From a virus (lineage: Duplodnaviria; Caudoviricetes), in IMG/VR virus record IMGVR_UViG_2974670102_000001, positions 198,654-262,653 of that record: a stretch of DNA of 64,000 bases. One strand, written 5' to 3'. The translations under genes and the position numbers were made by a program. Every line of letters starts with the position of its first letter. Within the stretch, counting starts at the first letter, position 1. Shown here piece after piece: positions 1-64,000 of the stretch. The notes beneath the pieces are model-generated. The model searched no databases, was not told the DNA's origin, and saw only the letters and a program-made list of their open reading frames with translations.

Positions 1-42
1 GCATGTCGGGCGAGAGGTCAACCAGATTTTCACGGAGCAGTG

Positions 43-264
43 ATGAACATATTGAGCTACATGACGGCCGTTGTAGTGACGTCCATACTGGCAGTAGCGG
101 GCGGTGTGGCCGGTGCGCGGTTCGCGACCCGCAAGCAAACGGAACTGGTATCGGCCGTAGTGCCGGGCCTTATTGGCTTTGGTGTAGGCTTCATGTCTGT
201 CATGATCGTGATCTCGCTGCTCACTGACTACATGTTTGCAAAAGGATACATTCATGGCCACTGA
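43..264 (+). CDS. small membrane protein
   Basis: Two hydrophobic segments; GGAG upstream of ATG 43. Confidence 0.7.
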   Translation: MNILSYMTAVVVTSILAVAGGVAGARFATRKQTELVSAVVPGLIGFGVGFMSVMIVISLLTDYMFAKGYIHGH

Positions 265-796
265 ATCCGATCTCGCGTCATTTCTCGACGACTTGAAAGA
301 GGACGCGAAATTCAAGAAGTTTCGGCTGATCTTGAAGAACACGCGCGAGAAGATGAAGATCGAGCGAGACAGGGCCGAGGCGTTGGGCCTCATGGCAAAC
401 CGGACCTCGCGCTCGCTACACGGCCGCAAGCAGTTCAGCCCGAAGTCGTTGCTCGAAGCCACGTCGAACGATCTGAGCGCACGCGCGCGGCTCGTCGAGA
501 TTCGTGTGCGTGCCAAGGTCAACATCGATCTGCTGGTAGAAGCCTGCGACGCGCTGCGAAACCACATCTACACCGAGTACGCGGACGAGATTCGACAGTT
601 CGGATCGTCGGCAGAGCAACGCAAGGCACTGGTGGAGCGAGTGCAGGGCACGGCCCGCACCATGATCGTCGAGGCTAACGCCATGATCGACATGCTCGAC
701 CAGATCATCAAGGACATCGACAGCGCGAGCCATCACCTGCGTCACATGGTGGACGTGCTGAAGCTGCTGGATGGCAGTAAAGGGAAGATCGTATGA
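254..796 (+). CDS. helical protein, possibly UvsY-like recombination mediator
   Basis: All-helical/coiled-coil character, about 180 aa, upstream of a UvsW-like helicase; function is inference only. Confidence 0.4.
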   Translation: MATESDLASFLDDLKEDAKFKKFRLILKNTREKMKIERDRAEALGLMANRTSRSLHGRKQFSPKSLLEATSNDLSARARLVEIRVRAKVNIDLLVEACDALRNHIYTEYADEIRQFGSSAEQRKALVERVQGTARTMIVEANAMIDMLDQIIKDIDSASHHLRHMVDVLKLLDGSKGKIV

Positions 797-1023
797 TCTG
801 GACTGTCATACACGCCATCCTGAGCGGCATTGGCTGGTACTTCTGGGCGCTGTTCGGCATCTTCGTGATAGCGCTCGGCGGCGTCGGCGGGTTCTTCAGT
901 GGCATGCTGTTCGCCTGCTTTGACGCCAATGATGGCCGCGAAGCCCCGCTGATCGTGCTCGGCACGCTGCTCGGGGTGGCAACCTCCCTCATCATCTACT
1001 GCAACTACGCACCACACCCGTGA
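793..1023 (+). CDS. small membrane protein
   Basis: Hydrophobic segments; ATGA overlap. Confidence 0.7.
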   Translation: MIWTVIHAILSGIGWYFWALFGIFVIALGGVGGFFSGMLFACFDANDGREAPLIVLGTLLGVATSLIIYCNYAPHP

Positions 1024-1415
1024 TCGAAAAGTTCTACGAATGGATGCGTGGCGAAATCCTGCCCGAGCTATGGGAGCACTACAACCTACGCCGGGGGCCC
1101 GGGCCGCGAGAAATCGTGGGCCCCGTCCACTGTTGCGTACTGGTAGAACGGCCGTCTGGTCCGTTCGAGTTGATGGTGCTGCGCCAAGACGACAAGGCAG
1201 TTCGCTACGCCACTTATCTGGCTTCGCTGTACGCGAAGTACTGGATCGAAAAGGCTCCGGCTCCGGGCCCATGTCGTCTGCGCCTACACGGAGTGCTTGC
1301 ACGTGCAGCTATCATCGATATGGACCCTTCGTTCACCTACGCGTTCGACGAGGCCATCACCATCGGCGGTGACGTTCCGTCATCAACCACTGTAACCCTG
1401 ACACGGACACAATGA
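1020..1415 (+). CDS. hypothetical protein
   Basis: GTGA/ATGA coupling on both sides. Confidence 0.65.
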   Translation: MIEKFYEWMRGEILPELWEHYNLRRGPGPREIVGPVHCCVLVERPSGPFELMVLRQDDKAVRYATYLASLYAKYWIEKAPAPGPCRLRLHGVLARAAIIDMDPSFTYAFDEAITIGGDVPSSTTVTLTRTQ

Positions 1416-1915
1416 TGAACATCATCATCCTGCGAAACAACAACACCAACATCGATGCATGCGCCTGCTTGGATCGGGACACGAACACGATCCTTGCCTC
1501 GATCACGGCCGATCAGGTCATGAGCCCGATTGGCTCTGTCCAGTTCACGCCCGGCGTCCTGACCAATCAGGAACAGTTCATCCGGGCTCTGCAATTCATC
1601 AACATCGAGTGTCAGAACTCGTACGGCGGCCGGATGCGCCTGAAGCTGGAGAACACGCAGGCCGTGGCCTTCGCGCTTGCGATGTCGGCACTCGTCGACT
1701 CGGACGACGCTACAGTGGTCAGCGCGTGGACGAACCTGTCGTTCGAGATCACGCTGTCGAGCATCACGGATACCGGGGCTTCGCAGTCCGTGCGATTCGT
1801 TGGCAAAAACCTGACTGGCTTGAAGACCATCGTACGTGCCCAGAACGTTACGATGTTCATCCAATCGAAGTTGGGTTCGATCCAACGTCCTGCGGGCACG
1901 AGCATCGGTGGCTGA
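1412..1915 (+). CDS. hypothetical protein
   Basis: ATGA overlap; coding-like codon usage. Confidence 0.7.
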   Translation: MMNIIILRNNNTNIDACACLDRDTNTILASITADQVMSPIGSVQFTPGVLTNQEQFIRALQFINIECQNSYGGRMRLKLENTQAVAFALAMSALVDSDDATVVSAWTNLSFEITLSSITDTGASQSVRFVGKNLTGLKTIVRAQNVTMFIQSKLGSIQRPAGTSIGG

Positions 1916-3449
1916 GGTAAAGCCGATCACGGTGCACGCCCGTGAGGCTTTCTTCATCAAAAAGCAGGACCTCCCATTGGACGTGCGGGAGGAACTGATC
2001 GAGAAGTACAAGTTCCGGTTCTACGAAGACAAGTCGTGCAAGCAGTGCGAATTCTTCGAAGACCGGCACTCGGATGCCTGTGACAACTGCGGCGCGTTCT
2101 TGGGCGGTGCCGACCTAGCGTCTGTCGTCAAGATGGGCGAGAAGGACTTCATCAAGACGCCTCTTGGTGACGCGGGCGGCCTGAAGCAGGTGCTCGAAAA
2201 GAGCGACATCCAGTTCAAGTTCAAGAAGCACTTCCCGGACAAGGCATTCAGTAGGCCGATCAAGTTCACGGGCACGCTGAAGGACTATCAGCCGGGGGCC
2301 GTGGAAGCGATCCTGAAGCGCAAGCGCGGGGTCCTGAAGGCACCACCGCGTTCGGGCAAGACCGTGATGGGCGCGGCGGCCGTATGTCAACTCGGCAAGA
2401 AGACGATCATCATGGCGTCTCAGCGTGAGTGGATCATGGGCTTCCAAGAGACGTTCATCGGGTCCGACACGCAGGCGGCACTGACCGACTGCCGCAAGGA
2501 CAAGATCGGTTTGTGCAAGACGTACGAAGATTTTCTGAAGTACGATATCTGTCTCGTTACGTGCCAGACGTTCTGGAGTGATAAAGGACGGAAGCTTTTG
2601 CGCAAGGTTCGCGACATGTTCGCGATGTTGCTCGTCGACGAAATCCACACGGGTGCGGCACCGAAGTACGCATCGGTTATCGCGGCGCTGAACTGCGAAT
2701 ACAAGATCGGACTCAGCGGTACGCCGAACCGCAAGGACGGCCGCTACGTGCTGATGCGGAACCTGATGGGTCCGGTGATTGCCGATATCAAGGTCGAGCG
2801 CTTGCGCCCGCACGTGCGTCTCGTCAAGACCGCGTATTCGCAGAACACGAAGGGGCAGGTGCAGTGGACGCGACTGGTATCTGGAATCGAGAACAACCCG
2901 CAGCGCCTGAAGCTGATTGCTGAGTGGGCGGTGAAGGACGCGAACAACGGGCACATGATCCTGATCCCGATGGCGCTGACGAAGCCGATTAAGGCGTTGG
3001 TGGCCGCCATCAACAAGATCGCGGGTGCCGAGATCGCGAAGCCGTTCCTTGGGTCCGGCTCGATGAAGAAGACGGATCGAGACCGCATCCTTCAGGAAGC
3101 GCGCCAGTACAAGATCAAGGTGCTGGTGGGGACGACGAAGCTGCTGACGACGGGCACGAACATTCCGCGTGCCTCGGCCCTGTACCTGCTCACCCCGTCC
3201 TCCAACATGGAGAACGCGGAACAGCGCGGGGCCCGGGTGCTGACGCCGTTCGAGGGCAAGCCAACGCCGATCTGGCGTATCTTCCTCGACAACGTTGGCG
3301 TAAGTCGTCGATGCCTAGCGAATGAGTGGTGGGGTTGCATGAAGCCGAAGTTCAAGCCGGTCATGACCGACAAGGACGAGAAGATGTTGCTCGATTACCT
3401 GAAGCAGAAGGGTAACGGTGGCTCGATGGAAGGTCGCATCGAACTGTAA
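1908..3449 (+). CDS. SF2 DNA helicase (UvsW/XPB-like) with N-terminal CxxC..CxxC zinc motif
   Basis: Q-motif LKDYQ, Walker A APPRSGKT, DEIH, motif III LSGT, motif V LTTGTNIP, motif VI QRGARVL. Confidence 0.9.
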   Translation: MAEVKPITVHAREAFFIKKQDLPLDVREELIEKYKFRFYEDKSCKQCEFFEDRHSDACDNCGAFLGGADLASVVKMGEKDFIKTPLGDAGGLKQVLEKSDIQFKFKKHFPDKAFSRPIKFTGTLKDYQPGAVEAILKRKRGVLKAPPRSGKTVMGAAAVCQLGKKTIIMASQREWIMGFQETFIGSDTQAALTDCRKDKIGLCKTYEDFLKYDICLVTCQTFWSDKGRKLLRKVRDMFAMLLVDEIHTGAAPKYASVIAALNCEYKIGLSGTPNRKDGRYVLMRNLMGPVIADIKVERLRPHVRLVKTAYSQNTKGQVQWTRLVSGIENNPQRLKLIAEWAVKDANNGHMILIPMALTKPIKALVAAINKIAGAEIAKPFLGSGSMKKTDRDRILQEARQYKIKVLVGTTKLLTTGTNIPRASALYLLTPSSNMENAEQRGARVLTPFEGKPTPIWRIFLDNVGVSRRCLANEWWGCMKPKFKPVMTDKDEKMLLDYLKQKGNGGSMEGRIEL

Positions 3450-3459
3450 GGAGTTGATA

Positions 3460-3822
3460 ATGAGGATTCACAAGCGGATGCCCGCGCGGCTCCGGAAGAA
3501 GTTGATGCAGAAGCAGCGGCCGTTTGGCACATACACCAGCACGCGGGGTGTTGCCATTCTCGATGCCATCATCGGTAAGGAATTGCCCGGCGTTGGTATC
3601 GAAAACACCATCCAGAAATGCCGCGCCATGTTCGACGAGCGTGCTAACATAGACGCAGAGGCACGTGCGCGGGCCGAGCGTGTTGGACTGGCTGATGAGT
3701 ACAACGAGCAGCAGTACTGGCCAGAAGTTCCGGCAGGGGACCGCGTGGACCTGAAGCGTGGCCGCCGTGGTGGCACTGTAGTGGAATTCGGCGTGGGTGA
3801 TATCCACGTCTGGTCCAAGTGA
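3460..3822 (+). CDS. hypothetical protein with C-terminal KOW/SH3-like motif
   Basis: AGGAG RBS; GDRVDLKRGRRGGTVVEF. Confidence 0.65.
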   Translation: MRIHKRMPARLRKKLMQKQRPFGTYTSTRGVAILDAIIGKELPGVGIENTIQKCRAMFDERANIDAEARARAERVGLADEYNEQQYWPEVPAGDRVDLKRGRRGGTVVEFGVGDIHVWSK

Positions 3823-3828
3823 CGCAGT

Positions 3829-3872
3829 AAATAAGAGGGGCGGACACCCTAGTGTCTTGCCCCTTTTATTTT
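3829..3872 (+). terminator. rho-independent terminator
   Basis: AAATAAGAGGGGC...GCCCCTTTTATTT hairpin with T tract. Confidence 0.75.
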
Positions 3873-3921
3873 GTGTACGAATGGTGTATAGTGCGCGCAG
3901 CACACTAACAGACGAGGACTG

Positions 3922-4698
3922 ATGGAAGCAATCAAGGGCGGGGCTCAGGGCCCCCGGCGCGGGCGTGGCCCGTACCGCAAGAAGGAAACGCCGGTCAAAT
4001 ACGACCCGGCCGATGACATCGCGAACGAGACACCGGCACCTGATATCGACGACGAACCCGCACCGAAGGCCAAGAAAGTAGAGGTCGAGGGTGCCGTATG
4101 TTCGGTCCCGATGCCCAAGGTGATTGAGGTGAAGCGGACGCCCGGTGTGCTGGGCGTCGTACCCGGCTGGGTATGGCGGTGCTCGAAGTTCCGGTGGCAA
4201 CCGCGTGATTTCGGAACCGAGAACGAGAGGTTGCGCGAACGCGTGATCGACAGCAGCGTTCAGGACAGTAGCCTGTGCCGATTCCTCGAAGACCCGACAA
4301 CGCCCATGACGTACTGTGTGGCCGGTTCTCCGGACGACCGGCAGGCCCTGTACTTTGCGGCCTATCTGGTGTCCGAGTTCCAGCGGCGTAGCCACAACGC
4401 AGTCGTCTGGCACAATCTGTACGGAGGGTTCGACAATCCCGTGCTCAAGAAGTACGACGATGACTCGAACATCCCGGACCCGGGTTTGCTGGTGCTCACG
4501 AACCTGAGCCCGCAAGCCACAAACACAAAGCTGGACAAGACGCGTGACTTGCTCACGCGTTTTGCTGGTATCCCGCGTATCCTCGTGGTGGCAGGCGAGG
4601 ACCCGATTTCTTTCTGCGCAGCGCGCCTCAACGTCGAGGTCAATGCGATTGCGTATTTCCGTGGCAACACGTTGAAGCAACGAGTAGAGGTGATTTGA
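3922..4698 (+). CDS. degenerate DnaC/IstB-like AAA+ protein (putative helicase loader)
   Basis: Walker A position YCVAGSPDDRQA lacks GK[ST]; Walker B-like LLVLTNL; lies between two helicase genes. Confidence 0.5.
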   Translation: MEAIKGGAQGPRRGRGPYRKKETPVKYDPADDIANETPAPDIDDEPAPKAKKVEVEGAVCSVPMPKVIEVKRTPGVLGVVPGWVWRCSKFRWQPRDFGTENERLRERVIDSSVQDSSLCRFLEDPTTPMTYCVAGSPDDRQALYFAAYLVSEFQRRSHNAVVWHNLYGGFDNPVLKKYDDDSNIPDPGLLVLTNLSPQATNTKLDKTRDLLTRFAGIPRILVVAGEDPISFCAARLNVEVNAIAYFRGNTLKQRVEVI

Positions 4699-5039
4699 TG
4701 GCAGTAGTCAGAACCGCGCTGTACATTCAGGACCTGCTGGGTCCGCTGCACGAAGCGTACGTCGACTTTCATTACCAGCACGGCCGCAACCTGAAAAACG
4801 ATCCGGACCTTACCCGCGTGTTGCGCGAGACCATTACGAAGGTGTTGGAGACGAACCTAGCGTTAGGCATCATGTGGGGGCTGTACGTGGGCGACTACAG
4901 CACGAGCCGAGCCGTGAACGTGAACGGCAAATGGGAACCCAACTGCGCGGTGCGTGTGTCCATCGACCTGTACGACGTTCGATTCATCATCGACCTGTCG
5001 AGCGTAGGTCCCGTCCTCAGCATGGAGGACGTGGCATGA
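4698..5039 (+). CDS. hypothetical protein
   Basis: GAGG RBS; TGATG overlap. Confidence 0.65.
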   Translation: MAVVRTALYIQDLLGPLHEAYVDFHYQHGRNLKNDPDLTRVLRETITKVLETNLALGIMWGLYVGDYSTSRAVNVNGKWEPNCAVRVSIDLYDVRFIIDLSSVGPVLSMEDVA

Positions 5040-5317
5040 GGATCACGATCAGCACCGAGTACAAGCTGTCGGTCATCAGCGAATGGAAGTGGCTGAACGG
5101 CCAGAAGTCTATCAGCTTCATCGACGGGAGCCCGCGCATCCTGCTGGGTGGCCGCGAGTCCGTAGCGTTCCCGGTGGAAGTGGGCAACATCTACATGCGG
5201 GACCCGAAGAACCCGGGTCTCGATTACAAGATCGTGCGGCCCCGCGATCTCAAGAGCTTCGTCTCGTACGAGACTTATGCTAAAATTCTCGAACTTCAAC
5301 AGGAGGTATGGAAATGA
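5036..5317 (+). CDS. hypothetical protein
   Basis: GGAGG RBS; ATGA overlap. Confidence 0.65.
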   Translation: MRITISTEYKLSVISEWKWLNGQKSISFIDGSPRILLGGRESVAFPVEVGNIYMRDPKNPGLDYKIVRPRDLKSFVSYETYAKILELQQEVWK

Positions 5318-7149
5318 CCGAAGCTCAACTGAACCAGATACGCTCGGACGCTCTTGACCTGACCATCAAGAGCGCGACTCTGGTTGTCGAGGGTTACCTA
5401 CGCAACAACATCAACGAGACGGGCCCGAAGCTGCGCGATGGTGTGACGGCACTGATGCTGGAACGATTCTTTCTCTACTGCTCCGTCGTCATCGTTAAGG
5501 AATCGGGGCGCGTGCGTGCCTCGGTGGATGGCACGCTTCGTGCGTTCCATACCGATGAACTGTCCTTTCAACGCAAATTCGAAGTGGAAGTCCTGAACGT
5601 GGAAAAACCCATCTACATCAACGGTGAAAAAGCGGAACGCGCTATCTGCGCGGCATTCGTGATAGCGAGCGCGGCATGCTCAACGTCGCAGGAAGTGGAG
5701 GCCACGATGCACCGCGAGATTCGGGCGCAGGGCATTCGCAACTACCGCCTTGAGTTGGGCGATCAGCCGACGCTCATGCTCCGCGCGGACCCGGAACGCG
5801 GGCTCGACGCAGCGTGCACCATCAACCTGCTGAGCAGTTCGTCGGTCGCGGAAGCGCCGGTCGCTGTCACGCTGGTGGACGAGAAGCGCAAGAGCAACAT
5901 CATCGAGGACGATGCACGCGAGGCTGCAACCGTCGTGTCCAAGTACGCGCGCAATCTGGCGTACACACTGCGCCGTAGCAGTCCGGCTCAGGTGCGTGCT
6001 GGGCTCACGGCGCAGGTCGAGCAAGCGTTCAGTGAAAAGTTCACGGACATCATGACGAATGTGCGCGTCTACGACGACGTGTCCGGTGCCGAGTTCGAGG
6101 TCACGGCTCGTCACCGGCTCATGCAGGCCGTGCACCACATCAAGTTCCACGTGGATTTCGTGCACGAGTTGAGCATCGAGGAACTGCGCTCGGCTCTCGA
6201 CACGGCCTTCCGTATCAGTGTCGGTGCCCGCTGTGGCAACGACCACAACGCGCATCACGACAAGATCAAGCAAGACCTGACGGACGCGGCGTACGCATAC
6301 GACGAGCACATCCAGTGCGCGTTTTCGTTGCTATCGTCTGCGGCTGGCCTGCAATGCGTTGTCACTGTAGTGGACCCCGAGTATGACCGCGTACCGGATT
6401 CATCCGTGGCGTTCGCACTGTTCGTTCCGGTGGCTGGCATACAGGAGCCGGGAATGGTAGAGCGCGACCCGTACGAGTTGGTCGAGTCGGGTCACGGCGG
6501 CATGAAGGTGGCGCTCGCGAAGCTGGACGATGACGACGTGGAAGACGATCTCGATGAAGGTGATAGTGAGGGATGTCAGTCCGAAGAGCCGCAAGTCGAG
6601 TACGACGTGCCGTCGCGTGGTATGGCAGTCGATATGGCGGCCAATGCATCCCGCCTGCAATCGCAGTTGAGCAAGGACTCGGCCTTCGCGTGGTCGTGGC
6701 ACGACCAATACGCGCAGTCGATCCTGCCGTTCATGAACATGGGCAACAAGCCGGACAAGTTCCTGAAGGCAAACTCTATCGCCCGGCAGATCATGATCAA
6801 CACATGGGGCATCGACTCGAAGAAGCTGCCCGAGTGGCGTGCTGGTGTCGAAGCTGTGGCCGAACGTCTCGAACACGAGCGTCAGGAACGCATCAAGGAT
6901 CGTGAGCGCATCTGGAAACTGGTGTACCAGTCGTGCAAGAACGCATTCAAGGCAGGTATCGATGAGGCTGGTATCGAAACACTGCTCGCGGGCGTCGGTG
7001 ACTCGCTCGGTGACGGCTGGTCCGTCGGTGTCGCGTTCTATCAGCGCTCGGACGAAGAGTACCGGACGGCACGCATTACCGTCCGGAACGAGGATGGTGA
7101 GCGCACGTTCACGGGCCAGTGCTCCGACTACCACCCCGAGAACAACTGA
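5314..7149 (+). CDS. large multidomain hypothetical protein with acidic linker
   Basis: AGGAGG RBS; 611 aa; DDDDVEDDLDEGDSE tract; C-terminal domain resembles the next ORF. Confidence 0.8.
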   Translation: MTEAQLNQIRSDALDLTIKSATLVVEGYLRNNINETGPKLRDGVTALMLERFFLYCSVVIVKESGRVRASVDGTLRAFHTDELSFQRKFEVEVLNVEKPIYINGEKAERAICAAFVIASAACSTSQEVEATMHREIRAQGIRNYRLELGDQPTLMLRADPERGLDAACTINLLSSSSVAEAPVAVTLVDEKRKSNIIEDDAREAATVVSKYARNLAYTLRRSSPAQVRAGLTAQVEQAFSEKFTDIMTNVRVYDDVSGAEFEVTARHRLMQAVHHIKFHVDFVHELSIEELRSALDTAFRISVGARCGNDHNAHHDKIKQDLTDAAYAYDEHIQCAFSLLSSAAGLQCVVTVVDPEYDRVPDSSVAFALFVPVAGIQEPGMVERDPYELVESGHGGMKVALAKLDDDDVEDDLDEGDSEGCQSEEPQVEYDVPSRGMAVDMAANASRLQSQLSKDSAFAWSWHDQYAQSILPFMNMGNKPDKFLKANSIARQIMINTWGIDSKKLPEWRAGVEAVAERLEHERQERIKDRERIWKLVYQSCKNAFKAGIDEAGIETLLAGVGDSLGDGWSVGVAFYQRSDEEYRTARITVRNEDGERTFTGQCSDYHPENN

Positions 7150-7418
7150 TGCCGGACGCCGTACAGGAAATGTTGGCAGCATCTGTTCGTGGAGACGCGT
7201 GGTCGAAGCTGACTAACGCGTGCCTCACGGCAATGCGCTGCGGCGATTCACCGGCCGGTATTCGTGCCGCCGTCGCGGTTGTGGCCGCGCGACTGGGCCC
7301 AGATTGGCGTGTGGTCGTGACCGTGGAACGCCCCAACTGCGTTTTCATGCGGGTCACGAAGAACGCAAACCCTACGCTGGATTTTTCCGGCGCGTGTTAC
7401 CTAACCCCAATGGAGTGA
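7149..7418 (+). CDS. paralog of the C-terminal domain of 5314..7149
   Basis: C..A..G...AGI......LG..W.V.V...F[ST]G.C pattern in both. Confidence 0.6.
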   Translation: MPDAVQEMLAASVRGDAWSKLTNACLTAMRCGDSPAGIRAAVAVVAARLGPDWRVVVTVERPNCVFMRVTKNANPTLDFSGACYLTPME

Positions 7419-7421
7419 CTG

Positions 7422-7796
7422 ATGCTGAAATACATGCGTGGCTTTGATTGTCTGGGTGTTTCCATGGTAGAGGCTACGGGCCCGACCGAAGAAGAGTACG
7501 CGCGGCTGAACGAGAAGATGGCGCGCGAGCAACGTGACTTCGATCTGATGGCCGCAGAAATCGGCAGTCTTCAGCTTGCGGGGACCGCCGACCGTATCAA
7601 CGAGGTCGTGTACGAGGTGGCCAAGCGCTATTTCAAGGAAGTAGCGCTTGTCTGGAACCTGAACGACATCTGTGTGGCCGTGCTCGACGCTGAACTCGAA
7701 ATGATGGTGTGGATTCCGTTCACGAAATTCGGCCCGATGTTTGCAATCGGTGCCGAAGCCGATCCGTATTCGAAAATCGCGGCGGGGAAGAACTGA
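7422..7796 (+). CDS. hypothetical protein
   Basis: GGAG RBS. Confidence 0.65.
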   Translation: MLKYMRGFDCLGVSMVEATGPTEEEYARLNEKMAREQRDFDLMAAEIGSLQLAGTADRINEVVYEVAKRYFKEVALVWNLNDICVAVLDAELEMMVWIPFTKFGPMFAIGAEADPYSKIAAGKN

Positions 7797-8001
7797 TGGC
7801 AGCCGTCCTTGTTGCACTTAGCGCATCCGGTGCCTTCGACGCGCAGCCCTGTCCGTACCTCTTAGTGGAATCGCGTTTCAGCCACCCGGGTCCGCGTCGG
7901 GGCTCGCGATATCCCGGGGCCCCGGGCGGCCGGTACACGGTACACGATGAGCGACACACCGTGTATAACCCGCAGAACTGCACTTACGAGTACGTGGACG
8001 A

Positions 8002-8334
8002 ATGAACGCACATCAGAGACGTATTCGACGCCGGGCCGCGTTTGGCTATCCGGTGGTGCGGGCTCTCAAGGGCTACCTGCGCAAGCTCCGGGCCGGATAC
8101 ATTACGATGGACCCGATGCCGATTTTTCCGATCCCGCCCGTACCCGGGCACGCGATCCCGCTGATGGTGTTCGACTGGATGGGCGCGGACCCGGCGTTTG
8201 CGGCCGACGTGCGTATGGCAGTGGCCACGCGTGAGGCACGAATCCAGTTCACGGTGCCGCGCATGGACCCTGACATGGAGCGCATGATACAGGACGAGTA
8301 CACGGAGCATCTGCGCCGCACCCTGTCCAAGTAA
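8002..8334 (+). CDS. hypothetical protein
   Basis: ATGA overlap. Confidence 0.6.
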   Translation: MNAHQRRIRRRAAFGYPVVRALKGYLRKLRAGYITMDPMPIFPIPPVPGHAIPLMVFDWMGADPAFAADVRMAVATREARIQFTVPRMDPDMERMIQDEYTEHLRRTLSK

Positions 8335-8370
8335 ATAGGTAGTTCCGATCAACCTGTAAATCAAAAACGA

Positions 8371-9744
8371 ATGGCAACAAAAGCAAGCCCACGTGCCGAA
8401 CTAGCGGCGCTACGGGCCATGACGCACAAAGACAAGCGGGTGAGCGGAACCCTTCTCTCGCTGGTCGACGAATCGTACTTCCATTACACCGAAAGCCAAG
8501 AGGTCTATCAGGCGATCTTGCGCCACATGCGGGAAACCGGGACAACCCCGGCCTACCGTATCCTGATCGAGGACCCGCAGGTCTCGGAGCAGAGCCGGAA
8601 GTTCCTGCGCGACAGCCAGCCAACCGTCACCAACATCGACGAGGCGACGAAGACGGCACGCCTGCTCAACAAGTACAGGCAAATCCGGGGCCTAGAAGAG
8701 TTGGCCGTCCAGATCGACCAGACGCTGAACGCGAAGGGCAAACTCGATGTTGGAGCGCTGCTCGAAAACGTGGCGACGGGACTGGCGACGACCCGCAGCA
8801 CCAAGAGCACGAAGGACTCGTTCACGCACTTCGGTGTCGGCAACAACGCGACGGCAATGGTCAAGGACTTGCTGTATGGTGAGGACAACGACGAAATCAT
8901 TCCGACCGGTATCCCCGAGTTTGATCGTCGGTCCGGGGGCATTGCCCGGGGCGCAATGTTCAGCATCGCCGCGACTTCGGGTGCTGGTAAGTCGACAATG
9001 GCAAACGCGCTCGCCATCAACATGGCGACCATGGGCTACAAGGTGCTGATGGTCCCGCTCGAAATGAGCACCAAGGAAATGACGGCGCGGACGATGGCCA
9101 ACATCGGTGACTTCGATGTGACGGATATCCTGCGCAAGAAGCTGGCGGCCGGTGAGCGCGATTTGGTGATGAAGCGGTACAAGCGTTGGGCCAAGAAGGT
9201 GAAGGACGCGGGTGGCCGCTACACGATTTTCAAGCCCGACATGGACATGACAATCGAAGAAGTGGTGGCGGCCACGAATGCCTACGACGTAGATGTCATG
9301 ATCATCGACTATATCTCGCTGCTGAAGGGCGCTGACGGTGATGATCAGTGGCGTCAACTCGGGTCTATCGCCCGATACGCGAAGATCAACGCGGAATCCA
9401 CGAACCGGGTCAACATCTTGCTCTGTCAGTTGAGCGAAGACGGGAAAATCCGGTATTCGCGAGCCATCAACGAGCACAGCAACAACGCGTGGACGTGGGC
9501 CCCGACGAAGGAGCAGAAGGAAACGGGGCTCGTGACCATCGAGCAGCCGAAGTCGCGAAATAGCGAGCCGTTCCCGTTCCCGGTGCGCATCAACTACTCG
9601 CGTATGCGGGTCGAGCAGGCACCACAGTCCGACGATCTGGGTGAACCGGGGGCGCTCGGCGCACCTGTGTCAACCGATCCAAAGTCTGAGCAGAGGCGCA
9701 AACGTGCGAAAGAAGTGCCGAACTTGGCAGACATGAGTGATTAA
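8371..9744 (+). CDS. dnaB: DnaB-like replicative helicase
   Basis: IPTGIPEFDRRSGG, Walker A ATSGAGKST, LEMS, IIDYISLL, LLCQLS, KSRN. Confidence 0.92.
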   Translation: MATKASPRAELAALRAMTHKDKRVSGTLLSLVDESYFHYTESQEVYQAILRHMRETGTTPAYRILIEDPQVSEQSRKFLRDSQPTVTNIDEATKTARLLNKYRQIRGLEELAVQIDQTLNAKGKLDVGALLENVATGLATTRSTKSTKDSFTHFGVGNNATAMVKDLLYGEDNDEIIPTGIPEFDRRSGGIARGAMFSIAATSGAGKSTMANALAINMATMGYKVLMVPLEMSTKEMTARTMANIGDFDVTDILRKKLAAGERDLVMKRYKRWAKKVKDAGGRYTIFKPDMDMTIEEVVAATNAYDVDVMIIDYISLLKGADGDDQWRQLGSIARYAKINAESTNRVNILLCQLSEDGKIRYSRAINEHSNNAWTWAPTKEQKETGLVTIEQPKSRNSEPFPFPVRINYSRMRVEQAPQSDDLGEPGALGAPVSTDPKSEQRRKRAKEVPNLADMSD

Positions 9745-9756
9745 CCGGAGAAGAGA

Positions 9757-10146
9757 GTGAGTGAATATAGGGCATGCGATCAGGAGTGGGGCACGGTCCG
9801 TCGCGAGGTCCGCGACATCGAGAACTCGGGCCTTCCGATCTACCGGCTCCAGTTGATGGATGTGGAGCAGTTCGGGGACCTGTACTACGAACAGCAGCGC
9901 GCAATGTTGCTGCTCGACGATCCTGTACTACGGATCGATGGCAACATCATCCACATCGAGGAACATAAGGCTGACTGGGGGCCTAGTTTCACGTGGCGTG
10001 AGTTCTACGCGCGCATCACGCACGCACGGCCGCTGTCAGGAGGATACCTGCTCGTCAGCCTCAAGATCAGCAGTCGCTGGATCATGGACACGGAACTAGA
10101 GGCCGCACAACGTAATGCTGAACACGAGATCAAGGTATATGAGTGA
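9757..10146 (+). CDS. hypothetical protein
   Basis: GGAG RBS; GTG start. Confidence 0.65.
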   Translation: MSEYRACDQEWGTVRREVRDIENSGLPIYRLQLMDVEQFGDLYYEQQRAMLLLDDPVLRIDGNIIHIEEHKADWGPSFTWREFYARITHARPLSGGYLLVSLKISSRWIMDTELEAAQRNAEHEIKVYE

Positions 10147-10302
10147 TTTTTGGAACGCTGGCCCGGGCCCGGGCCACGAGGCCGACACGATCAAGAAGCT
10201 GCGCCAACTGGGCATCGACCCCCGGTTCTGGGAGAATGCGTCACTGACGTTTGAGGGTGCGCTCGACAGGTTCTGGCGCAGTGCCGATGACTGGAGAGGT
10301 GT

Positions 10303-10692
10303 ATGATCAAGACCCAGAGCCCGAGCCAATTGGGGATTCCGCCCACCGCCCTGTATCTGGACGAGAGTACCACACGCACGCTCCATGACGTGAAGTCGCA
10401 TCCGCGTCCGTTTCAGGATGTGTGGGACGGGAACAAGCGGGCGGAAGTACGCGTCAACGACCGCGATTACGGGCAAGGGGACGCGCTGCTGATCCGCGAA
10501 TACGATCCGGGGCCCCGACCGTGGGACCGGCATTCCGCTTTCTACACGGGTCGCGAGATCGTGGCGATCATCACCCACGTGCAGCAGGGTTATGGACTGC
10601 CTCCAGACCTCGTGGTGCTTAGCATCGACGTGGTAGACCGTCAGGAACGTCCTGTCCTTAGCGGGGTTAAGGAAGAACGCAAAATTTTTTGA
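10303..10692 (+). CDS. DUF3850 / ASCH (PUA-like) domain protein
   Basis: HDVK..P..F..V..G.K.AEVR.NDRDY..GD.L..REY...YTGR.I...ITHV...VVLSI. Confidence 0.85.
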   Translation: MIKTQSPSQLGIPPTALYLDESTTRTLHDVKSHPRPFQDVWDGNKRAEVRVNDRDYGQGDALLIREYDPGPRPWDRHSAFYTGREIVAIITHVQQGYGLPPDLVVLSIDVVDRQERPVLSGVKEERKIF

Positions 10693-10728
10693 GCCCCGTA
10701 TAAACGTTTCACCGTAGAAATGAAAACG

Positions 10729-10772
10729 AAAAAGCCCCGTACAACTTCATCGGTTGTACGGGGTTTTTCTTT
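10729..10772 (+). terminator. rho-independent terminator overlapping a sigma70-like promoter
   Basis: AAAAAGCCCCGTACAAC-loop-GTTGTACGGGGTTTTT; TTGTAC(10754)-17-TATGAT(10777). Confidence 0.8.
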
Positions 10773-10814
10773 GTGCTATGATGCACCATTGACTACCACC
10801 ACACAGGAGCCGTC

Positions 10815-11117
10815 ATGTTCGCACGCGACCGCAAATCTGCCCAACAGGCCCGGGCGTCCCAGACTACACCAACCCGTGAACAGGCACGTCGCCTGAGCCT
10901 GCACCAGCAGGTAGAAATCGTGTTGGAGGGTTTCACGCTACCGGACGAGGCACGGGCCCGACTCGAACGCGCAGTCAACATGGAAAAAGCCGAAGCCTAT
11001 CTGGTGCTCCGTGATGACGAGAAACAGGCGCTACGACGAGCCGAGGACGCACTCCAGAAGATGGGGTGGTGGGATGATCTGGCGGTCGTGAGGTGCCTGC
11101 GTTCCAGAGCCCAGTAA
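10815..11117 (+). CDS. hypothetical protein
   Basis: AGGAG RBS. Confidence 0.65.
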   Translation: MFARDRKSAQQARASQTTPTREQARRLSLHQQVEIVLEGFTLPDEARARLERAVNMEKAEAYLVLRDDEKQALRRAEDALQKMGWWDDLAVVRCLRSRAQ

Positions 11118-12731
11118 TTACACCAGATATGGGGAATCCACGACCCGCACCGGCTTCTTCTTGCCCTTGATCGCAAGCATAGAATTCACGGTTCTGGATT
11201 CCCTGCGCTTTTCATCCGCCTGCTTTACCATCCCCGGGTTCTGTCGACGTGCCTTAGCGATTTTCTGTGCACGCTCGTCGACTATCACGCGCGCCAACTT
11301 CCCCCGGGTCACCAGAACGCCTGTGCGCTTCTCGATCTCGCGCCCCAGCTTCTTCTGGCTTGTCCGGATTTCACCAGCCTTTGCTGCCTGCTTGAGAGAA
11401 TCCAGTACCTGAGCCGCTAGTTCCTCCTTCGCCTTTTTCCTGTCTACAGCAGCCTGTGTGCGGGCCGTGGCCTTGGCCCTGACCACCTTCTTCTTCACCT
11501 TTGGCTTGTGGAGTTCCTGTACCTCAGCCTCACTGAGTTCCTGCATGTCGGACTCAAGTTCGGGGGCTTTCCGATGCTGGTGACCTACGCCCAACAGTTT
11601 GTCCTGCTCGTGGCGTCGACGTGCCGAATCGCGTTGTTTTGCTGCCGTGCTGCCTGCCTTTTTCGGTCTCCCGCCCTTGTTGACCTCACGTTCGGGTAGC
11701 GGTTCTGTGGATAGTTGGGATTCCGATCCAGTTCCGTCCGCGTGAACCACGTCAATCCAGTCTGCAAACGGGTCGATTCCCACGCCAATCGTGGTGGAGT
11801 TCTGGGATTGTACAGGATTCCTGTGCTTCTCTCCACCAGTCGTAACGCCCACGCCCACGCCCACGCCCACGCCCACGCCCACGCCCACGCCCACGCCCAC
11901 GCCAGCAGTCCCAATATCACCAAACAAGTCACTGAGTTCCTTGTCGGATTGTGTTGGTGTGCCCGTGCCCGTCTGGGCCCCGATGGGTGTGCTATAACTG
12001 GACACCGATTGCTTTGGGGTCGTGAGTTCCTGTGAATTAGCGTCGATCACCCCGTTTCGGTTAGAGAGCGTGGATTCGAGCATCAGGACCCTCGATTCAG
12101 CTAGTTCTGCCCGCTGTTCGGCATCGAGACGGGCCTGATCCTGTGGATCGATCTCTAGCCCCTGTTGGGTGGCCTGTAGTGCTCGTAGCGCATAGTTTTC
12201 TTCATTAAAAATTGGCGCTACGGGCCTCTTTTTAGGCTTTGTGCGTGGATACACAGGATCAGTAGATTGAGCGGGCACCGGTTTAATGAGGTGTTTTACG
12301 CCACCCGATTCGGACTCCGAAATATCGAGCATGAAGTCGTCATCGAGTTCACCAGATGCTTGGGAGTCCTCACGAACTTCGGGGCCCGGGCCCCACTCCC
12401 AATCGTCGTCCGCGTCCTCATCATCGTAGGATTCCTGAGCAACTGCGTAACCGCGATTGATGGCACCCGCACCCGCGATCTCGGAAATCGCGAGGTTGAG
12501 GTTCAGGGCGTGGAATTCGGCACCCGATTCACAGGGTTCGCGTAGGACAGTGGGCTTCATCCCCATGTCGTGGAGACGGGCGACCACAGGATCGTGCATG
12601 AGACTCGACATCCGGATCGGCTGGTCCCCGTGCTGGACGAGCGCGAGAATCGGTTTGTTGGTGAAAGTGTAGCCCTGCACCGTGAACGAGCCGGGATGGG
12701 TGGGATCGAGTAAAATAATCAGATGTTGCAT
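11118..12731 (-). CDS. low-complexity protein: acidic N-terminal half, (GV)10 repeat, basic C-terminus with GGRPKK and an HTH-like segment
   Basis: 537-aa ORF opposite to all neighbouring genes; TSQKKLGREIEKRTGVLVTRGKLARVI. Confidence 0.7.
   Translation of the reverse strand: MQHLIILLDPTHPGSFTVQGYTFTNKPILALVQHGDQPIRMSSLMHDPVVARLHDMGMKPTVLREPCESGAEFHALNLNLAISEIAGAGAINRGYAVAQESYDDEDADDDWEWGPGPEVREDSQASGELDDDFMLDISESESGGVKHLIKPVPAQSTDPVYPRTKPKKRPVAPIFNEENYALRALQATQQGLEIDPQDQARLDAEQRAELAESRVLMLESTLSNRNGVIDANSQELTTPKQSVSSYSTPIGAQTGTGTPTQSDKELSDLFGDIGTAGVGVGVGVGVGVGVGVGVGVTTGGEKHRNPVQSQNSTTIGVGIDPFADWIDVVHADGTGSESQLSTEPLPEREVNKGGRPKKAGSTAAKQRDSARRRHEQDKLLGVGHQHRKAPELESDMQELSEAEVQELHKPKVKKKVVRAKATARTQAAVDRKKAKEELAAQVLDSLKQAAKAGEIRTSQKKLGREIEKRTGVLVTRGKLARVIVDERAQKIAKARRQNPGMVKQADEKRRESRTVNSMLAIKGKKKPVRVVDSPYLV
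11845..11903. repeat. perfect hexanucleotide tandem repeat (ACGCCC)x9.8
   Basis: Read directly; in-frame, encodes (GV)10 on the minus strand. Confidence 0.97.
12181..12225 (-). repeat. 17-bp core TTTTTAATGAAGAAAAC inside an 11-bp inverted repeat (copy 1)
   Basis: Core 12195-12211 on the minus strand; arms 12181-12191 and 12215-12225 match at 10/11. Confidence 0.75.
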
Positions 12732-12788
12732 TTTTGTACCTATCTGTGTTATTGTTGGTCTACATGAAATTAGTGGAAGTGAGGAACT

Positions 12789-13031
12789 ATGAGCGTACAG
12801 ATGATGCGGGTCAGACAGGAACTGGAGGCCACTGTTGTTGCGGAATACGGGCCCGGGGCCGAGGACGAAGAAATTACGATGACGCGGTATGAATTGCTGC
12901 TGCTGATGCAGGTGGGGGTTCGTCGTGTGGCGGCCCGGGACCCCGATTTGTCGTTTTTGGTGCGTGAGGGGCTGGGGCTTGGTCGGCGGGTCGAGCGTTC
13001 TAGGGTTCGGGATAAGTGGAGTAGGATTTGA
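12789..13031 (+). CDS. hypothetical protein
   Basis: GAGG RBS; G/T-rich DNA; stop codon lies within the -35 of the next promoter. Confidence 0.5.
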   Translation: MSVQMMRVRQELEATVVAEYGPGAEDEEITMTRYELLLLMQVGVRRVAARDPDLSFLVREGLGLGRRVERSRVRDKWSRI

Positions 13032-13056
13032 CAGGCGTGGAAAAGTTGGGTAAGAT
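13028..13056 (+). promoter_or_regulatory. sigma70-type promoter
   Basis: TTGACA-17-TAAGAT. Confidence 0.8.
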
Positions 13057-13118
13057 CGGCCAATGTTGAATTAACTGGATTGGCGTGTTGAGCGCCAGCG
13101 AAACTACTGGGAGGTGTT

Positions 13119-13940
13119 ATGTCGGATCAGGTGAATGGGGGTTTGTTGAAGGTCGGTGAGTTGGGTGATGAACGCAGTGAATCACTCAAGGTCGGTGAGT
13201 TGGGGGTTGGTTGTAGACTTTATGACTTTTTCGTCGCATTCAGCAACTGGCTGGAGCGCGGCGAGTCCCAGCAATCTCTCGAACACGGCCTCGGATTCTC
13301 GCGCTATTATGGCCTGTGTTCCAACCTCAACAAGTGGCTGCTTGATCGGGACCATCGACTTTTCGGGACCGACCAACACGGTCAACCGAGGGGCTGCTTA
13401 TGGTACGCACGCGTCGACGAGTTTCAACGGGCACTCCAAGCGCTGTTTGCTGATCGCGGGCTGGATCGTGCGACACCGTTTGATGCTGACGAACTGGCGT
13501 ACGAGCGCGCGGCGCAAGGCCATACTCTATACGTCAATCAGGCACGTCTCGCGTTCATCCGCGACGCGTGTGCCGGACTCACGCTGACCACCAGCCAGAT
13601 CGAGCGTGCTATCGACGCGTTCTACATCGATATCGACAAGGCGGCCCCCCTGATCACGCGGCACACCAAGCGTGAGTTGTTCGAGCCCGTGTACGGCCTG
13701 TGCCAGAATTTCGTGTTCTGGCAGCGTGCGCAAGGCGTTGAGCGATCACGCGTGCGCACGTTCCTGAATAATGCGCTGGTGCGTGAGTTCACGGACGCTG
13801 GCATGGATTCGCTGTATCCGTTCAATGCGGGCCGCGCAGAAAAGTACAACGCGGAAGAAAATACGTTCCTGAACCCGCGACGCCGCAAGTGGATTCGTGA
13901 TCGCGCGGCCGTCGCCCTCGTACGTATGGGGGTCAAGTGA
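13119..13940 (+). CDS. protein with two 'GLCxN...PF[ND]...NxxR' repeat domains
   Basis: GGAGG RBS; GLCSNL..TPFD..LYVNQARLAFI and GLCQNF..YPFN..FLNPRRRKWI. Confidence 0.8.
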   Translation: MSDQVNGGLLKVGELGDERSESLKVGELGVGCRLYDFFVAFSNWLERGESQQSLEHGLGFSRYYGLCSNLNKWLLDRDHRLFGTDQHGQPRGCLWYARVDEFQRALQALFADRGLDRATPFDADELAYERAAQGHTLYVNQARLAFIRDACAGLTLTTSQIERAIDAFYIDIDKAAPLITRHTKRELFEPVYGLCQNFVFWQRAQGVERSRVRTFLNNALVREFTDAGMDSLYPFNAGRAEKYNAEENTFLNPRRRKWIRDRAAVALVRMGVK

Positions 13941-14365
13941 GTTACCAGCTTTCGATGGATGATGTTCTGGGTCTGGGTCACGGCATGCACCACATGGAAA
14001 CGCGTCGTGGCATGATGACGAAAGCAGAGCCTGAACCGGCCGCGCCAGCGCCCCCGCGTCCGAAACGCGTGAACAAAGTGTTCAGGGATCGGACGATTCG
14101 TATCAGCGCCGTGGACATGGATAAGCTGGCATGGACCTATGCCGAGTATCTGGAGTCCGATTGCCCGGATGCTGAGAAGGATGCAGCACTCGATATCGCG
14201 CACCTGATGCTCAAAGTGCTCGACCAGATCACGGATATCCGTAAGCATCCGAAATACGTAGAAACCAGCGACGACTACGCGGAGGCCGAGGCCCAAGCCG
14301 AGCGCGAACGTGCGGAACGCAGGGCCCGGCGCGCTAAGCGTGGACAAAACACACAGGAGAAATGA
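13937..14365 (+). CDS. hypothetical protein
   Basis: GTGA overlap. Confidence 0.65.
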   Translation: MSYQLSMDDVLGLGHGMHHMETRRGMMTKAEPEPAAPAPPRPKRVNKVFRDRTIRISAVDMDKLAWTYAEYLESDCPDAEKDAALDIAHLMLKVLDQITDIRKHPKYVETSDDYAEAEAQAERERAERRARRAKRGQNTQEK

Positions 14366-14745
14366 GTATGGCAGAATGGAACAAGCACCACGGGCGACCA
14401 TTTGACCGTAGCACGTGGACGCCGGAAGACTACACGAAGATGGATGCGCATGAACTGTCCCTCGCTATCGATTACAGTTTGCGGGCGGCCCGCACACTGG
14501 GCAAGAACGAGGCAGAACTGGATTTCGACCTTCGTATCGATTTCCCGTACGAGTATTCAGGTTACAGGCTGGCCGCCGCCTTCCTGACCGAATACGACAA
14601 CGACGGTTTCGGTATCGAATCCGACGAAGTTGTCGACGCCCTGATCCGCGTGCTTCAGCGCTACGAAGAAAGTGGCGGTGCCGCCCATATCGGGTACAAG
14701 ACCGGGATCATGGGCAACGAGCTTGCACCGGCACCGTATCACTGA
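14362..14745 (+). CDS. acidic hypothetical protein
   Basis: AGGAG RBS. Confidence 0.7.
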   Translation: MSMAEWNKHHGRPFDRSTWTPEDYTKMDAHELSLAIDYSLRAARTLGKNEAELDFDLRIDFPYEYSGYRLAAAFLTEYDNDGFGIESDEVVDALIRVLQRYEESGGAAHIGYKTGIMGNELAPAPYH

Positions 14746-14751
14746 TATAGT
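14723..14751 (+). promoter_or_regulatory. sigma70-type promoter
   Basis: TTGCAC-17-TATAGT. Confidence 0.6.
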
Positions 14752-14784
14752 CGCGTTAGCTCAACATCTGAATGGGAGGTAAAA

Positions 14785-15144
14785 ATGGAAGAACCGAAGA
14801 TCAACATGGCCGTGTACCCGCAACTCGTTACCTCGGAACGATTCGAGCACTTCATCGAAAATAACCTCGAAAAGCACCTCATCGAGTGGTTCGGCCAGAC
14901 CGCTCTCGACGAGTGCGAGGGCATGATCAATCGCGTGCGAATCGCGAGCATGACCCAGTCGTTTGCCAACAAGCTTCTGACGTTCGCGCGTATCGAGCAT
15001 GGGCCCGTCGTGTCGGAGGAAATGGCGGTCGATGCAGCCCGCGCCATGACCAATCTGGAGTTGCGCATCAACAAGCCCAAGTTGAACGAATGGGAAGAGA
15101 CGTTTGCAGGTCACCTGCTGGCTGTCGCGAAGGTGGGTGCCTAA
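14785..15144 (+). CDS. hypothetical protein
   Basis: GGAGG RBS. Confidence 0.75.
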   Translation: MEEPKINMAVYPQLVTSERFEHFIENNLEKHLIEWFGQTALDECEGMINRVRIASMTQSFANKLLTFARIEHGPVVSEEMAVDAARAMTNLELRINKPKLNEWEETFAGHLLAVAKVGA

Positions 15145-15903
15145 ATGGTGTTCCTAAACTGGTACAAGAAACTGTCGGGCGGCCGTGCGAGCCCTATCGC
15201 GACCGTCGCAGAGGCAATCAAGCAGGCGGCCCCGGACTCCAAGTACCCGACCGATGTATTCAAGGGTGACCACAAGAAACTGGTGGAGGAAGCCTCCGCG
15301 TTTCTGCGCACCAACAAACCGGGTGCCGAGTTCTACATCAGGACGAGTTCTTGGGCCGAGGACGTGGTGAAGTACGCGCTGGTGGCCCTGAATCAGGCTG
15401 GGCTGTACCCGCTTTATGAATGGCGGATGGTCGAGACGCTGAAACGGGAACACCCGATGATCGGCGGCCAGTCCAACGACTACATCCACGTGCTGACGGT
15501 GCGTGAGCCCGTACCCGCGCTTACCGCGACTGACGCACGCGAAGGTGCGGACGACGCTCGCAAGGAACTGCACGCGCGAGCCGCACGCACGGCCACCTCG
15601 GTGCTGACCGGGATCGATATCGCAGTTGACGCCGCACGTCGACGTGCAGACCTGCGTGCCAAGATCGAGCTTGCGTACGATTATCTGGACAACAAAGAGT
15701 ACGAAAGTGAGCTTCTGCGCCTGCTCCGTAACGAGTTGACGGCGCGCGGGTTCCAGTACGAGATCGATGTACAACGTGTCAGGACCAGCATGTACAACCA
15801 CTCGTGGCGCGTCTGCGGCACCCTCCACTGGGGCAGCGACGCACAGCCGGATTTGTTTGACACGGCTCCGCGAGAGATCAAGGAGGAAGGCGTGGATGGC
15901 TAA
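15145..15903 (+). CDS. hypothetical protein
   Basis: Start abuts the upstream stop codon; 252 aa. Confidence 0.75.
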   Translation: MVFLNWYKKLSGGRASPIATVAEAIKQAAPDSKYPTDVFKGDHKKLVEEASAFLRTNKPGAEFYIRTSSWAEDVVKYALVALNQAGLYPLYEWRMVETLKREHPMIGGQSNDYIHVLTVREPVPALTATDAREGADDARKELHARAARTATSVLTGIDIAVDAARRRADLRAKIELAYDYLDNKEYESELLRLLRNELTARGFQYEIDVQRVRTSMYNHSWRVCGTLHWGSDAQPDLFDTAPREIKEEGVDG

Positions 15904-16345
15904 ACCGTACTACCTGATCAGCGCGGACATCGCTGAGGTGCAGGTCCTGTCGATTCTGTCGAACGAGGTGCAAGTCGAGTACGACCGGCTCGTGTCCGAG
16001 GCCAACACCAAGTTCTACCGGGGCTGTACCACGGTCATCCGCTCGCACATGGTCCATCACATGCAGAATCTGCTGGACCGGTTCTATCACTCGGACACGA
16101 TTGCGGGCTACGTGATCACGTGTGACGACGACACGAATCCGGGCGACGAGTTGCACGGGCTCAACATGCTGATCCATATTCCGCCCGGAGGCCAGCGCGG
16201 CGACGGTGTGGTGGAGCATCTGTTCCGTGGCCGTCGTTCGAATCCGGAGGCGGCTAAGGCGCTGGACAACGCAGTGGCCTACGCATCGACGATTCCGGCT
16301 CCGGAGCCGGTTTCGGATGCTGATCTTTACATGGAGGGTTTTTGA
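15896..16345 (+). CDS. hypothetical protein, weak resemblance to tail-sheath C-terminal domain
   Basis: GGAGG RBS; IAGYVITCDDDTNP..L..LNMLIHIPP. Confidence 0.55.
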   Translation: MAKPYYLISADIAEVQVLSILSNEVQVEYDRLVSEANTKFYRGCTTVIRSHMVHHMQNLLDRFYHSDTIAGYVITCDDDTNPGDELHGLNMLIHIPPGGQRGDGVVEHLFRGRRSNPEAAKALDNAVAYASTIPAPEPVSDADLYMEGF

Positions 16346-16554
16346 TGAAAGACAAACGTTACGATGCGCGGCTCAAGGAGTACGTGGAAAGCCCGGCCCA
16401 CGTCGAGGCTTTCCTAGACGAGTACGAGGCACTGTGCCAGAAATTCGGCCTGAGTCTCGGCCACGAGGATGCGCACGGTGGTTTCATCATCGAGGAATTT
16501 CACGAATACAACATGAAGTGGGTGCGCGAGGCGTCCATGCAGGTGGAGGAATAA
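16345..16554 (+). CDS. hypothetical protein
   Basis: GGAGG RBS; TGATG overlap. Confidence 0.7.
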   Translation: MKDKRYDARLKEYVESPAHVEAFLDEYEALCQKFGLSLGHEDAHGGFIIEEFHEYNMKWVREASMQVEE

Positions 16555-16736
16555 TGGACCGAAGTGACGAGTATTACGAAGGCTACGATGCGTTCTGCGC
16601 CGGGCTCACTGACGCGGATAATCCGTACGAAGCTGGCACCGACAAGGGTATGGACTGGTTCGACGGCCATATGGATGCCGAGTGCGACCACATGGCCCCG
16701 GAACGTGAAGACGGCCCCCAGACGGAGGCACCGTGA
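16554..16736 (+). CDS. RMF-like (ribosome modulation factor-like) small protein
   Basis: YYEGYDAFCAG...NPY....WFDGH matches the RMF pattern GYxAG..CPY..WxxGW. Confidence 0.6.
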   Translation: MDRSDEYYEGYDAFCAGLTDADNPYEAGTDKGMDWFDGHMDAECDHMAPEREDGPQTEAP

Positions 16737-16942
16737 CCCTTATCGAACTGGCGAACAAAGTGAACCAGATGCTGGCAGACGGCGCGGACCCCAATCTCGT
16801 GGTCGGCGGCCCTGATCCGTATGGTGACCTGCTGTGCGAGTTGCTGGATATCGGACTCGCGCAGGGTGCCAATGCCGTACGCCGTGGCAAACAGCAGTAC
16901 GTTGAATTGCTGGGAATCTGGTCGTTACCGGACCCGGACTAA
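16733..16942 (+). CDS. hypothetical protein
   Basis: GGAGG RBS; GTGA overlap. Confidence 0.6.
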   Translation: MTLIELANKVNQMLADGADPNLVVGGPDPYGDLLCELLDIGLAQGANAVRRGKQQYVELLGIWSLPDPD

Positions 16943-16952
16943 TGGAGGAAGG

Positions 16953-17798
16953 ATGTCGAAGAAGATGAAGAAGGACGTTATGGGTAACCAGATGAAAGCG
17001 TTCGAAGCGCAGGAAACGGGTCGCGAATTCATGCCCGAAACGTACATCGTGGCGCGTCTCGACGGCCGTGCGTTCCACACGTTCACGCGTGGTCTGGAGC
17101 GCCCGTACTCGAAGCGGTTCTCGCGCTGCATGCTCACGACTGCGGCTGCTCTCGTCGAGGATTTCCACGCGGACCTCGCATACACCCAAAGCGACGAGAT
17201 CACGCTGATGTGGGAACCGCGTGCTCAGGAAAACCTGCCGTTTGCGGGCCGCATCTTCAAATTCAATTCGCTGCTGGCAGCACGCGCATCCGTCGCGTTC
17301 CTGCGGGCGGTGGCGCAGGAGATTCCTGAGAAGGCGCACCTGAATCCGCTGTTCGACTGCCGCGCGTTCGCTACCCCGAACGAGGAAGTTGCGTTCTCCC
17401 AGTTCCTGTGGCGCGAGATCGATGCCACGCGCAACTCACTGATGATGCTGGCGCAGGCTCACTACTCCCACAAGGAGTTGCACGGCAAGGGCTCGGCGGC
17501 CCAGCACGATCTGCTGCACGCGCGTGGCATCAACTGGAACGACGAGCCCGCGTTCTTCAAGCGCGGGACCTACTTGCGCCGCTTGAACTACATGCGTACG
17601 CTCAGCGACGCGGAACTGGCACGTATTCCGGTGGCCAAGCGCCCTGACGGTCCGGTGATCAGGAGCAACGTGTTCCCGCTGGCGGTGCCACCGGTCGCCA
17701 GTTTGGGCAGGTTCGATGCGATCTACGAATGTGGTGCTGATCGTACCAATCCGTGGTTCCCGGACGAGCGTCTGCGGGACTTGCCAGCCTATAACTAA
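16953..17798 (+). CDS. tRNA(His) guanylyltransferase Thg1-like (3'-5' polymerase)
   Basis: RLDGRAFHTFT, YTQSDEITL, FDCRAF, WREIDATRNS, GINWN..P.FFKRG. Confidence 0.93.
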   Translation: MSKKMKKDVMGNQMKAFEAQETGREFMPETYIVARLDGRAFHTFTRGLERPYSKRFSRCMLTTAAALVEDFHADLAYTQSDEITLMWEPRAQENLPFAGRIFKFNSLLAARASVAFLRAVAQEIPEKAHLNPLFDCRAFATPNEEVAFSQFLWREIDATRNSLMMLAQAHYSHKELHGKGSAAQHDLLHARGINWNDEPAFFKRGTYLRRLNYMRTLSDAELARIPVAKRPDGPVIRSNVFPLAVPPVASLGRFDAIYECGADRTNPWFPDERLRDLPAYN

Positions 17799-17809
17799 TC
17801 GTGTAAAGT
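17781..17809 (+). promoter_or_regulatory. sigma70-type promoter
   Basis: TTGCCA-17-TAAAGT. Confidence 0.55.
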
Positions 17810-17832
17810 TTGGCCTCTTTTACGGAGGTTGA

Positions 17833-17976
17833 ATGAAAAGCGATGAGTTTTACGCCGGTCGGCTTGCAGGTCTGTGTCACCGCCTGCGAGTCAACCCGCA
17901 TCAAACGAAGAGCAAACGCGCTGACTGGTTCGCCGGGTACGACGAGGCAAAGCGCATTCTCAAGGAGAAGCAATGA
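17833..17976 (+). CDS. RMF-like small protein (47 aa, not in ORF track)
   Basis: GGAGG RBS; MKSDEFYAGRLAGLCHRLRVNPHQTKSKRADWFAGYDEAKRILKEKQ. Confidence 0.65.
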   Translation: MKSDEFYAGRLAGLCHRLRVNPHQTKSKRADWFAGYDEAKRILKEKQ

Positions 17977-18239
17977 AGGTTCGCAAGATCGCGAAGCGGC
18001 CACCGACGTACCTGCGTGTGGACACCGTGAACGTACCGACCGGATTCTACGGTGTGACGCAGCGGAAAACGAAGAACGGCGTAGACATCCACCTGATCAC
18101 GGAGCGGAAGGAGTTCATCGCCCTGTACGGTCAGCCGGATTTCGACACCACGGTCACGATCACGGATCGTGGAATCGCGTTGTTGGCCAGCCTCGATTTC
18201 CCGAGAGTGGTGCCTTATGCACAGCGGGTGCGCACGTGA
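17973..18239 (+). CDS. hypothetical protein (MKVRKIAKR N-terminus)
   Basis: First 9 aa identical to 33001..33330. Confidence 0.7.
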   Translation: MKVRKIAKRPPTYLRVDTVNVPTGFYGVTQRKTKNGVDIHLITERKEFIALYGQPDFDTTVTITDRGIALLASLDFPRVVPYAQRVRT

Positions 18240-18445
18240 AGCACAAAATCCGCCATTTTGTGGGGACCGTGGAGCAGCCTCCGATTGAGGTGGACACCTC
18301 GATCCTCAACGATTCCACCTACCAATGGGCCAAGACACTGGTGCGCTGGTACGACGAGATCGGTCACTGGAACAACGATTCTGAAAACTCCAGCCTCTTC
18401 AACCTGCTGAAGCAGGAGATCAAGGAATACGAGGTTCGGCAATGA
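18236..18445 (+). CDS. hypothetical protein
   Basis: GTGA/ATGA coupling. Confidence 0.6.
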   Translation: MKHKIRHFVGTVEQPPIEVDTSILNDSTYQWAKTLVRWYDEIGHWNNDSENSSLFNLLKQEIKEYEVRQ

Positions 18446-18654
18446 ACAGATACAACAGTTTCCCCGAAATCCACCACCACGACGCGGCGGACCTAGCACG
18501 CGATCTCGTGAAGTGGATCGAGGCGTCGGACCCAGAATTGGGCTCTCCCCTTCTGGACTTCTGCTATCGTCTGGAAGACGAGATTACCGCATTCCAAGAC
18601 CGTATCATCGTGGCGGACCGCGAAGCGTATTATCAGCATTATACGCCGAAGTAG
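18442..18654 (+). CDS. hypothetical protein
   Basis: GAGG RBS. Confidence 0.65.
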   Translation: MNRYNSFPEIHHHDAADLARDLVKWIEASDPELGSPLLDFCYRLEDEITAFQDRIIVADREAYYQHYTPK

Positions 18655-18700
18655 TTGACAAGTCCCGTTCAGTTGAATAAACTGGCGGGACTTTATCTTT
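18655..18700 (+). promoter_or_regulatory. sigma70 promoter embedded in a terminator-like hairpin
   Basis: TTGACA-17-TAAACT; AAGTCCCG..CAGTT/AACTG..CGGGACTT stem followed by a T tract. Confidence 0.75.
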
Positions 18701-18713
18701 TCTGGGGCGCAAA

Positions 18714-19343
18714 ATGCAGACCAAACAGATCAACAAACTGGAAGTCCTGAAGAACGTCATCAAGTGCGACTCGAACGCCGATGGTTGGGTTGATGCATAC
18801 AAGATGGCGCATGCACTGGAACTCTACAGCTTCCACGGCGGCCCGGACGACGCGCAGACCCGTCTCCGGGCCTATGCGGTCACCGAATGGCTCTGTACGG
18901 ACACCCACGTGGGCCTCAGCGCCATCTACTTCGACGGCAAGCTCGTTGGCTGCATCGAACAGTGGTCGCGTAAGGGTGACGTGAACTACTCGTGGGTGAG
19001 TGCCGAGGCCGCGATGGCGGTCCGCAACTTTCTGGCCGAGGGCATGGAATTCGAGTTCCCGACCATCGGAGCCGATGACACTGTGGATTCGCGCTATCGC
19101 GTGAACTACCGTGATCAGATTCTGTGCGTCAACGGTTGGTACGCCGGTAAACCGGTCACCTACGTCAAGGAGCCGCGCGCTCGGGTAGACGGGAAGTATC
19201 TGGCGTTCGACGCCGATTACGACTGCGTTATCCTGATCGCGCACGAGGACGGCACCACCGAACGGATTCCGGTGTCCGAGTTCTACATGGACCTGCATGT
19301 CCCGAAGCACGTGGTCGACGATCTGTTGACAGACGCCGAATAA
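18714..19343 (+). CDS. hypothetical protein
   Basis: 209-aa ORF directly after a promoter. Confidence 0.75.
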   Translation: MQTKQINKLEVLKNVIKCDSNADGWVDAYKMAHALELYSFHGGPDDAQTRLRAYAVTEWLCTDTHVGLSAIYFDGKLVGCIEQWSRKGDVNYSWVSAEAAMAVRNFLAEGMEFEFPTIGADDTVDSRYRVNYRDQILCVNGWYAGKPVTYVKEPRARVDGKYLAFDADYDCVILIAHEDGTTERIPVSEFYMDLHVPKHVVDDLLTDAE

Positions 19344-19354
19344 GCGCGTACGAT
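19326..19354 (+). promoter_or_regulatory. sigma70-type promoter
   Basis: TTGACA-17-TACGAT. Confidence 0.75.
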
Positions 19355-19380
19355 ACGCCCATCTGATCACGGGAGGCCCT

Positions 19381-19557
19381 ATGAAATACTTCTGGATTGC
19401 GGTTGTCGCGTTTCTCGTCTGCGACGCCTACCTGTACACTGAGAACGGTGAGTCGTATTTCTGGGGCAACCAACACCGTATCGAACGCCTTTTCAAACAC
19501 GTGGCTCTCAGCCTCGGCACCTATCACGGTCAACAGGAGGACCAAGACGATGAATAA
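19381..19557 (+). CDS. small protein with N-terminal TM/signal segment (not in ORF track)
   Basis: GGAGG RBS; MKYFWIAVVAFLVCDAYLY. Confidence 0.6.
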   Translation: MKYFWIAVVAFLVCDAYLYTENGESYFWGNQHRIERLFKHVALSLGTYHGQQEDQDDE

Positions 19558-20584
19558 ATACGCAGCGGAGTTCTTCGGCAAGTTTCACTACGCGATCACG
19601 GTCGGCTACGACAGGGCCGAGGGCGGCCCGTTCCAGTTCAACGATGGCATTTGCGAGAACTTCAGCGTGTACCTGCGTCGCGCTGGCGTCCCGGGCATCA
19701 TCAAGGATGCGTATATGCGCGCGCTCGCCGACGCCTTCCAGTTCAACGGACAGGGCCGCGTGTTCCCGTTCAATACGGGTCGCATGGCCGAGTACAGTGA
19801 GGAAGTGCTCACGAACACGGTCTACAAGAACGAGGAACGCAAGACGTTCCTGCGCAACATGGTCAACGACTACGATCTGGTCGAACACCGAGTGGTCACC
19901 AACCTGCTGGACCAGTATTTCCGTGAACTGGAACTTTGGCTGAACGGTAGCCTCGATGGGCAACGCCGGTTCCGGAACCACACCGGCATCTGCACGAACG
20001 TCGAGCACTGGCTCAAGTCCCATGGTGTGGACGATTTCGCACTCACCTGTAACATGCGGAACCAGTTGACCCAAGAGTTCCAGATTGCGATGGGTGCTCG
20101 TGACGAAGGGGTGTACGATGGCTACCCGTTCAACGCCAACGTCGGCCACTACCTGAATGAAGCTCAAGCATGCACGACCTACGGCAACGCAAAGCGCGTA
20201 GCCTACATCCGTCGCCGGGCCGCACGTGCTTATCTGAACACGAGCACCGTCGACTCGTTTCTGACCGAATTCCGTCACTGGTTCCGGGCGGCCCTTCCCG
20301 CCGACAACACGTTCTCGTCTGCGGCTGCTGTCTGTTCGAACCTGACACGGTGGATGCGCAGCACCGGGGCAGACGACTTCGCGTGCACGTGGGCACAGAA
20401 GAACCTCATGGAAAAATTCGTGCGCATGGGGCTTCACGCGCGATTCCCGTTCAACGAGCGCGCGATGGAATACGCAGACGAGCGTGACGCCGGAACGTTT
20501 TACAAAAACCCCAAGCGCTGTGCTTGGATCGAAAAGATGGGAATCATTTCGCATGAAGAACTCTGCAAGCAGTTCGGGGACTAA
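19550..20584 (+). CDS. protein with three 'GICxN...PFN...YxNxxR' repeat domains
   Basis: GICENF/GICTNV/AVCSNL; FPFN/YPFN/FPFN; YKNEER/YGNAKR/YKNPKR. Confidence 0.85.
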   Translation: MNKYAAEFFGKFHYAITVGYDRAEGGPFQFNDGICENFSVYLRRAGVPGIIKDAYMRALADAFQFNGQGRVFPFNTGRMAEYSEEVLTNTVYKNEERKTFLRNMVNDYDLVEHRVVTNLLDQYFRELELWLNGSLDGQRRFRNHTGICTNVEHWLKSHGVDDFALTCNMRNQLTQEFQIAMGARDEGVYDGYPFNANVGHYLNEAQACTTYGNAKRVAYIRRRAARAYLNTSTVDSFLTEFRHWFRAALPADNTFSSAAAVCSNLTRWMRSTGADDFACTWAQKNLMEKFVRMGLHARFPFNERAMEYADERDAGTFYKNPKRCAWIEKMGIISHEELCKQFGD

Positions 20585-20716
20585 GATTGACGACCCGAAG
20601 ATCGAGATCGTACGCCAGTGCATCGAGCGTGCGGTCGTCGAGGCCGCTAATGGCGGTGACCTGTGGCTCACGACTTTCTTGGCCGCCGAGAAAATCGTGG
20701 ACATGGTAAAGAGTAG

Positions 20717-20751
20717 TTGACGTAACGTCAGGGCCACTATATAGTGGCCCT
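20717..20751 (+). promoter_or_regulatory. sigma70 promoter with palindrome over the -10
   Basis: TTGACG-17-TATAGT; perfect palindrome AGGGCCACTATATAGTGGCCCT at 20730-20751. Confidence 0.8.
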
Positions 20752-20775
20752 TCCAACAAGTGACTGGAGGTGTTA

Positions 20776-20982
20776 ATGAACAACGTAGCGTCCCGCATTC
20801 TCGGCATCCTGAGCACCGAACTCGATCTCGAACCCGAGCACCTGAGTGTCGACCATTCGTTCCACTTTTCGGAATTCGAAACCGCACTGGACGACGAGTT
20901 CGATCTTCTGTCGGGTGCCGTCGTCTACGAATTCATGTCCGTGCGGGACATGGCATCGCGCATCGAGCGAGTTCTGGCGTGA
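20776..20982 (+). CDS. acyl-carrier-protein-like protein lacking the DSL motif
   Basis: RILGILSTELDLEPEHLSVDHSF..FETALDDEFD...FMSVRDMASRI aligns by eye to ACP helices I, II and IV. Confidence 0.6.
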   Translation: MNNVASRILGILSTELDLEPEHLSVDHSFHFSEFETALDDEFDLLSGAVVYEFMSVRDMASRIERVLA

Positions 20983-21299
20983 AGCTCAGTCCGCTACAGC
21001 GCAAGATTATGGTGCTGGTGCGTGACGCGTTTGTTACCTACTACAGCCACACCCAGCTTTTCATTTGTAACGAGGTGAAGACGGCCGCGCACGCGCTCAA
21101 TCGATCAGTGGACGATTCGTCCGTGAACGACTTGCTGTGGGCTATTCGTGAAGCACTCGGAGGCCGTAATACGCTGGGTGATTGGCTCATGTGGGAGTAT
21201 GACCCTGCTGTCTATCTGACGGGCACAGAGCGAAATCGTATCCTCAACCTGTGTCGAGAAGCTTGGCTCGACGCTATTCTCGAACGGGGTGAAATTTGA
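20979..21299 (+). CDS. C-W-RxxW paralog family member
   Basis: LFICNEV...NTLGDWL...CREAWLDAILERGEI. Confidence 0.8.
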   Translation: MKLSPLQRKIMVLVRDAFVTYYSHTQLFICNEVKTAAHALNRSVDDSSVNDLLWAIREALGGRNTLGDWLMWEYDPAVYLTGTERNRILNLCREAWLDAILERGEI

Positions 21300-21676
21300 A
21301 AGACGATGACGAGTACTTCAGCGCGAAAGAACTGGAAATCCTGAATCTGGTGCTGGAGCGGTTGGAACACGCGGCAGAGACCCCGGTGGATGGTGCCCAT
21401 CAGTACCTGTGCCTGCACATCGGCAGCGTCGGGCGCGAACTCAGCTACTCCAAAAAGCGCTATTTCTTCCATCGCCTATTCGGGCTCGACACCACGTACA
21501 CGAAGGCGGCGCAAGCCCTGATCGAACAGATCGCACAAGCACTCGACGGCAAGAGCGGCAACACGCTTCAGGGTTGGGTGAGTCTGCGCACTGGCTACAT
21601 ACCGTACGCAGATGTCATGAACGCGGCGCGTGATGCGTGGCTTCGTCGTGCACTCGAAATCGGGTATTTCGGATGA
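21296..21676 (+). CDS. C-W-RxxW paralog family member
   Basis: QYLCLHI...NTLQGWV...ARDAWLRRALEIGYF. Confidence 0.8.
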   Translation: MKDDDEYFSAKELEILNLVLERLEHAAETPVDGAHQYLCLHIGSVGRELSYSKKRYFFHRLFGLDTTYTKAAQALIEQIAQALDGKSGNTLQGWVSLRTGYIPYADVMNAARDAWLRRALEIGYFG

Positions 21677-22014
21677 GCACCGCACTGAATGCACGCCAGA
21701 TGGAGATCATGGTGTTTGTGTGCGCTGCCCTCAACTACCGTGATTCGGCCTATCCGCAGTACATCTGCCAAGCTGTGAAAGACGCGGCATGTGATCTGGA
21801 CGCCTGTGTCTGGTACGGGTTCTTGCGCCCATACCGCAGTCAGGTCAATTCGATCCTGCGCATGATCGATCAGGCATTGGATTGTCGGACGTTGGAGCGT
21901 TGGCTCGCGGGCAAGGTTTCGTTCAACGGGTTCCCGGCTGACCAGCTTGGACTTTTCAATCAATGTCGGGCCGGTTGGCTCGAAACCATAATCGCGCGAG
22001 GGCGCATCGAATGA
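21673..22014 (+). CDS. C-W-RxxW paralog family member
   Basis: QYICQAV...RTLERWL...CRAGWLETIIARGRI. Confidence 0.8.
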   Translation: MSTALNARQMEIMVFVCAALNYRDSAYPQYICQAVKDAACDLDACVWYGFLRPYRSQVNSILRMIDQALDCRTLERWLAGKVSFNGFPADQLGLFNQCRAGWLETIIARGRIE

Positions 22015-22226
22015 AGAAATATGTGGGAATTGCACTGATCTTGGGGCTGATGCTTGCCGCGCTTGCGGCTGTCGCAAACCCGACATCGGTGGTGATCGAA
22101 ACGCGGTTCGGCTACATCCGCATCTACGACGTGTTGACCCCGGCAGGTCACCAGTGTACGATTGCGTCCTCCGAAGCGGACAGCAACAGTGCGGGCCGCG
22201 CATTGGCCATGCAGTGCTACAAATAA
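22011..22226 (+). CDS. small exported protein
   Basis: Signal peptide MKKYVGIALILGLMLAALAA. Confidence 0.65.
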   Translation: MKKYVGIALILGLMLAALAAVANPTSVVIETRFGYIRIYDVLTPAGHQCTIASSEADSNSAGRALAMQCYK

Positions 22227-22234
22227 GGAGAATC

Positions 22235-22486
22235 ATGAAGAAGCTCATTCTGGCAGTGGCGTTGGTCGCTGCCCTCACCGGGTGCACGCGCCCGGATCAG
22301 GCACGTCGTCTGCTGGCGGCACAGGGCTACACGCAAATCGAGATCACGGGCTACGCGCCATGGGCCTGCTCGGAAGACGACACGTTCCACACGGAGTTCC
22401 GTGCGGTATCGGCGGCAGGTCATCGGGTACAAGGCGTTGTCTGTTCAGCCTTGCTCAAAGGCGCAACTATTCGGCTGGAGGATTAA
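22235..22486 (+). CDS. lipoprotein
   Basis: AGGAG RBS; MKKLILAVALVAALTG-C lipobox. Confidence 0.85.
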   Translation: MKKLILAVALVAALTGCTRPDQARRLLAAQGYTQIEITGYAPWACSEDDTFHTEFRAVSAAGHRVQGVVCSALLKGATIRLED

Positions 22487-22870
22487 ATGCGTGCAACTCA
22501 TGCAAAGCTTGAAGTAACGGGAGAGCGTAGCGCCCTTATCACTGCCGACATCATCGCGCGCTTTATCGGCAGCGAAATTACGTATCTCGCGGACTTGGTG
22601 GACGACACGCAACCCCTGCGGGTCGTAAACCTGCGCTTCCGTGGTGATCTCGCAGACCTGCATGGTGAAAAGATCATGCTGCCGTTCGCGGATGCAGTTC
22701 GCGGCGGCAAGGCTCTCGGGCTGCTCATCAAGCGCATCAACTGCGCGGCGGCGCAAGTGGGCTATGCAGCACACAGTTTGGTTGATCAGTATGCTGGTGC
22801 AACCGTGGACACCGATGCGGAAACCGGGAAGATCGTGGTGACCGTACGACTTCAAAGGAGCCGAGCATGA
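22487..22870 (+). CDS. hypothetical protein
   Basis: GGAGG RBS. Confidence 0.7.
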   Translation: MRATHAKLEVTGERSALITADIIARFIGSEITYLADLVDDTQPLRVVNLRFRGDLADLHGEKIMLPFADAVRGGKALGLLIKRINCAAAQVGYAAHSLVDQYAGATVDTDAETGKIVVTVRLQRSRA

Positions 22871-23688
22871 CGCCACGACAACGCGAAAACGCGCAGCACG
22901 CAATCAATCAGGGCAATCGCTACCCGCTCGACAGCCTGCAAACCGTCCACTGGACGCTGGACGCTGCTCGCGGTATCATGCGCGAACTGAACGGCCGTGA
23001 CTCGTTTGGTGACGCGCCCGACGAGTGCGATCAGGCTGTTCTCGACGAAATCACGGTAGCGATCCAGAACATCATCCGGGTCGCGCACGCCTCTGTTAGC
23101 GAGCACGCGGATCAACCGCCCTCGGCCACCGATGCAGCCATCGCGCTGGCGCATGAAGCCCAGTCGGCCGTCACCTCGATCTACGCTACGCATTTCGGTA
23201 TCGGTGACGTGCAGTGGCATGAGGACATCGAGCGCGAAACCGGGCTGGACGAGAACGACCGTCAGGAATTGCAGGAAGCACTGGAACAGCGTTTCAGCGC
23301 CGTGTTCGACGAACGCGAATTCGAGGCGTGCCGCACGGCCAGCGCTCTCGTCGCCTTTATCGTCAAGAACCTGCTGCCGTTCGAGGGCGACCCGCTGGTG
23401 GTTGCCACGCAGACGGCCAAGGATCGTGTGATCGTGGCCCGGGCCCTCTACAAGCTGCTGAGTGCCGATCTCAACATCCACGAATGCAGCAGCGCCGACC
23501 GCCTGTTCGAAGACCTCCAGATCAACAGCGCGGATGCTGGTAACCTGATCCGCGATCTGGGTGACGATCTTGGCATCGACATCGCGAGTGTGCTGTTCCA
23601 ACTCAAGGAGCCTGCTATCGAAGATGTGCTGGAGATCGGAGCCCTCAAGCTGGAGGCACAGCGTGCACGCAAGGTTGCCCATGGATGA
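22867..23688 (+). CDS. protein with two ACP-like domains
   Basis: ETGLDENDRQELQEALEQRF..FEACRTASALVAFI and FEDLQINSADAGNLIRDLGDDLGIDI. Confidence 0.7.
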   Translation: MTPRQRENAQHAINQGNRYPLDSLQTVHWTLDAARGIMRELNGRDSFGDAPDECDQAVLDEITVAIQNIIRVAHASVSEHADQPPSATDAAIALAHEAQSAVTSIYATHFGIGDVQWHEDIERETGLDENDRQELQEALEQRFSAVFDEREFEACRTASALVAFIVKNLLPFEGDPLVVATQTAKDRVIVARALYKLLSADLNIHECSSADRLFEDLQINSADAGNLIRDLGDDLGIDIASVLFQLKEPAIEDVLEIGALKLEAQRARKVAHG

Positions 23689-23881
23689 TGTGGACGATTT
23701 CATGGACGACGGAGAGCCCGTGGATCGCGATCAGGCACTCGACATCCTGAACACGGCTAGTGTGTACCTCAGCCGCTACGAGAGCGAGGCTCGGGGTTCG
23801 CACGCGGACGACGTTTGGATCGCAAACGGAAATCTGAAGCGGCTTATTTCGCAGTTGACAGCAGAGTGGTCGGCAGAGTAA
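23681..23881 (+). CDS. small acidic protein
   Basis: MDDVDDFMDDGEPVDRD. Confidence 0.6.
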   Translation: MDDVDDFMDDGEPVDRDQALDILNTASVYLSRYESEARGSHADDVWIANGNLKRLISQLTAEWSAE

Positions 23882-23884
23882 ACT
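23855..23884 (+). promoter_or_regulatory. sigma70-type promoter
   Basis: TTGACA-18-TAAACT. Confidence 0.6.
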
Positions 23885-23912
23885 GTCTTCTCTACAGTAA
23901 AGGAGGGGTCGC

Positions 23913-24200
23913 ATGAAGTGGTATCACCCGAATCATGTAACACCGGATCGTGACCATTGCCCGTATTATGAGGACGACTACTCGGTCCCCGTGATCGTGA
24001 CGATGCGTCTCGAAGACGGTGATCTGGTGGTTGCGTCCACGCAGTGGATGTACTCGTACCGCGAACAGGGCTGGGTCGAGTGTGGGCTGGAGGACGGCCC
24101 GTCGCCTGCCGACTATTCGGATTACGGTGTGGTAGTGGCTTGGGCATACCCTCCTGAGCCGTGTGGGCCCAATGAATATGCGGAGGTAACGGATGTTTAA
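23913..24200 (+). CDS. hypothetical protein
   Basis: AGGAGG RBS; MKW...VVAWAYPPEP (DUF551-like pattern). Confidence 0.65.
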   Translation: MKWYHPNHVTPDRDHCPYYEDDYSVPVIVTMRLEDGDLVVASTQWMYSYREQGWVECGLEDGPSPADYSDYGVVVAWAYPPEPCGPNEYAEVTDV

Positions 24201-24579
24201 CGAAGACGAATACGGTGAGATCACCGACGATCTGTACGCACAGCGCACGATCTACATCGCAAACTACCACGACCGACACTATCCGGAAGACGACGAGATT
24301 CTGGGTGCGTTCTTTACCGAGGAAGAGGCGAAGGCCGCCAACGAAGAAGAGCGTCAGAACTACGTCGGCCGCTACCAAGAGGGCCACCACCGGGCGCGCG
24401 AGCACTACTACGGGGTGAAGCTCGCTACGCTGGAAACCCGTATCTCGGTCGACGACCTGCACCTGCTGCGTGCGCTGGAGGCCGGTGAATGCGACGAGGA
24501 CGAGCAGAATGCAGTGTTCCGTATGGTAGCGCGCCTGCTGGGCCTGAGTGACGAAGACACCGACGCGGAGGACAAATGA
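24193..24579 (+). CDS. acidic hypothetical protein
   Basis: GGAGG RBS; D/E-rich. Confidence 0.7.
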   Translation: MFNEDEYGEITDDLYAQRTIYIANYHDRHYPEDDEILGAFFTEEEAKAANEEERQNYVGRYQEGHHRAREHYYGVKLATLETRISVDDLHLLRALEAGECDEDEQNAVFRMVARLLGLSDEDTDAEDK

Positions 24580-24702
24580 TCAACCTGACGCAACACGAGA
24601 AAAACCTGATCGCGCGTCTGCGTGACTGCCGTCAGGAACTGAGCCCGGCTGACCGCCACGGCCTGCTGGACCTGATCGACGAACTTCTGGAGGCAGACGA
24701 AC

Positions 24703-25032
24703 ATGGCCCGGAGTAAGAGGCTGGCGGAAGCCTACGAGAAGCTGACTCGCGAAGACGTGTACGACATGATCAACAGGTCGAAGGAAGGCCCGCAAGCCAG
24801 CCTCACCAACGCTGAGGTCCAGAGTTTTCTGGAACAGGTTCGCGACCTCGCGTCCAAGCAGTTCGGGATCACGCTCGTCACCGACTACAACGGCCAGTAC
24901 GGTGATGCAGGTGCCACGTACATGACGCTGCGCACCAACGACGCTGAAGCCACGTTCAAACTGATGAACGTCACGGACAACAGGGCCGAACAGAACCTGC
25001 GCGATATCGAGAACTGCTGGCGCGGCAAGTAA
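24703..25032 (+). CDS. hypothetical protein
   Basis: GGAGG RBS. Confidence 0.7.
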   Translation: MARSKRLAEAYEKLTREDVYDMINRSKEGPQASLTNAEVQSFLEQVRDLASKQFGITLVTDYNGQYGDAGATYMTLRTNDAEATFKLMNVTDNRAEQNLRDIENCWRGK

Positions 25033-25039
25033 AAAGCAG

Positions 25040-25077
25040 TTGACGCGACACAAAACGGACCCTATACTGGGTCCGTT
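25040..25077 (+). promoter_or_regulatory. sigma70 promoter with the -10 in a hairpin loop
   Basis: TTGACG-17-TATACT; AACGGACCC-TATACT-GGGTCCGTT. Confidence 0.8.
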
Positions 25078-25108
25078 GTCATTTCCAGACCCAGAAAAGG
25101 AGATTTCG

Positions 25109-25564
25109 ATGGATATTCAGGTTGTCGCTGCCGCAATTTTCGGGTTTTTGGCAGGTGCACTGCTCATGTTCCTGATTTTCGAGAACGTGCTGCTCAAGAA
25201 CGCGGTTGCGCAGACCGAAAAGCCGAAGTATGATGGCGGTCAGTACACAAACAGCGTGAAACCGAACAAGAATCGGCCCGATCCGGAGTGGCAATTCAGC
25301 GAATCGAAGTACATGAAGGCCAATTTTGGCCCAGACATCGATCCTGACCTGCATCCGTTCGGTGAACCTGAGCAAAATTCGGGTGAAACGACGACGGTCA
25401 CGAGTTCCGGGTACACGGTGAACGGAAAACCCGCGACTCCGGAGCAGGAAAAGGTGATCAAGGAGGCCATGGGGCTGGCGGACACCGCATTCGAGACCGC
25501 GAGCACGAGTTTCAGCCAGATGAGCGACGCGTTCAAGGCGCTTAGCAAGATCAAACCTCAGTAA
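25109..25564 (+). CDS. membrane-anchored protein
   Basis: AGGAG RBS; N-terminal TM helix. Confidence 0.75.
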   Translation: MDIQVVAAAIFGFLAGALLMFLIFENVLLKNAVAQTEKPKYDGGQYTNSVKPNKNRPDPEWQFSESKYMKANFGPDIDPDLHPFGEPEQNSGETTTVTSSGYTVNGKPATPEQEKVIKEAMGLADTAFETASTSFSQMSDAFKALSKIKPQ

Positions 25565-25577
25565 AAGGGAGAAAACG

Positions 25578-26093
25578 ATGCTTAACCACAATGACGCCAA
25601 CGTGGCATGGGCCGAATACATGGCAATCAGGGCCGACGGGAGCCGTGATCTGAGCGAGCGCGACGCGTTTGCCGTATTCCTCGACGGTTTTGCGAAGCGC
25701 GTGGCCCGTGCCGCCCGTGCCGAGTCCTACACGGACCTCCAGCACATGGAATATGTGGCGCTCGCACTCGGGTTCGATGCCGAAGACGTACTGGATGACA
25801 ACGACGGTGATGGCCCGTACATCCATACGCGCAGCCGCACTCTCGAACCCCTCGTTCGCACCGAACACGCGATGCTCGTGGCACTCCAACTGATGCTCAA
25901 GGTCGAGCAGTGCGAGATCGCTGGTGCTAGACGCGAAATCAAGGTCACGGAAGTGGACGGCCCGACCACGGGAGCCGCAACGTACACGGCAATCGTCGAG
26001 CATCCGGCATCGGAGCACGATATGCAGATCGCACTGAATCGTGCAATCGTCATGTGCGCCTCGATCATGGGCCAGCGTGAGGACCTGTTCTGA
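25578..26093 (+). CDS. hypothetical protein
   Basis: GGAG RBS. Confidence 0.7.
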   Translation: MLNHNDANVAWAEYMAIRADGSRDLSERDAFAVFLDGFAKRVARAARAESYTDLQHMEYVALALGFDAEDVLDDNDGDGPYIHTRSRTLEPLVRTEHAMLVALQLMLKVEQCEIAGARREIKVTEVDGPTTGAATYTAIVEHPASEHDMQIALNRAIVMCASIMGQREDLF

Positions 26094-26249
26094 TGGCCTC
26101 GATTACCACGGAAACATTCGGTCTGCTCTGGTTCGTGGCCGGTATCTGTGCCACGCTGATCATTCAGGGCATTTGGCGTGTTCTGAATCCGCCTGAAGAC
26201 AAGGTTCAGGACGTGGACAAACGCCGACGCCAACAACGGGAGCACGACC

Positions 26250-26477
26250 ATGAGTGAACTCTGGGAAAATCCCTTGTTCTCGCTCGAAGAACGTCTGGAG
26301 ATCGCGGCCGGTGCCGTGCAATTCCACAAGCGCATCATTGCCCAGTTGCGTGCGAAGTGTGCGGAGGCCGCTGTGAAACTGGACGAGGTTTCGCGCAACG
26401 CCGACTCGTGGCACTGCGACTGCAACGCCATCGACGACGTGGCTGACCGGCTGCGCGAACTGGGTGACGCACGATGA
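26250..26477 (+). CDS. hypothetical protein
   Basis: GGAG RBS. Confidence 0.65.
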   Translation: MSELWENPLFSLEERLEIAAGAVQFHKRIIAQLRAKCAEAAVKLDEVSRNADSWHCDCNAIDDVADRLRELGDAR

Positions 26478-26695
26478 CGTTGCCCGACTCGTTTTACAGG
26501 AAGCAGCACGACTCGATCCAGCGCTCGTTGGCCCGGCTATCCGAAAAGCTGAAGTTGTTGCGCGACGCGTGCCCGCACCTGAACGTGCAGAAGAAGGCGC
26601 GCTCGGACACCGGTAACTGGAGCCGTAGCGACGACCGCTACTGGTATGACTGCACGTGCCCCGCGTGTGGCAAGCACTGGACGGAGGACCAATGA
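26474..26695 (+). CDS. small zinc-ribbon protein
   Basis: CPH...CPACGKHW. Confidence 0.7.
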   Translation: MTLPDSFYRKQHDSIQRSLARLSEKLKLLRDACPHLNVQKKARSDTGNWSRSDDRYWYDCTCPACGKHWTEDQ

Positions 26696-27096
26696 ACGTG
26701 AACGACGCGTTGAAAGAAGTGATGCACGAGATACAGCACATGCCGGTCGAAGAGTTGCGTGCTCTCCACGAAGCCTCCAAGAACGGCCCGTGGGCCGAGG
26801 TGTTCCGTGCACTCTATCGTGATGCTGTCGACATCGAAGCCCCGGAAGAAAGTGCGGTTCCGAGCATGGCGTGCGTTGGTCGCAAAATCAAGGGTGAAGT
26901 TGTTTGGTACACGCGACCGAAACGTGGCTACCTGTATCAAGTGGCCGATCCGTGCTTCAAGATCGAGGGCCCGACGTTCGAGGACTGGGCACGTGATCAT
27001 GGCTACGAACTCAGCACAGATGTTGAAGGTGACTACGAAAGTCAGAGGACGCGCGCCGCATTCGAAGGTTGGAAAGCGGCTAAAGCTGGAGGCTAA
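26692..27096 (+). CDS. hypothetical protein with FExW..Y..TRAAFEGW module
   Basis: GGAGG RBS; module recurs elsewhere in the window. Confidence 0.7.
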   Translation: MNVNDALKEVMHEIQHMPVEELRALHEASKNGPWAEVFRALYRDAVDIEAPEESAVPSMACVGRKIKGEVVWYTRPKRGYLYQVADPCFKIEGPTFEDWARDHGYELSTDVEGDYESQRTRAAFEGWKAAKAGG

Positions 27097-27324
27097 ATGA
27101 CAAAAGATACGCTGAATATGCTCATCATGGACCTGCAAGAAGAAGGTTCGGAGTTGAGCGAACGCGCAGCCGTCTCCATCCACAAACTCCGACGCGATCT
27201 CGGGTTCGCGCGGGGCCGGTTGCGTGCGATCACTGCGCAGAACGAACGGCTGGAAGAAAGCGCAAGCCTGCACACGTGGCGAGAGTCCGAAGAACAGCGG
27301 GCACAACGTGGAGCAATGATGTGA
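27097..27324 (+). CDS. hypothetical coiled-coil protein
   Basis: GGAGG RBS. Confidence 0.6.
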   Translation: MTKDTLNMLIMDLQEEGSELSERAAVSIHKLRRDLGFARGRLRAITAQNERLEESASLHTWRESEEQRAQRGAMM

Positions 27325-27692
27325 TGGATCGTGAAGAATTAAAGGTACTGGCGCTCGAAATGGGTGTCGGTGAAATGGTCACCCGCAAAAAGACTGGTAA
27401 GGACTGGTTCTTTGCCTCGGAAATGACGGGCAACGAATTGCTGGCCTACGGTGAAGCCGTCCTAGCGCGGGCGGGTAAGCCTCCGCGCCTCGATCTGCAT
27501 GCGTCGTTCGAGCAGTGGTGGACGCACGGCATGAAGGATGGAGAGGAACGTACCGATGTCATGCGACAGATGCGTGTAACTTGGGACAAGTTTGGCACGT
27601 ACGAACCGTATCGGAAAGACTGCCAAGATTCGTTCACGTCGTTTGCGGCTTGCTACGCACTTATCTACACAGGAGAATTTGGTTATGCCTGA
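27324..27692 (+). CDS. hypothetical protein
   Basis: TGATG overlap. Confidence 0.65.
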   Translation: MDREELKVLALEMGVGEMVTRKKTGKDWFFASEMTGNELLAYGEAVLARAGKPPRLDLHASFEQWWTHGMKDGEERTDVMRQMRVTWDKFGTYEPYRKDCQDSFTSFAACYALIYTGEFGYA

Positions 27693-27909
27693 AATCATCA
27701 GCGCCGGTCAACTGCCGGGAAACAAACGCTACGAAGCCACGTGCTCGAACTGCCGTACGCGTTTCTCGTTCCTGCAAAAGGAAGCACAGCACGGCTACGA
27801 CCGCAACGACAGCTACCTGTCGATTAGGTGCCCGCTCGCTGGGTGTGGACACATGGTGAACGTGTCGACCAGCACCAGCGCGGGTAGCTCTTGGTATGCG
27901 GATCGCTAA
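27685..27909 (+). CDS. small zinc-ribbon protein
   Basis: CSNC...CPLAGC; AGGAG RBS. Confidence 0.7.
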   Translation: MPEIISAGQLPGNKRYEATCSNCRTRFSFLQKEAQHGYDRNDSYLSIRCPLAGCGHMVNVSTSTSAGSSWYADR

Positions 27910-28199
27910 TGGCCATCATCGACACGATGCCTGCGACCCATCTGGAGTTCGCGAAGGACCCGAACGAGACGCGGCCCGAAGTCCTGTGGGCCGAGATCGA
28001 GCGTCTGCACGCTATGGCCTACCACTCGAACGGCACCCTGTGGCAGGAACTCGCAATCGAGGAAAAGATGAAGCGCATCAAGATGGAGGCCGGTGTCATG
28101 GCCAACATCCGGGACTTGCTTTGTTCGGTGACCGGGGTTAAACTGGATACCCTTACGATTCAACGTATCCTCAAAACCGCACAGGGAGAGCAAGCATGA
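27909..28199 (+). CDS. hypothetical protein
   Basis: TAATG overlap. Confidence 0.65.
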   Translation: MAIIDTMPATHLEFAKDPNETRPEVLWAEIERLHAMAYHSNGTLWQELAIEEKMKRIKMEAGVMANIRDLLCSVTGVKLDTLTIQRILKTAQGEQA

Positions 28200-28600
28200 A
28201 GACGAAAGAGATTCTGAATCTACTGCTGGAGATCAATCGGGCTGTGGCACGGGCCCCCGACAAACCTCTGGGCTTGGGCACCGTCGAAACTTTGGGTCGT
28301 GCCATCGAGGCGCTGAGCAAGAAGCAGAAGCGTAAGTTCGAGCGGCATGTCAACGACTGGTTCACGCGTGAGGTTGCCCGCATGTCGGCTACCAAAGCGC
28401 ATCGCATCGACGGCTGGGAGACGCTGGAAGAGTACGGTTTCGAGGTGCATGGTGGGACGGACGATGCCCCCGTCAACGACTACCAAGAACTGCAACACGC
28501 AATCGAGCGTGAGACCGGCGTAAAGATTCCGCTGTTCGTGCTCTACCACACGACCATCGAGGGCATCATCCAGTACATCATTCACGGAGGCGCACAATGA
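28196..28600 (+). CDS. protein with C-terminal ACP-like domain
   Basis: TLEEYGF...DYQELQHAIERETGVKIP..LYHTTIEGIIQYI. Confidence 0.65.
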   Translation: MKTKEILNLLLEINRAVARAPDKPLGLGTVETLGRAIEALSKKQKRKFERHVNDWFTREVARMSATKAHRIDGWETLEEYGFEVHGGTDDAPVNDYQELQHAIERETGVKIPLFVLYHTTIEGIIQYIIHGGAQ

Positions 28601-28805
28601 AGCGAGTTGCAATCGACTATCTGGTTCTGGGCGAGCACGGGCAATCCTTGTCGGAGTTCGAACGCGTGGTGCTCAAGCACCTGCTGCGTGGCTACGAACT
28701 CGTCGGCGGCCCGTGGCACGATCCACAGCGCGGGTGCATGCGACAGGCCGTGGTGGAGTATCAGGACAGCGAACCCGCAACCCAACACGTACAGGACTGA
28801 CGAAC

Positions 28806-29039
28806 ATGGCAGAATTTTGCGATCTGTGTGCCGAAGACATGGGATTCCCCCATTCGGATTTCGAGGGCATCGGTGAAGTGACCGACGCTGACGGTAGCCC
28901 GTGGTACTACACGGTGCTGTGTGAAGGCTGCGGCCCGATTCAGGTGACGGGCGACGGCCGCAACGTGAGCCGCGAGTTCGACCGTCAGGAGGCGCTGCGT
29001 AACAGCGCGGGAGCCGGTGATGCCCCGCAAGCACGATAG
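28806..29039 (+). CDS. small zinc-binding protein
   Basis: FCDLC...LCEGCGPI. Confidence 0.7.
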   Translation: MAEFCDLCAEDMGFPHSDFEGIGEVTDADGSPWYYTVLCEGCGPIQVTGDGRNVSREFDRQEALRNSAGAGDAPQAR

Positions 29040-29298
29040 CGACTGGACTGCGATCTACTGGGGCTCGGACCCTGCGCGGCCGGGCCGTCTGTACCCGACA
29101 GTCAGAATCGTGCTCGGCTACTGCGATGGTGAAGAGTACGGATTCAGCCACGGGCTCCCCACCAACGTATTCTTCGACGACGAGGATGCGGCAATTCGGT
29201 GGGCACAGCGTGTGGACGCATACATCGAAGAGGCGATGCGCGGCTTCATGGAAGAGGCTGCGGATCGTATGTTCAGGAAGGAGAAAGACAGTGATTGA
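29020..29298 (+). CDS. hypothetical protein
   Basis: GGAG RBS. Confidence 0.6.
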   Translation: MPRKHDSDWTAIYWGSDPARPGRLYPTVRIVLGYCDGEEYGFSHGLPTNVFFDDEDAAIRWAQRVDAYIEEAMRGFMEEAADRMFRKEKDSD

Positions 29299-29578
29299 CC
29301 ATATGGCAAACGCGTTCTTCGTGTACACGGCGCTCGCGTTCACGGGAATCGGGGCAGCGGTCGGGGTGCTGGCGCACGCCCACCATCGACGCAAGCGCGA
29401 TCTCCGAACCACCTACGAGTTCAGCCAGTTCTGCGAGTGGGCGGCCAAGAGGGGCTACGATCTGACGCTCACCTCCCATGTGTGGGATGTGGATAGCGCC
29501 GGAGACTCGCGGTACGTGTTCCAGTCGTTCACGACGAAAGCAGCATGGGATGCGTGGCTCGGGAGCGTCTTTCGATGA
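29291..29578 (+). CDS. membrane-anchored protein with FxEW..TKAAWDAW module
   Basis: N-terminal TM; AGGAG RBS. Confidence 0.65.
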   Translation: MIDHMANAFFVYTALAFTGIGAAVGVLAHAHHRRKRDLRTTYEFSQFCEWAAKRGYDLTLTSHVWDVDSAGDSRYVFQSFTTKAAWDAWLGSVFR

Positions 29579-29802
29579 AAGCCATCGATTATCTGAAAAG
29601 CCTGCACGAAGTGTGCGCTTTCCAATCCACGGAACGCCGTGGCACCGGCCCAGCCTCCAACTCGGAACTGGGCCGTTGGCTTAAAAGCGGTGCGCTCCAC
29701 GTGAACGGAAAAGCCTACGGTCCCATGGACAAGATCGAATTCCCGATCACGTCAGTCGTCCTGTTCCCAAAATCGAAGCGCAGTCGTTCGACCCTGCTGT
29801 AG
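29575..29802 (+). CDS. S4-like RNA-binding domain protein
   Basis: SNSELGRWLKSGALHVNG resembles the S4 motif SxSEARRxIxxGxVxVNG. Confidence 0.55.
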   Translation: MKAIDYLKSLHEVCAFQSTERRGTGPASNSELGRWLKSGALHVNGKAYGPMDKIEFPITSVVLFPKSKRSRSTLL

Positions 29803-29810
29803 GAGATTCA

Positions 29811-30071
29811 ATGTTTGGCATTCTGAAGAAGATTTTCGGGGACCCCGAAGACCCGACCGTGTGCGCTATGGCCTACGCGCGTGGCCGAAGCTATGCACTA
29901 GGCGAGTTCCTTAAAGTGGACTACAACGATGATGCCGAGCTTGGTCCCGTGGTAGACCGCCTGCAAGCTGAGTGCTGTGGCAGTTTCAACACAACGGGCA
30001 AAGAGCACGCGTTCGACCGTGGCATTCAGGCTGTGCTCGACGAGTACTACACCGAGCAGGGTATGCCTTGA
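29811..30071 (+). CDS. hypothetical protein
   Basis: AGGAG RBS. Confidence 0.7.
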   Translation: MFGILKKIFGDPEDPTVCAMAYARGRSYALGEFLKVDYNDDAELGPVVDRLQAECCGSFNTTGKEHAFDRGIQAVLDEYYTEQGMP

Positions 30072-30096
30072 CAGCGTAGGCAGAACTATTTAAACT
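30068..30096 (+). promoter_or_regulatory. sigma70-type promoter
   Basis: TTGACA-17-TAAACT. Confidence 0.8.
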
Positions 30097-30122
30097 TGCG
30101 CCATTCCATTCAAGGAGAGCAA

Positions 30123-31274
30123 ATGTTTCCGACAATCAAACATATCAACGATCTGCAACCGTTCGTCGAAGGCATCGAAGAGATCAAGTTCCTGAAGCAG
30201 CCGGGTCAACGCACGGTCGTCTGCTACACGTTCATGGACAGCCACACGTTCGACACGCCGAAGGCCCGTGAGTGCCGTGGTATCTCGTTCGACATCAACG
30301 GCAACGTCGAGAGCCGTCCGCTCCACAAGTTCTTCAACATGGGCGAGAAGCCGTGGCTCATGGAGGACAACATCCGACGCGCGGGTCGCGCAGGTGCCAT
30401 CGTCGGCATCTACAACAAGATCGACGGCTCGATGGTGAACACGTCGTACTCGATGGCCAGCGGCTTCGCCTACAAGTCGAAGAAGTCGTATTCGAGCGAT
30501 ACCGTTCTCATGTTCGAGAAGCATGTGCCGGTGCGCATCGACGAGTTCTCGCGCCGTGTCGCGGGCATGGGCTATACCGCGACGTACGAGTTCACGCACC
30601 CGGAAGCCCAGATCGTGGTTCCACACGCGGTGCCCGACATCAAGCTGCTGCATATCCGGGACAACACGACGGGCGAATACGTGATGCTGAACAAACAGCA
30701 CATGATCTGGGACCTGATCCACGCGCACGCGGTGCCGTATTCGGTGAATCTGCTGCCGGAACTCTCGGTCGACGCCGCTATCGATAGTCTCGAATCCATG
30801 ATCGACAACGAGGGCTTCGTCTTCCAGTTCGCGGACGGTGACATGGTGAAAGCAAAGTGCCCGTGGTACTCGTCGAACCATCGTGCGATCTCGTACATGC
30901 GCGAGCGCGATATCGCGGTGCTCGTGCTGAACGAGCAACTGGACGATCTGAAGGGCACGCTCGTGAAGCTGGGTCACGATCTGGGTCCCGTCGAGGAAGT
31001 CGAGCACCGGGTCAAGGAACGCATGCTCCAGATCGACCGTGACATCGATTTTCTGGCTGGCGTCGGTGCCGCGCTTCGTGCCACAAATCCCGAGGGTTGG
31101 AAGAAGGCGTTTGCGGCGTCCCACTCGAAGCTCGAACTGTTCGGTCTGGCGGTCAAGCGACTGGAAGGCCGCGACGAGCAGGTCGTGACGTGGTACACGC
31201 GTTCGAAACTGAAGGACGAATTCGGGCTCCGCTCGCTCCTGAACGCAAGCCAGCAAGAGGCAATGGAGGGTTAA
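30123..31274 (+). CDS. T4 Rnl1-like RNA ligase
   Basis: ECRGISFD, SRPLHKFFNMGE, motif I KIDGS, YEF, EGFV, VKAKCPWY. Confidence 0.92.
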   Translation: MFPTIKHINDLQPFVEGIEEIKFLKQPGQRTVVCYTFMDSHTFDTPKARECRGISFDINGNVESRPLHKFFNMGEKPWLMEDNIRRAGRAGAIVGIYNKIDGSMVNTSYSMASGFAYKSKKSYSSDTVLMFEKHVPVRIDEFSRRVAGMGYTATYEFTHPEAQIVVPHAVPDIKLLHIRDNTTGEYVMLNKQHMIWDLIHAHAVPYSVNLLPELSVDAAIDSLESMIDNEGFVFQFADGDMVKAKCPWYSSNHRAISYMRERDIAVLVLNEQLDDLKGTLVKLGHDLGPVEEVEHRVKERMLQIDRDIDFLAGVGAALRATNPEGWKKAFAASHSKLELFGLAVKRLEGRDEQVVTWYTRSKLKDEFGLRSLLNASQQEAMEG

Positions 31275-31637
31275 ATGATCAGCGCAACAGAACTTCGTGC
31301 GCTTTACTGTGATCCTGTGGCCGCTACACTGGGTCGCGTCGAGCGCGCCCTAGTCCAAAACTTGGATAAGGCACTCGACCGCAACACGGGCGCGACGCCG
31401 CCGCGTACCAACGTGTTCGTGGACGCATCGCTTTCCGATGACGAGTTAGAGCGCGTGCGCGCCGTTATCGTCGCCAACGGCTTCGGGTTTGCAGTGGACC
31501 TCAGCTACGGTAACGCGCTGCTGCGAAGGATCATTGTCAGTTGGTCTGCACGGGCCCGACGCCGGGTCCCGGACCAGCAAACCGTCACGATCTCGGAAAC
31601 GTTCGTGCACGACCGATCAGGAGCGCGCCAAGCATGA
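31275..31637 (+). CDS. hypothetical protein
   Basis: GGAGG RBS. Confidence 0.65.
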   Translation: MISATELRALYCDPVAATLGRVERALVQNLDKALDRNTGATPPRTNVFVDASLSDDELERVRAVIVANGFGFAVDLSYGNALLRRIIVSWSARARRRVPDQQTVTISETFVHDRSGARQA

Positions 31638-31722
31638 AAGACAAAGACGTTGTGTTGTGGATTTGGGCCGTGGTAGCCGCGATCATCGTGTGCTCGGCTC
31701 TGGATCACTTAGGGATCACGCT

Positions 31723-31962
31723 GTGAAGTACTTGATCTACGACTGGTGTATCGACATAGGTGTCTGGAACAAGCACGACGACATAAACCGTGTGATCGAT
31801 GCGCTTGCGCGGCAGGGTTACGTGACGGACGACGTGGTGATCACCTCGATCTGGATCAGCCACTCGCGCAAAGCCGACAGCAACTGGTTGCCGATGGACA
31901 ACCTGACCGACGAAGAGTTGGCGGCTGTCTTCATCGGCTACTGCGAACGACAGGAGTGTTGA
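31723..31962 (+). CDS. hypothetical protein
   Basis: GTGA overlap. Confidence 0.6.
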   Translation: MKYLIYDWCIDIGVWNKHDDINRVIDALARQGYVTDDVVITSIWISHSRKADSNWLPMDNLTDEELAAVFIGYCERQEC

Positions 31963-31964
31963 AA

Positions 31965-32810
31965 ATGTACGAAACGATGGATGCCCGGATCAAGGACGCG
32001 CTGGATAATGTGGAACGCACGCAGGGCGTGAAAATCCTGATGGCCGTGGAGTCGGGCTCGCGCGCATGGGGCTTCGAGAGCCCGGACTCGGATTACGACG
32101 TGCGGTTCATCTACGTGCGCTCGTTCAACGAGTACCTGACGGTGCACGAGCGCCGTGACGTACTGGATTGCCACACGCAGGGCTTCAAGGACTGCCTGAA
32201 GGGCACGCCCATGGATCACCCGGACCTCGATCTCGTGGGCTGGGACGTGAAGAAGGTGCTGGCTTTGATGCAAAAGTCGAATCCGCAACTTCTGGAATGG
32301 ATCAACTCGCCTGTCGTGTATCGCGGCAACCACGCGGCCGTGGATGACCTGTATGTTCTGGCCCACAAGATGCTGCGTGCGCGGCCCGTGATCCAGCACT
32401 ACCTGCACATGGCCAAGGGCAACTATCGCGAGTATCTGAGGACGCCGATGGTGCGCTACAAGAAGTACCTGTACGTGATCCGTCCGCTGCTGGCTGCGCG
32501 GTGGATGCTGGAACGCGTGGACCCGCCTCCCGTGTCGTTCGCGATCCTGAACTCGGCAACGGGTGACGAGGACCTGCAAGAGCCGCTGAACCGGCTGCTT
32601 GAGGTCAAGCGTCGCTCCGGTGAAGCCGACGTGCACCCGGCCGACCCCAAGCTGAACCGATGGATCGAGGACGCGATGCGTGATGTCGAAGACGGGCTGC
32701 AATACGTTCCGGACGGCCCGGGCCATGAACTCGATCTCGACTTCGAATTCCGGACCCTCCTATACCAGTGGGCTGACGGCAACCCCGCAGACGCGAGGCC
32801 CGTACGATGA
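31965..32810 (+). CDS. Pol-beta-family nucleotidyltransferase (YcgL/RlaP-like)
   Basis: AVESGSRAWGFESPDSDYDVRFIY, GWD.KK.L.L..KSNP.LLEW..SP, KKYLYVIRPLLA. Confidence 0.9.
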   Translation: MYETMDARIKDALDNVERTQGVKILMAVESGSRAWGFESPDSDYDVRFIYVRSFNEYLTVHERRDVLDCHTQGFKDCLKGTPMDHPDLDLVGWDVKKVLALMQKSNPQLLEWINSPVVYRGNHAAVDDLYVLAHKMLRARPVIQHYLHMAKGNYREYLRTPMVRYKKYLYVIRPLLAARWMLERVDPPPVSFAILNSATGDEDLQEPLNRLLEVKRRSGEADVHPADPKLNRWIEDAMRDVEDGLQYVPDGPGHELDLDFEFRTLLYQWADGNPADARPVR

Positions 32811-33000
32811 AGCGCGCACGCGGAGAGGTTTATGGCTCGTCGTATTCAGGCTGTGAGGGATGGAATTCGTGGCTGGTCGACGTGGTTATAGTTGAAGCTG
32901 CCGACGACGAAGAGTTGCAGATGCTGAAGACCGAGATCGAGAACGTGGAACGGGCGCGGGGTGACAGGTACGTGCGACGTAACGTAGTGTGGGGTGTCGC

Positions 33001-33330
33001 ATGAAGGTCAGAAAGATCGCGAAACGCGAGCCCAAGTTCATCACCCGTTACTGGAATGAGGAAGTGGTTCGAGTGGCCGACGTCATGGACCGTGACCGCG
33101 AGCAGGCGCTGCGCACCATGGACCCAAAGATGATAAGCTTCCAGTTTGGCAACGGCGGTGAGCCCAATCGCAACAACCGCGTGTACCTGCCGGGCTTCGA
33201 TGACAAGTACCCGATGGACAAGTTCACCATCGAGTTCGAGCCGCAGCACCAACCGAGGGTCATCGAGTGGATCAACGTAAGCAGCCTCGGTGATCAGGTT
33301 CAACACAATATCGTAGGAGGTGTTAAATGA
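33001..33330 (+). CDS. hypothetical protein (MKVRKIAKR N-terminus)
   Basis: Shares its N-terminus with 17973..18239. Confidence 0.7.
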   Translation: MKVRKIAKREPKFITRYWNEEVVRVADVMDRDREQALRTMDPKMISFQFGNGGEPNRNNRVYLPGFDDKYPMDKFTIEFEPQHQPRVIEWINVSSLGDQVQHNIVGGVK

Positions 33331-33761
33331 AAGACGCAGCAGTAGAAGCAATCAAGTTCGCAATCGGCCAAGGACTCGACGGCCTGTCGTTTCTCAACGC
33401 GTGGCTCCACGGTGACTTCGACGAGATTCGTCGTGACTGGCCGGAAGCCCCGGAAGACGTGTACCCGGTGACCGAGAGCGAGCCGCCTGAAACGGCATAC
33501 CGACTCGCATACCCGATTTCGACTTCCGAGATCGAGGGCTCGCCCATCAGCCAAGAGATTACGTTCAACGTGACGTTCGGGCCCGACAACAAGGTGTCGC
33601 CGGAAACCCTACTGTTCGAGAAGGAAAAGGCACCAATTCGCCTGACCGAAGACGGGCGTCCCACGGACGTGAGCATCCGCTTCTCGGCACCGGGCGAGAC
33701 CCCGGTATTTGACGCGCAGGGTAAGCCGACACAGGTTCATGTGTCGTTCGAGCAGCAGTAA
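33327..33761 (+). CDS. hypothetical protein
   Basis: AGGAGG RBS. Confidence 0.75.
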   Translation: MKDAAVEAIKFAIGQGLDGLSFLNAWLHGDFDEIRRDWPEAPEDVYPVTESEPPETAYRLAYPISTSEIEGSPISQEITFNVTFGPDNKVSPETLLFEKEKAPIRLTEDGRPTDVSIRFSAPGETPVFDAQGKPTQVHVSFEQQ

Positions 33762-33764
33762 GTG

Positions 33765-33793
33765 TTGACGTGTGATGCAACTATCGGTATAAT
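33765..33793 (+). promoter_or_regulatory. sigma70-type promoter
   Basis: TTGACG-17-TATAAT. Confidence 0.85.
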
Positions 33794-33835
33794 TCGTTTC
33801 ATCAGTTAGGCAATCGGCGTAGCGAAAGGAGGTTC

Positions 33836-34156
33836 ATGACGTACAATCAGTGGAAAGACAAGCTGTTCGAGATTTACCGTATGTATCGTGATACGGGGCG
33901 TGGTGCCGATGCACAACTGGCGATGGCCGCTGAATGCCATCGAGCCCTCCACTTGGAGAGCGTGACTTACGAGTTAGTGGTGACTCCGCATGACATGACC
34001 AGCTTTACCATTGACATGTACATCAAGGACCCCGACGAGCCCGAGTTCTTGGTCCATGAGCAGTTCTCGGATACGACGATGGGCGAATGGGCGATGCTGA
34101 ATTCTCTGATGACCGATTTCGATGTACAACACGAAGGAGCAATGTATGGCAACTAA
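33836..34156 (+). CDS. acidic hypothetical protein
   Basis: AGGAGG RBS. Confidence 0.75.
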   Translation: MTYNQWKDKLFEIYRMYRDTGRGADAQLAMAAECHRALHLESVTYELVVTPHDMTSFTIDMYIKDPDEPEFLVHEQFSDTTMGEWAMLNSLMTDFDVQHEGAMYGN

Positions 34157-34460
34157 GAATCACGCACCCGAATTTCTCGTTATCGTCGACGCGCAGAGCA
34201 AGGCAACAGCCGTACTCGAAGTGCAGATCACGTCGAAGCTGGATCGTAGTCTGGTGAATCGTGCGGCTGGCCTGTATGGCTTCTTTCAGGTAAGCGGTGA
34301 AGAGGCCGCTGACATCGTATCGAGCGGCGTGGCGCTCACCAAGTTGCCGTCCGTCCTGTCACTTCTCAGCTTCGGTGCCTCGAACCTGAAACCGAAGCGG
34401 CTGTTCCCGGACACCGGAGCGTTTCCGTTTGGCAAACCCGAGGTCGCGTATGGCGTCTGA
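34146..34460 (+). CDS. hypothetical protein
   Basis: AGGAG RBS. Confidence 0.7.
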   Translation: MATKNHAPEFLVIVDAQSKATAVLEVQITSKLDRSLVNRAAGLYGFFQVSGEEAADIVSSGVALTKLPSVLSLLSFGASNLKPKRLFPDTGAFPFGKPEVAYGV

Positions 34461-35094
34461 CTCACAGATCAAGCTTCCGCGCGAACTGGAGGCCGCGATC
34501 CACAAGCGTCTGGTTCCGCTGTTGTACAAGCGCGATCAGGGCCGGGTGATGGGCGTGATCCGCGAAGAGTTCAGCCGGTTCTACACGCCGGAGGTAGTCG
34601 AGGCCCCGAAGCACGAGTTGTTCGACGCCCAGCACGAATACGAGTGCCTGCTCACGTTCTGCAACCTGAATCGCTACCGGGTCATCGAGCACGGGCCCGA
34701 GGGTCAGTGCTACCGGTCGTCCGTCGACGAGGACGGCACGATCAACGTCGGGTTCTTCACGTGCGACCAACAGCGATTGCTTTCGTTCGCGAGCGCCGTG
34801 GGCGTGCGCCAATCGAATCAGAAGGACTGGTCGATTGTCGAGCGGCAGGCCCGTGGTCGAGTATGGGCCTGCGAAGCACTGAGCGGGCGTGGTCTCGCCG
34901 GGAAATTCATGGCACAGGCCGTTGATGCCCAGATCGCGGAACTGAAACGGTACGAGAACTGGCATGCGGTACGTGGCATCAAGTTCGCGCGCCTTGACGA
35001 GCGCGTCAACGACTACATCATCAAGGTTCTGCTCCGGCTCGTGGAGCCGAGTCAGGTTCAGTATAGCGAATTTCGCGAATTCGCAGACCCATGA
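34450..35094 (+). CDS. hypothetical protein
   Basis: GAGG RBS; last gene of the plus arm. Confidence 0.75.
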   Translation: MASDSQIKLPRELEAAIHKRLVPLLYKRDQGRVMGVIREEFSRFYTPEVVEAPKHELFDAQHEYECLLTFCNLNRYRVIEHGPEGQCYRSSVDEDGTINVGFFTCDQQRLLSFASAVGVRQSNQKDWSIVERQARGRVWACEALSGRGLAGKFMAQAVDAQIAELKRYENWHAVRGIKFARLDERVNDYIIKVLLRLVEPSQVQYSEFREFADP

Positions 35095-35119
35095 AAAAAG
35101 GGCCCATTTGGGCCCTTTT
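35094..35119. terminator. bidirectional terminator at the convergence point
   Basis: AAAAAAGGGCCCATTTGGGCCCTTTT. Confidence 0.8.
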
Positions 35120-35156
35120 CTGTATCTGATGTATGCTGAGTCACTTTGGCTCTTTT

Positions 35157-35207
35157 AGGCCCTGTACGGTGCGTTTTTAATGAAGAAAACAGCATCCTAC
35201 AGGGCCT
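35157..35207 (+). repeat. 17-bp core TTTTTAATGAAGAAAAC inside a perfect 10-bp inverted repeat (copy 2)
   Basis: Core 35174-35190; arms AGGCCCTGTA 35157-35166 and TACAGGGCCT 35198-35207. Confidence 0.8.
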
Positions 35208-35215
35208 TGTTACGT

Positions 35216-37096
35216 CTAGCTCTTGAGCGCGGCACGCTGGTTCTTCAGCAGCGCAATTTCCGCCTCGATCTCGTGGTTGCCGGGATCGCGTTCCAGCTTC
35301 TTGTTGAGACGCACGATCTTGGCGCTGAGGCTTCGGTACAGCTTGATATTGTCGCCCATGGATTCAGCGAACCTGCTGCTGCGTGCCGCCTGATTGACGA
35401 CGCGTGCTTCGTGCTTCTCCTGAGCCGTTGCCCCGTTGTACGACCAGCGGTGCATTGAGCCCAGCGCCTCAGTCGTGTCGACCGCGATCTTCGGGTAGTT
35501 GTGCATGCGGGCCCGGACTTTTTCCGCAAGCCCCATAGTCGACACAATGGCCAACATCCGCTTCTTCGTGTTGTGGTTCCGAATGTTCCCGCGACCAAGA
35601 GACTGGATCGCCTTGTCGACCACATAGTCCTCTGCCACGTCATAGTCAGGGAGCAGCGCCGTCAGCAGTTGATCGAGCAGCGGTGGCGGATTGATGGCGG
35701 CCAAGAAGGCAACGACGTTCGAGTGCATGAACTCGTTACGTCCCTCGACGGCACCCACACTCAGGTGATGGTAATACTTGCGGTTGAACGCGTGGCTCAG
35801 ATACTCCTTGTTGACGACGACCACGCCCTGCTGCACCACGTTGTCACGTTTGACCGGAGCATTGTCTTTCCACCACGACTTGATCAATCGGTTGCTGGAT
35901 TTCACCATCCACGCAAACACGTCGACCTCGCACCCGATTTCGCGCATGTACGATTCGAGTTCGATTTGCTCGGGTTGCAGAATCCCCTTCTGCACGTCGG
36001 GATCGCGTTTGGCCCGCACCAAATCCTGCAAGTGCTCGGTCGTCACACCCAACTCTTCCATCTTCAGCTTGAACGGCATCAGCTTTTCCACCGGCATGAT
36101 GACGCCGCGATCCAACTGGTTCTTGCTCGGCATCGCCTTGTCCATGAGAAGCGGGACAATCGTCAGCTTCTCGTATCGGGCACTGACCTCCGAATGGGCC
36201 TTACCAAAACCGCCCGGCAGATGCTTGTTCAGGAATCGGTCGGTCTCGTTCTGGACTTGACAGCCCTCCATCTTCAGCAGGTGGTACATCTGACTGTTCT
36301 CGAAATCGGCGCTCATGATCATGACGCTCTTGAAGCCAACGAACGGCTGGCTGGGCAACGTGATCCCGATGAACGAGCGCTTGGAGCCGTGGCCCCGGAA
36401 CGATCCGAACATCTGCATGCGCACCGGCCCATCATCACCAGTACGCAGCGCGTCGTATATGTTGACGAGCGTGCCAAACGACCGCGCGTCGCCCTTCATC
36501 TTCACGAGACTGGCCAACCGGTTTGCGGGCAGCGAACGCGCGCGCAGCGTCATCAGGCCCTGCGCCTTCTTCCCGGTAACGCTGACGAGTTCTTCGGTAT
36601 CGAACAGTTGGTGGAACAGGCGCTCGGTGGGCTCGTCGAACGTCATGTTCATGTTCTCGGTCACCCACTTGCGCGACTCGTCGAATATGACAGTCGTTTC
36701 CTTGAACTTCGGGTGTCGGCGCAACTTGATGAAGGCCGCGTGTGTCAGGAACAGAATCGAGCCCGGCAGAAAGGGGAGCGGGGCCTTGGTGTCGGTCGAG
36801 CGCCCGTCGAGCGCGGCCCGGATTCTCTCGTCGACGGTGGCCGTGGTCGACGTGTGTTTGTCGGCCGAGCGCGCGTATTCAGCACGTATCATTCGCTGCT
36901 CGTTCTCGTCGAGCAGGGCCCGGAGATTACCCAGCGTCTGACGCAACAGGGCTTGTGTAGGAGCCACATAGAAAATGTAGCCCGTGCCCTTGACACCCTT
37001 CATGCCACGACGGATGTGCTTGGCCATGAAGTTGACGGCAGCACGAGTCTTGCCAAGTCCGGGAACGCCGGACACGTATTGAACGGTAATGGTCAT
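35216..37096 (-). CDS. SF2-like helicase, origin-binding-protein type
   Basis: Walker A SGVPGLGKT, YVAPTQAL, FLTH, IFDE, MSADF, GRNEF, AIQSLGRGNIRN. Confidence 0.75.
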   Translation of the reverse strand: MTITVQYVSGVPGLGKTRAAVNFMAKHIRRGMKGVKGTGYIFYVAPTQALLRQTLGNLRALLDENEQRMIRAEYARSADKHTSTTATVDERIRAALDGRSTDTKAPLPFLPGSILFLTHAAFIKLRRHPKFKETTVIFDESRKWVTENMNMTFDEPTERLFHQLFDTEELVSVTGKKAQGLMTLRARSLPANRLASLVKMKGDARSFGTLVNIYDALRTGDDGPVRMQMFGSFRGHGSKRSFIGITLPSQPFVGFKSVMIMSADFENSQMYHLLKMEGCQVQNETDRFLNKHLPGGFGKAHSEVSARYEKLTIVPLLMDKAMPSKNQLDRGVIMPVEKLMPFKLKMEELGVTTEHLQDLVRAKRDPDVQKGILQPEQIELESYMREIGCEVDVFAWMVKSSNRLIKSWWKDNAPVKRDNVVQQGVVVVNKEYLSHAFNRKYYHHLSVGAVEGRNEFMHSNVVAFLAAINPPPLLDQLLTALLPDYDVAEDYVVDKAIQSLGRGNIRNHNTKKRMLAIVSTMGLAEKVRARMHNYPKIAVDTTEALGSMHRWSYNGATAQEKHEARVVNQAARSSRFAESMGDNIKLYRSLSAKIVRLNKKLERDPGNHEIEAEIALLKNQRAALKS

Positions 37097-37260
37097 TTGT
37101 AGAAACGTACAAACGGTTGAGGTACTGTAAAATTGGGGATCTGGGGTCAGGTCATGGCTCGGGTCCTCTAGGACGCGGAAATAAGGTGAAAAAGTGCAAT
37201 AATTGAGATAGGTGTAGAAACGCCTCGCTCCTAAATACATTAAGGAGTGACCCATTTACA

Positions 37261-37660
37261 CGCAGGGTGGGTTCGGGAGGGGCGCAGCCCCTTCCGGTGG
37301 GGTGAGCGCAGCGAACCCCTCACCGATCAATTCACGCAGCAACGTGTTCAACAAGGGGTCTCGTGTCTGCTCTGGGAATGCGTGTCGCTTCGCTCCACGC
37401 TGCCCACTCGCTTCGCTCGTGATTGCTGTCGCTCAGCCGGGGCTGCGCCCCGTCAACCTAGGTGCCCGGCCCGAACGTGGTTTTGACGCATTCTATTAGG
37501 AGTGGGTCGTTTATACTCACGCTCCTGAAATGCTTGTTTTTTACGCTTATTTTGAAAAACAACGAAAAACCCCAAAAACGAGGGTTCTTGGGGTCTTGAT
37601 GTGTGTTCCCTTACTTTGGGGTTTTAAGCATCGATTCCGCGTGTTTTTAATGAGAAAAAC
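37261..37660. other. structured non-coding region, candidate replication origin
   Basis: 13-bp inverted pair 37279-37291/37439-37451, TCGCTTCGCTC x2, nested hairpins, then an AT-rich tract. Confidence 0.5.
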
Positions 37661-37667
37661 TACACGC
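37639..37667 (+). repeat. variant 17-bp core TTTTTAATGAGAAAAAC in a short inverted repeat (copy 3)
   Basis: Core 37644-37660 (15/17 identity); arms GCGTGT/ACACGC. Confidence 0.65.
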
Positions 37668-37864
37668 TATTCGGGCTTAATCTGGGCTCCGCATGACGGG
37701 CAGAAGTTGAGGTGTACGACCTTCCTCACGTTCCAGTCCCCGTACTCGATGGTGTGCTCCCACAGTTCGACGAACGGGTCGTAGGTCCGCAACTGATCCG
37801 TGACCCCGAGCCCGGCCCTTACGTCTTGCAGGTATTGTGCACGCTCCGTGCAGCACGCCGTCAT
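37667..37864 (-). CDS. small zinc-ribbon protein
   Basis: CC...FCPSCG. Confidence 0.65.
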   Translation of the reverse strand: MTACCTERAQYLQDVRAGLGVTDQLRTYDPFVELWEHTIEYGDWNVRKVVHLNFCPSCGAQIKPE

Positions 37865-38301
37865 CAGTCGAGGTCCGCACGCAGTTGCGTGTACAGGTCG
37901 ACCGCCTTCTTGGTCGGCGCGTACGCCTGCTCGAACGAGCGGCCGCCATCCGCAAGCGTCGCCTGCATGATCGGGACCGCGAACCCGTTCTCGACCAGAA
38001 AGTCGACGGACGCCGGGTTGATCGTGGACTGGGCGACGGGCCCGTGGTCGATCATGATGTTGAGCGTGTTGATCACGGCCTGCAACCGATCCTGAGACAG
38101 ATCGATCAACTCGTACGTCAGATCGTCGTACTCGTGAACCTGCGTCATCGTGTCGCGCAGATCGCGGTAGATTTCGTTGACCGTGTTGCTCGGCACCTGC
38201 GCGAGACGCGGCAGGATGCTCGTGTGCACGACGTGGGCCAGATGGGAGAGCCGGGCCATGCGCTGGCCCACGATCAGTTCCGCTGCTGTTTGCGTTGTCA
38301 T
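37864..38301 (-). CDS. hypothetical protein
   Basis: AGGAG RBS. Confidence 0.7.
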   Translation of the reverse strand: MTTQTAAELIVGQRMARLSHLAHVVHTSILPRLAQVPSNTVNEIYRDLRDTMTQVHEYDDLTYELIDLSQDRLQAVINTLNIMIDHGPVAQSTINPASVDFLVENGFAVPIMQATLADGGRSFEQAYAPTKKAVDLYTQLRADLD

Positions 38302-38311
38302 GTTTTTCTCC

Positions 38312-38539
38312 TTAGAACATTTCCAGTTCGGCGTTGGCCGACACGAAATACGTCTTACCACACTCGTCGCATTCCTGCTCGACGCCGCGCGGATCGCCGT
38401 ACCAGCCGTCCTGCTCTTCACCGCAGTACGGACAGTTGATGTGCATGGCCTTGACCGTGACCGTCTGGACAATGCGCTTGCCGTCAGCCGTGGTCGGCGG
38501 TTCCTTACCGGCCAACAGCCCGGTTTCCTTGTCGCTCAT
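38312..38539 (-). CDS. small zinc-ribbon protein
   Basis: CPYCG...CDECG. Confidence 0.75.
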   Translation of the reverse strand: MSDKETGLLAGKEPPTTADGKRIVQTVTVKAMHINCPYCGEEQDGWYGDPRGVEQECDECGKTYFVSANAELEMF

Positions 38540-38933
38540 TTTCTCTCCTTGCGTTGTAAGTTTCGATCTGCATCAGATGACGACGCACTTCCACCAACGT
38601 CGAGTGAAAGTTGCGGCGCACGCGACTCTGGTTCCCAAGCAGGTAGAAAATCTCGTATCCGGTTTCCCATTCGTAGCTGCCATCCAGTTGCTGAACGCGA
38701 CCGGCCCACGGACGAAAGTGCGGCTTTTCACGAATCTGGGCGGCAGTACGCGGGCACCCGGTCCCCGGATGGCGCACCATCCTGTTGGCTGAGAGCATGG
38801 CGTGCACTCGCCCGATTGCGCCGTCGAGCGTGCGGTGTACGGTGGTGCGCGGACGCTGCTGCATCCCACACGTGCCCCGCACGGTCCATCGACCCTGCTG
38901 AAACTTCATATGCGGCTTCGGGTGGTATCGCAT
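38505..38933 (-). CDS. basic hypothetical protein
   Basis: GGAGG RBS after a promoter. Confidence 0.65.
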   Translation of the reverse strand: MRYHPKPHMKFQQGRWTVRGTCGMQQRPRTTVHRTLDGAIGRVHAMLSANRMVRHPGTGCPRTAAQIREKPHFRPWAGRVQQLDGSYEWETGYEIFYLLGNQSRVRRNFHSTLVEVRRHLMQIETYNARRENERQGNRAVGR

Positions 38934-38959
38934 GTTACCTCCGTTGAATAGATGCCGCC

Positions 38960-38988
38960 ATTCTAGTGACAGCCGATTACGCGGTCAA
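38960..38988 (-). promoter_or_regulatory. sigma70-type promoter
   Basis: TTGACC-17-TAGAAT. Confidence 0.75.
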
Positions 38989-39329
38989 GCGCGAAATTCC
39001 AATGTTGTCCAGTTCCACCCGATACTGGTGAAAAAGTCGTAGATCGACCGATGGCTCTTGCTCTCGACATGCCGCAACGGATTGTCCGGCACGTAGTCCC
39101 AGCCGTCTGCGTACGCGTTCCAGTCACCGATGTCCATGTAGGTCGTGAACTTCCGGAATCCGGGCACCCGGTTCTTCATGTTCTGGCGCACGCGTTCCAC
39201 CTGCGCGCGACGCCAGCCGCTGAGTGCGGTAGCCGCGTGGTAGCGTCCGACTTCCCCGAGCCCAGGGATGCCAATGTCGTGCAACACGTGCGGCTGCGTA
39301 TGCCACTCAAGCACGTAGATTCGATCCAT
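38985..39329 (-). CDS. hypothetical protein
   Basis: AGGAG RBS. Confidence 0.7.
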   Translation of the reverse strand: MDRIYVLEWHTQPHVLHDIGIPGLGEVGRYHAATALSGWRRAQVERVRQNMKNRVPGFRKFTTYMDIGDWNAYADGWDYVPDNPLRHVESKSHRSIYDFFTSIGWNWTTLEFRA

Positions 39330-39337
39330 GTCTCTCC

Positions 39338-39682
39338 TTACCAGTTTTCGATCATCCAGTACACCCACGCCATCCGCGTCTTTCTGAGCAGCGGGTCGGC
39401 GTCGGTGGTCCGGATACGGTGCTGCCACCACAGCCACTCGTCCAGTCCGGAACAGCGGTCGAGTAACCGGGCGACACGGACGATCAGATTGTCGACCGCG
39501 TTGTTGATTTCTCGATCCGTGAACTCTTGGCGTAGGCCACCGGACGCCCGGTAGATGGCGCTGCACACACGGTCAGCCTGCCTGTCTTCGAGCCACATGT
39601 AGGCACGGCACAGGATACGGCGTTGCAAGTCCGTGATGCCAAGCTTTTCCGCGAACTCGATCTTTTGCTGTTCACCACGCAT
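39338..39682 (-). CDS. C-W-RxxW paralog, tandem array member
   Basis: RVCSAI...GLDEWL...TRMAWVYWMIENW. Confidence 0.85.
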   Translation of the reverse strand: MRGEQQKIEFAEKLGITDLQRRILCRAYMWLEDRQADRVCSAIYRASGGLRQEFTDREINNAVDNLIVRVARLLDRCSGLDEWLWWQHRIRTTDADPLLRKTRMAWVYWMIENW

Positions 39683-39996
39683 CACCAGTTCTCCAACATG
39701 AACTGAGTCCACGCGATCCGCGACTCCTGAACCCACTTGTGATTCTGCGAATAGGCTGGGTAGCCGCGCCGTGCCAGCCAGTCCGTGTATGAGATACAGC
39801 AGTCGATTTCGTTGTGGATGCGCCGCGACAAATCGCGCTCGGCCGCAAACAGGGCACGACGCTCGGACGATTTCGGCATCCGTTCCGCAATGATGTCATT
39901 GACTCCGTGCCCGATAGCGCCGCAGATGTACGTGTTGTTCCCGGCGCGCAGGTGGTGGAGAGCACGAACCAACAGTTCTCGATGCAACTCGTTCAT
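39682..39996 (-). CDS. C-W-RxxW paralog, tandem array member
   Basis: YICGAI...SYTDWL...SRIAWTQFMLENW. Confidence 0.85.
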   Translation of the reverse strand: MNELHRELLVRALHHLRAGNNTYICGAIGHGVNDIIAERMPKSSERRALFAAERDLSRRIHNEIDCCISYTDWLARRGYPAYSQNHKWVQESRIAWTQFMLENW

Positions 39997-40373
39997 ACCC
40001 AGTTCTCCAGCATGAAATCCATCCACGCGATGCGCGACTCACGCAGTTTCGCCGTGTCCTGATCATCGATGTGAACCTGACCGGTGTGATACAGCCACGC
40101 CGAATAGCTGCCAACCGGACTCAGGGCCGCGTGGATACGCGTGGTCAGCCGGTCTGTTGCCTCAGCCAGATACCGGAACTGATCGCGGCGTTCGCGCTCC
40201 GTGATCATGCCCGTCCGCTGCATTTGGCGGACACTGCGCATACATTCCTCACGTGCCTCGAACAGTGCAAAGCAGATCATGGAGTTACGGCCGTCGACCA
40301 TGCGATCACGTGCGACGCGTAGCACACAGCGTGCCGTGTATCGGATTTTTGCGTTGTTGAATTCTTCGGTCAT
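39993..40373 (-). CDS. C-W-RxxW paralog, tandem array member
   Basis: MICFAL...SYSAWL...SRIAWMDFMLENWV. Confidence 0.85.
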   Translation of the reverse strand: MTEEFNNAKIRYTARCVLRVARDRMVDGRNSMICFALFEAREECMRSVRQMQRTGMITERERRDQFRYLAEATDRLTTRIHAALSPVGSYSAWLYHTGQVHIDDQDTAKLRESRIAWMDFMLENWV

Positions 40374-40411
40374 ACCCAGTTCTCCAGCATGAAATCCATC
40401 CACGCGATGCG
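39993..40411. repeat. 42-bp perfect direct repeat at gene junctions (39993-40034 = 40370-40411; first 24 bp also at 40771-40794)
   Basis: TCATACCCAGTTCTCCAGCATGAAATCCATCCACGCGATGCG. Confidence 0.92.
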
Positions 40412-40774
40412 GGTGGCGCGTCGGGCCTCTACGCTACTGTGGCCCGTCCCGTACGGAATGCCGTGCCGCATTTGCAGCCACGAGTCTAAGGAACTTGCGC
40501 CCCCAAGCTCCTGACGAATGCGAGTCGCCAGTTTCTTGTGTGCGAGCCCGATGTATTCGAGCGCCGCAGCCCCATCTTCCACCGTGATCGTGTCCGCGTT
40601 CACCTTCTGCTCGACGATAGTGCTGTGTTCCTCAGCCACGTTTGCGAGGGCAAAACAAATCATGCTGCTCTGCTTTCGCACGATGCGGAGCCGCGCGCAC
40701 ACCAAGAGCAAACGTGCGTAGTTCTTAACGGCGTGAGCCTCTACAATATCGTCGACTTCTTGTGTTTCGCTCAT
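40370..40774 (-). CDS. C-W-RxxW paralog, tandem array member
   Basis: MICFAL...SLDSWL...TRIAWMDFMLENWV. Confidence 0.85.
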   Translation of the reverse strand: MSETQEVDDIVEAHAVKNYARLLLVCARLRIVRKQSSMICFALANVAEEHSTIVEQKVNADTITVEDGAAALEYIGLAHKKLATRIRQELGGASSLDSWLQMRHGIPYGTGHSSVEARRATRIAWMDFMLENWV

Positions 40775-41154
40775 ACCCAGTTCTCCAGCATGAAGTTGAT
40801 CCACGCTAAACGCGTGACCCGCAGCGGCTCCCGGAGTTCTCGGGCCTTGAGTCTGCGCGGCAGGCATCCCTTGTTCAGAATCCACGACGTAAGCGACGTG
40901 TAGCCCTGCAACTCGGTGATGATACGATGTTGCAGAGCATCACGGGCTGCGTTCATAACGTCGATCACGTGGTTGCACTCGGTGGCTGTCAGGCATCCGC
41001 GCAGTAGCGCGTCCTTGGCCGCCGACACGTGGTTGTCCTTTACGACCGAGATTGCGACACAGATGTACTGCGACCGGCCTTCCTCGAATCGTTCACGTGC
41101 ACCTTGCAACAGTGTCCGAGCCGCTGACCGAATTTCGTCATGCGTGGGCGTCAT
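40771..41154 (-). CDS. C-W-RxxW paralog, tandem array member
   Basis: YICVAI...SLTSWI...TRLAWINFMLENWV. Confidence 0.85.
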   Translation of the reverse strand: MTPTHDEIRSAARTLLQGARERFEEGRSQYICVAISVVKDNHVSAAKDALLRGCLTATECNHVIDVMNAARDALQHRIITELQGYTSLTSWILNKGCLPRRLKARELREPLRVTRLAWINFMLENWV

Positions 41155-41486
41155 GCGGCCTCCACCTGCTCGATCATCCACTGGACCCATACGATGCGGG
41201 TCTCGCGGATTCCCTTCAGGTCGTAGTACGGATCGTTGCTGTTACGCAGTTGCCGGGACGACCAGCCGTTGAGCGTAGTGTACGGGTAGATCAGGATATT
41301 GATCCACGCACCCAGATCACGCCGGGCACACACGAGATCGTTCAGCGTGTAGTTCTGGTTCGGGAGCAGGAGATTCAGGTACTTGTAGGCGCGATCCAGT
41401 GCGTTGCACAGGAACTCTTCATCCTTGTTGCGGATATAGCCCTTCGCCAATTGCAGCAGCCGGATTTTCAGCGCTTTGTGTTGCAT
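41151..41486 (-). CDS. C-W-RxxW paralog, tandem array member
   Basis: FLCNAL...TLNGWS...TRIVWVQWMIEQ. Confidence 0.85.
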   Translation of the reverse strand: MQHKALKIRLLQLAKGYIRNKDEEFLCNALDRAYKYLNLLLPNQNYTLNDLVCARRDLGAWINILIYPYTTLNGWSSRQLRNSNDPYYDLKGIRETRIVWVQWMIEQVEAA

Positions 41487-41500
41487 GGTCACCTCCAAAA

Positions 41501-41552
41501 GAAAACGAGTTGCAAGAATACAGCGCGGGCCGTACCTTGTCAACTCGTTTTC
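41501..41552 (-). promoter_or_regulatory. sigma70 promoter enclosed by a 12-bp inverted repeat
   Basis: TTGACA(41543-41538)-17-TATTCT; arms GAAAACGAGTTG/CAACTCGTTTTC. Confidence 0.8.
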
Positions 41553-41553
41553 A

Positions 41554-41868
41554 TCACTTCCAGTTATCCAGCATCCACTGAATCCACGCGATCCGCGTTT
41601 CTTGTGTGAGCGCTGCCGGAAGGTAGCGCTGGTTGTAGCCGGTTTCCTTCTCGATGTACGATTCCAGTGTCCACCGGAAACCCATCTGATCGCGCTCGGC
41701 ACCCATGGCCGCAGCCAGAATTCCATACACGTGCTCGCGCAGGTCCTCGGCGGTATCGACCATGTTGCGCTCACGCCCGATCTTGGAGATCAGGCAGCAC
41801 ACGAAGTCGTCACCACGCAGCAGCCGTCGCTGTACCTCTTCCAGAATCTGGCGGTATTCAGCCTTCAT
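41554..41868 (-). CDS. C-W-RxxW paralog, tandem array member
   Basis: FVCCLI...TLESYI...TRIAWIQWMLDNWK. Confidence 0.85.
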   Translation of the reverse strand: MKAEYRQILEEVQRRLLRGDDFVCCLISKIGRERNMVDTAEDLREHVYGILAAAMGAERDQMGFRWTLESYIEKETGYNQRYLPAALTQETRIAWIQWMLDNWK

Positions 41869-42094
41869 GCGGCTGCTCCGGGTGCTTGAGGCGACCACGC
41901 GGTTCTTCGTCGTTTTCCGCGCGCTCGACACCGACCGTGTAATTCGCAGTCGAGGCCGTTACGGTGGCCAGCACCGCAGTGAGTTCGACCGGCGTCAGCC
42001 CGTGCTTGGAGGCGAGGCCCTGCATGAACGTGTACAGTTCTGAGGTTGCGAGTGCGACACCCCAATGTCGCTCGTGAATCGGCATCAGTCCCAT
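41858..42094 (-). CDS. unrelated small protein inserted in the array
   Basis: TAATG overlap; lacks the family motifs. Confidence 0.6.
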   Translation of the reverse strand: MGLMPIHERHWGVALATSELYTFMQGLASKHGLTPVELTAVLATVTASTANYTVGVERAENDEEPRGRLKHPEQPHEG

Positions 42095-42402
42095 TATGCC
42101 CAGTTCTCCATCATGTAGGTGAGCCACTGGACACGCGTTTCCTTCATGTCACGCTTGTCCAGACGCTGGTGACCAGTGCACAGGCGCACGAAGTCGTCGA
42201 GGACAACCGGCTGATCTTCCGGGGTCCGTGTGCAGTTACGCAGAATCTGCGTCACGTGCGTGCGCAGCACCTCAGCCGCGTCCGGTGCGTTCAGGTGGTT
42301 GCCAGCGATACGGATTGCCGTACACACGAGCATCACACTGTCCGTCTCGATCAGATCGCGCGCCTTTTCCAGAATGCGGTAGTAGGTGTCACGCATCTGC
42401 AT
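42094..42402 (-). CDS. C-W-RxxW paralog, tandem array member
   Basis: LVCTAI...VLDDFV...TRVQWLTYMMENWA. Confidence 0.85.
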   Translation of the reverse strand: MQMRDTYYRILEKARDLIETDSVMLVCTAIRIAGNHLNAPDAAEVLRTHVTQILRNCTRTPEDQPVVLDDFVRLCTGHQRLDKRDMKETRVQWLTYMMENWA

Positions 42403-42853
42403 CTTTCCCCTTCTGCTCTTGTTCCTCGGCCGCGATGCGCGCCAATTCGCGGGTGAAATCGATATCCTGCTCCACCATCCACCGGGCCCAAATGGCACGC
42501 GTCTTCTGGAGGTCTTCGAACACAAGTCCCGCTGCCTCGTACCCGTGGACGCGGTGAAGCCATGCTTCGAGCGTGTCCCCATCACCCAGCACCTTACTGA
42601 TGTACCACACAATCTCGCTGGCTTCTGCGCTGATGGTGGTGCCCTCGATTTCCAGTGCGTTGAAGAACGAACCGGGACCATTCACCGTGTCACGCCCGGA
42701 CTGCTCGCGATTAATCTGGACAGCCGCAGCCTCGATTGCGTGGCATAGGAACGAGTGAACGTTCCCGCTATGCGAATTCTGGCCCGGGCCATTTTCGAGC
42801 ACCAGTTGCGCTGCACGCAGCAGAAGTTGCTTTTGGATTTCTTTCATTGTCAT
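42389..42853 (-). CDS. C-W-RxxW paralog, tandem array member
   Basis: FLCHAI...TLEAWL...TRAIWARWMVEQ. Confidence 0.85.
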   Translation of the reverse strand: MTMKEIQKQLLLRAAQLVLENGPGQNSHSGNVHSFLCHAIEAAAVQINREQSGRDTVNGPGSFFNALEIEGTTISAEASEIVWYISKVLGDGDTLEAWLHRVHGYEAAGLVFEDLQKTRAIWARWMVEQDIDFTRELARIAAEEQEQKGKDADA

Positions 42854-43206
42854 TCTCCCATCATGTGACGGAGCCACGCGAGGCGGCCAAGCTTTGTTAG
42901 TTCAGCGCACGCCGTGCCCGGGGTCAGCCCCATAGCGTCCTCGACCCAGCCTTCGTAGGTCATGAAGCCCTTGATTTGGGCCTGTACGAACTCCACTAGT
43001 TCGGCTGCTGCCTGAACGTATTCGCGCTGCTCCTTCGTTTCCAAGCGCCGCCCATGCAGGCCGTCGAAGTAGCCGGTGCTCAAGCCCGTCATGATGTTGC
43101 CAGCGCCCTCGATTGCGTGGCATAGGAAGTGGTGCTGATCGTAGCGCGCGGACTCGATCACCAGTTGGTGCGCGAGTGCCAGAATCTCGTATTTCTTGCT
43201 CTTCAT
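42850..43206 (-). CDS. C-W-RxxW paralog, tandem array member
   Basis: FLCHAI...TYEGWV...GRLAWLRHMMGE. Confidence 0.85.
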   Translation of the reverse strand: MKSKKYEILALAHQLVIESARYDQHHFLCHAIEGAGNIMTGLSTGYFDGLHGRRLETKEQREYVQAAAELVEFVQAQIKGFMTYEGWVEDAMGLTPGTACAELTKLGRLAWLRHMMGE

Positions 43207-43556
43207 TGCCAGTTGTTCTCCATCATCCACGTGATCCACGCAAGGCGCGTTGCCCGCATCTTCACTTGTTGTTCAGGGGCCGCCATGCTGGCCAGCGTCA
43301 GTTCCGGATGCCCGTTTTCGCGCAGCCACACTTCGAGCGTGTGAGCGCGTGAGCCATCCTTCAACTCCAGCAGGTTACCGATGTGGTAGTCGATATCCAA
43401 CTCTGCGATATGATACGCTTCTTGCTCTTGCGCCGTCAAATCAGCCGTGAGTTGGGTGACTGCCCACTGAACGGCGCTGCACACGAATTCCTCGTTGCGC
43501 GCCTGAATCAGGTCCCATGCGGCACGCAGGATTTCCCGGTGAATGTTCTTCTGCAT
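43203..43556 (-). CDS. C-W-RxxW paralog, tandem array member
   Basis: FVCSAV...TLEVWL...TRLAWITWMMENNW. Confidence 0.85.
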   Translation of the reverse strand: MQKNIHREILRAAWDLIQARNEEFVCSAVQWAVTQLTADLTAQEQEAYHIAELDIDYHIGNLLELKDGSRAHTLEVWLRENGHPELTLASMAAPEQQVKMRATRLAWITWMMENNWQ

Positions 43557-43933
43557 CACCAGTTCTCCAGCATGTGCCGTACCCACGCGATGCGAACTTC
43601 ACGCGTTCGCACGATGTGCTCGACTTTCGTCACCAGATCGTAGAGCGGAATGCCCAGCTTCTTTTCCAGATAGCTGTCGATGGTGCAGGAACCCGGAACC
43701 TCGCGGTCGAGAGCCGCGTTGATCGAGTTGTAGAGGGAGCGCGAGGCCACGCGCATTTCCTGCGAGCGCGCAGTCGGCCAACGCCACATGGCACGGTGGT
43801 TGACGGAATCGCCGCCCAGCGCGCTACCCGCGCTGGCCACATGGCCGCAGATCAGGGTTCGCTGGTCGACCGGTGTTGCGATAAGCCTTTCGAGTACCAC
43901 TTCGAGGATTTCACGTTCTTGCGATGTCAGCAT
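43556..43933 (-). CDS. C-W-RxxW paralog, tandem array member
   Basis: LICGHV...TIDSYL...VRIAWVRHMLENW. Confidence 0.85.
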   Translation of the reverse strand: MLTSQEREILEVVLERLIATPVDQRTLICGHVASAGSALGGDSVNHRAMWRWPTARSQEMRVASRSLYNSINAALDREVPGSCTIDSYLEKKLGIPLYDLVTKVEHIVRTREVRIAWVRHMLENW

Positions 43934-43936
43934 CCA

Positions 43937-44263
43937 TTAACTCCAGTTGTCGAGCATCCACGTGATCCACGCGATGCGGGTTTCTCTCAGTGCCTGCTCC
44001 TGCGCACGCTGCTCCGTGTACGACAGATTCCACGGATCGTTCCGGATATGGCCGTGCTTCACGAGCCACGTGTTGAGCGAATGGGAGCCCTCCAGCAGCG
44101 TCGCGATCCGGGCCTTGATGGATTCTGCGGCATGTTTAGCGACTGCCGTACCCTCGGCCTTCGCGTACCGGTCGACGGCGACGCAGATGTACGTGTACCG
44201 CTTGCACGCGATGTCGGCTCGCGCCCATAGTAGCAGGTCGATTTCCTTGCTAGTCAGCTTCAT
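43937..44263 (-). CDS. C-W-RxxW paralog, tandem array member
   Basis: YICVAV...SLNTWL...TRIAWITWMLDNWS. Confidence 0.85.
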   Translation of the reverse strand: MKLTSKEIDLLLWARADIACKRYTYICVAVDRYAKAEGTAVAKHAAESIKARIATLLEGSHSLNTWLVKHGHIRNDPWNLSYTEQRAQEQALRETRIAWITWMLDNWS

Positions 44264-44411
44264 GGCCAGCCACCTCCACGTGAGCCACGCATTTCAGGCC
44301 CGTAGTGTATTCGATGAATGCCGCGCACTCCCAGTGCTTTTCGGCCGCACGGTCTGCGGCACCTGCGAGCGCCGCGAGAAGCAGAATCGCACCCAGAACC
44401 ATCTGTTTCAT
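44250..44411 (-). CDS. small exported protein (not in ORF track)
   Basis: GGAGG RBS; MKQMVLGAILLLAALAGAA signal. Confidence 0.6.
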   Translation of the reverse strand: MKQMVLGAILLLAALAGAADRAAEKHWECAAFIEYTTGLKCVAHVEVAGHEAD

Positions 44412-44453
44412 GGAAACCTCCCCGATGTCTAAAGCGCTACTTTACACGCCCGG

Positions 44454-44915
44454 CTACCGTAGCGCAACAGAAATATCATGCTTTTTGTACGCGGCCTCGA
44501 TAACCACATCCGCGCTCAGCCAGTTGGCGGCGGCCACACGCTTCATCGCCTTCACCCACTCGCGACGGAATGTCACGGAATCGGCACCGAACGAGGCCAG
44601 CGCGTCGTGCTCGAATTGCATGGAACTGAGCATTTGACGATGCGGCTGAAGTTGGGCCTGCCATTCGGAGAACGCAGGGTTCTGGTATTCGGTCAGGAGA
44701 ATCGCGTCGATGCGATTGCCCTCCAGTGATCGGTCGTACAGGTCGTCCGGGATCGCGTGGCCGACCACGCACTTACAGCCGTTGTCACCACGATACATGC
44801 AACCCCAGCCTCCGTCCATCTTCGTGATGGTGGAAGGGCGGCCCTGCTCCAGAATAGCGAGTGCGAGGTGGTCAAACAGGATTTGTCGCGCGTCTCGGAT
44901 GTCGTCGTAGCTCAT
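44454..44915 (-). CDS. hypothetical protein with CxYR..GxKCxVG..IPD..HD motif
   Basis: Putative metal-binding C/C/H pattern. Confidence 0.7.
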   Translation of the reverse strand: MSYDDIRDARQILFDHLALAILEQGRPSTITKMDGGWGCMYRGDNGCKCVVGHAIPDDLYDRSLEGNRIDAILLTEYQNPAFSEWQAQLQPHRQMLSSMQFEHDALASFGADSVTFRREWVKAMKRVAAANWLSADVVIEAAYKKHDISVALR

Positions 44916-45733
44916 CAGAATTCCTCGTCGTTGGGGATGGGTTTCACACGCGAGAAGAACATCAGTTCCTTCAGGCATTCCATGCGCGTCGTGTACGCCC
45001 GCGTCTCGTGGTCGGCATCGCCATCGTCACCGTCGGGCCACAGCGCTGCCGCGATCTTCTTGTCGCCCGTGGCTGCGAACGAGATACGTTTGCAGTTTGC
45101 GGCAAACCAGTCAACCACTTGGTAGGCCGAGTACTGAGGAATCTTGCCCTCTTTCTTCACACGGTTTGCCAGTGCCTCGATGGCGCGCACGTACGTCGGA
45201 CCCATGGCTTCGAGGCCCACGATACCGTCCCAGCGCACGACCACCGCGTCAGATGCCGAGGTCACGACACGGATACGCTGGGCCTGAGTGTTCAGGAACT
45301 GGAGCAGCGTCGCGATGGACATGCTTTCGGTGAAACCTGTGGCCTCCTTGGCAATCTTCATGCCTTTGGCCTTGCGTTGCGACACACCCTCGTCGGCACT
45401 CACGTACACGTTGACGACGCCATTGCCGACGTAGGTCGCGGTATCACCGAAAACTCTTTGATCGTGGCTCGTGGCCTTGGTCCGAAGTTCGGGAATCGAT
45501 TGGAAAGTGCAGTGCTCGAACGCGCGACGGCCGTCCGAGAACAGCGCGTGCACCCGCACCACGTGCGGAGTCAGGTATACCGTCTTGTACTTCTTGTTGC
45601 TGAACGTGTGATTCATCGTGGGCCAACGACGTCGCGCGTCAGCCAGAGCATCAGCTTCTGTTTCGTAGTTCAACGCCATATCGTTCAGCGTATCGTGGTT
45701 CATGATCTTCCATTGTTTGGGCAACGCCGCCAT
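44915..45733 (-). CDS. hypothetical protein
   Basis: AGGAGG RBS after a promoter. Confidence 0.75.
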   Translation of the reverse strand: MAALPKQWKIMNHDTLNDMALNYETEADALADARRRWPTMNHTFSNKKYKTVYLTPHVVRVHALFSDGRRAFEHCTFQSIPELRTKATSHDQRVFGDTATYVGNGVVNVYVSADEGVSQRKAKGMKIAKEATGFTESMSIATLLQFLNTQAQRIRVVTSASDAVVVRWDGIVGLEAMGPTYVRAIEALANRVKKEGKIPQYSAYQVVDWFAANCKRISFAATGDKKIAAALWPDGDDGDADHETRAYTTRMECLKELMFFSRVKPIPNDEEF

Positions 45734-45750
45734 GCTCTGCTTCCTCCTTG

Positions 45751-45795
45751 TTAATCGATGGGCCGGATTCTACTGCACGTTCAACGCCGTGTCAA
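45751..45795 (-). promoter_or_regulatory. sigma70 promoter with ATCGATTAA leader
   Basis: TTGACA-17-TAGAAT-7-ATCGATTAA. Confidence 0.8.
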
Positions 45796-46118
45796 CGCCG
45801 TTCGATGATCATGTACTGGGTGCCGCGCACGTCCGGGTTGGTGCGCAGACGGCGCGTCAGCCCCGGCCACCGGTTATCCGCATCGTCTTCCGATTCCGTG
45901 TGGTACAGGTAGAACCGACGCCACTGATGCTCCGAGGTCTCCATGTCGATCTCCAGCACGTCCACGTAGTCTTCGCCCCGGCCGGTCTCCGCCAAATCGA
46001 GACGCTTCAGAATTTGGTCTTCCGACAGCGGCTGTCCCGACAGCACTTCATCCACGTAATCGTTGTGGGCACCGCTCGGATAATACTGATGGTGTGCAAA
46101 AATCATGGTCTTCAGCAT
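45792..46118 (-). CDS. acidic hypothetical protein
   Basis: GGAG RBS. Confidence 0.7.
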   Translation of the reverse strand: MLKTMIFAHHQYYPSGAHNDYVDEVLSGQPLSEDQILKRLDLAETGRGEDYVDVLEIDMETSEHQWRRFYLYHTESEDDADNRWPGLTRRLRTNPDVRGTQYMIIERR

Positions 46119-46137
46119 TTTCTCTCCATAAACAAAA

Positions 46138-46179
46138 ACAGGGGAACCACATTGTATGGTTCCCCTGTCTGGGTGTCAA
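46138..46179 (-). promoter_or_regulatory. sigma70 promoter with the -10 in the loop of a 12-bp hairpin
   Basis: TTGACA-17-TACAAT; ACAGGGGAACCA/TGGTTCCCCTGT. Confidence 0.85.
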
Positions 46180-46499
46180 TAATTCAGCCGTTCGTCTTCT
46201 TTGGCCCAGCCCGCGAGTACCGCGTCTGCCGCCTCGTCGCAATCTGCTCCGTGCAGTGCGCGCGTCACCGGGACCGCGCCTTCTTCCGACAGGTACAGGC
46301 ACGCGAACACCGAACCGCTCTTGATCGGCAGCGGATGGCTGATGGCCTCGTAACGTGCGGCGGCCAGTGCATTGTTCTCGATCTCGGTGCGCAGGTCACG
46401 AAAGCGCTGCCGCAACGCGTCGTCTGCGCCCGTATCACGCTTGAGCACGATTTCGATGTAGTTCAACAGTGCCACGTCTTGCTTGCTCAGCACGGTCAT
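46176..46499 (-). CDS. hypothetical protein
   Basis: AGGAG RBS. Confidence 0.7.
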   Translation of the reverse strand: MTVLSKQDVALLNYIEIVLKRDTGADDALRQRFRDLRTEIENNALAAARYEAISHPLPIKSGSVFACLYLSEEGAVPVTRALHGADCDEAADAVLAGWAKEDERLNY

Positions 46500-46711
46500 G
46501 TGTTCTCCTTCAGGGGTTGTGGAAGTTCGTCGTAATACTGATGGGCACACAGCCAGTCGTAGATGAGGGGTGCCGCTTTGAGGTCGTCTGCGTAGAACAG
46601 TTCGGGCCATGACCCCTTGATGTAGAGGTTGCAGAACCGCTGTCCCATGCGCAGGCCATCGTTGAGCCGCTTGTGCTCACTCACAAACTGCATGTGTGCC
46701 GCATTGATCAC
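46496..46711 (-). CDS. hypothetical protein
   Basis: LRMGQRFCN..ELFY; AGGAG RBS. Confidence 0.7.
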   Translation of the reverse strand: MINAAHMQFVSEHKRLNDGLRMGQRFCNLYIKGSWPELFYADDLKAAPLIYDWLCAHQYYDELPQPLKENT

Positions 46712-46720
46712 GATGATCTC

Positions 46721-46909
46721 CTATTTGATGACCAGATGGAAGAAGAAGTACAGGACACATGGAATCCCGATACCGACAACGATACCGGTGGCCGTCGCAT
46801 TGTCCTCTGCGTCGTGGAACACACCACGCACCTTCATGAACGTGAGCATCAGGATCATGACGGCGCAGCACGCTGCTACCAAGAACAGAATGGTATCGTC
46901 TGCGCTCAT
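46721..46909 (-). CDS. small 2-TM membrane protein
   Basis: Two hydrophobic segments. Confidence 0.65.
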   Translation of the reverse strand: MSADDTILFLVAACCAVMILMLTFMKVRGVFHDAEDNATATGIVVGIGIPCVLYFFFHLVIK

Positions 46910-46911
46910 GA

Positions 46912-47247
46912 TTACCCCCGGGCCCGGATGTAGGCCATCGCCTTGTCGAACGCCTCTTCGAACTCGCGCTCCGTACTCGCGTACTCGCCGCTGCCCCAGA
47001 AGTATTCGAGGCCGCCTTCGTGTTCGATGCTCAGGCACGTGGGCTTGACCGACACCGAATACTGCGCGTAGTCGCCCATGCCATAGGTGAAGCGCACTTC
47101 GACTGTGCGGTCCGCGTCGACGCGCTGGTAGATGCGATGGACAATGGCACCGTCACCCTCGTCCTCGTCGTCACGGCGATAGATGGGGACCTCGATGTTG
47201 ACGTGGACCTTGCGTTGCTGTCGGTAGTACAGAATGTGTTCCATCAT
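46912..47247 (-). CDS. hypothetical protein
   Basis: AGGAGG RBS. Confidence 0.7.
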   Translation of the reverse strand: MMEHILYYRQQRKVHVNIEVPIYRRDDEDEGDGAIVHRIYQRVDADRTVEVRFTYGMGDYAQYSVSVKPTCLSIEHEGGLEYFWGSGEYASTEREFEEAFDKAMAYIRARG

Positions 47248-47489
47248 TCCTCCTTGAACGTTACGTCGTCTCCGCGATCATAGGCTTCCGCCAGATCAGC
47301 GGCCTGCTCGCGCATCTGCTGAGCCAGATTCGAATGATACGCGGATGAACTCGGCATGTCAAATGCATCTGCCTCGACAGCCCACGAATCGTGCAGGTCA
47401 GCCAGCGCCAGCAGCGCCTGCGGCGATTGCGAGAGCATGCGCGACTCCTGCTCCCCGATCTTGAACGTTCGGAATACGCGATCAGCCAT
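47244..47489 (-). CDS. hypothetical protein
   Basis: Coupled overlap. Confidence 0.65.
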   Translation of the reverse strand: MADRVFRTFKIGEQESRMLSQSPQALLALADLHDSWAVEADAFDMPSSSAYHSNLAQQMREQAADLAEAYDRGDDVTFKEE

Positions 47490-47727
47490 TCTGAAGTCCT
47501 TCCGAGTGAGGAATCGGGCCGCGATCCGACTCCATCGCGTAGATGTAGGTGGCACCCCAGCCGAGCGCAGACCATCCGGTCAGCAGGTTGAGCACGGCGA
47601 TGCCAAACACACGGTGGTGTTCACGGCTGATCGCAACGTACGTGGGCACGAAGTACATGAATATGAGGATCGCGCCCCCGATGATCGACCACGCGTCGCC
47701 CCAGTTGAGGGTCAGGGTAATCAGCAT
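47482..47727 (-). CDS. superinfection immunity protein (T4 Imm-like)
   Basis: YFVPTYVA..R.H....I..LNLLTGWS..GW. Confidence 0.85.
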   Translation of the reverse strand: MLITLTLNWGDAWSIIGGAILIFMYFVPTYVAISREHHRVFGIAVLNLLTGWSALGWGATYIYAMESDRGPIPHSEGLQNG

Positions 47728-47921
47728 CACGCCTTCCGTTGGTTCGTGAACGCCCATACGAGAGCGCCGCCCCAGCCGATCAGCGACCAGCCGAATACGA
47801 TGTTCAGGGCCGCGATAGCCGTTACCTGCGGGTGCGCGCGCCGGACTGCCACGATGGTCGGGGCCGTGTACAGAACCACGGCCATGACCACGACGCAGAT
47901 TGTTACGATGAAGCCAAACAT
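47727..47921 (-). CDS. superinfection immunity protein (T4 Imm-like)
   Basis: YTAPTIVA.RR.H....I..LNIVFGWSLIGW..ALVWA. Confidence 0.88.
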   Translation of the reverse strand: MFGFIVTICVVVMAVVLYTAPTIVAVRRAHPQVTAIAALNIVFGWSLIGWGGALVWAFTNQRKA

Positions 47922-47930
47922 TTTCTCTCC

Positions 47931-48248
47931 TTACGCGGTTTTGAGAAGTTTTTCACGGATACGTTGAGCGAACGCGTGTTGGATCACCTGTGCCTTGCTC
48001 ATTTCGAGGCTGGTATCCCCGATTTCCGCGTCCATCAGACGAAGGATACGGAGAATGACACGGTGCTCCAGTTCACGTGTGGTCGCGATGTCGGGCTGGA
48101 CCTCGGCCACGCTTAGCAGCCACTGGGCGAACGCGTACACCTCGTCATCGTCGGCCACGATCTTGAACTGGGAATACGCCATGTTCGAAAGCAGGTTAGC
48201 CGTATCGTAGCTGTCGACGCCCCGGATTTTCACCTCATTCGTCAGCAT
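47931..48248 (-). CDS. hypothetical protein
   Basis: ORF in the minus-strand operon; start uncertain. Confidence 0.6.
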   Translation of the reverse strand: MLTNEVKIRGVDSYDTANLLSNMAYSQFKIVADDDEVYAFAQWLLSVAEVQPDIATTRELEHRVILRILRLMDAEIGDTSLEMSKAQVIQHAFAQRIREKLLKTA

Positions 48249-48546
48249 CGGCAATCCTGAAAACGAATTCGGTCTTGACACTGGGACGCAGGATCACGTC
48301 CGCTGCGTACACGATGTCGCCTACATGTCCTTCACGCAGGTACTGCACGCTGTCAATCAGCTTGATCGCGGCCACGATTTCGCGGTCTCCGGATTCGCCC
48401 TCCGAAAACAGGGCCGCCGAGCCCAAATATGTAGTCCAGTACGGACTGCCGTGATCGGTGGCGTACGCGAAATACAAGAGGCGGCCGTTTTGCTGCTGAC
48501 ACACGAGCATGCGTTTCAGCGGCGGTTGCTTGAATTCAATTGGCAC
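48235..48546 (-). CDS. hypothetical protein
   Basis: ORF in the minus-strand operon. Confidence 0.65.
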   Translation of the reverse strand: MPIEFKQPPLKRMLVCQQQNGRLLYFAYATDHGSPYWTTYLGSAALFSEGESGDREIVAAIKLIDSVQYLREGHVGDIVYAADVILRPSVKTEFVFRIADADE

Positions 48547-49075
48547 CGGAGCCCCCGCACACTTTGTTGATGAGGTCCCAGTACAGATCGATCATGAGTT
48601 CCGCGATCTCGTAGACCCGGTGGAAGCCCATGAAATCCTCCAGATCGACTGCGAACAGGGATTCGAGGTGCTTCTTCACCATCTGGTACGCTTCGTCCGT
48701 GTAGCCGAGATCGGTGTACAGATCGTCGGAAAGGCCGATGTAGAACGTCTCGGCCCGCTTGTTCGGACAGTTGTAGCACAGGACACCGCGAACCACGGTC
48801 TTCACGAATTCCGCGACTTCCACACGGTTGGCCACATTCGGATACTCCACGTCATAGAACGGGAACACGGTCATGTAGTACTTGCCGTTTTCCAGAACCG
48901 TGAACTTGGGGTTGGGCGTCACGATAACGCCTTGATCCTTGACCGGCTCCTTGTTGGGGCCGACGCCTAGCGCCGCATCCCACGCAGCCTGAAGGTCGGC
49001 AGGCAGGATGTAGCCACGCACTTGCAGCACTTCTCGGTGGTAGCGTTCCCACCACTGTTCGAAATTTTCAGCCAC
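48536..49075 (-). CDS. hypothetical protein with N-terminal FEQWW..AAWDAA module
   Basis: GGAG RBS; GTG start. Confidence 0.7.
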   Translation of the reverse strand: MAENFEQWWERYHREVLQVRGYILPADLQAAWDAALGVGPNKEPVKDQGVIVTPNPKFTVLENGKYYMTVFPFYDVEYPNVANRVEVAEFVKTVVRGVLCYNCPNKRAETFYIGLSDDLYTDLGYTDEAYQMVKKHLESLFAVDLEDFMGFHRVYEIAELMIDLYWDLINKVCGGSGAN

Positions 49076-49233
49076 CGTTCGTTCTCCCGAAAAGCTTGTC
49101 CATAGATTTGTCGAAACTGATGTCGACGAGCAGGAAACAGGCGGCCATTGCCATAAAGTAGGCCCCCTTATCGAACCTCTCGAACGCTACCGCGTCGACA
49201 GCGCCCACGAGCATAACAATGCCCGCCACCAAT

Positions 49234-49971
49234 TTAAACATTCCCACCCTCCAGTTCGCCCTGAGCCAGAACCCGGATCATGGGGTTCGTGAAAGCCACG
49301 TTGAAACTGTCGATGCGTTCGGCACTCACGTCGGCAAGCAGCGTGAATGCTTGCGTTCCGAACTCACGCTGAAAATGCCACACGGGAACGCGCACGTCGG
49401 TCTGCCCCAAGCAGTACGCTACATACGGCGCAATCTGGTTCAGCGTTGCTTGATCGGGAACCACGATCACGACAGCCGGATTGTCGGCGTTAAGTGCATC
49501 GTACATCACGTTGTCGATCCACTCGAACAGACGCCCCGGGATGATGTGGTCCCGGTCGTGCGTGCCCACGAACGCGGTTTCGTGATACACGTCGCAGTCG
49601 CTGTAAATCAGCGTATGCTTCTCGTCGCTGGGTGCGTCGAACGCCACCGGCTGCTGGATCGACCATCCGTTGCGCTCCGCATCGAACGAGACGCGGATGC
49701 CTCGCGACATGCGCACGCTTTCCTGATCGATCTCGACGACGCGGACACGCTGACCCTGATCTGGTGGCTGAACGTCCGGATACGTGAGCGTGACGTACAG
49801 AGTGCCCCGCTCGTTGTCGTGCACGTCGTAGTTGCGCTCACAATAGTCCGAACGGAAGGCCAGCGGCGCGTCCATGAGCGCACGGATACGACGACGCACG
49901 GTCGCGGCGCTACTACAGTCCAGCATGCGGGAGATTTCCTCCAGTTCGCTACGCAAATCCTTGTGGCTCAT
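49234..49971 (-). CDS. hypothetical protein
   Basis: 245-aa ORF. Confidence 0.75.
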   Translation of the reverse strand: MSHKDLRSELEEISRMLDCSSAATVRRRIRALMDAPLAFRSDYCERNYDVHDNERGTLYVTLTYPDVQPPDQGQRVRVVEIDQESVRMSRGIRVSFDAERNGWSIQQPVAFDAPSDEKHTLIYSDCDVYHETAFVGTHDRDHIIPGRLFEWIDNVMYDALNADNPAVVIVVPDQATLNQIAPYVAYCLGQTDVRVPVWHFQREFGTQAFTLLADVSAERIDSFNVAFTNPMIRVLAQGELEGGNV

Positions 49972-49972
49972 C

Positions 49973-50530
49973 TTATACCCCCGTCATACGAACGACAGCG
50001 TACGGATTGGGCTTGACGTGGAAATCACCGAAGGATTCAGCCATGTTCCAGTTGCGTCGACCAGTCGGCTCGATAACCGTGGTCACGGCCACCAGATCAC
50101 GCACGTTCAGCTTGCCCGTAGCCCGGTCACGCCCGTAGTGAAGGCGGTACTCGTGATCGTACAGAATTCCGGCCTTGACACGTTTGATGTAGGCTTCACG
50201 CGCAGCCGCAGTCTGGAACGTTCGGTGCATGTTGTACTGGTCCTCGCGCAGATCGCGATTCGGACGCACGATGTTGCGGTCGTCGACGTACAGGCGGTTC
50301 GCGTGTTCGAGCATGTGATCCCAGCGCTTGACGTACTTGTACGTACCATCGAATGCGGTCTTGAACTCCACGGCGTCCACGACCCAGAACCCTGTATCAC
50401 GGTCTTGGTACGGGCGGCTCGTCAGCAGCGCCTCGTACTTGCTGAACTGCGCGCCGTGCTGTGCCGAACGAAACACGTCCACACAGAACAGCGTGTGACC
50501 GGCGCGCAAATCTTTGAACTTTTTCATCAC
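49973..50530 (-). CDS. hypothetical protein
   Basis: AGGAG RBS. Confidence 0.75.
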   Translation of the reverse strand: MMKKFKDLRAGHTLFCVDVFRSAQHGAQFSKYEALLTSRPYQDRDTGFWVVDAVEFKTAFDGTYKYVKRWDHMLEHANRLYVDDRNIVRPNRDLREDQYNMHRTFQTAAAREAYIKRVKAGILYDHEYRLHYGRDRATGKLNVRDLVAVTTVIEPTGRRNWNMAESFGDFHVKPNPYAVVRMTGV

Positions 50531-50555
50531 TTTTCTCCTTTAGTCTAGACGCGCT

Positions 50556-50584
50556 ACTTTATCCTGAACCTATGTCCGTGTCAA
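50556..50584 (-). promoter_or_regulatory. sigma70-type promoter
   Basis: TTGACA-17-TAAAGT. Confidence 0.75.
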
Positions 50585-51411
50585 CGAAGTTCGTTGGTGC
50601 CCACGATTGCCTTGAACCAGTCCGGCATTTTCTCGAACCGCTCACGGTTGATACGCCATATGTAATCGTGATCCCCTGCGGCCTCGGCCTTGGCGTAGCC
50701 CACACCGTTCCAGTCGTAGCTGGAAACGCAGATCGGGAGCCACGGGCGTCGCTGTTTCGGCCACACCGCGTAGAACTTGCCGCCTTCGCTCAGGACCTTG
50801 ACGGTGGACAAGACGCCTTCACGGCCGTCCCAGTGACCGGACCAGAAGAGGTCGGGCACCACCTCGTCGAACTCGCGATCCTTAATGCGCCAGTCCGGGT
50901 CCTGTTCCGATTCCCAGCCACCGGAGGACAGGGCGCGGCGCGTGGCCCAGCCGCTGTAGGCGCGCACGTCGTCAGTCGACTTCCAGCACGCGTACCACTG
51001 AGCCGAGTTCACGTGTTCGACGAACTCCGGGAATCCCTTCTCGGTGCTCGTGTACGAGTACGAATCGCAATGCAGGATGATACCCAGTTCCGGGTGCGCG
51101 AGGATCGCAAACTTCTCGCTGCGCGGGTTGTTCGGCTCATACTTCGAGGTGTAGACGAACGTTTCATGGTGCGCGATGCGGAAGCCCGCGTCTTGCAGCG
51201 TCGCCAAATACATCGTGAACGACATGCGGCCGTGCACGTCGCCCATGCGCGCCAGTGCTGCGGTCACGCGCTGTCCGTGGAGCGCGGAGTTGGCCAGCAC
51301 CATCATGCTTTGGTCGTCGGTGAAGCCGCTCCAGTGACTGTCAAACACCGTCTCCGCGTGCGCGATAACGTCGTGATCCTTCAGCTTCAGGTATTGCTGT
51401 TCCGGCGTCAT
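50581..51411 (-). CDS. hypothetical protein
   Basis: AGGAG RBS; 276 aa. Confidence 0.8.
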   Translation of the reverse strand: MTPEQQYLKLKDHDVIAHAETVFDSHWSGFTDDQSMMVLANSALHGQRVTAALARMGDVHGRMSFTMYLATLQDAGFRIAHHETFVYTSKYEPNNPRSEKFAILAHPELGIILHCDSYSYTSTEKGFPEFVEHVNSAQWYACWKSTDDVRAYSGWATRRALSSGGWESEQDPDWRIKDREFDEVVPDLFWSGHWDGREGVLSTVKVLSEGGKFYAVWPKQRRPWLPICVSSYDWNGVGYAKAEAAGDHDYIWRINRERFEKMPDWFKAIVGTNELR

Positions 51412-51477
51412 TTGCTTCTCCTTGAAAAGTGGAATAACTGCATTCTACAGTGCACCGACCTGCCAAAGCAACTACTT

Positions 51478-51657
51478 TTATTCAAAATCGTCTTCCACAT
51501 CCATGTCGTGGCCGAATCGGTCGCGCTCGCGAGCCTCTTGATAGCCGTTCTTCCACTCGTACCAGTTTTGCGTTTCCTTCTCATATCTGTTGAGGCGGCG
51601 TCCGGCGTCACCATACTTCAAATACGCGTTAAAACCTTCCTGCTCAACCGTGTTCAT
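51478..51657 (-). CDS. RMF-like small protein
   Basis: EQEGFNAY...NRY......EWKNGYQEA. Confidence 0.5.
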   Translation of the reverse strand: MNTVEQEGFNAYLKYGDAGRRLNRYEKETQNWYEWKNGYQEARERDRFGHDMDVEDDFE

Positions 51658-51986
51658 CAATCTCCCTTCCCGAATTCCTTGTTTACCATATGGGCCCACA
51701 GGTCAGCCTCTATCTTGGACCTGAATGTCAGCATCCCGTTTTCACCGCTGGGCCACCAGTCGCGTGTATACGCGTCGTTCTTGAACACGGTCAGACGCTC
51801 TACACACCACACCTTCGCGTTCAGCGGACGCGGTGCCGGGCACCACGGCCCGCGTATCAGCACCTCGTGCTCCACATCCTGCGTGGACCCGAAATCTACC
51901 AGCCCATTTTTCCACACGCAAGTACCGCACCCACCGTTCTTGGCACGATACTCACATGTTTTATCCTCTATGCAAAACTGAGCCAT
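51657..51986 (-). CDS. hypothetical Cys-rich protein
   Basis: TAATG overlap. Confidence 0.6.
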   Translation of the reverse strand: MAQFCIEDKTCEYRAKNGGCGTCVWKNGLVDFGSTQDVEHEVLIRGPWCPAPRPLNAKVWCVERLTVFKNDAYTRDWWPSGENGMLTFRSKIEADLWAHMVNKEFGKGD

Positions 51987-53839
51987 TACGTGGCCTGTTG
52001 CGCAGCCAGCACGCTATTTACCATGTCCTGTGGCGTTACCCAGTTGGCGACCGCCGCCAGCGGAATGTCGATGCCGAACACGCCGCTCAATTCCTGCCAC
52101 GCCATTTCCATGTCCACGCTGCCCCAGCCGTAGGTGTCGCACAGGCTCGTGGTTTCGGTCACGGTGCCCGTGAACGGGTCCACGTTGATGAGAGCATCCA
52201 TGACACGGTGCGTCACGTCGACCACATGGTCACGTCCAGCCGCTTCTGCTTCTGCCTGCTCCTTGGCACGCAGCAGCTTCACCACCGTCTTCACCACGTC
52301 CGCCACCGTAGTCCAATCCTCTGCGTCCTTCAGCGGGATGTTGAGGCCGAACCGACGATCCAGCGAGTACGCGAGGTTCATGCGCGAGTGGTGGTAGAAA
52401 TTGCAATCGCACTGGAGGTGATCCGTGTACGACAGACTTTCACCGCCGCTCTCGTTACGCAGGATGTAGCCGCGAATGTGATCGAACGCCTGTTGCGCAT
52501 CCGAAACTGCCACCTTATCAGCGTACTGCGATGCGACTTCAGAAGCGACCTGTACGGCAAAGCGATTCAGCGCGATCTGTCGCAGCACGTCGGCCACCAC
52601 ATCCGACACCAGTTCCCAGTCCTGCGTCGTGTGATCGAGCTTGATCGAGAACGCGTCGTTCAGGCGTTGCACCAGTTGCTCGTCGTACTGACCCGGGTAC
52701 AGGTGATCCAGATTCGAGAGGATACCGATGGAGGGCGCGCGTTCCAGCATTACCTTCGACGCGTACTCTTCAGCCACGGCTTTGATGTGCTCCGCGACCT
52801 TCCAGAAAACGGCTTCCGACAATTCGGCCGGGCTCAGTCCGTCAAACGGCATGCAGGTGCGTGCAATCTCGATCAGATCGCGGTCGATATTCAGCGCCCG
52901 TTGCACGTTCTGTTCCGCTGCGTCCAAGACAAAGCCGTCCTCTTCATCATCCTCGTCTTCGTCTACAACGTCATCTGCGTCACGCGGCAGATCGTCGTCA
53001 CCGTCCGGGTCACCCTTGTCGTCGATGCTGTCGTTCTCGCGCAGACGGCCTTCGCACGCGTCAATGATGTAGGCCACGATGTCGTGGATCGTGCACCAAC
53101 TCGTGTACTCGACTTCCGGAGCCAGAACCGCGTAATGGTCGGCAATCGAATGGCTCATCGTCTGCATGTTCACGTCCGTGAATCCGAATTTGCTGCGGAT
53201 GTGCGTGCTGCTCGACAATTCATCGTTGCGATCCACACAATCGAACGTGGAAACCATGCCAATCACGAACCACAGGGTCGGCAGGTAGTTGGCGTCGCGG
53301 GCCGTATGCGTATTGTTGAGTGCACCCTCGTACACGCCATTGCAGCCTTCGAGGATACCGAGCACCGCGTCGTTCACCGTGACCCAGCGATCCGGGTGCG
53401 CGCCGAGATCAGCGTAGCTGCTACGCAGGCTGTTGCGCAGGCGGCAGCGGTCTTCCTCGCCCATTTCGAGATCGAACGCGAGGTAGTCGGTCGGCATCAC
53501 TTCCGGGTCCGTCATGTCGTGCTCCATGATCGAGCGGATGATGACTTTCACGACCTCCAGCACGTTGTGGTGGTTCGGATGCGTGATCTGCGGAGGCGCT
53601 TTCGAGGGCGACGGGCGCACAGGCGTCGGCTTGGCCGGAGTGTCCAGCATGATCGTGAACTTCTCTTGGTAGCCACCCACGGTTTCGAGAACGCCCAGCT
53701 TCCGGCCCATGAATTCGAGGCCGCTGACCGTGGGCTTTTCCTTGATCTCGTTGAAGAACGATTCTTCGCACTTGCCCCAGTCCGTCCAGTTGCCGTTGTT
53801 GAGGCCACGAACGCGGTATTGGTAAACGATGTCAGCCAT
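51986..53839 (-). CDS. protein with five tandem ACP-like domains
   Basis: Repeats ending W.TV.D.V-like; e.g. SLCDTYGWGSVDMEMAWQELSGVFGIDIP..W.T..D.V and SLDRRFGLNIPLKDAEDWTTVADVV; AGGAG RBS. Confidence 0.8.
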   Translation of the reverse strand: MADIVYQYRVRGLNNGNWTDWGKCEESFFNEIKEKPTVSGLEFMGRKLGVLETVGGYQEKFTIMLDTPAKPTPVRPSPSKAPPQITHPNHHNVLEVVKVIIRSIMEHDMTDPEVMPTDYLAFDLEMGEEDRCRLRNSLRSSYADLGAHPDRWVTVNDAVLGILEGCNGVYEGALNNTHTARDANYLPTLWFVIGMVSTFDCVDRNDELSSSTHIRSKFGFTDVNMQTMSHSIADHYAVLAPEVEYTSWCTIHDIVAYIIDACEGRLRENDSIDDKGDPDGDDDLPRDADDVVDEDEDDEEDGFVLDAAEQNVQRALNIDRDLIEIARTCMPFDGLSPAELSEAVFWKVAEHIKAVAEEYASKVMLERAPSIGILSNLDHLYPGQYDEQLVQRLNDAFSIKLDHTTQDWELVSDVVADVLRQIALNRFAVQVASEVASQYADKVAVSDAQQAFDHIRGYILRNESGGESLSYTDHLQCDCNFYHHSRMNLAYSLDRRFGLNIPLKDAEDWTTVADVVKTVVKLLRAKEQAEAEAAGRDHVVDVTHRVMDALINVDPFTGTVTETTSLCDTYGWGSVDMEMAWQELSGVFGIDIPLAAVANWVTPQDMVNSVLAAQQAT

Positions 53840-53872
53840 GTGTTGTGCTCCTGAGAAGTTGTCGATCCGTGA

Positions 53873-53917
53873 ATAATACGGAAAAAGGGCCTTGGAGTCA
53901 ACCCCCAAGGCCCTTTT
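53873..53917 (-). promoter_or_regulatory. terminator-like hairpin with a sigma70 -35 in its loop
   Basis: TTGACT-17-TATTAT; 13-bp arms AAAAGGGCCTTGG/CCAAGGCCCTTTT. Confidence 0.8.
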
Positions 53918-53930
53918 CATTTACTGCTGG

Positions 53931-54551
53931 TTACGCGCGACGAAGCGGCAGGTCCTTCTTCACCAGACCTTCCGGAACCGGCAACCGGTTCGCGTACTTG
54001 CGGATCAGGATGAAGGTCAGCACACCACCCGACAGGATCGAGGCGATCACCAGACCGATCACGAGCAGCGCAATCGCGGCCTTGGGATCGTCGCTGTCGA
54101 ACAGGTCGACATCACCGAAGAAGTCTTTCACTCCGGAGAACGCACCGCCCACGTTCTGGAACGCGTTGTACATGTTGTAGGCTTGTGCGAACGAGTTGTA
54201 CGCCGCGCCGCCCATGCTCAGCAGACTTCGTTCACGATACGCCACGATCCACGAATGGATGGTGATGATGAGACCGGAGCCCAGTGCCGGGAAGATGATC
54301 AGCAGATACCACAGATTCATTGCTGCCTGTGCGGCCGTGGCAGGCAGGTAGCCGAACTTGTAGAGCACGGCACCCATGATGAAGCCGAACACACTGGAAA
54401 ACCCGACCACCGACTGGATGGCCGCCGACCACGCGAGGACGCGGGAGAAACCGCCCACGCCCTTCGACTCGTTCCAGATGCCACCAACCGCGTAGCAGTT
54501 CCACCACGAGATACCGAAGTTCAGGACGAGAAGCAACACGAGCATGAACAT
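53931..54551 (-). CDS. polytopic membrane protein
   Basis: Four or more hydrophobic segments; AGGAGG RBS. Confidence 0.8.
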   Translation of the reverse strand: MFMLVLLLVLNFGISWWNCYAVGGIWNESKGVGGFSRVLAWSAAIQSVVGFSSVFGFIMGAVLYKFGYLPATAAQAAMNLWYLLIIFPALGSGLIITIHSWIVAYRERSLLSMGGAAYNSFAQAYNMYNAFQNVGGAFSGVKDFFGDVDLFDSDDPKAAIALLVIGLVIASILSGGVLTFILIRKYANRLPVPEGLVKKDLPLRRA

Positions 54552-54670
54552 ATACCACCTCCTTTAATCGTTGTACCACGGAGAATGCGGGCCACTGTTT
54601 GCACAGTTCCAGCAGAAGAGACCGAATGCTAACACGGCCACGACGACGAGTGCAACAAATTCGAGGTCGC

Positions 54671-54979
54671 TCACAGGTCCCAGCCCACGAGCACACGCAC
54701 TTGAACGTATCCAGCATCCGGAAGCTTGTGCACGCGCAGCGGCCCCATCGTGAATGCCTGCTCACCGTGTACCACGTTGTCTCCGTGCATGTAGCCGTAG
54801 AAAACAGCACGGTTCAGATCGTAGCCACCGGTCTCGGACTCCTCCTTGCACTTGGTGCGCCCTTCGAGTTGTCGCAGGTGCAGATCGCGAAGGGCCGAGG
54901 CCACGCCGTCGTAGCCCATGGTCTTGGCGATGTCGGTCGCCATGTCGAATGCCTCGACTTTGATTTGCTGGTCCGTCAC
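54671..54979 (-). CDS. hypothetical protein
   Basis: GGAGG RBS. Confidence 0.65.
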   Translation of the reverse strand: MTDQQIKVEAFDMATDIAKTMGYDGVASALRDLHLRQLEGRTKCKEESETGGYDLNRAVFYGYMHGDNVVHGEQAFTMGPLRVHKLPDAGYVQVRVLVGWDL

Positions 54980-55500
54980 GGATGACCCTCCGGTACGAGG
55001 TCCGAGACCTCAAGATCGAACGTGCCGTCGACGAGCCAACGGATTGCCACCTGCTGGGCCTGCTTGGCCGTCCAGTTGGCGGTGTTGCCCAGCGACACGG
55101 GAATGCTCCAGCGATTGCCCGCATTGTACGCGTGCTCTTGAACGTCGACGGCATAGCGATCACCCAACTTGAAGGTGCGTGCTCGACGCGACGGGAGTCC
55201 GCGATAGCCCGGGTCCGGAATCGTCGACACCCAGTAACCACTGGTTCGCAATTCGCTCGTCTTGTCGTTGAGGGGCACGTCTTCGACCACGGCGATGATA
55301 CGCTCGGCATCGTTCTCACGGGTCACGAGTTCCGAGCGCTTCTTCTCCAGCGCCGCGATCTGCTTGTCGATGTCGCGGATTTGGGCGCGCAGGCCCTTCA
55401 GGTCCTTGCGATCTTCCAGCGTCTCTTTCAGGTAACGCGTGGGCTTGCCGATTTTGCCAACATACAGCGAAACGTTCGGTTTTTGCTTTTTTGTCGCCAC
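54976..55500 (-). CDS. hypothetical protein with coiled coil
   Basis: GGAGG RBS after a promoter. Confidence 0.75.
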   Translation of the reverse strand: MATKKQKPNVSLYVGKIGKPTRYLKETLEDRKDLKGLRAQIRDIDKQIAALEKKRSELVTRENDAERIIAVVEDVPLNDKTSELRTSGYWVSTIPDPGYRGLPSRRARTFKLGDRYAVDVQEHAYNAGNRWSIPVSLGNTANWTAKQAQQVAIRWLVDGTFDLEVSDLVPEGHP

Positions 55501-55516
55501 TTTTGAACCTCCGTTA

Positions 55517-55561
55517 TTAATCGATGAGCCGTATTCTACCGGGACCTGTTGCGCTTGTCAA
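55517..55561 (-). promoter_or_regulatory. sigma70 promoter with ATCGATTAA leader
   Basis: TTGACA-17-TAGAAT-7-ATCGATTAA. Confidence 0.85.
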
Positions 55562-55965
55562 TCCCAATCTGGGTCAGGATACGCATGGCGCAGCAGGAAC
55601 GCGGCTTCTCCCTCCGGTTCCATCGTGTATTCGGTGCGCCCCCGCGTCAGCAACGAGGCTTTTCCGGGCCTCAGCCAGTACTCCATTTGCTTGGCTGGTT
55701 CCCCTACATAGTACTTCTGGGTGCCGCGCATTTCGGAATAGAGCACACCATAGCGCACCAGCCTGCGTACGACTTTCGTAAGCTTCCGCACAAACGCATT
55801 ATCGTACCTCACGCTCAGGCGGTCCGCTAAATCGTTCATGAAGTCGCTGTCGTCATCGTAAAAGCCCATAAGCGCAAAACGCGGTAGCCCCGATTCCGCA
55901 AACTCCAGAACCAGCGCCATCGCGATTTCGCGCTCGGCCACGGACCTAATCGGCCGCTTATCCAT
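55558..55965 (-). CDS. possible winged-helix protein
   Basis: DLADRLSV...LTKVVRRLVRYGVLYS...YWL. Confidence 0.55.
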   Translation of the reverse strand: MDKRPIRSVAEREIAMALVLEFAESGLPRFALMGFYDDDSDFMNDLADRLSVRYDNAFVRKLTKVVRRLVRYGVLYSEMRGTQKYYVGEPAKQMEYWLRPGKASLLTRGRTEYTMEPEGEAAFLLRHAYPDPDWD

Positions 55966-56423
55966 CAGATACGCACCGATACACCCAGCAACTCGTAGGC
56001 GACATCCGACATGAACTCGCCCGGGTAGAGCAGGTAGATGTCTTCGGCGTCGCGATCCGAAAAGCAGGACGCGAGAAACCCGTCGAACATGCGATCCATC
56101 AGGTCGATGAAGGCAGGCGGCGACCCACGGTGCCGGTAGCGCGCGATGTACTCGGCCTTCTGCGCATGCGATGACGGGCACACGATGGTGTAGGGAACGC
56201 ACGCGTCAGCCAGTGCCTGACGAACTTCCGCGTGCGTCGACGCCAGAATCGATTTGCCCGCCTGCAAAGATTCGCGAATGTGTTCGACGTAGTTCTCGGG
56301 GAATCGAGATTTGTCGAATGTCGACGAATCCGAATCCAGCACCGGAACACCAGCAGCAGCGGCACGGCTCACAAACGCGGACTTCCCGATACCCGGGAAA
56401 CCACAGATTACTTTCGGTTCCAT
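55965..56423 (-). CDS. P-loop nucleotide-kinase-like protein
   Basis: VICGFPGIGKS, VLDSDSS.F, YIARY..RG. Confidence 0.8.
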   Translation of the reverse strand: MEPKVICGFPGIGKSAFVSRAAAAGVPVLDSDSSTFDKSRFPENYVEHIRESLQAGKSILASTHAEVRQALADACVPYTIVCPSSHAQKAEYIARYRHRGSPPAFIDLMDRMFDGFLASCFSDRDAEDIYLLYPGEFMSDVAYELLGVSVRI

Positions 56424-56615
56424 ATCACTCCAGTTGACTTCTGTCGTTGATGACTCCGAGTCGCATACCGACCGTGGTCAGCGCATCCATCTGACCTTCG
56501 TAGTACTCCGACTCTTCTACGCTGCCCTCGTGTGCCGCTGCCCGCAGCGACGCTTTCATTGCCAGACGATACTGCGCACGAAGGCAGGCCCGCAGTATAG
56601 CGTTCGGGATCGTAT

Positions 56616-57107
56616 TCACAGACGCTCCAGTCGTGGGTCGGGGCGATATGCCCCGCTAATTGCTTCGAGAATGCGTTGGTCCTCACGCGCCTGCCTCGGG
56701 TACTCCATTCCGAAATCGACGCGTCGACGAATCTGTTCCGGCGTAATCGCGTTCCACGCCAGCGTCCAGTACTCGATAGCACGTTCGATGAAGCCGCTGC
56801 GCTCGTGCGCGTAGCCGAGATCGCGAAACTTCATGAAGTTGTTGTCGCTGGCGTAGGCGTATCCACCGATCACGAACTGGCCTTCCTCGTTCGGTGTGTA
56901 GAAGTCGGCACGATTTCCGTTCATGAACACGACGTTGCCGTTGACGCGCGTCATCTGCGCCGGGAACTTCGTGATCTTGCCCAGCAGGCTCACCTGCACG
57001 AACCAGTAATAGCCGTCGTCCAGAAGGTGGAGCGGGATGACGCGATCACTGCTCAACACGGAACGGATTTCCTTCAACTGCATTTCATGCGGCGTCGGAT
57101 CGATCAT
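56616..57107 (-). CDS. hypothetical protein
   Basis: GGAG RBS. Confidence 0.7.
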   Translation of the reverse strand: MIDPTPHEMQLKEIRSVLSSDRVIPLHLLDDGYYWFVQVSLLGKITKFPAQMTRVNGNVVFMNGNRADFYTPNEEGQFVIGGYAYASDNNFMKFRDLGYAHERSGFIERAIEYWTLAWNAITPEQIRRRVDFGMEYPRQAREDQRILEAISGAYRPDPRLERL

Positions 57108-57309
57108 CAGAGGCTCCGGATAACGAGGATGAGCGGTAGAACCACGCCGTAGCCCGCTAGGCAGCCCAGCAGGAATGACACGGGCACCGTCATTTCGATC
57201 TTACGCTTGGTGATAGCGAGTGCGAGACCAGCCACAGCCAGCAGCGCAAACAGCGCGGTGATTTGAAGCATGTCGTTCATTGAACCTCCCAATCAGTTAA
57301 GAGCCGCAA

Positions 57310-57338
57310 ACTATAACGCGATCAGTCTCCGGCGTCAA
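57310..57338 (-). promoter_or_regulatory. sigma70-type promoter
   Basis: TTGACG-17-TATAGT. Confidence 0.75.
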
Positions 57339-57645
57339 GCGCGGCCATCAGACGCGCCGGTATTGCCATGGTGGGGCAGTCGCGGACCGCACCATTTTCG
57401 TGGGTACGCACCTTCTGCGTCGTATAGTCGATGTCGACAACGAATCGACGCTCGCCCGTGACACGGCCCTGACTGTCCGTACCGATCCACGACAGGGAGA
57501 TCAATTCGTGACCGTCCCGAACCAGCGTCCGCATCTGCGATTTGCAGACTCGGCGCGAACGCCACACCATCTTGACTAACTCGTTTCCAAGTTTCACCGT
57601 TTCTTCACGAGCTACCGGCTTTTTGCTCACTTGTTGCGCTCCCAC
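57322..57645 (-). CDS. hypothetical protein (ISxxW paralog group)
   Basis: LISLSW...VDIDYTTQKV. Confidence 0.6.
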   Translation of the reverse strand: MGAQQVSKKPVAREETVKLGNELVKMVWRSRRVCKSQMRTLVRDGHELISLSWIGTDSQGRVTGERRFVVDIDYTTQKVRTHENGAVRDCPTMAIPARLMAALDAGD

Positions 57646-58077
57646 TGAGTTTTGGACTTTTGAATCGAGTCACGCAGAATCTGCATAGCTTGATTCGTGT
57701 CGGTGATACGGGTAGTGCCGTGATTCCTCTACGAAATTCGATATTTGCGATACTCTGTCTCGTAGAACGTTGTGGCCTCTGCAACAGCCGCCACCCACTC
57801 GTCTACGGTCTCGCACTTGCGCGCGTTCCCGTTGAACCACACCCACACAACTCGCGTGTCGTAGTGAATGTAGACGTTGAATTCGTTGTCCGAGTGTACG
57901 AATGATTTCACACTCCGTTGGCCCCAGCGAACAGTTGCTGTCTCCAGCGTGGCGCTCTCACGAGTTGTGCGCGGGACGATGCTGCGCCCACCCCACTGAC
58001 GGCCGAATGCGTAGACGAAGTTCGCCATGGTCTGGGTATCGGGTCGGCGTTGCGCGGCCGATTGAAACCACTGGTTT

Positions 58078-58431
58078 TCAAGCACGGTTGTCCTCCAAAA
58101 TGAGATTGAACACATTTTGGTACTTTTCCGGCCACTCGCTCTCCGTGCTCAAGAAGCGATCCTTGTCTGGCCCGCGACTGAACACAACCAACACTTCTCG
58201 ACGCGTATGGTCGAGTTCGAGTTCGAGGCAGCGCACGCAGTTCAGATCAGTCCCCTCGGGCGGGCTCAGGTCCCAGTAGAGCGAAATCGCGTCCTTGTCC
58301 GCGTCCACCCGCCGCTGGTACATGCGCACGCTCTCGTCTGCTGAAGGCATGAGAATGGCGTGGAGAACCCCCAGCCACTGGAACCCAAACATCACGGCGT
58401 CGTCGCGCACATCGTGACTCACTTCAATCAT
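58078..58431 (-). CDS. hypothetical protein (ISxxW paralog group)
   Basis: DKDAISLYW...LELDHTRREV. Confidence 0.7.
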   Translation of the reverse strand: MIEVSHDVRDDAVMFGFQWLGVLHAILMPSADESVRMYQRRVDADKDAISLYWDLSPPEGTDLNCVRCLELELDHTRREVLVVFSRGPDKDRFLSTESEWPEKYQNVFNLILEDNRA

Positions 58432-58790
58432 ATTCGTGTCCTGTAGATAGTGTCCAACACACGATCCATTACCCACTTCCAATCCTGCTCGTGGTAGATA
58501 GTGGTCGAATCCGGGTGCGGCCCGTTGCGCAGTGCAATCCTCACGTTCTGCACCGCGTAGTTGATCAGTATGGTGAGATCACGCGACAGGTCACTGCCAT
58601 CGATACACCAATGGAACGAGATCGCATCCTCGTCACGCTTCTCGTCCACACAGCGCACCCGGGATTCGAAGCTTTTCAGGTGCGCGTATTCCGGGGCGCA
58701 GAGTTGGGCCAGCAGCACCCGATGGATCGTGACTGATGCCGGGTGGGGTCGACGCGTCAACAGTCTATCCCAGCCGTAGGCTTCAGACAT
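58428..58790 (-). CDS. hypothetical protein (ISxxW paralog group)
   Basis: DEDAISFHW...ILINYAVQNV. Confidence 0.7.
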   Translation of the reverse strand: MSEAYGWDRLLTRRPHPASVTIHRVLLAQLCAPEYAHLKSFESRVRCVDEKRDEDAISFHWCIDGSDLSRDLTILINYAVQNVRIALRNGPHPDSTTIYHEQDWKWVMDRVLDTIYRTRI

Positions 58791-59964
58791 TGGCCAGCCC
58801 GGCGCAGTACATGTGGAACGAGGCGCGGACGATTGCACGCACGTACATGCCGTTCTTGTCCTTCGCAAACACGGCCGAGCCATCAGGCGCGTCCGGGAAT
58901 TCACGCTCCCACGCACGCTCGAAACTGCGTTGGAGAATGCCCTCGTAGCGAGCCGCGACCTTGGCCGGTTTCCGACGCTTCATGCGCGCCAGTTGTTCGC
59001 GTTCTTCCATTTCGCTCCGGTAGTCTTCCTCGTCTTCATCGTCGTAGCGCGGTGCCTTGGCCGGGGTGCGGTCGTCATCGAGGTCGAATTCGGATGCGCC
59101 CGGGCCCGGGGTATGCTCCGTGTCGTCTGCGTAGCTCACGATACCGACCGGGCGATCTTCCTGCTCGATCTTGCCGACTGCTGAGGTCGCGCCCTTGACC
59201 GCGAGGTCCGTGTACGGCACGGACAGGCCGTCGAACTTCGGGTCCGGACTGCTGATCAGGCATTCACCGGCCGGGTACATGGCGACGATCTTGCCCAGTT
59301 CGACGGGCGGTACAACAGCGGTATGCAGCACGCGATCACCGAGGCGGAAACCCGCGCCGTATGCGACCGTCGTCTTGTAGTCCCACGAGCCGAATGCTTC
59401 CTTGACGTTTGCATCGGTGTAGACCACGAGGTCCTTGAAGCGCCACTTCGTCTGGTCGTAGGCCGGGTCCATGCTGCTGATGATGACGGTGCCCGCTTCC
59501 TTGTCCACGAGGCTGACGGAGCCGATACGGAATTGCGGACGATGGGCGAAGGCCACGTTGTCGCGGAAGCGCAGCGGCAGCTTCGGCGCGTCGCAATGCT
59601 GCAACTCGTAGAACTGGTATTCGATGGAATCGGCTTCGCCCGTGTCGTCGTCGATCTCACGCACCTGCACATAGTGCTCGGTGCCCATTTCGTCACCGCG
59701 CGCACCCGTGGCCTCGACGGTGCCCAGATACTCACCGGTTTTGCGGAACGCCACGTGGTCGCCTGTGGTGTACGAACGCGGGCCCGCGATGGGGATCACG
59801 TCTTCCGTCACGTACAACTGCGCTTGCAGCGTACGGTGCGGCGGCTGCACACGAACCGAGACAACGCGTTCACCATCGTCGGTGAGGGCCACCACGTGCC
59901 CGAGATAGACGCCGGTGTGGGCCGCCGAAACCACATGATCGTTGATGTCGATGTTGTAACCCAT
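58783..59964 (-). CDS. protein with four tandem KOW/SH3-like barrels and an acidic linker
   Basis: INDHV..LGHVV, TGDHV..LGTVE, FRDNV..IGSVS, LGDRV..LGKIV. Confidence 0.7.
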   Translation of the reverse strand: MGYNIDINDHVVSAAHTGVYLGHVVALTDDGERVVSVRVQPPHRTLQAQLYVTEDVIPIAGPRSYTTGDHVAFRKTGEYLGTVEATGARGDEMGTEHYVQVREIDDDTGEADSIEYQFYELQHCDAPKLPLRFRDNVAFAHRPQFRIGSVSLVDKEAGTVIISSMDPAYDQTKWRFKDLVVYTDANVKEAFGSWDYKTTVAYGAGFRLGDRVLHTAVVPPVELGKIVAMYPAGECLISSPDPKFDGLSVPYTDLAVKGATSAVGKIEQEDRPVGIVSYADDTEHTPGPGASEFDLDDDRTPAKAPRYDDEDEEDYRSEMEEREQLARMKRRKPAKVAARYEGILQRSFERAWEREFPDAPDGSAVFAKDKNGMYVRAIVRASFHMYCAGLANV

Positions 59965-59981
59965 GATCTTTCTCTCCTTGT

Positions 59982-60026
59982 TTAATCGATTCGTGAATTC
60001 TACGGGGGCTCTTAGCGTTGTGTCAA
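59982..60026 (-). promoter_or_regulatory. sigma70 promoter with ATCGATTAA leader
   Basis: TTGACA-18-TAGAAT-6-ATCGATTAA. Confidence 0.75.
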
Positions 60027-60572
60027 GTGCTGTGTCATGACACTGTGCGTGACGCCGCAAATCCGGTCCTTCTGGGCTTGGCATTCCTTCAGGATCGCGG
60101 CCACCAGCGCCTTGTGCGTTTTGCTCAGCTTGCGCTGGCGCACGAGTGTGGCCATCAGGTCTTCCGTGTCCGAGATCATCTTGAGGGTAGGTTGATCCGA
60201 CACGTTGTGCAGACGATCCGCGAGTTTGAGCACCAGCCCGTAGCTGGAGAGCCCGCGCACCTTGTTCTGCTGGTACGCGAGTTTGCCCAGAACCTTGATC
60301 TGCACTTCGTCGTTCGTGAGTTCCAGAACGAGGCTGGCCACCAGAGGGCCGAACCGGGCAACCAATTCCTCGAACGTTGTGTCCGTGTCCTCCAGAATGT
60401 CGTGGAGAATAGCGGCTACCAGCAACTCGGGCAACTTCTTCGATTTCTTGTAGGCGGCCACGATGTACGAGACGGCCAATGTGTGCGTGATGTACGGATC
60501 ACCGGAACCACGGCGTACCTGACCCGCGTGTTTTTCGTTGGCAAACGCGATTGCGTCGAGAATGATCTTCAT
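60012..60572 (-). CDS. HD-domain (p)ppGpp hydrolase-like (Mesh1/small alarmone hydrolase)
   Basis: AFA..KH.GQ.R..SG.PYITH..AV, AAILHDILEDT, LTND, KLADRLHN. Confidence 0.9.
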   Translation of the reverse strand: MKIILDAIAFANEKHAGQVRRGSGDPYITHTLAVSYIVAAYKKSKKLPELLVAAILHDILEDTDTTFEELVARFGPLVASLVLELTNDEVQIKVLGKLAYQQNKVRGLSSYGLVLKLADRLHNVSDQPTLKMISDTEDLMATLVRQRKLSKTHKALVAAILKECQAQKDRICGVTHSVMTQHLTQR

Positions 60573-61165
60573 GCAGCCTCCTTGAGTTTGGGTAGCCAGT
60601 AACCGATGCCCGGCAGATGATCGAGAATAATAGCACTCTTGTCTCGTGGGCGCAACGTCCCGATCATCAGTCTGTGGCGCACGACCATCAGCAAACGGCC
60701 CAAGTGGTTGGCACCACGTCCACCATAGCGGCCCCAATGCTCGTCACCGTGACGGTTCGTTTCTTCCAGATGTGCGGGCCACGTGTCGACAAGGCGCTGG
60801 GCCAGACGAGGGTCCACAAACTTGGCGCACAGCACCGTGTACATCACCTGATACCGGCGTTTCTCGTTCCAGTCAGAAGGTAATCGCGCGGTGTAACCCA
60901 CGCGTTTCGCATTACCCGGAGACTTGGCCTCTTTGATCTGTTTCTTGTAGGCAGGTCGCGAATCCTTGTGCCACATGTACCAGTGCTCGGAACTGGGTAG
61001 CAGCATACCGAACAACGAGACGGGCACGCCATCGTAGAAGTTCGACAGGAATTCGTACTCGTCGTAGAACCCGTGGACGGGTGGAAAGTCTGGATCGTAC
61101 GAATACGGAAGTGGGGTAGTCACGTCAATCCCACGTGCCACCCCCGAATAGCCTTTGATCTTCAT
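60569..61165 (-). CDS. NADAR (YbiA/DUF1768) family hydrolase
   Basis: FLSNFY, SEHWY...K, AKRVG, DW, VM...L.AKF, WG, G.NHLG.LLM.VR. Confidence 0.9.
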   Translation of the reverse strand: MKIKGYSGVARGIDVTTPLPYSYDPDFPPVHGFYDEYEFLSNFYDGVPVSLFGMLLPSSEHWYMWHKDSRPAYKKQIKEAKSPGNAKRVGYTARLPSDWNEKRRYQVMYTVLCAKFVDPRLAQRLVDTWPAHLEETNRHGDEHWGRYGGRGANHLGRLLMVVRHRLMIGTLRPRDKSAIILDHLPGIGYWLPKLKEAA

Positions 61166-61470
61166 CGGCCCGTCGTGTAGTGCATGAGCCAGACGCGCGC
61201 CTTCGAGTCCGCGATCACACGGCGGATACGGTCCTCGGTAGCCGGGTCCAGTTCGACGATGTACAGCGCGCTTTCGTCTTTCAGGTAGCCTGTTGCGTAC
61301 ACAGTAGTCCACGACATGCAGGTGTGCGGAATCAACATTTCGGCCGCCCACTCTTCGGCCAGCGGGTGGCGCGTGATCACCACGACCTGTTTGCCAGCAC
61401 GTGCCACACACTCGGCCACAAACTTGCGCAGGTGGGTGCCAGTCGGGCCCGCGATTTCACGTTCAATCAT
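61162..61470 (-). CDS. hypothetical protein, possibly a degenerate P-loop
   Basis: IAGPTGTH; ATGA overlap. Confidence 0.55.
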   Translation of the reverse strand: MIEREIAGPTGTHLRKFVAECVARAGKQVVVITRHPLAEEWAAEMLIPHTCMSWTTVYATGYLKDESALYIVELDPATEDRIRRVIADSKARVWLMHYTTGR

Positions 61471-61611
61471 CTTCTTCGTCTTCTCCCATCAATTCGATTT
61501 CGTCTTCCCGCTCTTGGTTGCACGAGACGCACAGGATGTAGCCTACGGGGCCATCCGCGCTGCCGATCCGGGTTTCGCATTCCGCGCAGTAGATGTTCGA
61601 GAAGTAGATCA

Positions 61612-61875
61612 TTAGCCTCGTCCCCGCGCACGTTGTTGTCGGATTGCACGTGCCTCTTTCTTGTTGGGCACATGCTCTCGGGTCGCCAACTCGGCCTTCA
61701 ACTGGGCCAGCGTGATGTAGCGCAGGCCGCCGTCAAACGGGTCGTAATACAGTTCCTCGTCCGGAATGTCGTAGCGGTTGTGGCCGGTACAGCGATAGAC
61801 GCCGACGCGCATCTTCATCAGAACACGCGTATGCTGCGTCTTCAGCCAAGCCACCGGGTCCCAGTTAGGCCACAT
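61612..61875 (-). CDS. hypothetical protein
   Basis: GGAGG RBS; ELATREHVPNK.E...IRQ. Confidence 0.7.
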   Translation of the reverse strand: MWPNWDPVAWLKTQHTRVLMKMRVGVYRCTGHNRYDIPDEELYYDPFDGGLRYITLAQLKAELATREHVPNKKEARAIRQQRARGRG

Positions 61876-62287
61876 GGTGATCCTCCCATTCGATGTAGCC
61901 GCGCTGGAGCATGGTCTTCACCCACCCCAGACGGCATTGGTTGGAGTGCCGGTCGAGGCGTTGGCACAATTCGCGATGTGCCTCGCGGTCAACGATACAC
62001 TCGTTCTCGTTACGTCCTGCCGTCGGTTTTCCGAACTGGTGATAGACCCACGAACACATGGTATGGCCGTTGCCCATAGCGTCGACGAGCGATTCCTCGA
62101 TCATGTCCGCCAACTCGATAGCCGCCTGATTCCGATACTCGCAGTCGGAGCGTCGCGCGATGTCTTCGATCGTGAGGCACAGGTATTCGTCGCCATGATC
62201 AACGACACCGGATTCCTCCAGTTTGTGAGCCACGAGTTCCAGAATCTGAATCTGGTCTTCGTTCAAGTAGCGTCGCTGCATCACCAT
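61865..62287 (-). CDS. C-W-RxxW paralog family member
   Basis: EYLCLTI...TMCSWV...CRLGWVKTMLQRGYI. Confidence 0.8.
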   Translation of the reverse strand: MVMQRRYLNEDQIQILELVAHKLEESGVVDHGDEYLCLTIEDIARRSDCEYRNQAAIELADMIEESLVDAMGNGHTMCSWVYHQFGKPTAGRNENECIVDREAHRELCQRLDRHSNQCRLGWVKTMLQRGYIEWEDHHVA

Positions 62288-62303
62288 CTTGACCTCCTAA
62301 TGT

Positions 62304-62347
62304 TTAATCGATGGGCGCATGTTACTGGCCGACACCGCGCCCGTCAA
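62304..62347 (-). promoter_or_regulatory. sigma70 promoter with ATCGATTAA leader
   Basis: TTGACG-17-TAACAT-6-ATCGATTAA. Confidence 0.75.
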
Positions 62348-62817
62348 GCAGTTTTGTACGTGATCGGGAACTGGTGGCTCGGGGCCCACATCTTGCTCGC
62401 GTCTTCGGCCCAGAACTGGGAGTAGAGCATGAACGCGGCATCTAGCACCGCATCCACCGTCTCACCCATCACCAGATACCGGTCGGTGCTCAACACCATA
62501 GCCTCGTGATGGTCGTAATTGCGTCGCACACGCATACGCGCACAGAACGTGCGCCCCACATTGTGGATCGTGAGCGTCACCCCATGCCCGTGCCAGTTGG
62601 GTGCGTGGTAGGTGAGGACCGCACACGGTTCGGAACGCGCCTTACCCGTGTCCAGCACATTCACGGTCACAGACGCCGGGTTCCACATCACGGTCTTCGC
62701 GTATTTTTCGTGAAGCTGGTTACGTGCATCCTCAGCCGAGGCCGGGAGGCGCAGGTGCTGGGAACGTGCCCAGAAATACCCGGCCGCCGCATCGAACCAA
62801 CCATCACGAGCGGCCAC
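62344..62817 (-). CDS. hypothetical protein
   Basis: GGAGG RBS. Confidence 0.7.
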   Translation of the reverse strand: MAARDGWFDAAAGYFWARSQHLRLPASAEDARNQLHEKYAKTVMWNPASVTVNVLDTGKARSEPCAVLTYHAPNWHGHGVTLTIHNVGRTFCARMRVRRNYDHHEAMVLSTDRYLVMGETVDAVLDAAFMLYSQFWAEDASKMWAPSHQFPITYKTA

Positions 62818-63016
62818 GGCTCACCTCCATGCTCCGGTCGCGGGTTGCAGCATCCGCGTACGAAAACACGTGATCGGGTGGTGATACGTACGCGCCTTCA
62901 CTGATACCGGTCTTCGGATCGTAGAACACAGCGATACCCAGCGGATGCAGCACCTTTTCGTTGATCTCGCGCACGAGCCCGGCAGCGGCCAACGCCCTCC
63001 AATCGATACTTTCCAT
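62804..63016 (-). CDS. hypothetical protein
   Basis: IDW..L...GLV.EIN..VLHPLG.A. Confidence 0.7.
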   Translation of the reverse strand: MESIDWRALAAAGLVREINEKVLHPLGIAVFYDPKTGISEGAYVSPPDHVFSYADAATRDRSMEVSRGRS

Positions 63017-63026
63017 GATTCCTCCT

Positions 63027-63539
63027 TTACCCGTGATTACATTCTTCGGGGATATCGTCCCCGTCCTCTACGTCAGTCATGAACGTCTCGACAGGTGCGT
63101 AGCCCTCCGGCTCGTCACACAGGAACAATTCGTCCTCGACTATGAGAATCGAGCCACCGACCGCCATCGAGACCTCGACTACGGGTTCCTGCGTACCTTC
63201 TACCGTGTGGTACTTGACAACACGGCCGAAGAACGTACGGGGCTCACATCGAACGGCAACCGGATCGCCCGTCGCAAACACGCAACCCGAAGCGGGCTCA
63301 GGGCGTGGGCCTACCGCAAATCGAGCGTGCGTCACGATCATACACGGGGCATTGGGCCCGACGCGCAGACTCGGAAAGTAGCCAGCGTCCTGCGGGAACA
63401 CGAGAAGCACGTTGTGGCTCTCAGCACCAAACGGATTCACCTTCATCCATACGGCACCGTGCAACGTGAACAATTGACCCACGTCCACGGTCGAGAACTT
63501 CACGCGCTTTCCGCTGTTGTAGCAGATACTGCCCTTCAT
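63027..63539 (-). CDS. hypothetical protein with KOW-like domain
   Basis: GGAGG RBS; FATGDPVAV..FFGRVV. Confidence 0.65.
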   Translation of the reverse strand: MKGSICYNSGKRVKFSTVDVGQLFTLHGAVWMKVNPFGAESHNVLLVFPQDAGYFPSLRVGPNAPCMIVTHARFAVGPRPEPASGCVFATGDPVAVRCEPRTFFGRVVKYHTVEGTQEPVVEVSMAVGGSILIVEDELFLCDEPEGYAPVETFMTDVEDGDDIPEECNHG

Positions 63540-63973
63540 ACGGCCTCCCGCTCCCAATCGCCCGCTGCGTCGACCACATCGATCTCGATGTGGCCGCGAA
63601 CCAGCATCGTTTCCACCCAACCAAGACGCGCCTGATTCGAATGCTTCATCCACAGGTCGTGGGCCCGCACCCGCTCTTCGCGAGTCCCGAACGACACTAC
63701 GTCGGGGCTGAGCGGTCGCGGAATGTAGTTGGCGTACGCCATCTGCGGATTCAGCCAGTTCGAGAACGTCGTGTTGTGGCCGTAGGACACGAGACTGCGC
63801 TCGATTGCTTCGATCAGCCGGTATCCCGCATCCTCGTATGCGTTACCGAGCGCACGCAACGCGTCCTGAATCAGGTTGCATAGGTACTCGGAATACACCT
63901 CGTTTTCACCTGTCTCGATCAGGATGCCGCGCACCCACAACAGGATTTTGATCTGCTTTCCGTCAAGCACCAC
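63536..63973 (-). CDS. C-W-RxxW paralog family member (true start may lie beyond the window)
   Basis: EYLCNLI...TFSNWL...ARLGWVETMLVRGHI. Confidence 0.8.
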   Translation of the reverse strand: MVLDGKQIKILLWVRGILIETGENEVYSEYLCNLIQDALRALGNAYEDAGYRLIEAIERSLVSYGHNTTFSNWLNPQMAYANYIPRPLSPDVVSFGTREERVRAHDLWMKHSNQARLGWVETMLVRGHIEIDVVDAAGDWEREAV

Positions 63974-64000
63974 GCGTTCGGACGCGGGCGCGGTTTTTCT

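Follow-up and report, generated by a model that had tools for sequence, protein, structure and literature searches.

A tandem array of phrog_8421 paralogs in a Burkholderia jumbo phage carries Shine-Dalgarno-like sites of following genes in C-terminal codons

In large phages, small accessory genes have often been expanded into tandem rows of paralogs, and in the gene accordion of poxviruses (K3L) near-identical gene copies vary in number between close isolates. For overlapping neighboring genes, coupling by termination-reinitiation at ATGA or TGATG with an intragenic Shine-Dalgarno (SD) sequence has been described (Huber et al., 2019, PMC6728339; reviewed in PMC12548453). The locus presented here resembles each of these in part. 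It lies on the minus strand at positions 39338–44263 of the window, the whole stretch of 64 kb that was analyzed and the final part of a 262,653-bp virus record, and consists of 13 paralogs of the family phrog_8421 and one unrelated gene. Like known coupled pairs, the array exhibits −4 and −1 overlaps together with an SD in the upstream 3′ coding region at working distance, and the pressure on its codon choice is of the kind predicted by dual coding. Unlike in these pairs, the SD is located in a motif of a paralog family and recurs up to seven times, and the coupling is here predicted from the sequence. As in other large-phage expansions, many diverged copies stand in a row on one strand; other sampled phages with this family, however, carry only one or two copies, as compared to 13 adjacent ones here and 18 in the genome, every one of which is found within the window. 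The one-strand row of short genes with recurring sequence between them also has a superficial likeness to integron cassette arrays. Yet, no attC-like hairpin was found in eight folded junctions, the recurring sequence is a coding tail, the paralogs belong to a single family, the gene order is fixed between two relatives and no integrase is invoked. As in the gene accordion, a single viral gene stands in tandem copies, but these copies are only 15–38% identical in amino acid sequence, in line with the very divergent gene bodies reported in the initial annotation, and the two sequenced species do not differ in copy number.

Members of phrog_8421 are helical proteins of approximately 100 aa. The family profile was matched by all nine array paralogs that were scanned, over approximately 95 of 112 positions (E 4e-4 to 8e-11), and a profile built from 123 family members was matched by all 13. 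An AF2 model of the paralog g13 is all-helical (pLDDT 96.5), and no convincing match to this type of fold was found in the PDB (Foldseek E>1; VIA Z<=6). Searches of Pfam and NCBIfam gave no match for the family, BFVD yielded uncharacterised phage proteins only, with a BcepSauron protein being 100% identical to g13, and searches of the ESM Atlas and a wide VIA-align search returned nothing usable on family function. The family comprises 1,499 representatives, in which the helix R-x-A-W-I-D-W-M-[IL] is the best-conserved part. E is the most frequent residue after this helix (42 of 136 representatives), and an ENW-stop ending is uncommon (2 of 136). A search with a degenerate DNA pattern for A-W-I-D-W-M found the family as a single copy in 30 viral loci and in four whole records, one of them a 243-kb phage, and as two copies in eight loci.

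The gene models of the array are backed by exact protein look-ups. In 12 of the 13 successive gene pairs the gap is at most 3 nt, overlaps included. Five pairs overlap by ATGA (−4; g3>g4, g9>g10, g10>g11, g11>g12 and g12>g13), three overlap by TGATG or TAATG (−1; g2>g3, g6>g7x and g13>g14), and g1>g2 and g4>g5 are separated by 2–3 nt. The features are as follows, in their order along the minus strand and with the second family cluster of the window at the end:

43937–44263, minus strand: g1, paralog of 108 aa; tail M-L-D-N-W-S, in which TGG-AGT gives GGAG 7 nt 5′ of the g2 ATG
43556–43933, minus strand: g2, paralog of 125 aa; tail M-L-E-N-W, in which CTG-GAG gives GGAG (43565–43568) 8 nt 5′ of the g3 ATG; TGATG overlap with g3
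43203–43556, minus strand: g3, paralog of 117 aa; tail M-M-E-N-N-W-Q with GGAG at 43218–43221, 11 nt 5′ of the g4 ATG; ATGA overlap with g4
42850–43206, minus strand: g4, paralog of 118 aa; tail M-M-G-E, in which the rare Gly codon GGA followed by GAA gives GGGAG
42389–42853, minus strand: g5, paralog of 152 or 154 aa with a long acidic C-terminal extension; start ambiguous (the ATG at 42853 overlaps the g4 stop, the ATG at 42847 has the better SD spacing); merely AAGGGG in the tail 5′ of g6
42094–42402, minus strand: g6, paralog of 100 or 102 aa; tail M-M-E-N-W-A with GGAG (42106–42109) 11 nt 5′ of the g7x ATG; TAATG overlap with g7x
41858–42094, minus strand: g7x, unrelated gene of 78 aa with a weak phrog_14002 match; CCG-GAG in its tail gives GGAG 7 nt 5′ of g8, with which it overlaps by 11 nt
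41554–41868, minus strand: g8, paralog of 104 aa; tail M-L-D-N-W-K with CTG-GAT, without SD
41487–41553, minus strand: the sole gap of the array, 67 nt, between g8 and g9
41151–41486, minus strand: g9, paralog of 111 aa; tail M-I-E-Q-V-E-A-A, in which GTG-GAG-GCC gives GGAGG 4–5 nt 5′ of g10; ATGA overlap with g10
40771–41154, minus strand: g10, paralog of 127 aa; tail F-M-L-E-N-W-V
40370–40774, minus strand: g11, paralog of 134 aa; 42-bp junction repeat at 40370–40411
39993–40373, minus strand: g12, paralog of 126 aa; 42-bp junction repeat at 39993–40034
39682–39996, minus strand: g13, paralog of 104 aa; tail F-M-L-E-N-W, in which TTG-GAG gives GGAG at 39691–39694, 8 nt 5′ of g14; TGATG overlap with g14
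39338–39682, minus strand: g14, last paralog, 114 aa; tail M-I-E-N-W, spelled ATC-GAA-AAC-TGG-TAA, without SD
21009–22014, plus strand: second cluster, three distant paralogs with tails of the RGxI type

The gap behind g8 contains a promoter-like site (TTGACA-17-TATTCT at 41543–41515) flanked by a perfect 12-bp inverted repeat (41552–41541 / 41512–41501), which is followed by a T-run and a free-standing GGAGG serving g9. The array probably forms two polycistronic units, g1–g8 and g9–g14. Past g14 follows an unrelated gene with its own GGAGAG after the g14 TAA.

At seven junctions the [L/M]-E-N-W tail is spelled xxG-GAG-AAC-TGG, with the GGAG being positioned 8–11 nt 5′ of the next ATG, and at four further junctions GGAG arises from other codons, among them TGG-AGT in g1, GGA-GAA in g4 and GTG-GAG-G in g9. 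In total, 11 of the 12 close junctions carry GGAG 5–11 nt 5′ of the next ATG. The sequence CCAGTTCTCC (reverse complement of GGAGAACTGG) occurs six times in the window (39685, 39999, 40376, 40777, 42100 and 43559), as compared to 0.04 copies expected from shuffles, and a variant, GGAGAACAACTGG, is found at 43203–43221. Every junction listed in the initial annotation is present. Its idea that conserved C-terminal codons of each gene double as ribosome-binding site and start of the next one holds for the dual use, although the SD is built from [L/M]-E-N-W in just seven of the 13 paralogs; the distance to the next ATG, proposed to be approximately 8 nt, is 8–11 nt at these junctions. That the unrelated gene g7x uses an array junction as its ribosome-binding site agrees with its start 11 nt past the g6 GGAG. 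An SD core was present at 11 of 12 junctions as compared to 4.5 expected, a count reached in none of 20,000 synonymous shuffles. In a stricter test, in which the trio g10–g12 was collapsed into one and avoided restriction sites were barred, 9 of 10 junctions had the core as compared to 4.07 expected (P=0.00085). The tails of g8 (GAT) and g14 (ATC-GAA) are not needed as SD and encode none, and in the second cluster L-E is spelled CTC-GAA both times, too distant from the next start for an SD role. Rare codons sit exactly where a signal results, namely GGA (9% of Gly), AGT (9% of Ser) and GTA (11% of Val). These data support a bias of synonymous codon choice toward keeping the SD. Placing the SD in the tail of the upstream gene is a general habit and not specific for the array, as approximately 43% of some 74 overlapping or near-overlapping pairs elsewhere in the genome (rough own gene call) show an SD core within the first gene of the pair, and where unrelated viral contigs carry two adjacent copies of the family, the SD again lies in the tail of the upstream one.

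At identical residues the same codon is used in 71% of cases in the tail (45% expected) and in 43% in the gene bodies (39% expected). This excess of synonymous conservation in the tail argues against protein constraint as the entire explanation for the likeness of the junctions. The segments 39993–40034 and 40370–40411 are identical over 42 bp, and 40771–40794 shares 24 bp with both, just as initially described. As this perfect identity among g10, g11 and g12 exceeds what the constraints demand, a further cause is needed, which is most likely a short gene-conversion tract among these neighbors. A separate observation concerns the Ala codon before Trp, for which all 10 copies use GCG, as compared to 59% before TGG elsewhere in the genome (P~0.005); part of the synonymous excess, this GCG-TGG conservation, hence goes beyond SD and start. 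Gene conversion was rejected as its cause, as the flanking codons vary. A codon preference shared by all phages was rejected too, the counts at this place in other phages being GCA (28), GCG (22), GCC (18) and GCT (8).

For comparison with relatives, DNA of a close relative was sought by megablast, by tblastn against a phage collection and by scans of viral contigs and metagenomes, and none was found in these sources. The comparison with the sister phage BcepSaruman (93% ANI) hence rests on proteins and gene numbers. All 14 array genes have 1:1 orthologues in this one relative, and the numbering of gp389 (g13), gp392 (g10), gp397 (g5) and gp398 (g4) fits the same order and count. In a third relative g13 apparently still adjoins g14, the longest contig given for variants of both being 1,461 bp. 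The differences between orthologues are located within gene bodies (g4, g5 and g10), without whole-gene swaps. These three genes diverge far faster between the sister phages than their neighbors, with g4 and gp398 being only 73% and g10 and gp392 86% identical. BcepSaruman g12 ends in L instead of V, and as a terminal L still needs NTA before TGA, the ATGA overlap is kept.

The sequences of the 13 paralogs are compatible with one origin. In a tree made with the tails removed, a single origin was not rejected (p-AU 0.815, in a test on 88 columns that has low power), and the tree grouping the 13 genes had a log-likelihood 55 units above that of the free quick tree. Only two of 142 branches were well supported. 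The nearest paralogs adjoin each other (g10-g11-g12, and g6-g8). In BLAST searches several array paralogs scored best, with low scores, against members outside the array, which hints at multiple independent acquisition; the AU test, at its low power, did not support this. Pairwise identity reaches at most 38% and synonymous sites of the bodies are saturated, so that a recent junction-to-junction duplication is not visible.

It is probable that the array is a lineage-specific tandem expansion of a small helical family in which each duplicate inherited an ordinary coupling junction. The ancestral gene would have ended in W-M-L-E-N-W-stop, with its xxG-GAG codons being the SD of the following gene, and each tandem duplicate would have taken along the gene plus this junction. 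Thereafter, three overlapping constraints would have held the tail, namely the protein helix (R-x-A-W-x-x-x-M), the SD (a codon ending in G, then GAG) and the overlapped start (NTA-TGA or TGG-TGA-TG). They would suffice to preserve the likeness of the tails during the divergence of the bodies. Translation would proceed by stop/start coupling at the ATGA, TGATG and TAATG overlaps, through termination-reinitiation, SD-guided initiation or both; the geometry of the junctions points to such coupling in vivo.

Two other accounts of the tails deserve weighing. The tail might be kept for protein reasons only, with GGAG being a by-product of the usual spelling of L/M-E at 58% GC and the downstream genes being translated independently. 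The strong conservation of the helix and the frequency of E behind it fit this account, as do the preference for GAG in front of AAC in the rest of the genome (66 vs. 29) and the complete avoidance of CTCGAG, which bars CTC-GAG. It is nevertheless improbable, as the enrichment in the stricter test persists with codon usage and barred sites allowed for, as junctions without an E-N-W tail reach GGAG via other, partly rare, codons, as GGAG is absent from tails with no overlapping start after them, and as the scarcity of ENW-stop in the family argues against a general protein requirement. The initial annotation had instead regarded the junction repeats as recombination sites of self-coupling cassettes, at which whole genes could be gained, lost or rearranged without harm to translation, in the manner of an integrase-free cassette array. 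With such in-register sites the array would behave as a cassette array or a gene accordion. In favor of this are the 42-bp perfect direct repeats 377 bp apart with the 24-bp copy 401 bp beyond, the synonymous excess in the tail, the outside best scores of several paralogs, the position of g7x exactly at a junction inside the best-matching pair g6/g8, where it uses the g6 SD, and a g4-g5 block, divergent between the two phages, that begins 18 codons past g3|g4 and stops within a few codons of g5|g6.

Against such shuffling stand the 14 genes of BcepSaruman, unchanged in count and order and with differences inside gene bodies, and the apparent retention of g13-g14 in the third relative. Moreover, no gene pair is recent, a single origin is not rejected, and more than approximately 20 nt are common to just three junctions, most junctions being too unlike for good homologous substrates. 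The family is mostly single-copy elsewhere, and no hairpin or site-like structure is present at the junctions: RNA folding of eight of them gave Z-scores of −1.9 to +0.5 and no common structure, so that a conserved RNA fold was rejected both as a mask of the SD and as a site for recombination. Shuffling is thus not supported by the sequences compared, those of one relative at the protein level, and seems very unlikely; rare variants in populations are possible. A milder form is junction exchange, in which the 24–42-bp repeats would undergo gene conversion and, rarely, unequal crossover, keeping the tails uniform and yielding in-frame, still-coupled variants with one paralog more or less in populations. 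This, too, is unlikely. If true, pressure from the host could make the array grow, shrink or exchange alleles, and traces of this would be seen in the unusually divergent alleles of g4-g5 and g10.

With tandem expansion of coupled genes as the preferred reading, a new mechanism of gene mobility is not indicated, and the coupling mechanism is already known. The array offers a clean natural example of 15–20 nucleotides with three layers of information: they encode a conserved protein helix, provide the downstream gene with its ribosome-binding site and take in its overlapped start codon. The dual-use sequence recurs at seven junctions and appears to have been duplicated along with each gene. This is of use for the annotation of starts in this phage group, and it advises caution in reading synonymous conservation. 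Of more interest is what the family does, with its approximately 1,500 diverged representatives and the 18 copies kept in this phage lineage, some of them fast-evolving.

On the minus strand, 14 tightly packed genes run from 44263 to 39338. Thirteen of them (g1-g6 and g8-g14, in transcription order) are paralogs of 100-154 aa, which are strongly diverged (pairwise identity 15-38%) and in which one Leu, one Cys and the Arg, Trp and Met of a C-terminal helix R-x-x-W-x-x-x-M are invariant. All nine array paralogs scanned matched phrog_8421, a family of unknown function, and searches against Pfam and NCBIfam gave no match for any of the array paralogs. A profile search added five further members within the window and none in the remainder of the genome, 18 in total. 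Besides the paralogs, the following features are relevant:

41858-42094, minus strand: g7x, a gene between g6 and g8 that is unrelated to the 13 paralogs
41487-41553, minus strand: the only gap in the array, between g8 and g9, with a promoter-like site (TTGACA-17-TATTCT)
21009-22014, plus strand: three distant family members in tandem (mini-array), from the profile search
61865-62296, minus strand: distant family member, from the profile search
63536-64000, minus strand: distant family member, truncated by the record end, from the profile search

The five distant members differ in their C-terminal tail ([IL]-x-R-G-x-I...). Just upstream of the array, there is an ORF of 53 aa (44250-44411, minus strand) whose N-terminus is hydrophobic and resembles a signal peptide. 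It shares 14 nt with the start of g1 and provides the GGAGG of g1, so that the coupled chain may start upstream of the array.

The AlphaFold model of a family protein consists of six helices (pLDDT 96.5). Among solved structures no convincing relative of this model was found (Foldseek E>1; VIA Z<=6, a background value for helical proteins), and its matches in BFVD were only uncharacterised proteins of Burkholderia, Xanthomonas, Pseudomonas, Delftia and Acidovorax phages. For g13 (39682-39996), BFVD contains a 100% identical BcepSauron protein. The name "Histidine kinase", which g13 carries in BFVD/UniProt, is unsupported by Pfam, NCBIfam and fold searches, as are "Helix-turn-helix Cro subunit" and "DNA helicase" on BcepSauron proteins of the same small helical fold; such names look like mis-annotations.

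The junction repeats reported in the initial annotation do exist. GGAGAACTGG occurs in six copies at the junctions where it had been placed, versus 0.04 expected, and the variant GGAGAACAACTGG sits at the g3/g4 junction. A 42-bp stretch is present in identical form at 39993-40034 and, 377 bp away, at 40370-40411, and 24 bp of it recur at 40771-40794. At 12 of the 13 successive junctions the gap is at most 3 nt (five ATGA overlaps, three TGATG/TAATG, two longer overlaps and two gaps of 2-3 nt), and 11 of these 12 close junctions have GGAG 5-11 nt upstream of the next ATG. The proposal that the tail codons of each array gene double as the Shine-Dalgarno (SD) site of the next gene was thus borne out in placement, but the conserved [L/M]-E-N-W is the source of GGAG at only seven junctions. 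Elsewhere GGAG arises from other codons (g1, TGG-AGT; g4, GGA-GAA; g9, GTG-GAG-G; the unrelated g7x, CCG-GAG). No SD is present in the tails of the two paralogs that lack an overlapping start downstream: g8 ends in CTG-GAT, followed by a 67-nt gap with the promoter-like site and a free GGAGG, and g14 ends in ATC-GAA-AAC-TGG-TAA, followed by a separate GGAGAG. In the mini-array the L-E pair is too distant from the next start and is encoded by CTC-GAA in both cases. RNA folding of eight junctions yielded no common structure, and none was unusually stable. The promoter-like site between g8 and g9 is flanked by a perfect 12-bp inverted repeat, GAAAACGAGTTG / CAACTCGTTTTC (41552-41541, 41512-41501), which is followed by a T-run; judged by these motifs, the gap may hold a terminator of g1-g8 overlapping a promoter of g9-g14.

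The synonymous-site tests used codon frequencies estimated from a rough genome-wide gene call, in which GAA and GAG are about equally frequent. When the seven 3'-terminal codons of every upstream gene were shuffled synonymously (20,000 trials), the SD core was present at a mean of 4.5 of the 12 junctions, and 11 were reached in none of the trials. With the near-identical g10-g12 junctions counted once and sequences wholly avoided by the genome barred, the SD core was observed at nine of ten junctions versus 4.07 expected (P=0.00085). Rare codons stand exactly where the signal arises (GGA 9%, AGT 9% and, where it forms the ATGA overlap, GTA 11%). A further test compared codon use at residues identical between paralogs, the tail being defined as the invariant Arg onward. 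In gene bodies the same codon was used at 43% of identical residues versus 39% expected, which means that synonymous sites there are saturated, while in the tail the value was 71% versus 45% expected (with next-base context). The tails therefore show an excess of synonymous conservation above protein constraint. It remains when g11 and g12 are left out and the SD and start columns excluded (64% versus 44%), and is mainly owing to three residues:

Glu in the tail: GAG in 9 of 10 copies
Asn in the tail: AAC in 10 of 10 copies
Ala in the tail: GCG in 10 of 10 copies

The Ala signal results in part from the genome wholly avoiding GCC before TGG, as CCWGG is almost absent; the GCG excess beyond this avoidance has P ~0.005. 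Restriction-site avoidance is extreme genome-wide (CCWGG, 3 versus ~545 expected; AGATCT, AGGCCT, CCGCGG, CTCGAG, CTGCAG, GGATCC, GGCGCC and GGTACC, 0 each versus 30-104 expected each; GCCGGC and CAGCTG, one occurrence each) and has shaped codon choice, CTC-GAG being likewise absent.

The initial annotation had further proposed that recombination between junctions adds, deletes or shuffles whole genes. A comparison, at the level of proteins and gene numbers, with BcepSaruman (263,735 bp, 93% ANI), the sister of the Burkholderia jumbo phage BcepSauron (Matilda preprint), lends no support to this idea. Exact protein look-ups gave a BcepSaruman orthologue for all 14 genes, among them gp389 (g13), gp392 (g10), gp397 (g5) and gp398 (g4), and these numbers are spaced as expected for equal gene number and order. 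Identity is 96-100% in 11 genes, 92% in g5, 86% in g10 and 73% in g4. The differences lie within gene bodies, and all family tails are unchanged but for the last residue of g12, which is Val in the array phage and Leu in BcepSaruman; as both require an NTA codon, ATGA is kept. In g4 (42850-43206), g10 (40771-41154) and g5 (42389-42853) the changes are concentrated in the central part and the C-terminal half of the gene body, which could be due to diversifying selection or imported alleles. In a third relative, represented by Logan contigs only, the variants of g13 and g14 both list a longest contig of 1,461 bp, and g13 appears to adjoin g14 there as well. The 42-bp identity of g11 and g12 extends over variable residues (M-D-F) and a minority codon (GAT), and outside this tract the two genes share 33-57% nucleotide identity. 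This is most likely due to a short gene-conversion tract, although three of the codons are already fixed by the SD and start constraints. A similar tract of 22 nt (F-L-C-H-A-I-E, including a rare CTA codon) lies within the bodies of g4 and g5; such tracts are thus not junction-specific. The data at hand give no support to junctions as cassette recombination sites.

An old tandem expansion, with gene and coupling junction passed on as a unit to every copy, is the simplest reading. The closest paralogs are neighbours (g10-g11-g12, and g6-g8, which flank the inserted g7x). Several array paralogs have their best BLAST score with family members outside the array, and a quick family tree was poorly resolved. 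With tails removed, a tree keeping the 13 genes together scored 55 log-likelihood units above the quick free tree, and a single origin was not rejected by the AU test (p-AU 0.815).

The family comprises 1,499 representatives at E<=1e-3. Elsewhere, 30 viral loci, five Burkholderia phages and four whole records (among them a 243-kb phage) have a single copy, and eight loci have two adjacent copies. The single copies of Bcep176 and BcepIL02 lie amid small hypothetical genes, close to methyltransferase and nuclease genes. A natural fusion of two family domains (243 aa; proteins P0025/P0168, outside the window) on ~240-kb contigs from ENA and Logan indicates that tandem copies fused in another large phage. 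The ending ENW-stop is uncommon outside the array (two of 136 representatives), and as both proteins list a longest contig of 1,078 bp from the same source (JGI/IMG), they are probably neighbours on one contig.

The junction arrangement is not special within the genome or the family. The rough gene call contains 86 overlapping or near-overlapping pairs genome-wide, with the SD core within the upstream gene in half of them and, outside the array, in about 43%. Unrelated viral contigs with two-copy family arrays also carry the SD in the upstream tail (ATG-GAG-TGA, AAG-GAG-GAA, GAG-GCT). Coupling of overlapping genes with an SD inside the upstream gene is exactly as described by Huber et al. (PMC6728339). 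To judge from the sequence, the array uses a well-known mechanism, translational coupling of overlapping genes, which here is embedded in a motif of the family and was multiplied through tandem duplication. That g4, g5 and g10 diverge fast between the sister phages would fit, as a conjecture, an accessory role in host interaction.

What the first reader, a model, noticed from the sequence alone, without database searches (positions are those of the whole stretch)
51986..53839. Poly-ACP protein: five tandem acyl-carrier-protein-like domains, mostly lacking the phosphopantetheine serine
Seen: five repeats of about 70-80 aa follow the ACP pattern (E. coli ACP: [46 protein letters not shown]). The GxDSLD site reads EMGEED, GFTDVN, poorly alignable, NFYHHS and GWGSVD, so only the last domain keeps Ser. 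No PKS/NRPS/PPTase gene is in the window, and the gene is first behind its own sigma70 promoter. Established: host ACP binds SpoT, MukB, lipid A and phospholipid acyltransferases and LuxI-type AHL synthases. Inference: these are non-acylatable ACP decoys that titrate an ACP-dependent host process (stringent response, lipid synthesis, quorum sensing or a defence system that uses ACP).
Basis: partly seen in the sequence, partly recalled or inferred. Interest (0 to 1): 0.86.

Follow-up and report, generated by a model that had tools for sequence, protein, structure and literature searches.

The report
Five-domain degenerate acyl carrier protein, jumbo phage
A Burkholderia jumbo phage makes a 617-residue protein that is a string of five very diverged copies of the bacterial acyl carrier protein fold; only the last copy keeps the serine that could hold the cofactor, so the other four cannot carry lipids by the usual chemistry, and what they do is unknown.

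Summary
The gene (window 51986-53839, minus strand, 617 aa) encodes a 65-aa N-terminal domain, a proline-rich linker and five ACP-fold domains.

- **ACP homology:** a profile of the five repeats alone hits only acyl carrier proteins in the PDB (best E 2e-8). Pfam PP-binding passes its cut-off (24 vs 20.8 bits).
- **Fold:** MSA-free ESM Atlas models of D2 and D3 match ACP clusters (TM 0.76-0.83). An AF2 model of D5 (pLDDT 87) matches ACPs only.
- **Serine:** only D5 has Ser at the N-terminus of helix II. D1-D4 have E, D, Q/E and H there.

The "ACP decoy" reading is only partly supported. The acidic helix II that ACP partners recognise is eroded in D1-D4 (net charge -1, -2, -2, +2, against -6 to -7 in canonical ACPs).

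D5 looks like a live carrier. Its Ser is kept in the one known orthologue (BcepSaruman gp422, 94% identical), although 30 of 35 substitutions fall in D5.

The phage encodes no PPTase, adenylating enzyme, AcpH or ketosynthase. It has four or so further ACP-like proteins, mostly Ser-less; relatives phiRSL1 and BCSR5 each gave one match, a canonical ACP.

Earlier notes of this scan report Ser-less phage ACPs on other DNA. The five-domain array looks new, and its function is untested.

The parts
51986..53839 (-). CDS of the 617-aa poly-ACP-fold protein (P0002), stop codon included. Acidic: pI 4.5, 107 D+E against 50 K+R.
53882..53918 (-). Terminator-like hairpin (16 pairs, 8 G-C, T-run) ending the upstream membrane-protein gene. 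It contains the alternative upstream ATG at 53920, which is therefore not the start.
53873..53901 (-). Sigma70-like promoter match TTGACT-17-TATTAT (10 of 12). The -35 hexamer lies inside the hairpin.
   Evidence: 5 sites found in 5 kb against 1.7 +/- 1.5 in shuffles; pattern match only
53848..53852 (-). Shine-Dalgarno AGGAG, 8 nt before the ATG at 53839
53645..53839 (-). N-terminal domain, aa 1-65. No family, no paralogue in the phage, near-neutral pI.
53567..53644 (-). Pro-rich linker, aa 66-91
53330..53566 (-). D1, ACP-like repeat (aa 92-170). Glu in the Ser column (EMGEED), Arg-rich helix II. The weakest of the five.
53042..53311 (-). D2, ACP-fold domain (aa 177-266). Asp in the Ser column (GFTDVN).
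   Evidence: ESM model, TM 0.79-0.83 to ACP clusters; 27 bits
52931..53035 (-). Poly-acidic linker (aa 269-303). The wider 40-aa stretch aa 269-308 holds 21 D/E.
52562..52825 (-). D3, ACP-fold domain (aa 339-426). No Ser or Thr in the loop-helix II junction (GQYDEQ).
   Evidence: (TM 0.76-0.82 to ACP clusters)
52259..52504 (-). D4, ACP-fold domain (aa 446-527). His in the Ser column (NFYHHS), Ser at +2, helix II net charge +2. It carries the best Pfam and PDB sequence match.
51992..52240 (-). D5, ACP-fold domain (aa 534-616). The only one with the canonical Ser (GWGSVD).
52118..52120 (-). Codon of Ser574 (Ser601 of the 644-aa frame), first residue of helix II in the D5 model. Candidate phosphopantetheine site.
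51657..51986 (-). Downstream 109-aa Cys-rich ORF. Its ATG overlaps the poly-ACP stop (TAATG), so translation is probably coupled. No family match.

Best explanation
**Shown**
- The gene encodes a lineage-restricted protein, found only in this phage and in Burkholderia phage BcepSaruman.
- It is built from a small N-terminal domain, a Pro-rich linker and five ACP-fold domains.
- The five repeats share an invariant Trp in a W-x-T/V-x-x-D-x-V motif that is absent from canonical ACPs and from the phage's other ACP-like proteins.
- There is no DNA-level repeat, so the duplication is old.

**Inferred**
- The array arose by internal duplication of a phage-borne ACP. The relatives phiRSL1 and BCSR5 each gave one match, a canonical Ser-bearing ACP.
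- Only D5 is still a carrier domain. Ser574 sits at the N-terminus of helix II with Asp at +2, and would be phosphopantetheinylated by the host AcpS-type transferase, because the phage has none.
- D1-D4 are dead carrier domains. They lost both the Ser and the acidic helix II, so they no longer look like AcpP to ACP-dependent enzymes. They serve as scaffold or new binding modules.
- The protein is probably made early from a host-type promoter. It would then act in the infected cell as a single-site carrier that plugs into host acyl-ACP metabolism, tethered by its N-terminal and pseudo-ACP modules to a partner not yet known.

I put the architecture at about 0.9. The confidence given below is for the functional reading.
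For: **ACP homology**
- Pfam PF00550 passes its cut-off.
- Eight NCBIfam ACP models are the only hits.
- Profiles of the repeats hit only ACPs in the PDB.
- The same profile hits canonical ACPs in a 5.8-billion-protein database, down to E 8e-10.

**Fold**
- The D5 AF2 model has pLDDT 87, and the top 50 Foldseek PDB hits are all ACPs, TM 0.7-0.87.
- The ESM Atlas model, made without any MSA, matches ACP clusters for D2 (TM 0.83) and D3 (TM 0.82).

**Serine pattern:**

**Helix II charge erosion in D1-D4:**

**D5 Ser retained in the orthologue**
- The Ser is kept although 30 of 35 substitutions fall in the 82 residues of D5.
- The clustering of 33 substitutions in an 83-residue span has a binomial probability of 8e-27. 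The span was picked from the data, so this overstates significance.
- The orthologue reads the more canonical D-S-M-D.

**Not decaying:** the N-terminal domain plus D1-D4 differ at only 2 of about 528 residues between two phages with 93% ANI (ANI from preprint 10.64898/2026.10.21.760668).

**No loading or using enzymes in the phage:**

**Canonical ACPs in relatives:**

**The same layout recurs:** the phage's 273-aa protein has a Ser-less domain first and a Ser-bearing domain last.

**Own terminator, promoter and RBS:**
Against: - No experiment or binding prediction was possible.
- The helix II stretch of D5 is less acidic than canonical ACPs (-4 against -6 to -7). In this phage the residue before the Ser is Gly, not Asp.
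- The AF2 alignment for D5 contained nine canonical ACPs, so that fold result is partly guided by them.
- Conservation of the Ser rests on two sequences only.
- The divergent patch in D5 could be a recombination tract with no functional meaning.
- Nothing links the protein to a particular host pathway, and the N-terminal domain has no known relatives.
- The near-identity of D1-D4 between the two phages may reflect a recent exchange, not selection.
Confidence: 0.35

Rival explanations
1. ACP decoy. The Ser-less domains mimic host AcpP and titrate ACP-binding host proteins such as SpoT, MukB, LpxA/D, PlsB, AHL synthases, or a defence system.
For: - Four of five domains cannot be loaded at the canonical site.
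- The Ser column holds mostly acidic residues across the phage's ACP-like domains.
- The phage has no carrier-using enzymes.
- The gene has an early-type promoter.
- Five copies per chain would raise avidity (inference).
- The phage's separate 83-aa ACP-like protein (Ser to Asp) does keep a canonical helix II, at -7, so mimicry is plausible somewhere in this phage.
Against: - Helix II, the partner-recognition surface of ACPs, is not conserved in D1-D4. Net charge is -1, -2, -2 and +2 against -6 to -7, and D1 is Arg-rich.
- Single domains score far below every curated ACP cut-off: 32 bits against 66 or more.
- D1 is unrecognisable against canonical ACPs.
- D5 keeps the Ser.
Confidence: 0.2
2. 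Repurposed fold. The ACP four-helix bundle has been recruited as a generic small binding module, as phages use Ig-like or ankyrin repeats, for a job unrelated to ACP biology. Examples are anti-defence, host takeover or acidic DNA mimicry. The Ser in D5 would then be incidental.
For: - The ACP-like family is expanded and fast-diverging: about 10 domains in 5 proteins in this phage, against one canonical ACP match each in phiRSL1 and BCSR5.
- The canonical recognition surface is lost.
- The repeats carry a new invariant Trp motif.
- The chain is very acidic and has a 35-aa poly-D/E linker.
- The gene lies in an arm of small orphan genes.
- It has no homologues outside the genus among 1.84 billion representatives.
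Against: - The Ser is kept in D5 of both phages, inside an otherwise heavily substituted stretch. The same layout, with the Ser-bearing domain last, recurs in the 273-aa paralogue.
- There is no positive evidence for any particular target.
Confidence: 0.3
3. Decaying duplicate array with no selected function for D1-D4, or for the whole gene.
For: - Repeats are only 15-22% identical to one another.
- The functional Ser is lost in four of them.
- The gene is an orphan.
Against: - The 617-codon frame is intact, with an RBS and its own promoter and terminator.
- The N-terminal domain plus D1-D4 are about 99.6% identical to BcepSaruman gp422, while the genomes share 93% ANI.
- ESM models of D2 and D3 fold as ACP-type bundles (TM 0.76-0.83 to ACP clusters).
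Confidence: 0.05

Closest known systems
Bacterial type II acyl carrier protein (AcpP; Pfam PF00550 PP-binding; e.g. PDB 2L4B, 6LVT, 1L0H/1ACP)
   Same: - Four-helix ACP fold.
- Collinear alignment over nearly the whole ACP length.
- D5 has Ser at the N-terminus of helix II.
   Different: - Five domains in one 617-aa chain, plus an unrelated N-terminal domain.
- Four domains lack the Ser.
- Helix II acidity is largely lost.
- Scores lie far below the NCBIfam equivalog cut-offs.
- No FAS context.
Single-domain phage-encoded ACPs (phrog_5934; phiRSL1 87-aa ACP next to RtcB; C-terminal ACP of a 176-aa BCSR5 protein; Motura, phiCbK, pf16 carrier proteins in BFVD)
   Same: - Phage-borne ACP fold.
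- Probably the evolutionary source of this array.
   Different: - The two read here (phiRSL1, BCSR5) are single domains with a canonical G-[GA]-D-S-L-D site.
- This protein is a five-fold array with one Ser.
Tandem-ACP arrays of PUFA synthases and some PKSs (from general knowledge, not tested here)
   Same: Several consecutive ACP domains in one polypeptide, separated by linkers.
   Different: - In those arrays every ACP keeps its Ser, the repeats are highly similar, and they sit inside a megasynthase with KS and AT domains.
- Here the repeats are 15-22% identical, four lack Ser, and the genome has no KS, adenylating enzyme or PPTase.
BcepSaruman gp422 (QBX06835.1 / YP_009904355.1; UniRef name 'Carrier domain-containing protein')
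   Same: Orthologue: 617 aa, 94% identical, same architecture.
   Different: - 30 of 35 substitutions lie in D5.
- Its D5 site reads D-S-M-D where this phage reads G-S-V-D.
- The automatic name shows a carrier domain was already flagged. In the papers I could search, nothing describes the five-domain, four-dead layout.
Ser-less ACP-like proteins of other phages, noted earlier in this scan (e1-5408914, e1-122384 and others)
   Same: Phage ACP homologues with the Ppant Ser replaced, mostly by Asp, Glu or Gln. They were read as binding proteins.
   Different: - Those are single domains, or one domain fused to something else, and several are said to keep the docking surface.
- Here there is a five-domain array with an eroded docking surface and one retained Ser.
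- Those notes are unchecked by me.

Membership tests
ACP / PP-binding superfamily (PF00550) | Sequence-profile match above the curated threshold | tested here: met
   - Whole protein scores 24 bits against a gathering score of 20.8, E 4.8e-5.
- The signal is carried mainly by D4. Scanned singly, the cut-out domains stay below the cut-off.
ACP / PP-binding superfamily (PF00550) | Four-helix ACP fold (helix I, long loop, helix II, short helix III, helix IV) | tested here: met
   - D5: AF2 pLDDT 87, with helices at residues 4-18, 42-56, 62-65 and 71-84. All top 50 PDB hits are ACPs.
- D2 and D3: ESM Atlas model, TM 0.76-0.83 to ACP clusters.
- D1 and D4: by profile only.
Functional (holo) acyl carrier protein | Conserved Ser at the N-terminus of helix II (D-S-L motif) for phosphopantetheine attachment | tested here: not met
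   - Met only in D5 (Ser574).
- D1 has Glu, D2 Asp, D3 Gln or Glu, and D4 His in that column.
- As a five-domain protein it is therefore at most a single-site carrier.
Functional (holo) acyl carrier protein | Strongly acidic recognition helix II | tested here: not met
   - Net charge of the helix II stretch: D1 -1, D2 -2, D3 -2, D4 +2, D5 -4.
- Nine canonical ACPs give -6 to -7.
Functional (holo) acyl carrier protein | Actual phosphopantetheinylation by a PPTase | not testable with these tools
   - No PPTase is encoded by the phage.
AcpP equivalogs (NCBIfam TIGR00517, PRK00982 series) | Score above the curated equivalog cut-off | tested here: not met
   Best score is 32 bits against cut-offs of 66-146. 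All eight hits are ACP models.
Tandem-ACP megasynthase module (PUFA synthase / PKS) | All repeats carry the active Ser, and KS/AT or adenylation partners are present | tested here: not met
   - One of five Ser sites remains.
- PF00109 and PF00501 are absent from the 262.6-kb genome.

The most novel reading that the evidence does not exclude
The Sarumanvirus lineage has turned a captured ACP into an expanded family of about ten ACP-fold domains in five proteins. These would act as a new class of phage binder or sponge modules. For example, Ser-less bundles might use the acyl-chain pocket to hold free fatty-acid or acyl signals of Burkholderia (BDSF or AHL type), or might bind defence or metabolic proteins through new surfaces. 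In that picture the five-domain protein is a multivalent version, with one live carrier domain as its anchor to host acyl metabolism.
Probability: 0.12. Interest if true: 0.8.

Novelty: new variant of a known kind. Interest (0 to 1): 0.5.

Why it matters
Phage-encoded ACPs are usually filed as auxiliary lipid-metabolism genes. Here a jumbo phage keeps, nearly unchanged between two isolates, a chain of four carrier domains that cannot carry by the canonical chemistry, plus one that probably can. It also has further Ser-less ACP-like genes.

If the dead domains bind host proteins or small molecules, that would be a new use of one of the most connected folds in bacterial metabolism. It would also be a handle on how large phages rewire lipid, stringent-response or signalling pathways in Burkholderia.

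If they are only spacers, the protein is still an unusual natural example of carrier-domain decay after internal duplication.

The result also corrects the simple decoy idea, because the surface a decoy would need is not conserved.

Tried and rejected
- **Full-length AF2 without an alignment:** pLDDT 36, unusable. Only its helix pattern was looked at.
- **Homologue searches:** all returned only the protein itself or its Saruman orthologue. These were a word-indexed search of 5.8 billion proteins, an exhaustive phmmer of 1.84 billion representatives, tblastn and megablast of 50,697 phage records, an IMG/VR scan, and a profile search for longer proteins.
- **BcepSaruman DNA:** could not be fetched, so there is no dN/dS and no test of recombination in D5.
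- **D1 alone against canonical ACPs by hhalign:** only a 9-column, out-of-register match. D1 is assigned through its similarity to D2-D5.
- **DNA-level repeats in the gene:** none.
- **Hairpin-with-promoter element upstream:** not a repeated sequence elsewhere in the genome.
- **Synteny:** the neighbouring genes match phages other than the helicase relatives phiRSL1 and BCSR5, so they gave no syntenic anchor there.
- **Neighbouring genes:** no ACP-related families in Pfam or PHROGs.
- **N-terminal domain:** no family and no paralogue.
- **Literature searches:** nothing on phage poly-ACP or Ser-less ACP proteins. The only item found was a predicted phage ACP-FabZ contact in preprint 10.64898/2026.03.01.708874.
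- **Earlier first-reader claim of an ACP-like 70-aa ORF at window 20770-20982:** no support from my profile (E 4.1).
Full report
**Where the gene is**

The window is the last 64 kb of a complete 262,653-bp virus record.
- That length equals the published length of Burkholderia phage BcepSauron (preprint 10.64898/2026.10.21.760668).
- The only other member of the protein's 90% cluster is gp422 of the sister phage BcepSaruman.
- BFVD lists a 134-aa BcepSauron protein among the fold matches.

I therefore take the phage to be BcepSauron, or something indistinguishable from it. This is an inference.

Its replicative helicase is about 52% identical to those of Ralstonia phage phiRSL1 and Burkholderia phage BCSR5.

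**Gene boundaries**

The longest frame is 51986-53920 on the minus strand (644 aa). The upstream membrane-protein gene ends at 53931. It is followed by these elements:
- a 16-bp terminator-like hairpin with a T-run (53918-53882);
- a TTGACT-17-TATTAT site (53901-53873);
- AGGAG at 53852-53848;
- ATG at 53839.

The first ATG lies inside the hairpin.

The stop overlaps the ATG of a 109-aa Cys-rich ORF (TAATG).

**Are there five ACP-like repeats?**

Yes.
- Pfam PP-binding matches the whole protein above its gathering score (24 against 20.8 bits, E 4.8e-5).
- The only NCBIfam hits are eight ACP models (E down to 1e-7), all far below their equivalog cut-offs.
- phmmer against PDB sequences puts an ACP first (2L4B, E 0.019).
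- Five segments align in register with each other. They share an invariant Trp, Asp and Val in a W-x-T/V-x-x-D-x-V motif at the start of helix IV.

Profile searches:
- A profile of these five segments alone gives 60 best PDB hits that are all carrier proteins (best 2.1e-8).
- The three weakest (D1-D3) alone still put an ACP first (E 0.01), and 20 of 24 hits are ACPs, aligned over their full length.
- An HMM built only from sequences outside this protein (five other domains of the phage plus nine canonical ACPs) scores it 68 bits. It finds all five domains in register: D2 27 bits, D4 15, D5 11, D1 7, D3 3.

Structure:
- The ESM Atlas holds its own language-model structure of this protein. In it, D2 matches ACP clusters at TM 0.79-0.83 and D3 at TM 0.76-0.82.
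- An AF2 model of D5, made with a 19-row alignment, has pLDDT 87. All top 50 Foldseek PDB hits are ACPs, TM 0.7-0.87. That alignment included nine canonical ACPs, so this result is not fully independent.

D1 is the weakest domain. It gives nothing against canonical ACPs alone, but hhalign gives E 3e-4 over 66 in-register columns against D2-D5.

There is no DNA-level repeat, and the repeats are 15-22% identical. The duplication is therefore old.

**The attachment site**

In the joint alignment with canonical ACPs, the Ser column reads as follows:

| Domain | Residue in the Ser column |
|---|---|
| D1 | Glu |
| D2 | Asp |
| D3 | Gln or Glu, depending on the alignment; no Ser or Thr nearby |
| D4 | His, with a Ser two residues further on |
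| D5 | Ser |

In the D5 model, helix II starts exactly at that Ser, which is Ser574 of the 617-aa form.

**What argues against a simple decoy**

ACP partners dock on acidic helix II (established knowledge).
- The net charge of that stretch is -6 to -7 in nine canonical ACPs.
- In D1, D2, D3, D4 and D5 it is -1, -2, -2, +2 and -4.
- Whole-domain charges are -2 to -9, against -16 to -18 in eight of the nine canonical ACPs.
- The phage's separate 83-aa ACP-like protein (Ser to Asp) does keep the canonical helix II, at -7. It is a better decoy candidate than this protein.

**Comparison with the orthologue**

BcepSaruman gp422 is 94% identical.
- 30 of the 35 differences lie in the 82 residues of D5, mostly in helix I and the loop before the Ser, and 3 more lie in the linker just before it.
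- The N-terminal domain and D1-D4 differ at 2 positions.
- Inside this divergent patch the Ser is kept, and the Saruman site reads D-S-M-D, closer to the canonical motif.

This favours a live site in D5 and argues against decay of D1-D4. With two sequences and no DNA, I cannot separate selection from a recombination tract.

**Genome context**

The phage has no match to the following:
- ACPS/Sfp-type transferases;
- adenylate-forming enzymes;
- AcpH;
- ketosynthases.

It does have more ACP-like proteins:
- a 273-aa protein with two domains, the first Ser-less and the second with Ser (PF00550, 30.4 bits);
- a 134-aa protein;
- a 179-aa protein with a C-terminal Ser-to-Asp domain, 3 kb downstream of this gene;
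- the 83-aa protein mentioned above.

phiRSL1 and BCSR5 each gave one match to the repeat profile, and each is a canonical Ser-bearing ACP. The family has therefore expanded and degenerated in the Sarumanvirus lineage.

Neighbouring genes give no functional clue.

**Reading**

The architecture is secure. For function I favour a single-site carrier (D5, loaded by the host transferase) carried on four dead ACP-fold modules that act as scaffold or new binding surfaces (0.35). Next come:
- a fold repurposed for something unrelated to ACP biology (0.3);
- decay (0.05).

**Novelty**

UniProt's automatic name for the Saruman orthologue ("Carrier domain-containing protein") shows that a carrier domain was already flagged. 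Many phages carry single ACPs. Earlier notes of this scan report Ser-less phage ACPs on other DNA (unchecked by me).

I found no relative or description of the five-domain array with four dead domains and one live one. I class it as a new variant of a known kind.

Noticed in passing
window 22867-23688 (+): A 273-aa protein with two ACP-like domains. PF00550 scores 30.4 bits, above the cut-off. The first domain has Glu in the Ser column and the second keeps Ser (Q-I-N-S-A-D). The layout, dead domain first and live domain last, is the same as in the 617-aa protein.
   Followed up: partly
window 48536-49075 (-): A 179-aa ORF, 3 kb downstream on the same strand. Its C-terminal part matches the phage ACP-like profile (E 0.004 among 1,901 ORFs) and has Asp in the Ser column (G-Y-T-D-E). 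Pfam and NCBIfam see nothing.
   Followed up: partly
window 28196-28600 (+): A 134-aa protein whose C-terminal half is ACP-like (PF00550, 15.8 bits), with an insertion at the Ser loop. Per the cluster record, it is identical in the 263,735-bp sister genome. It also occurs on a 1.4-kb Logan contig from SRR25068138.
   Followed up: partly
G000:C1:69670-69921 (-), outside the window (L006:1483-1731): A stand-alone 83-aa ACP homologue with Ser replaced by Asp. Its helix II is fully canonical and acidic (net -7; TIGR00517 E 5e-5). It is a better AcpP-mimic candidate than the five-domain protein.
   Followed up: partly
L011:1483-1746 (phiRSL1) and L010:1153-1683 (BCSR5): In each of these relatives the repeat profile found one ACP-like match, and each is canonical and Ser-bearing. 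In phiRSL1 it lies directly after an ORF that looks like an RtcB-type RNA ligase (my reading, not scanned). In BCSR5 it is the C-terminus of a 176-aa protein.
   Followed up: partly
window 53873-53918 (-): A terminator hairpin and a sigma70-like promoter share the same bases, with the -35 hexamer in the hairpin. A second strong promoter-like site (TTGACA-17-TAGAAT, 11 of 12) lies at 55561-55533. The hairpin sequence is not repeated elsewhere in the genome.
   Followed up: partly
window 16821-17798, 30096-31274, 31746-32810 (+): PHROG matches to a tRNA-His guanylyltransferase, an RNA ligase and a nucleotidyltransferase. This is an RNA-repair set, in line with what Iyer et al. 2021 (PMC7824862) note for BcepSauron and BcepSaruman.
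   Followed up: no
window 51657-51986 (-): A 109-aa Cys-rich orphan ORF that is translationally coupled (TAATG) to the poly-ACP gene. It is a possible partner but has no family match.
   Followed up: partly
window 20770-20982 (+): A 70-aa ORF that an earlier first-reader note calls ACP-like with the D-S-L loop deleted. My profile of the phage's ACP-like domains gives it only E 4.1, so I could not confirm it.
   Followed up: partly
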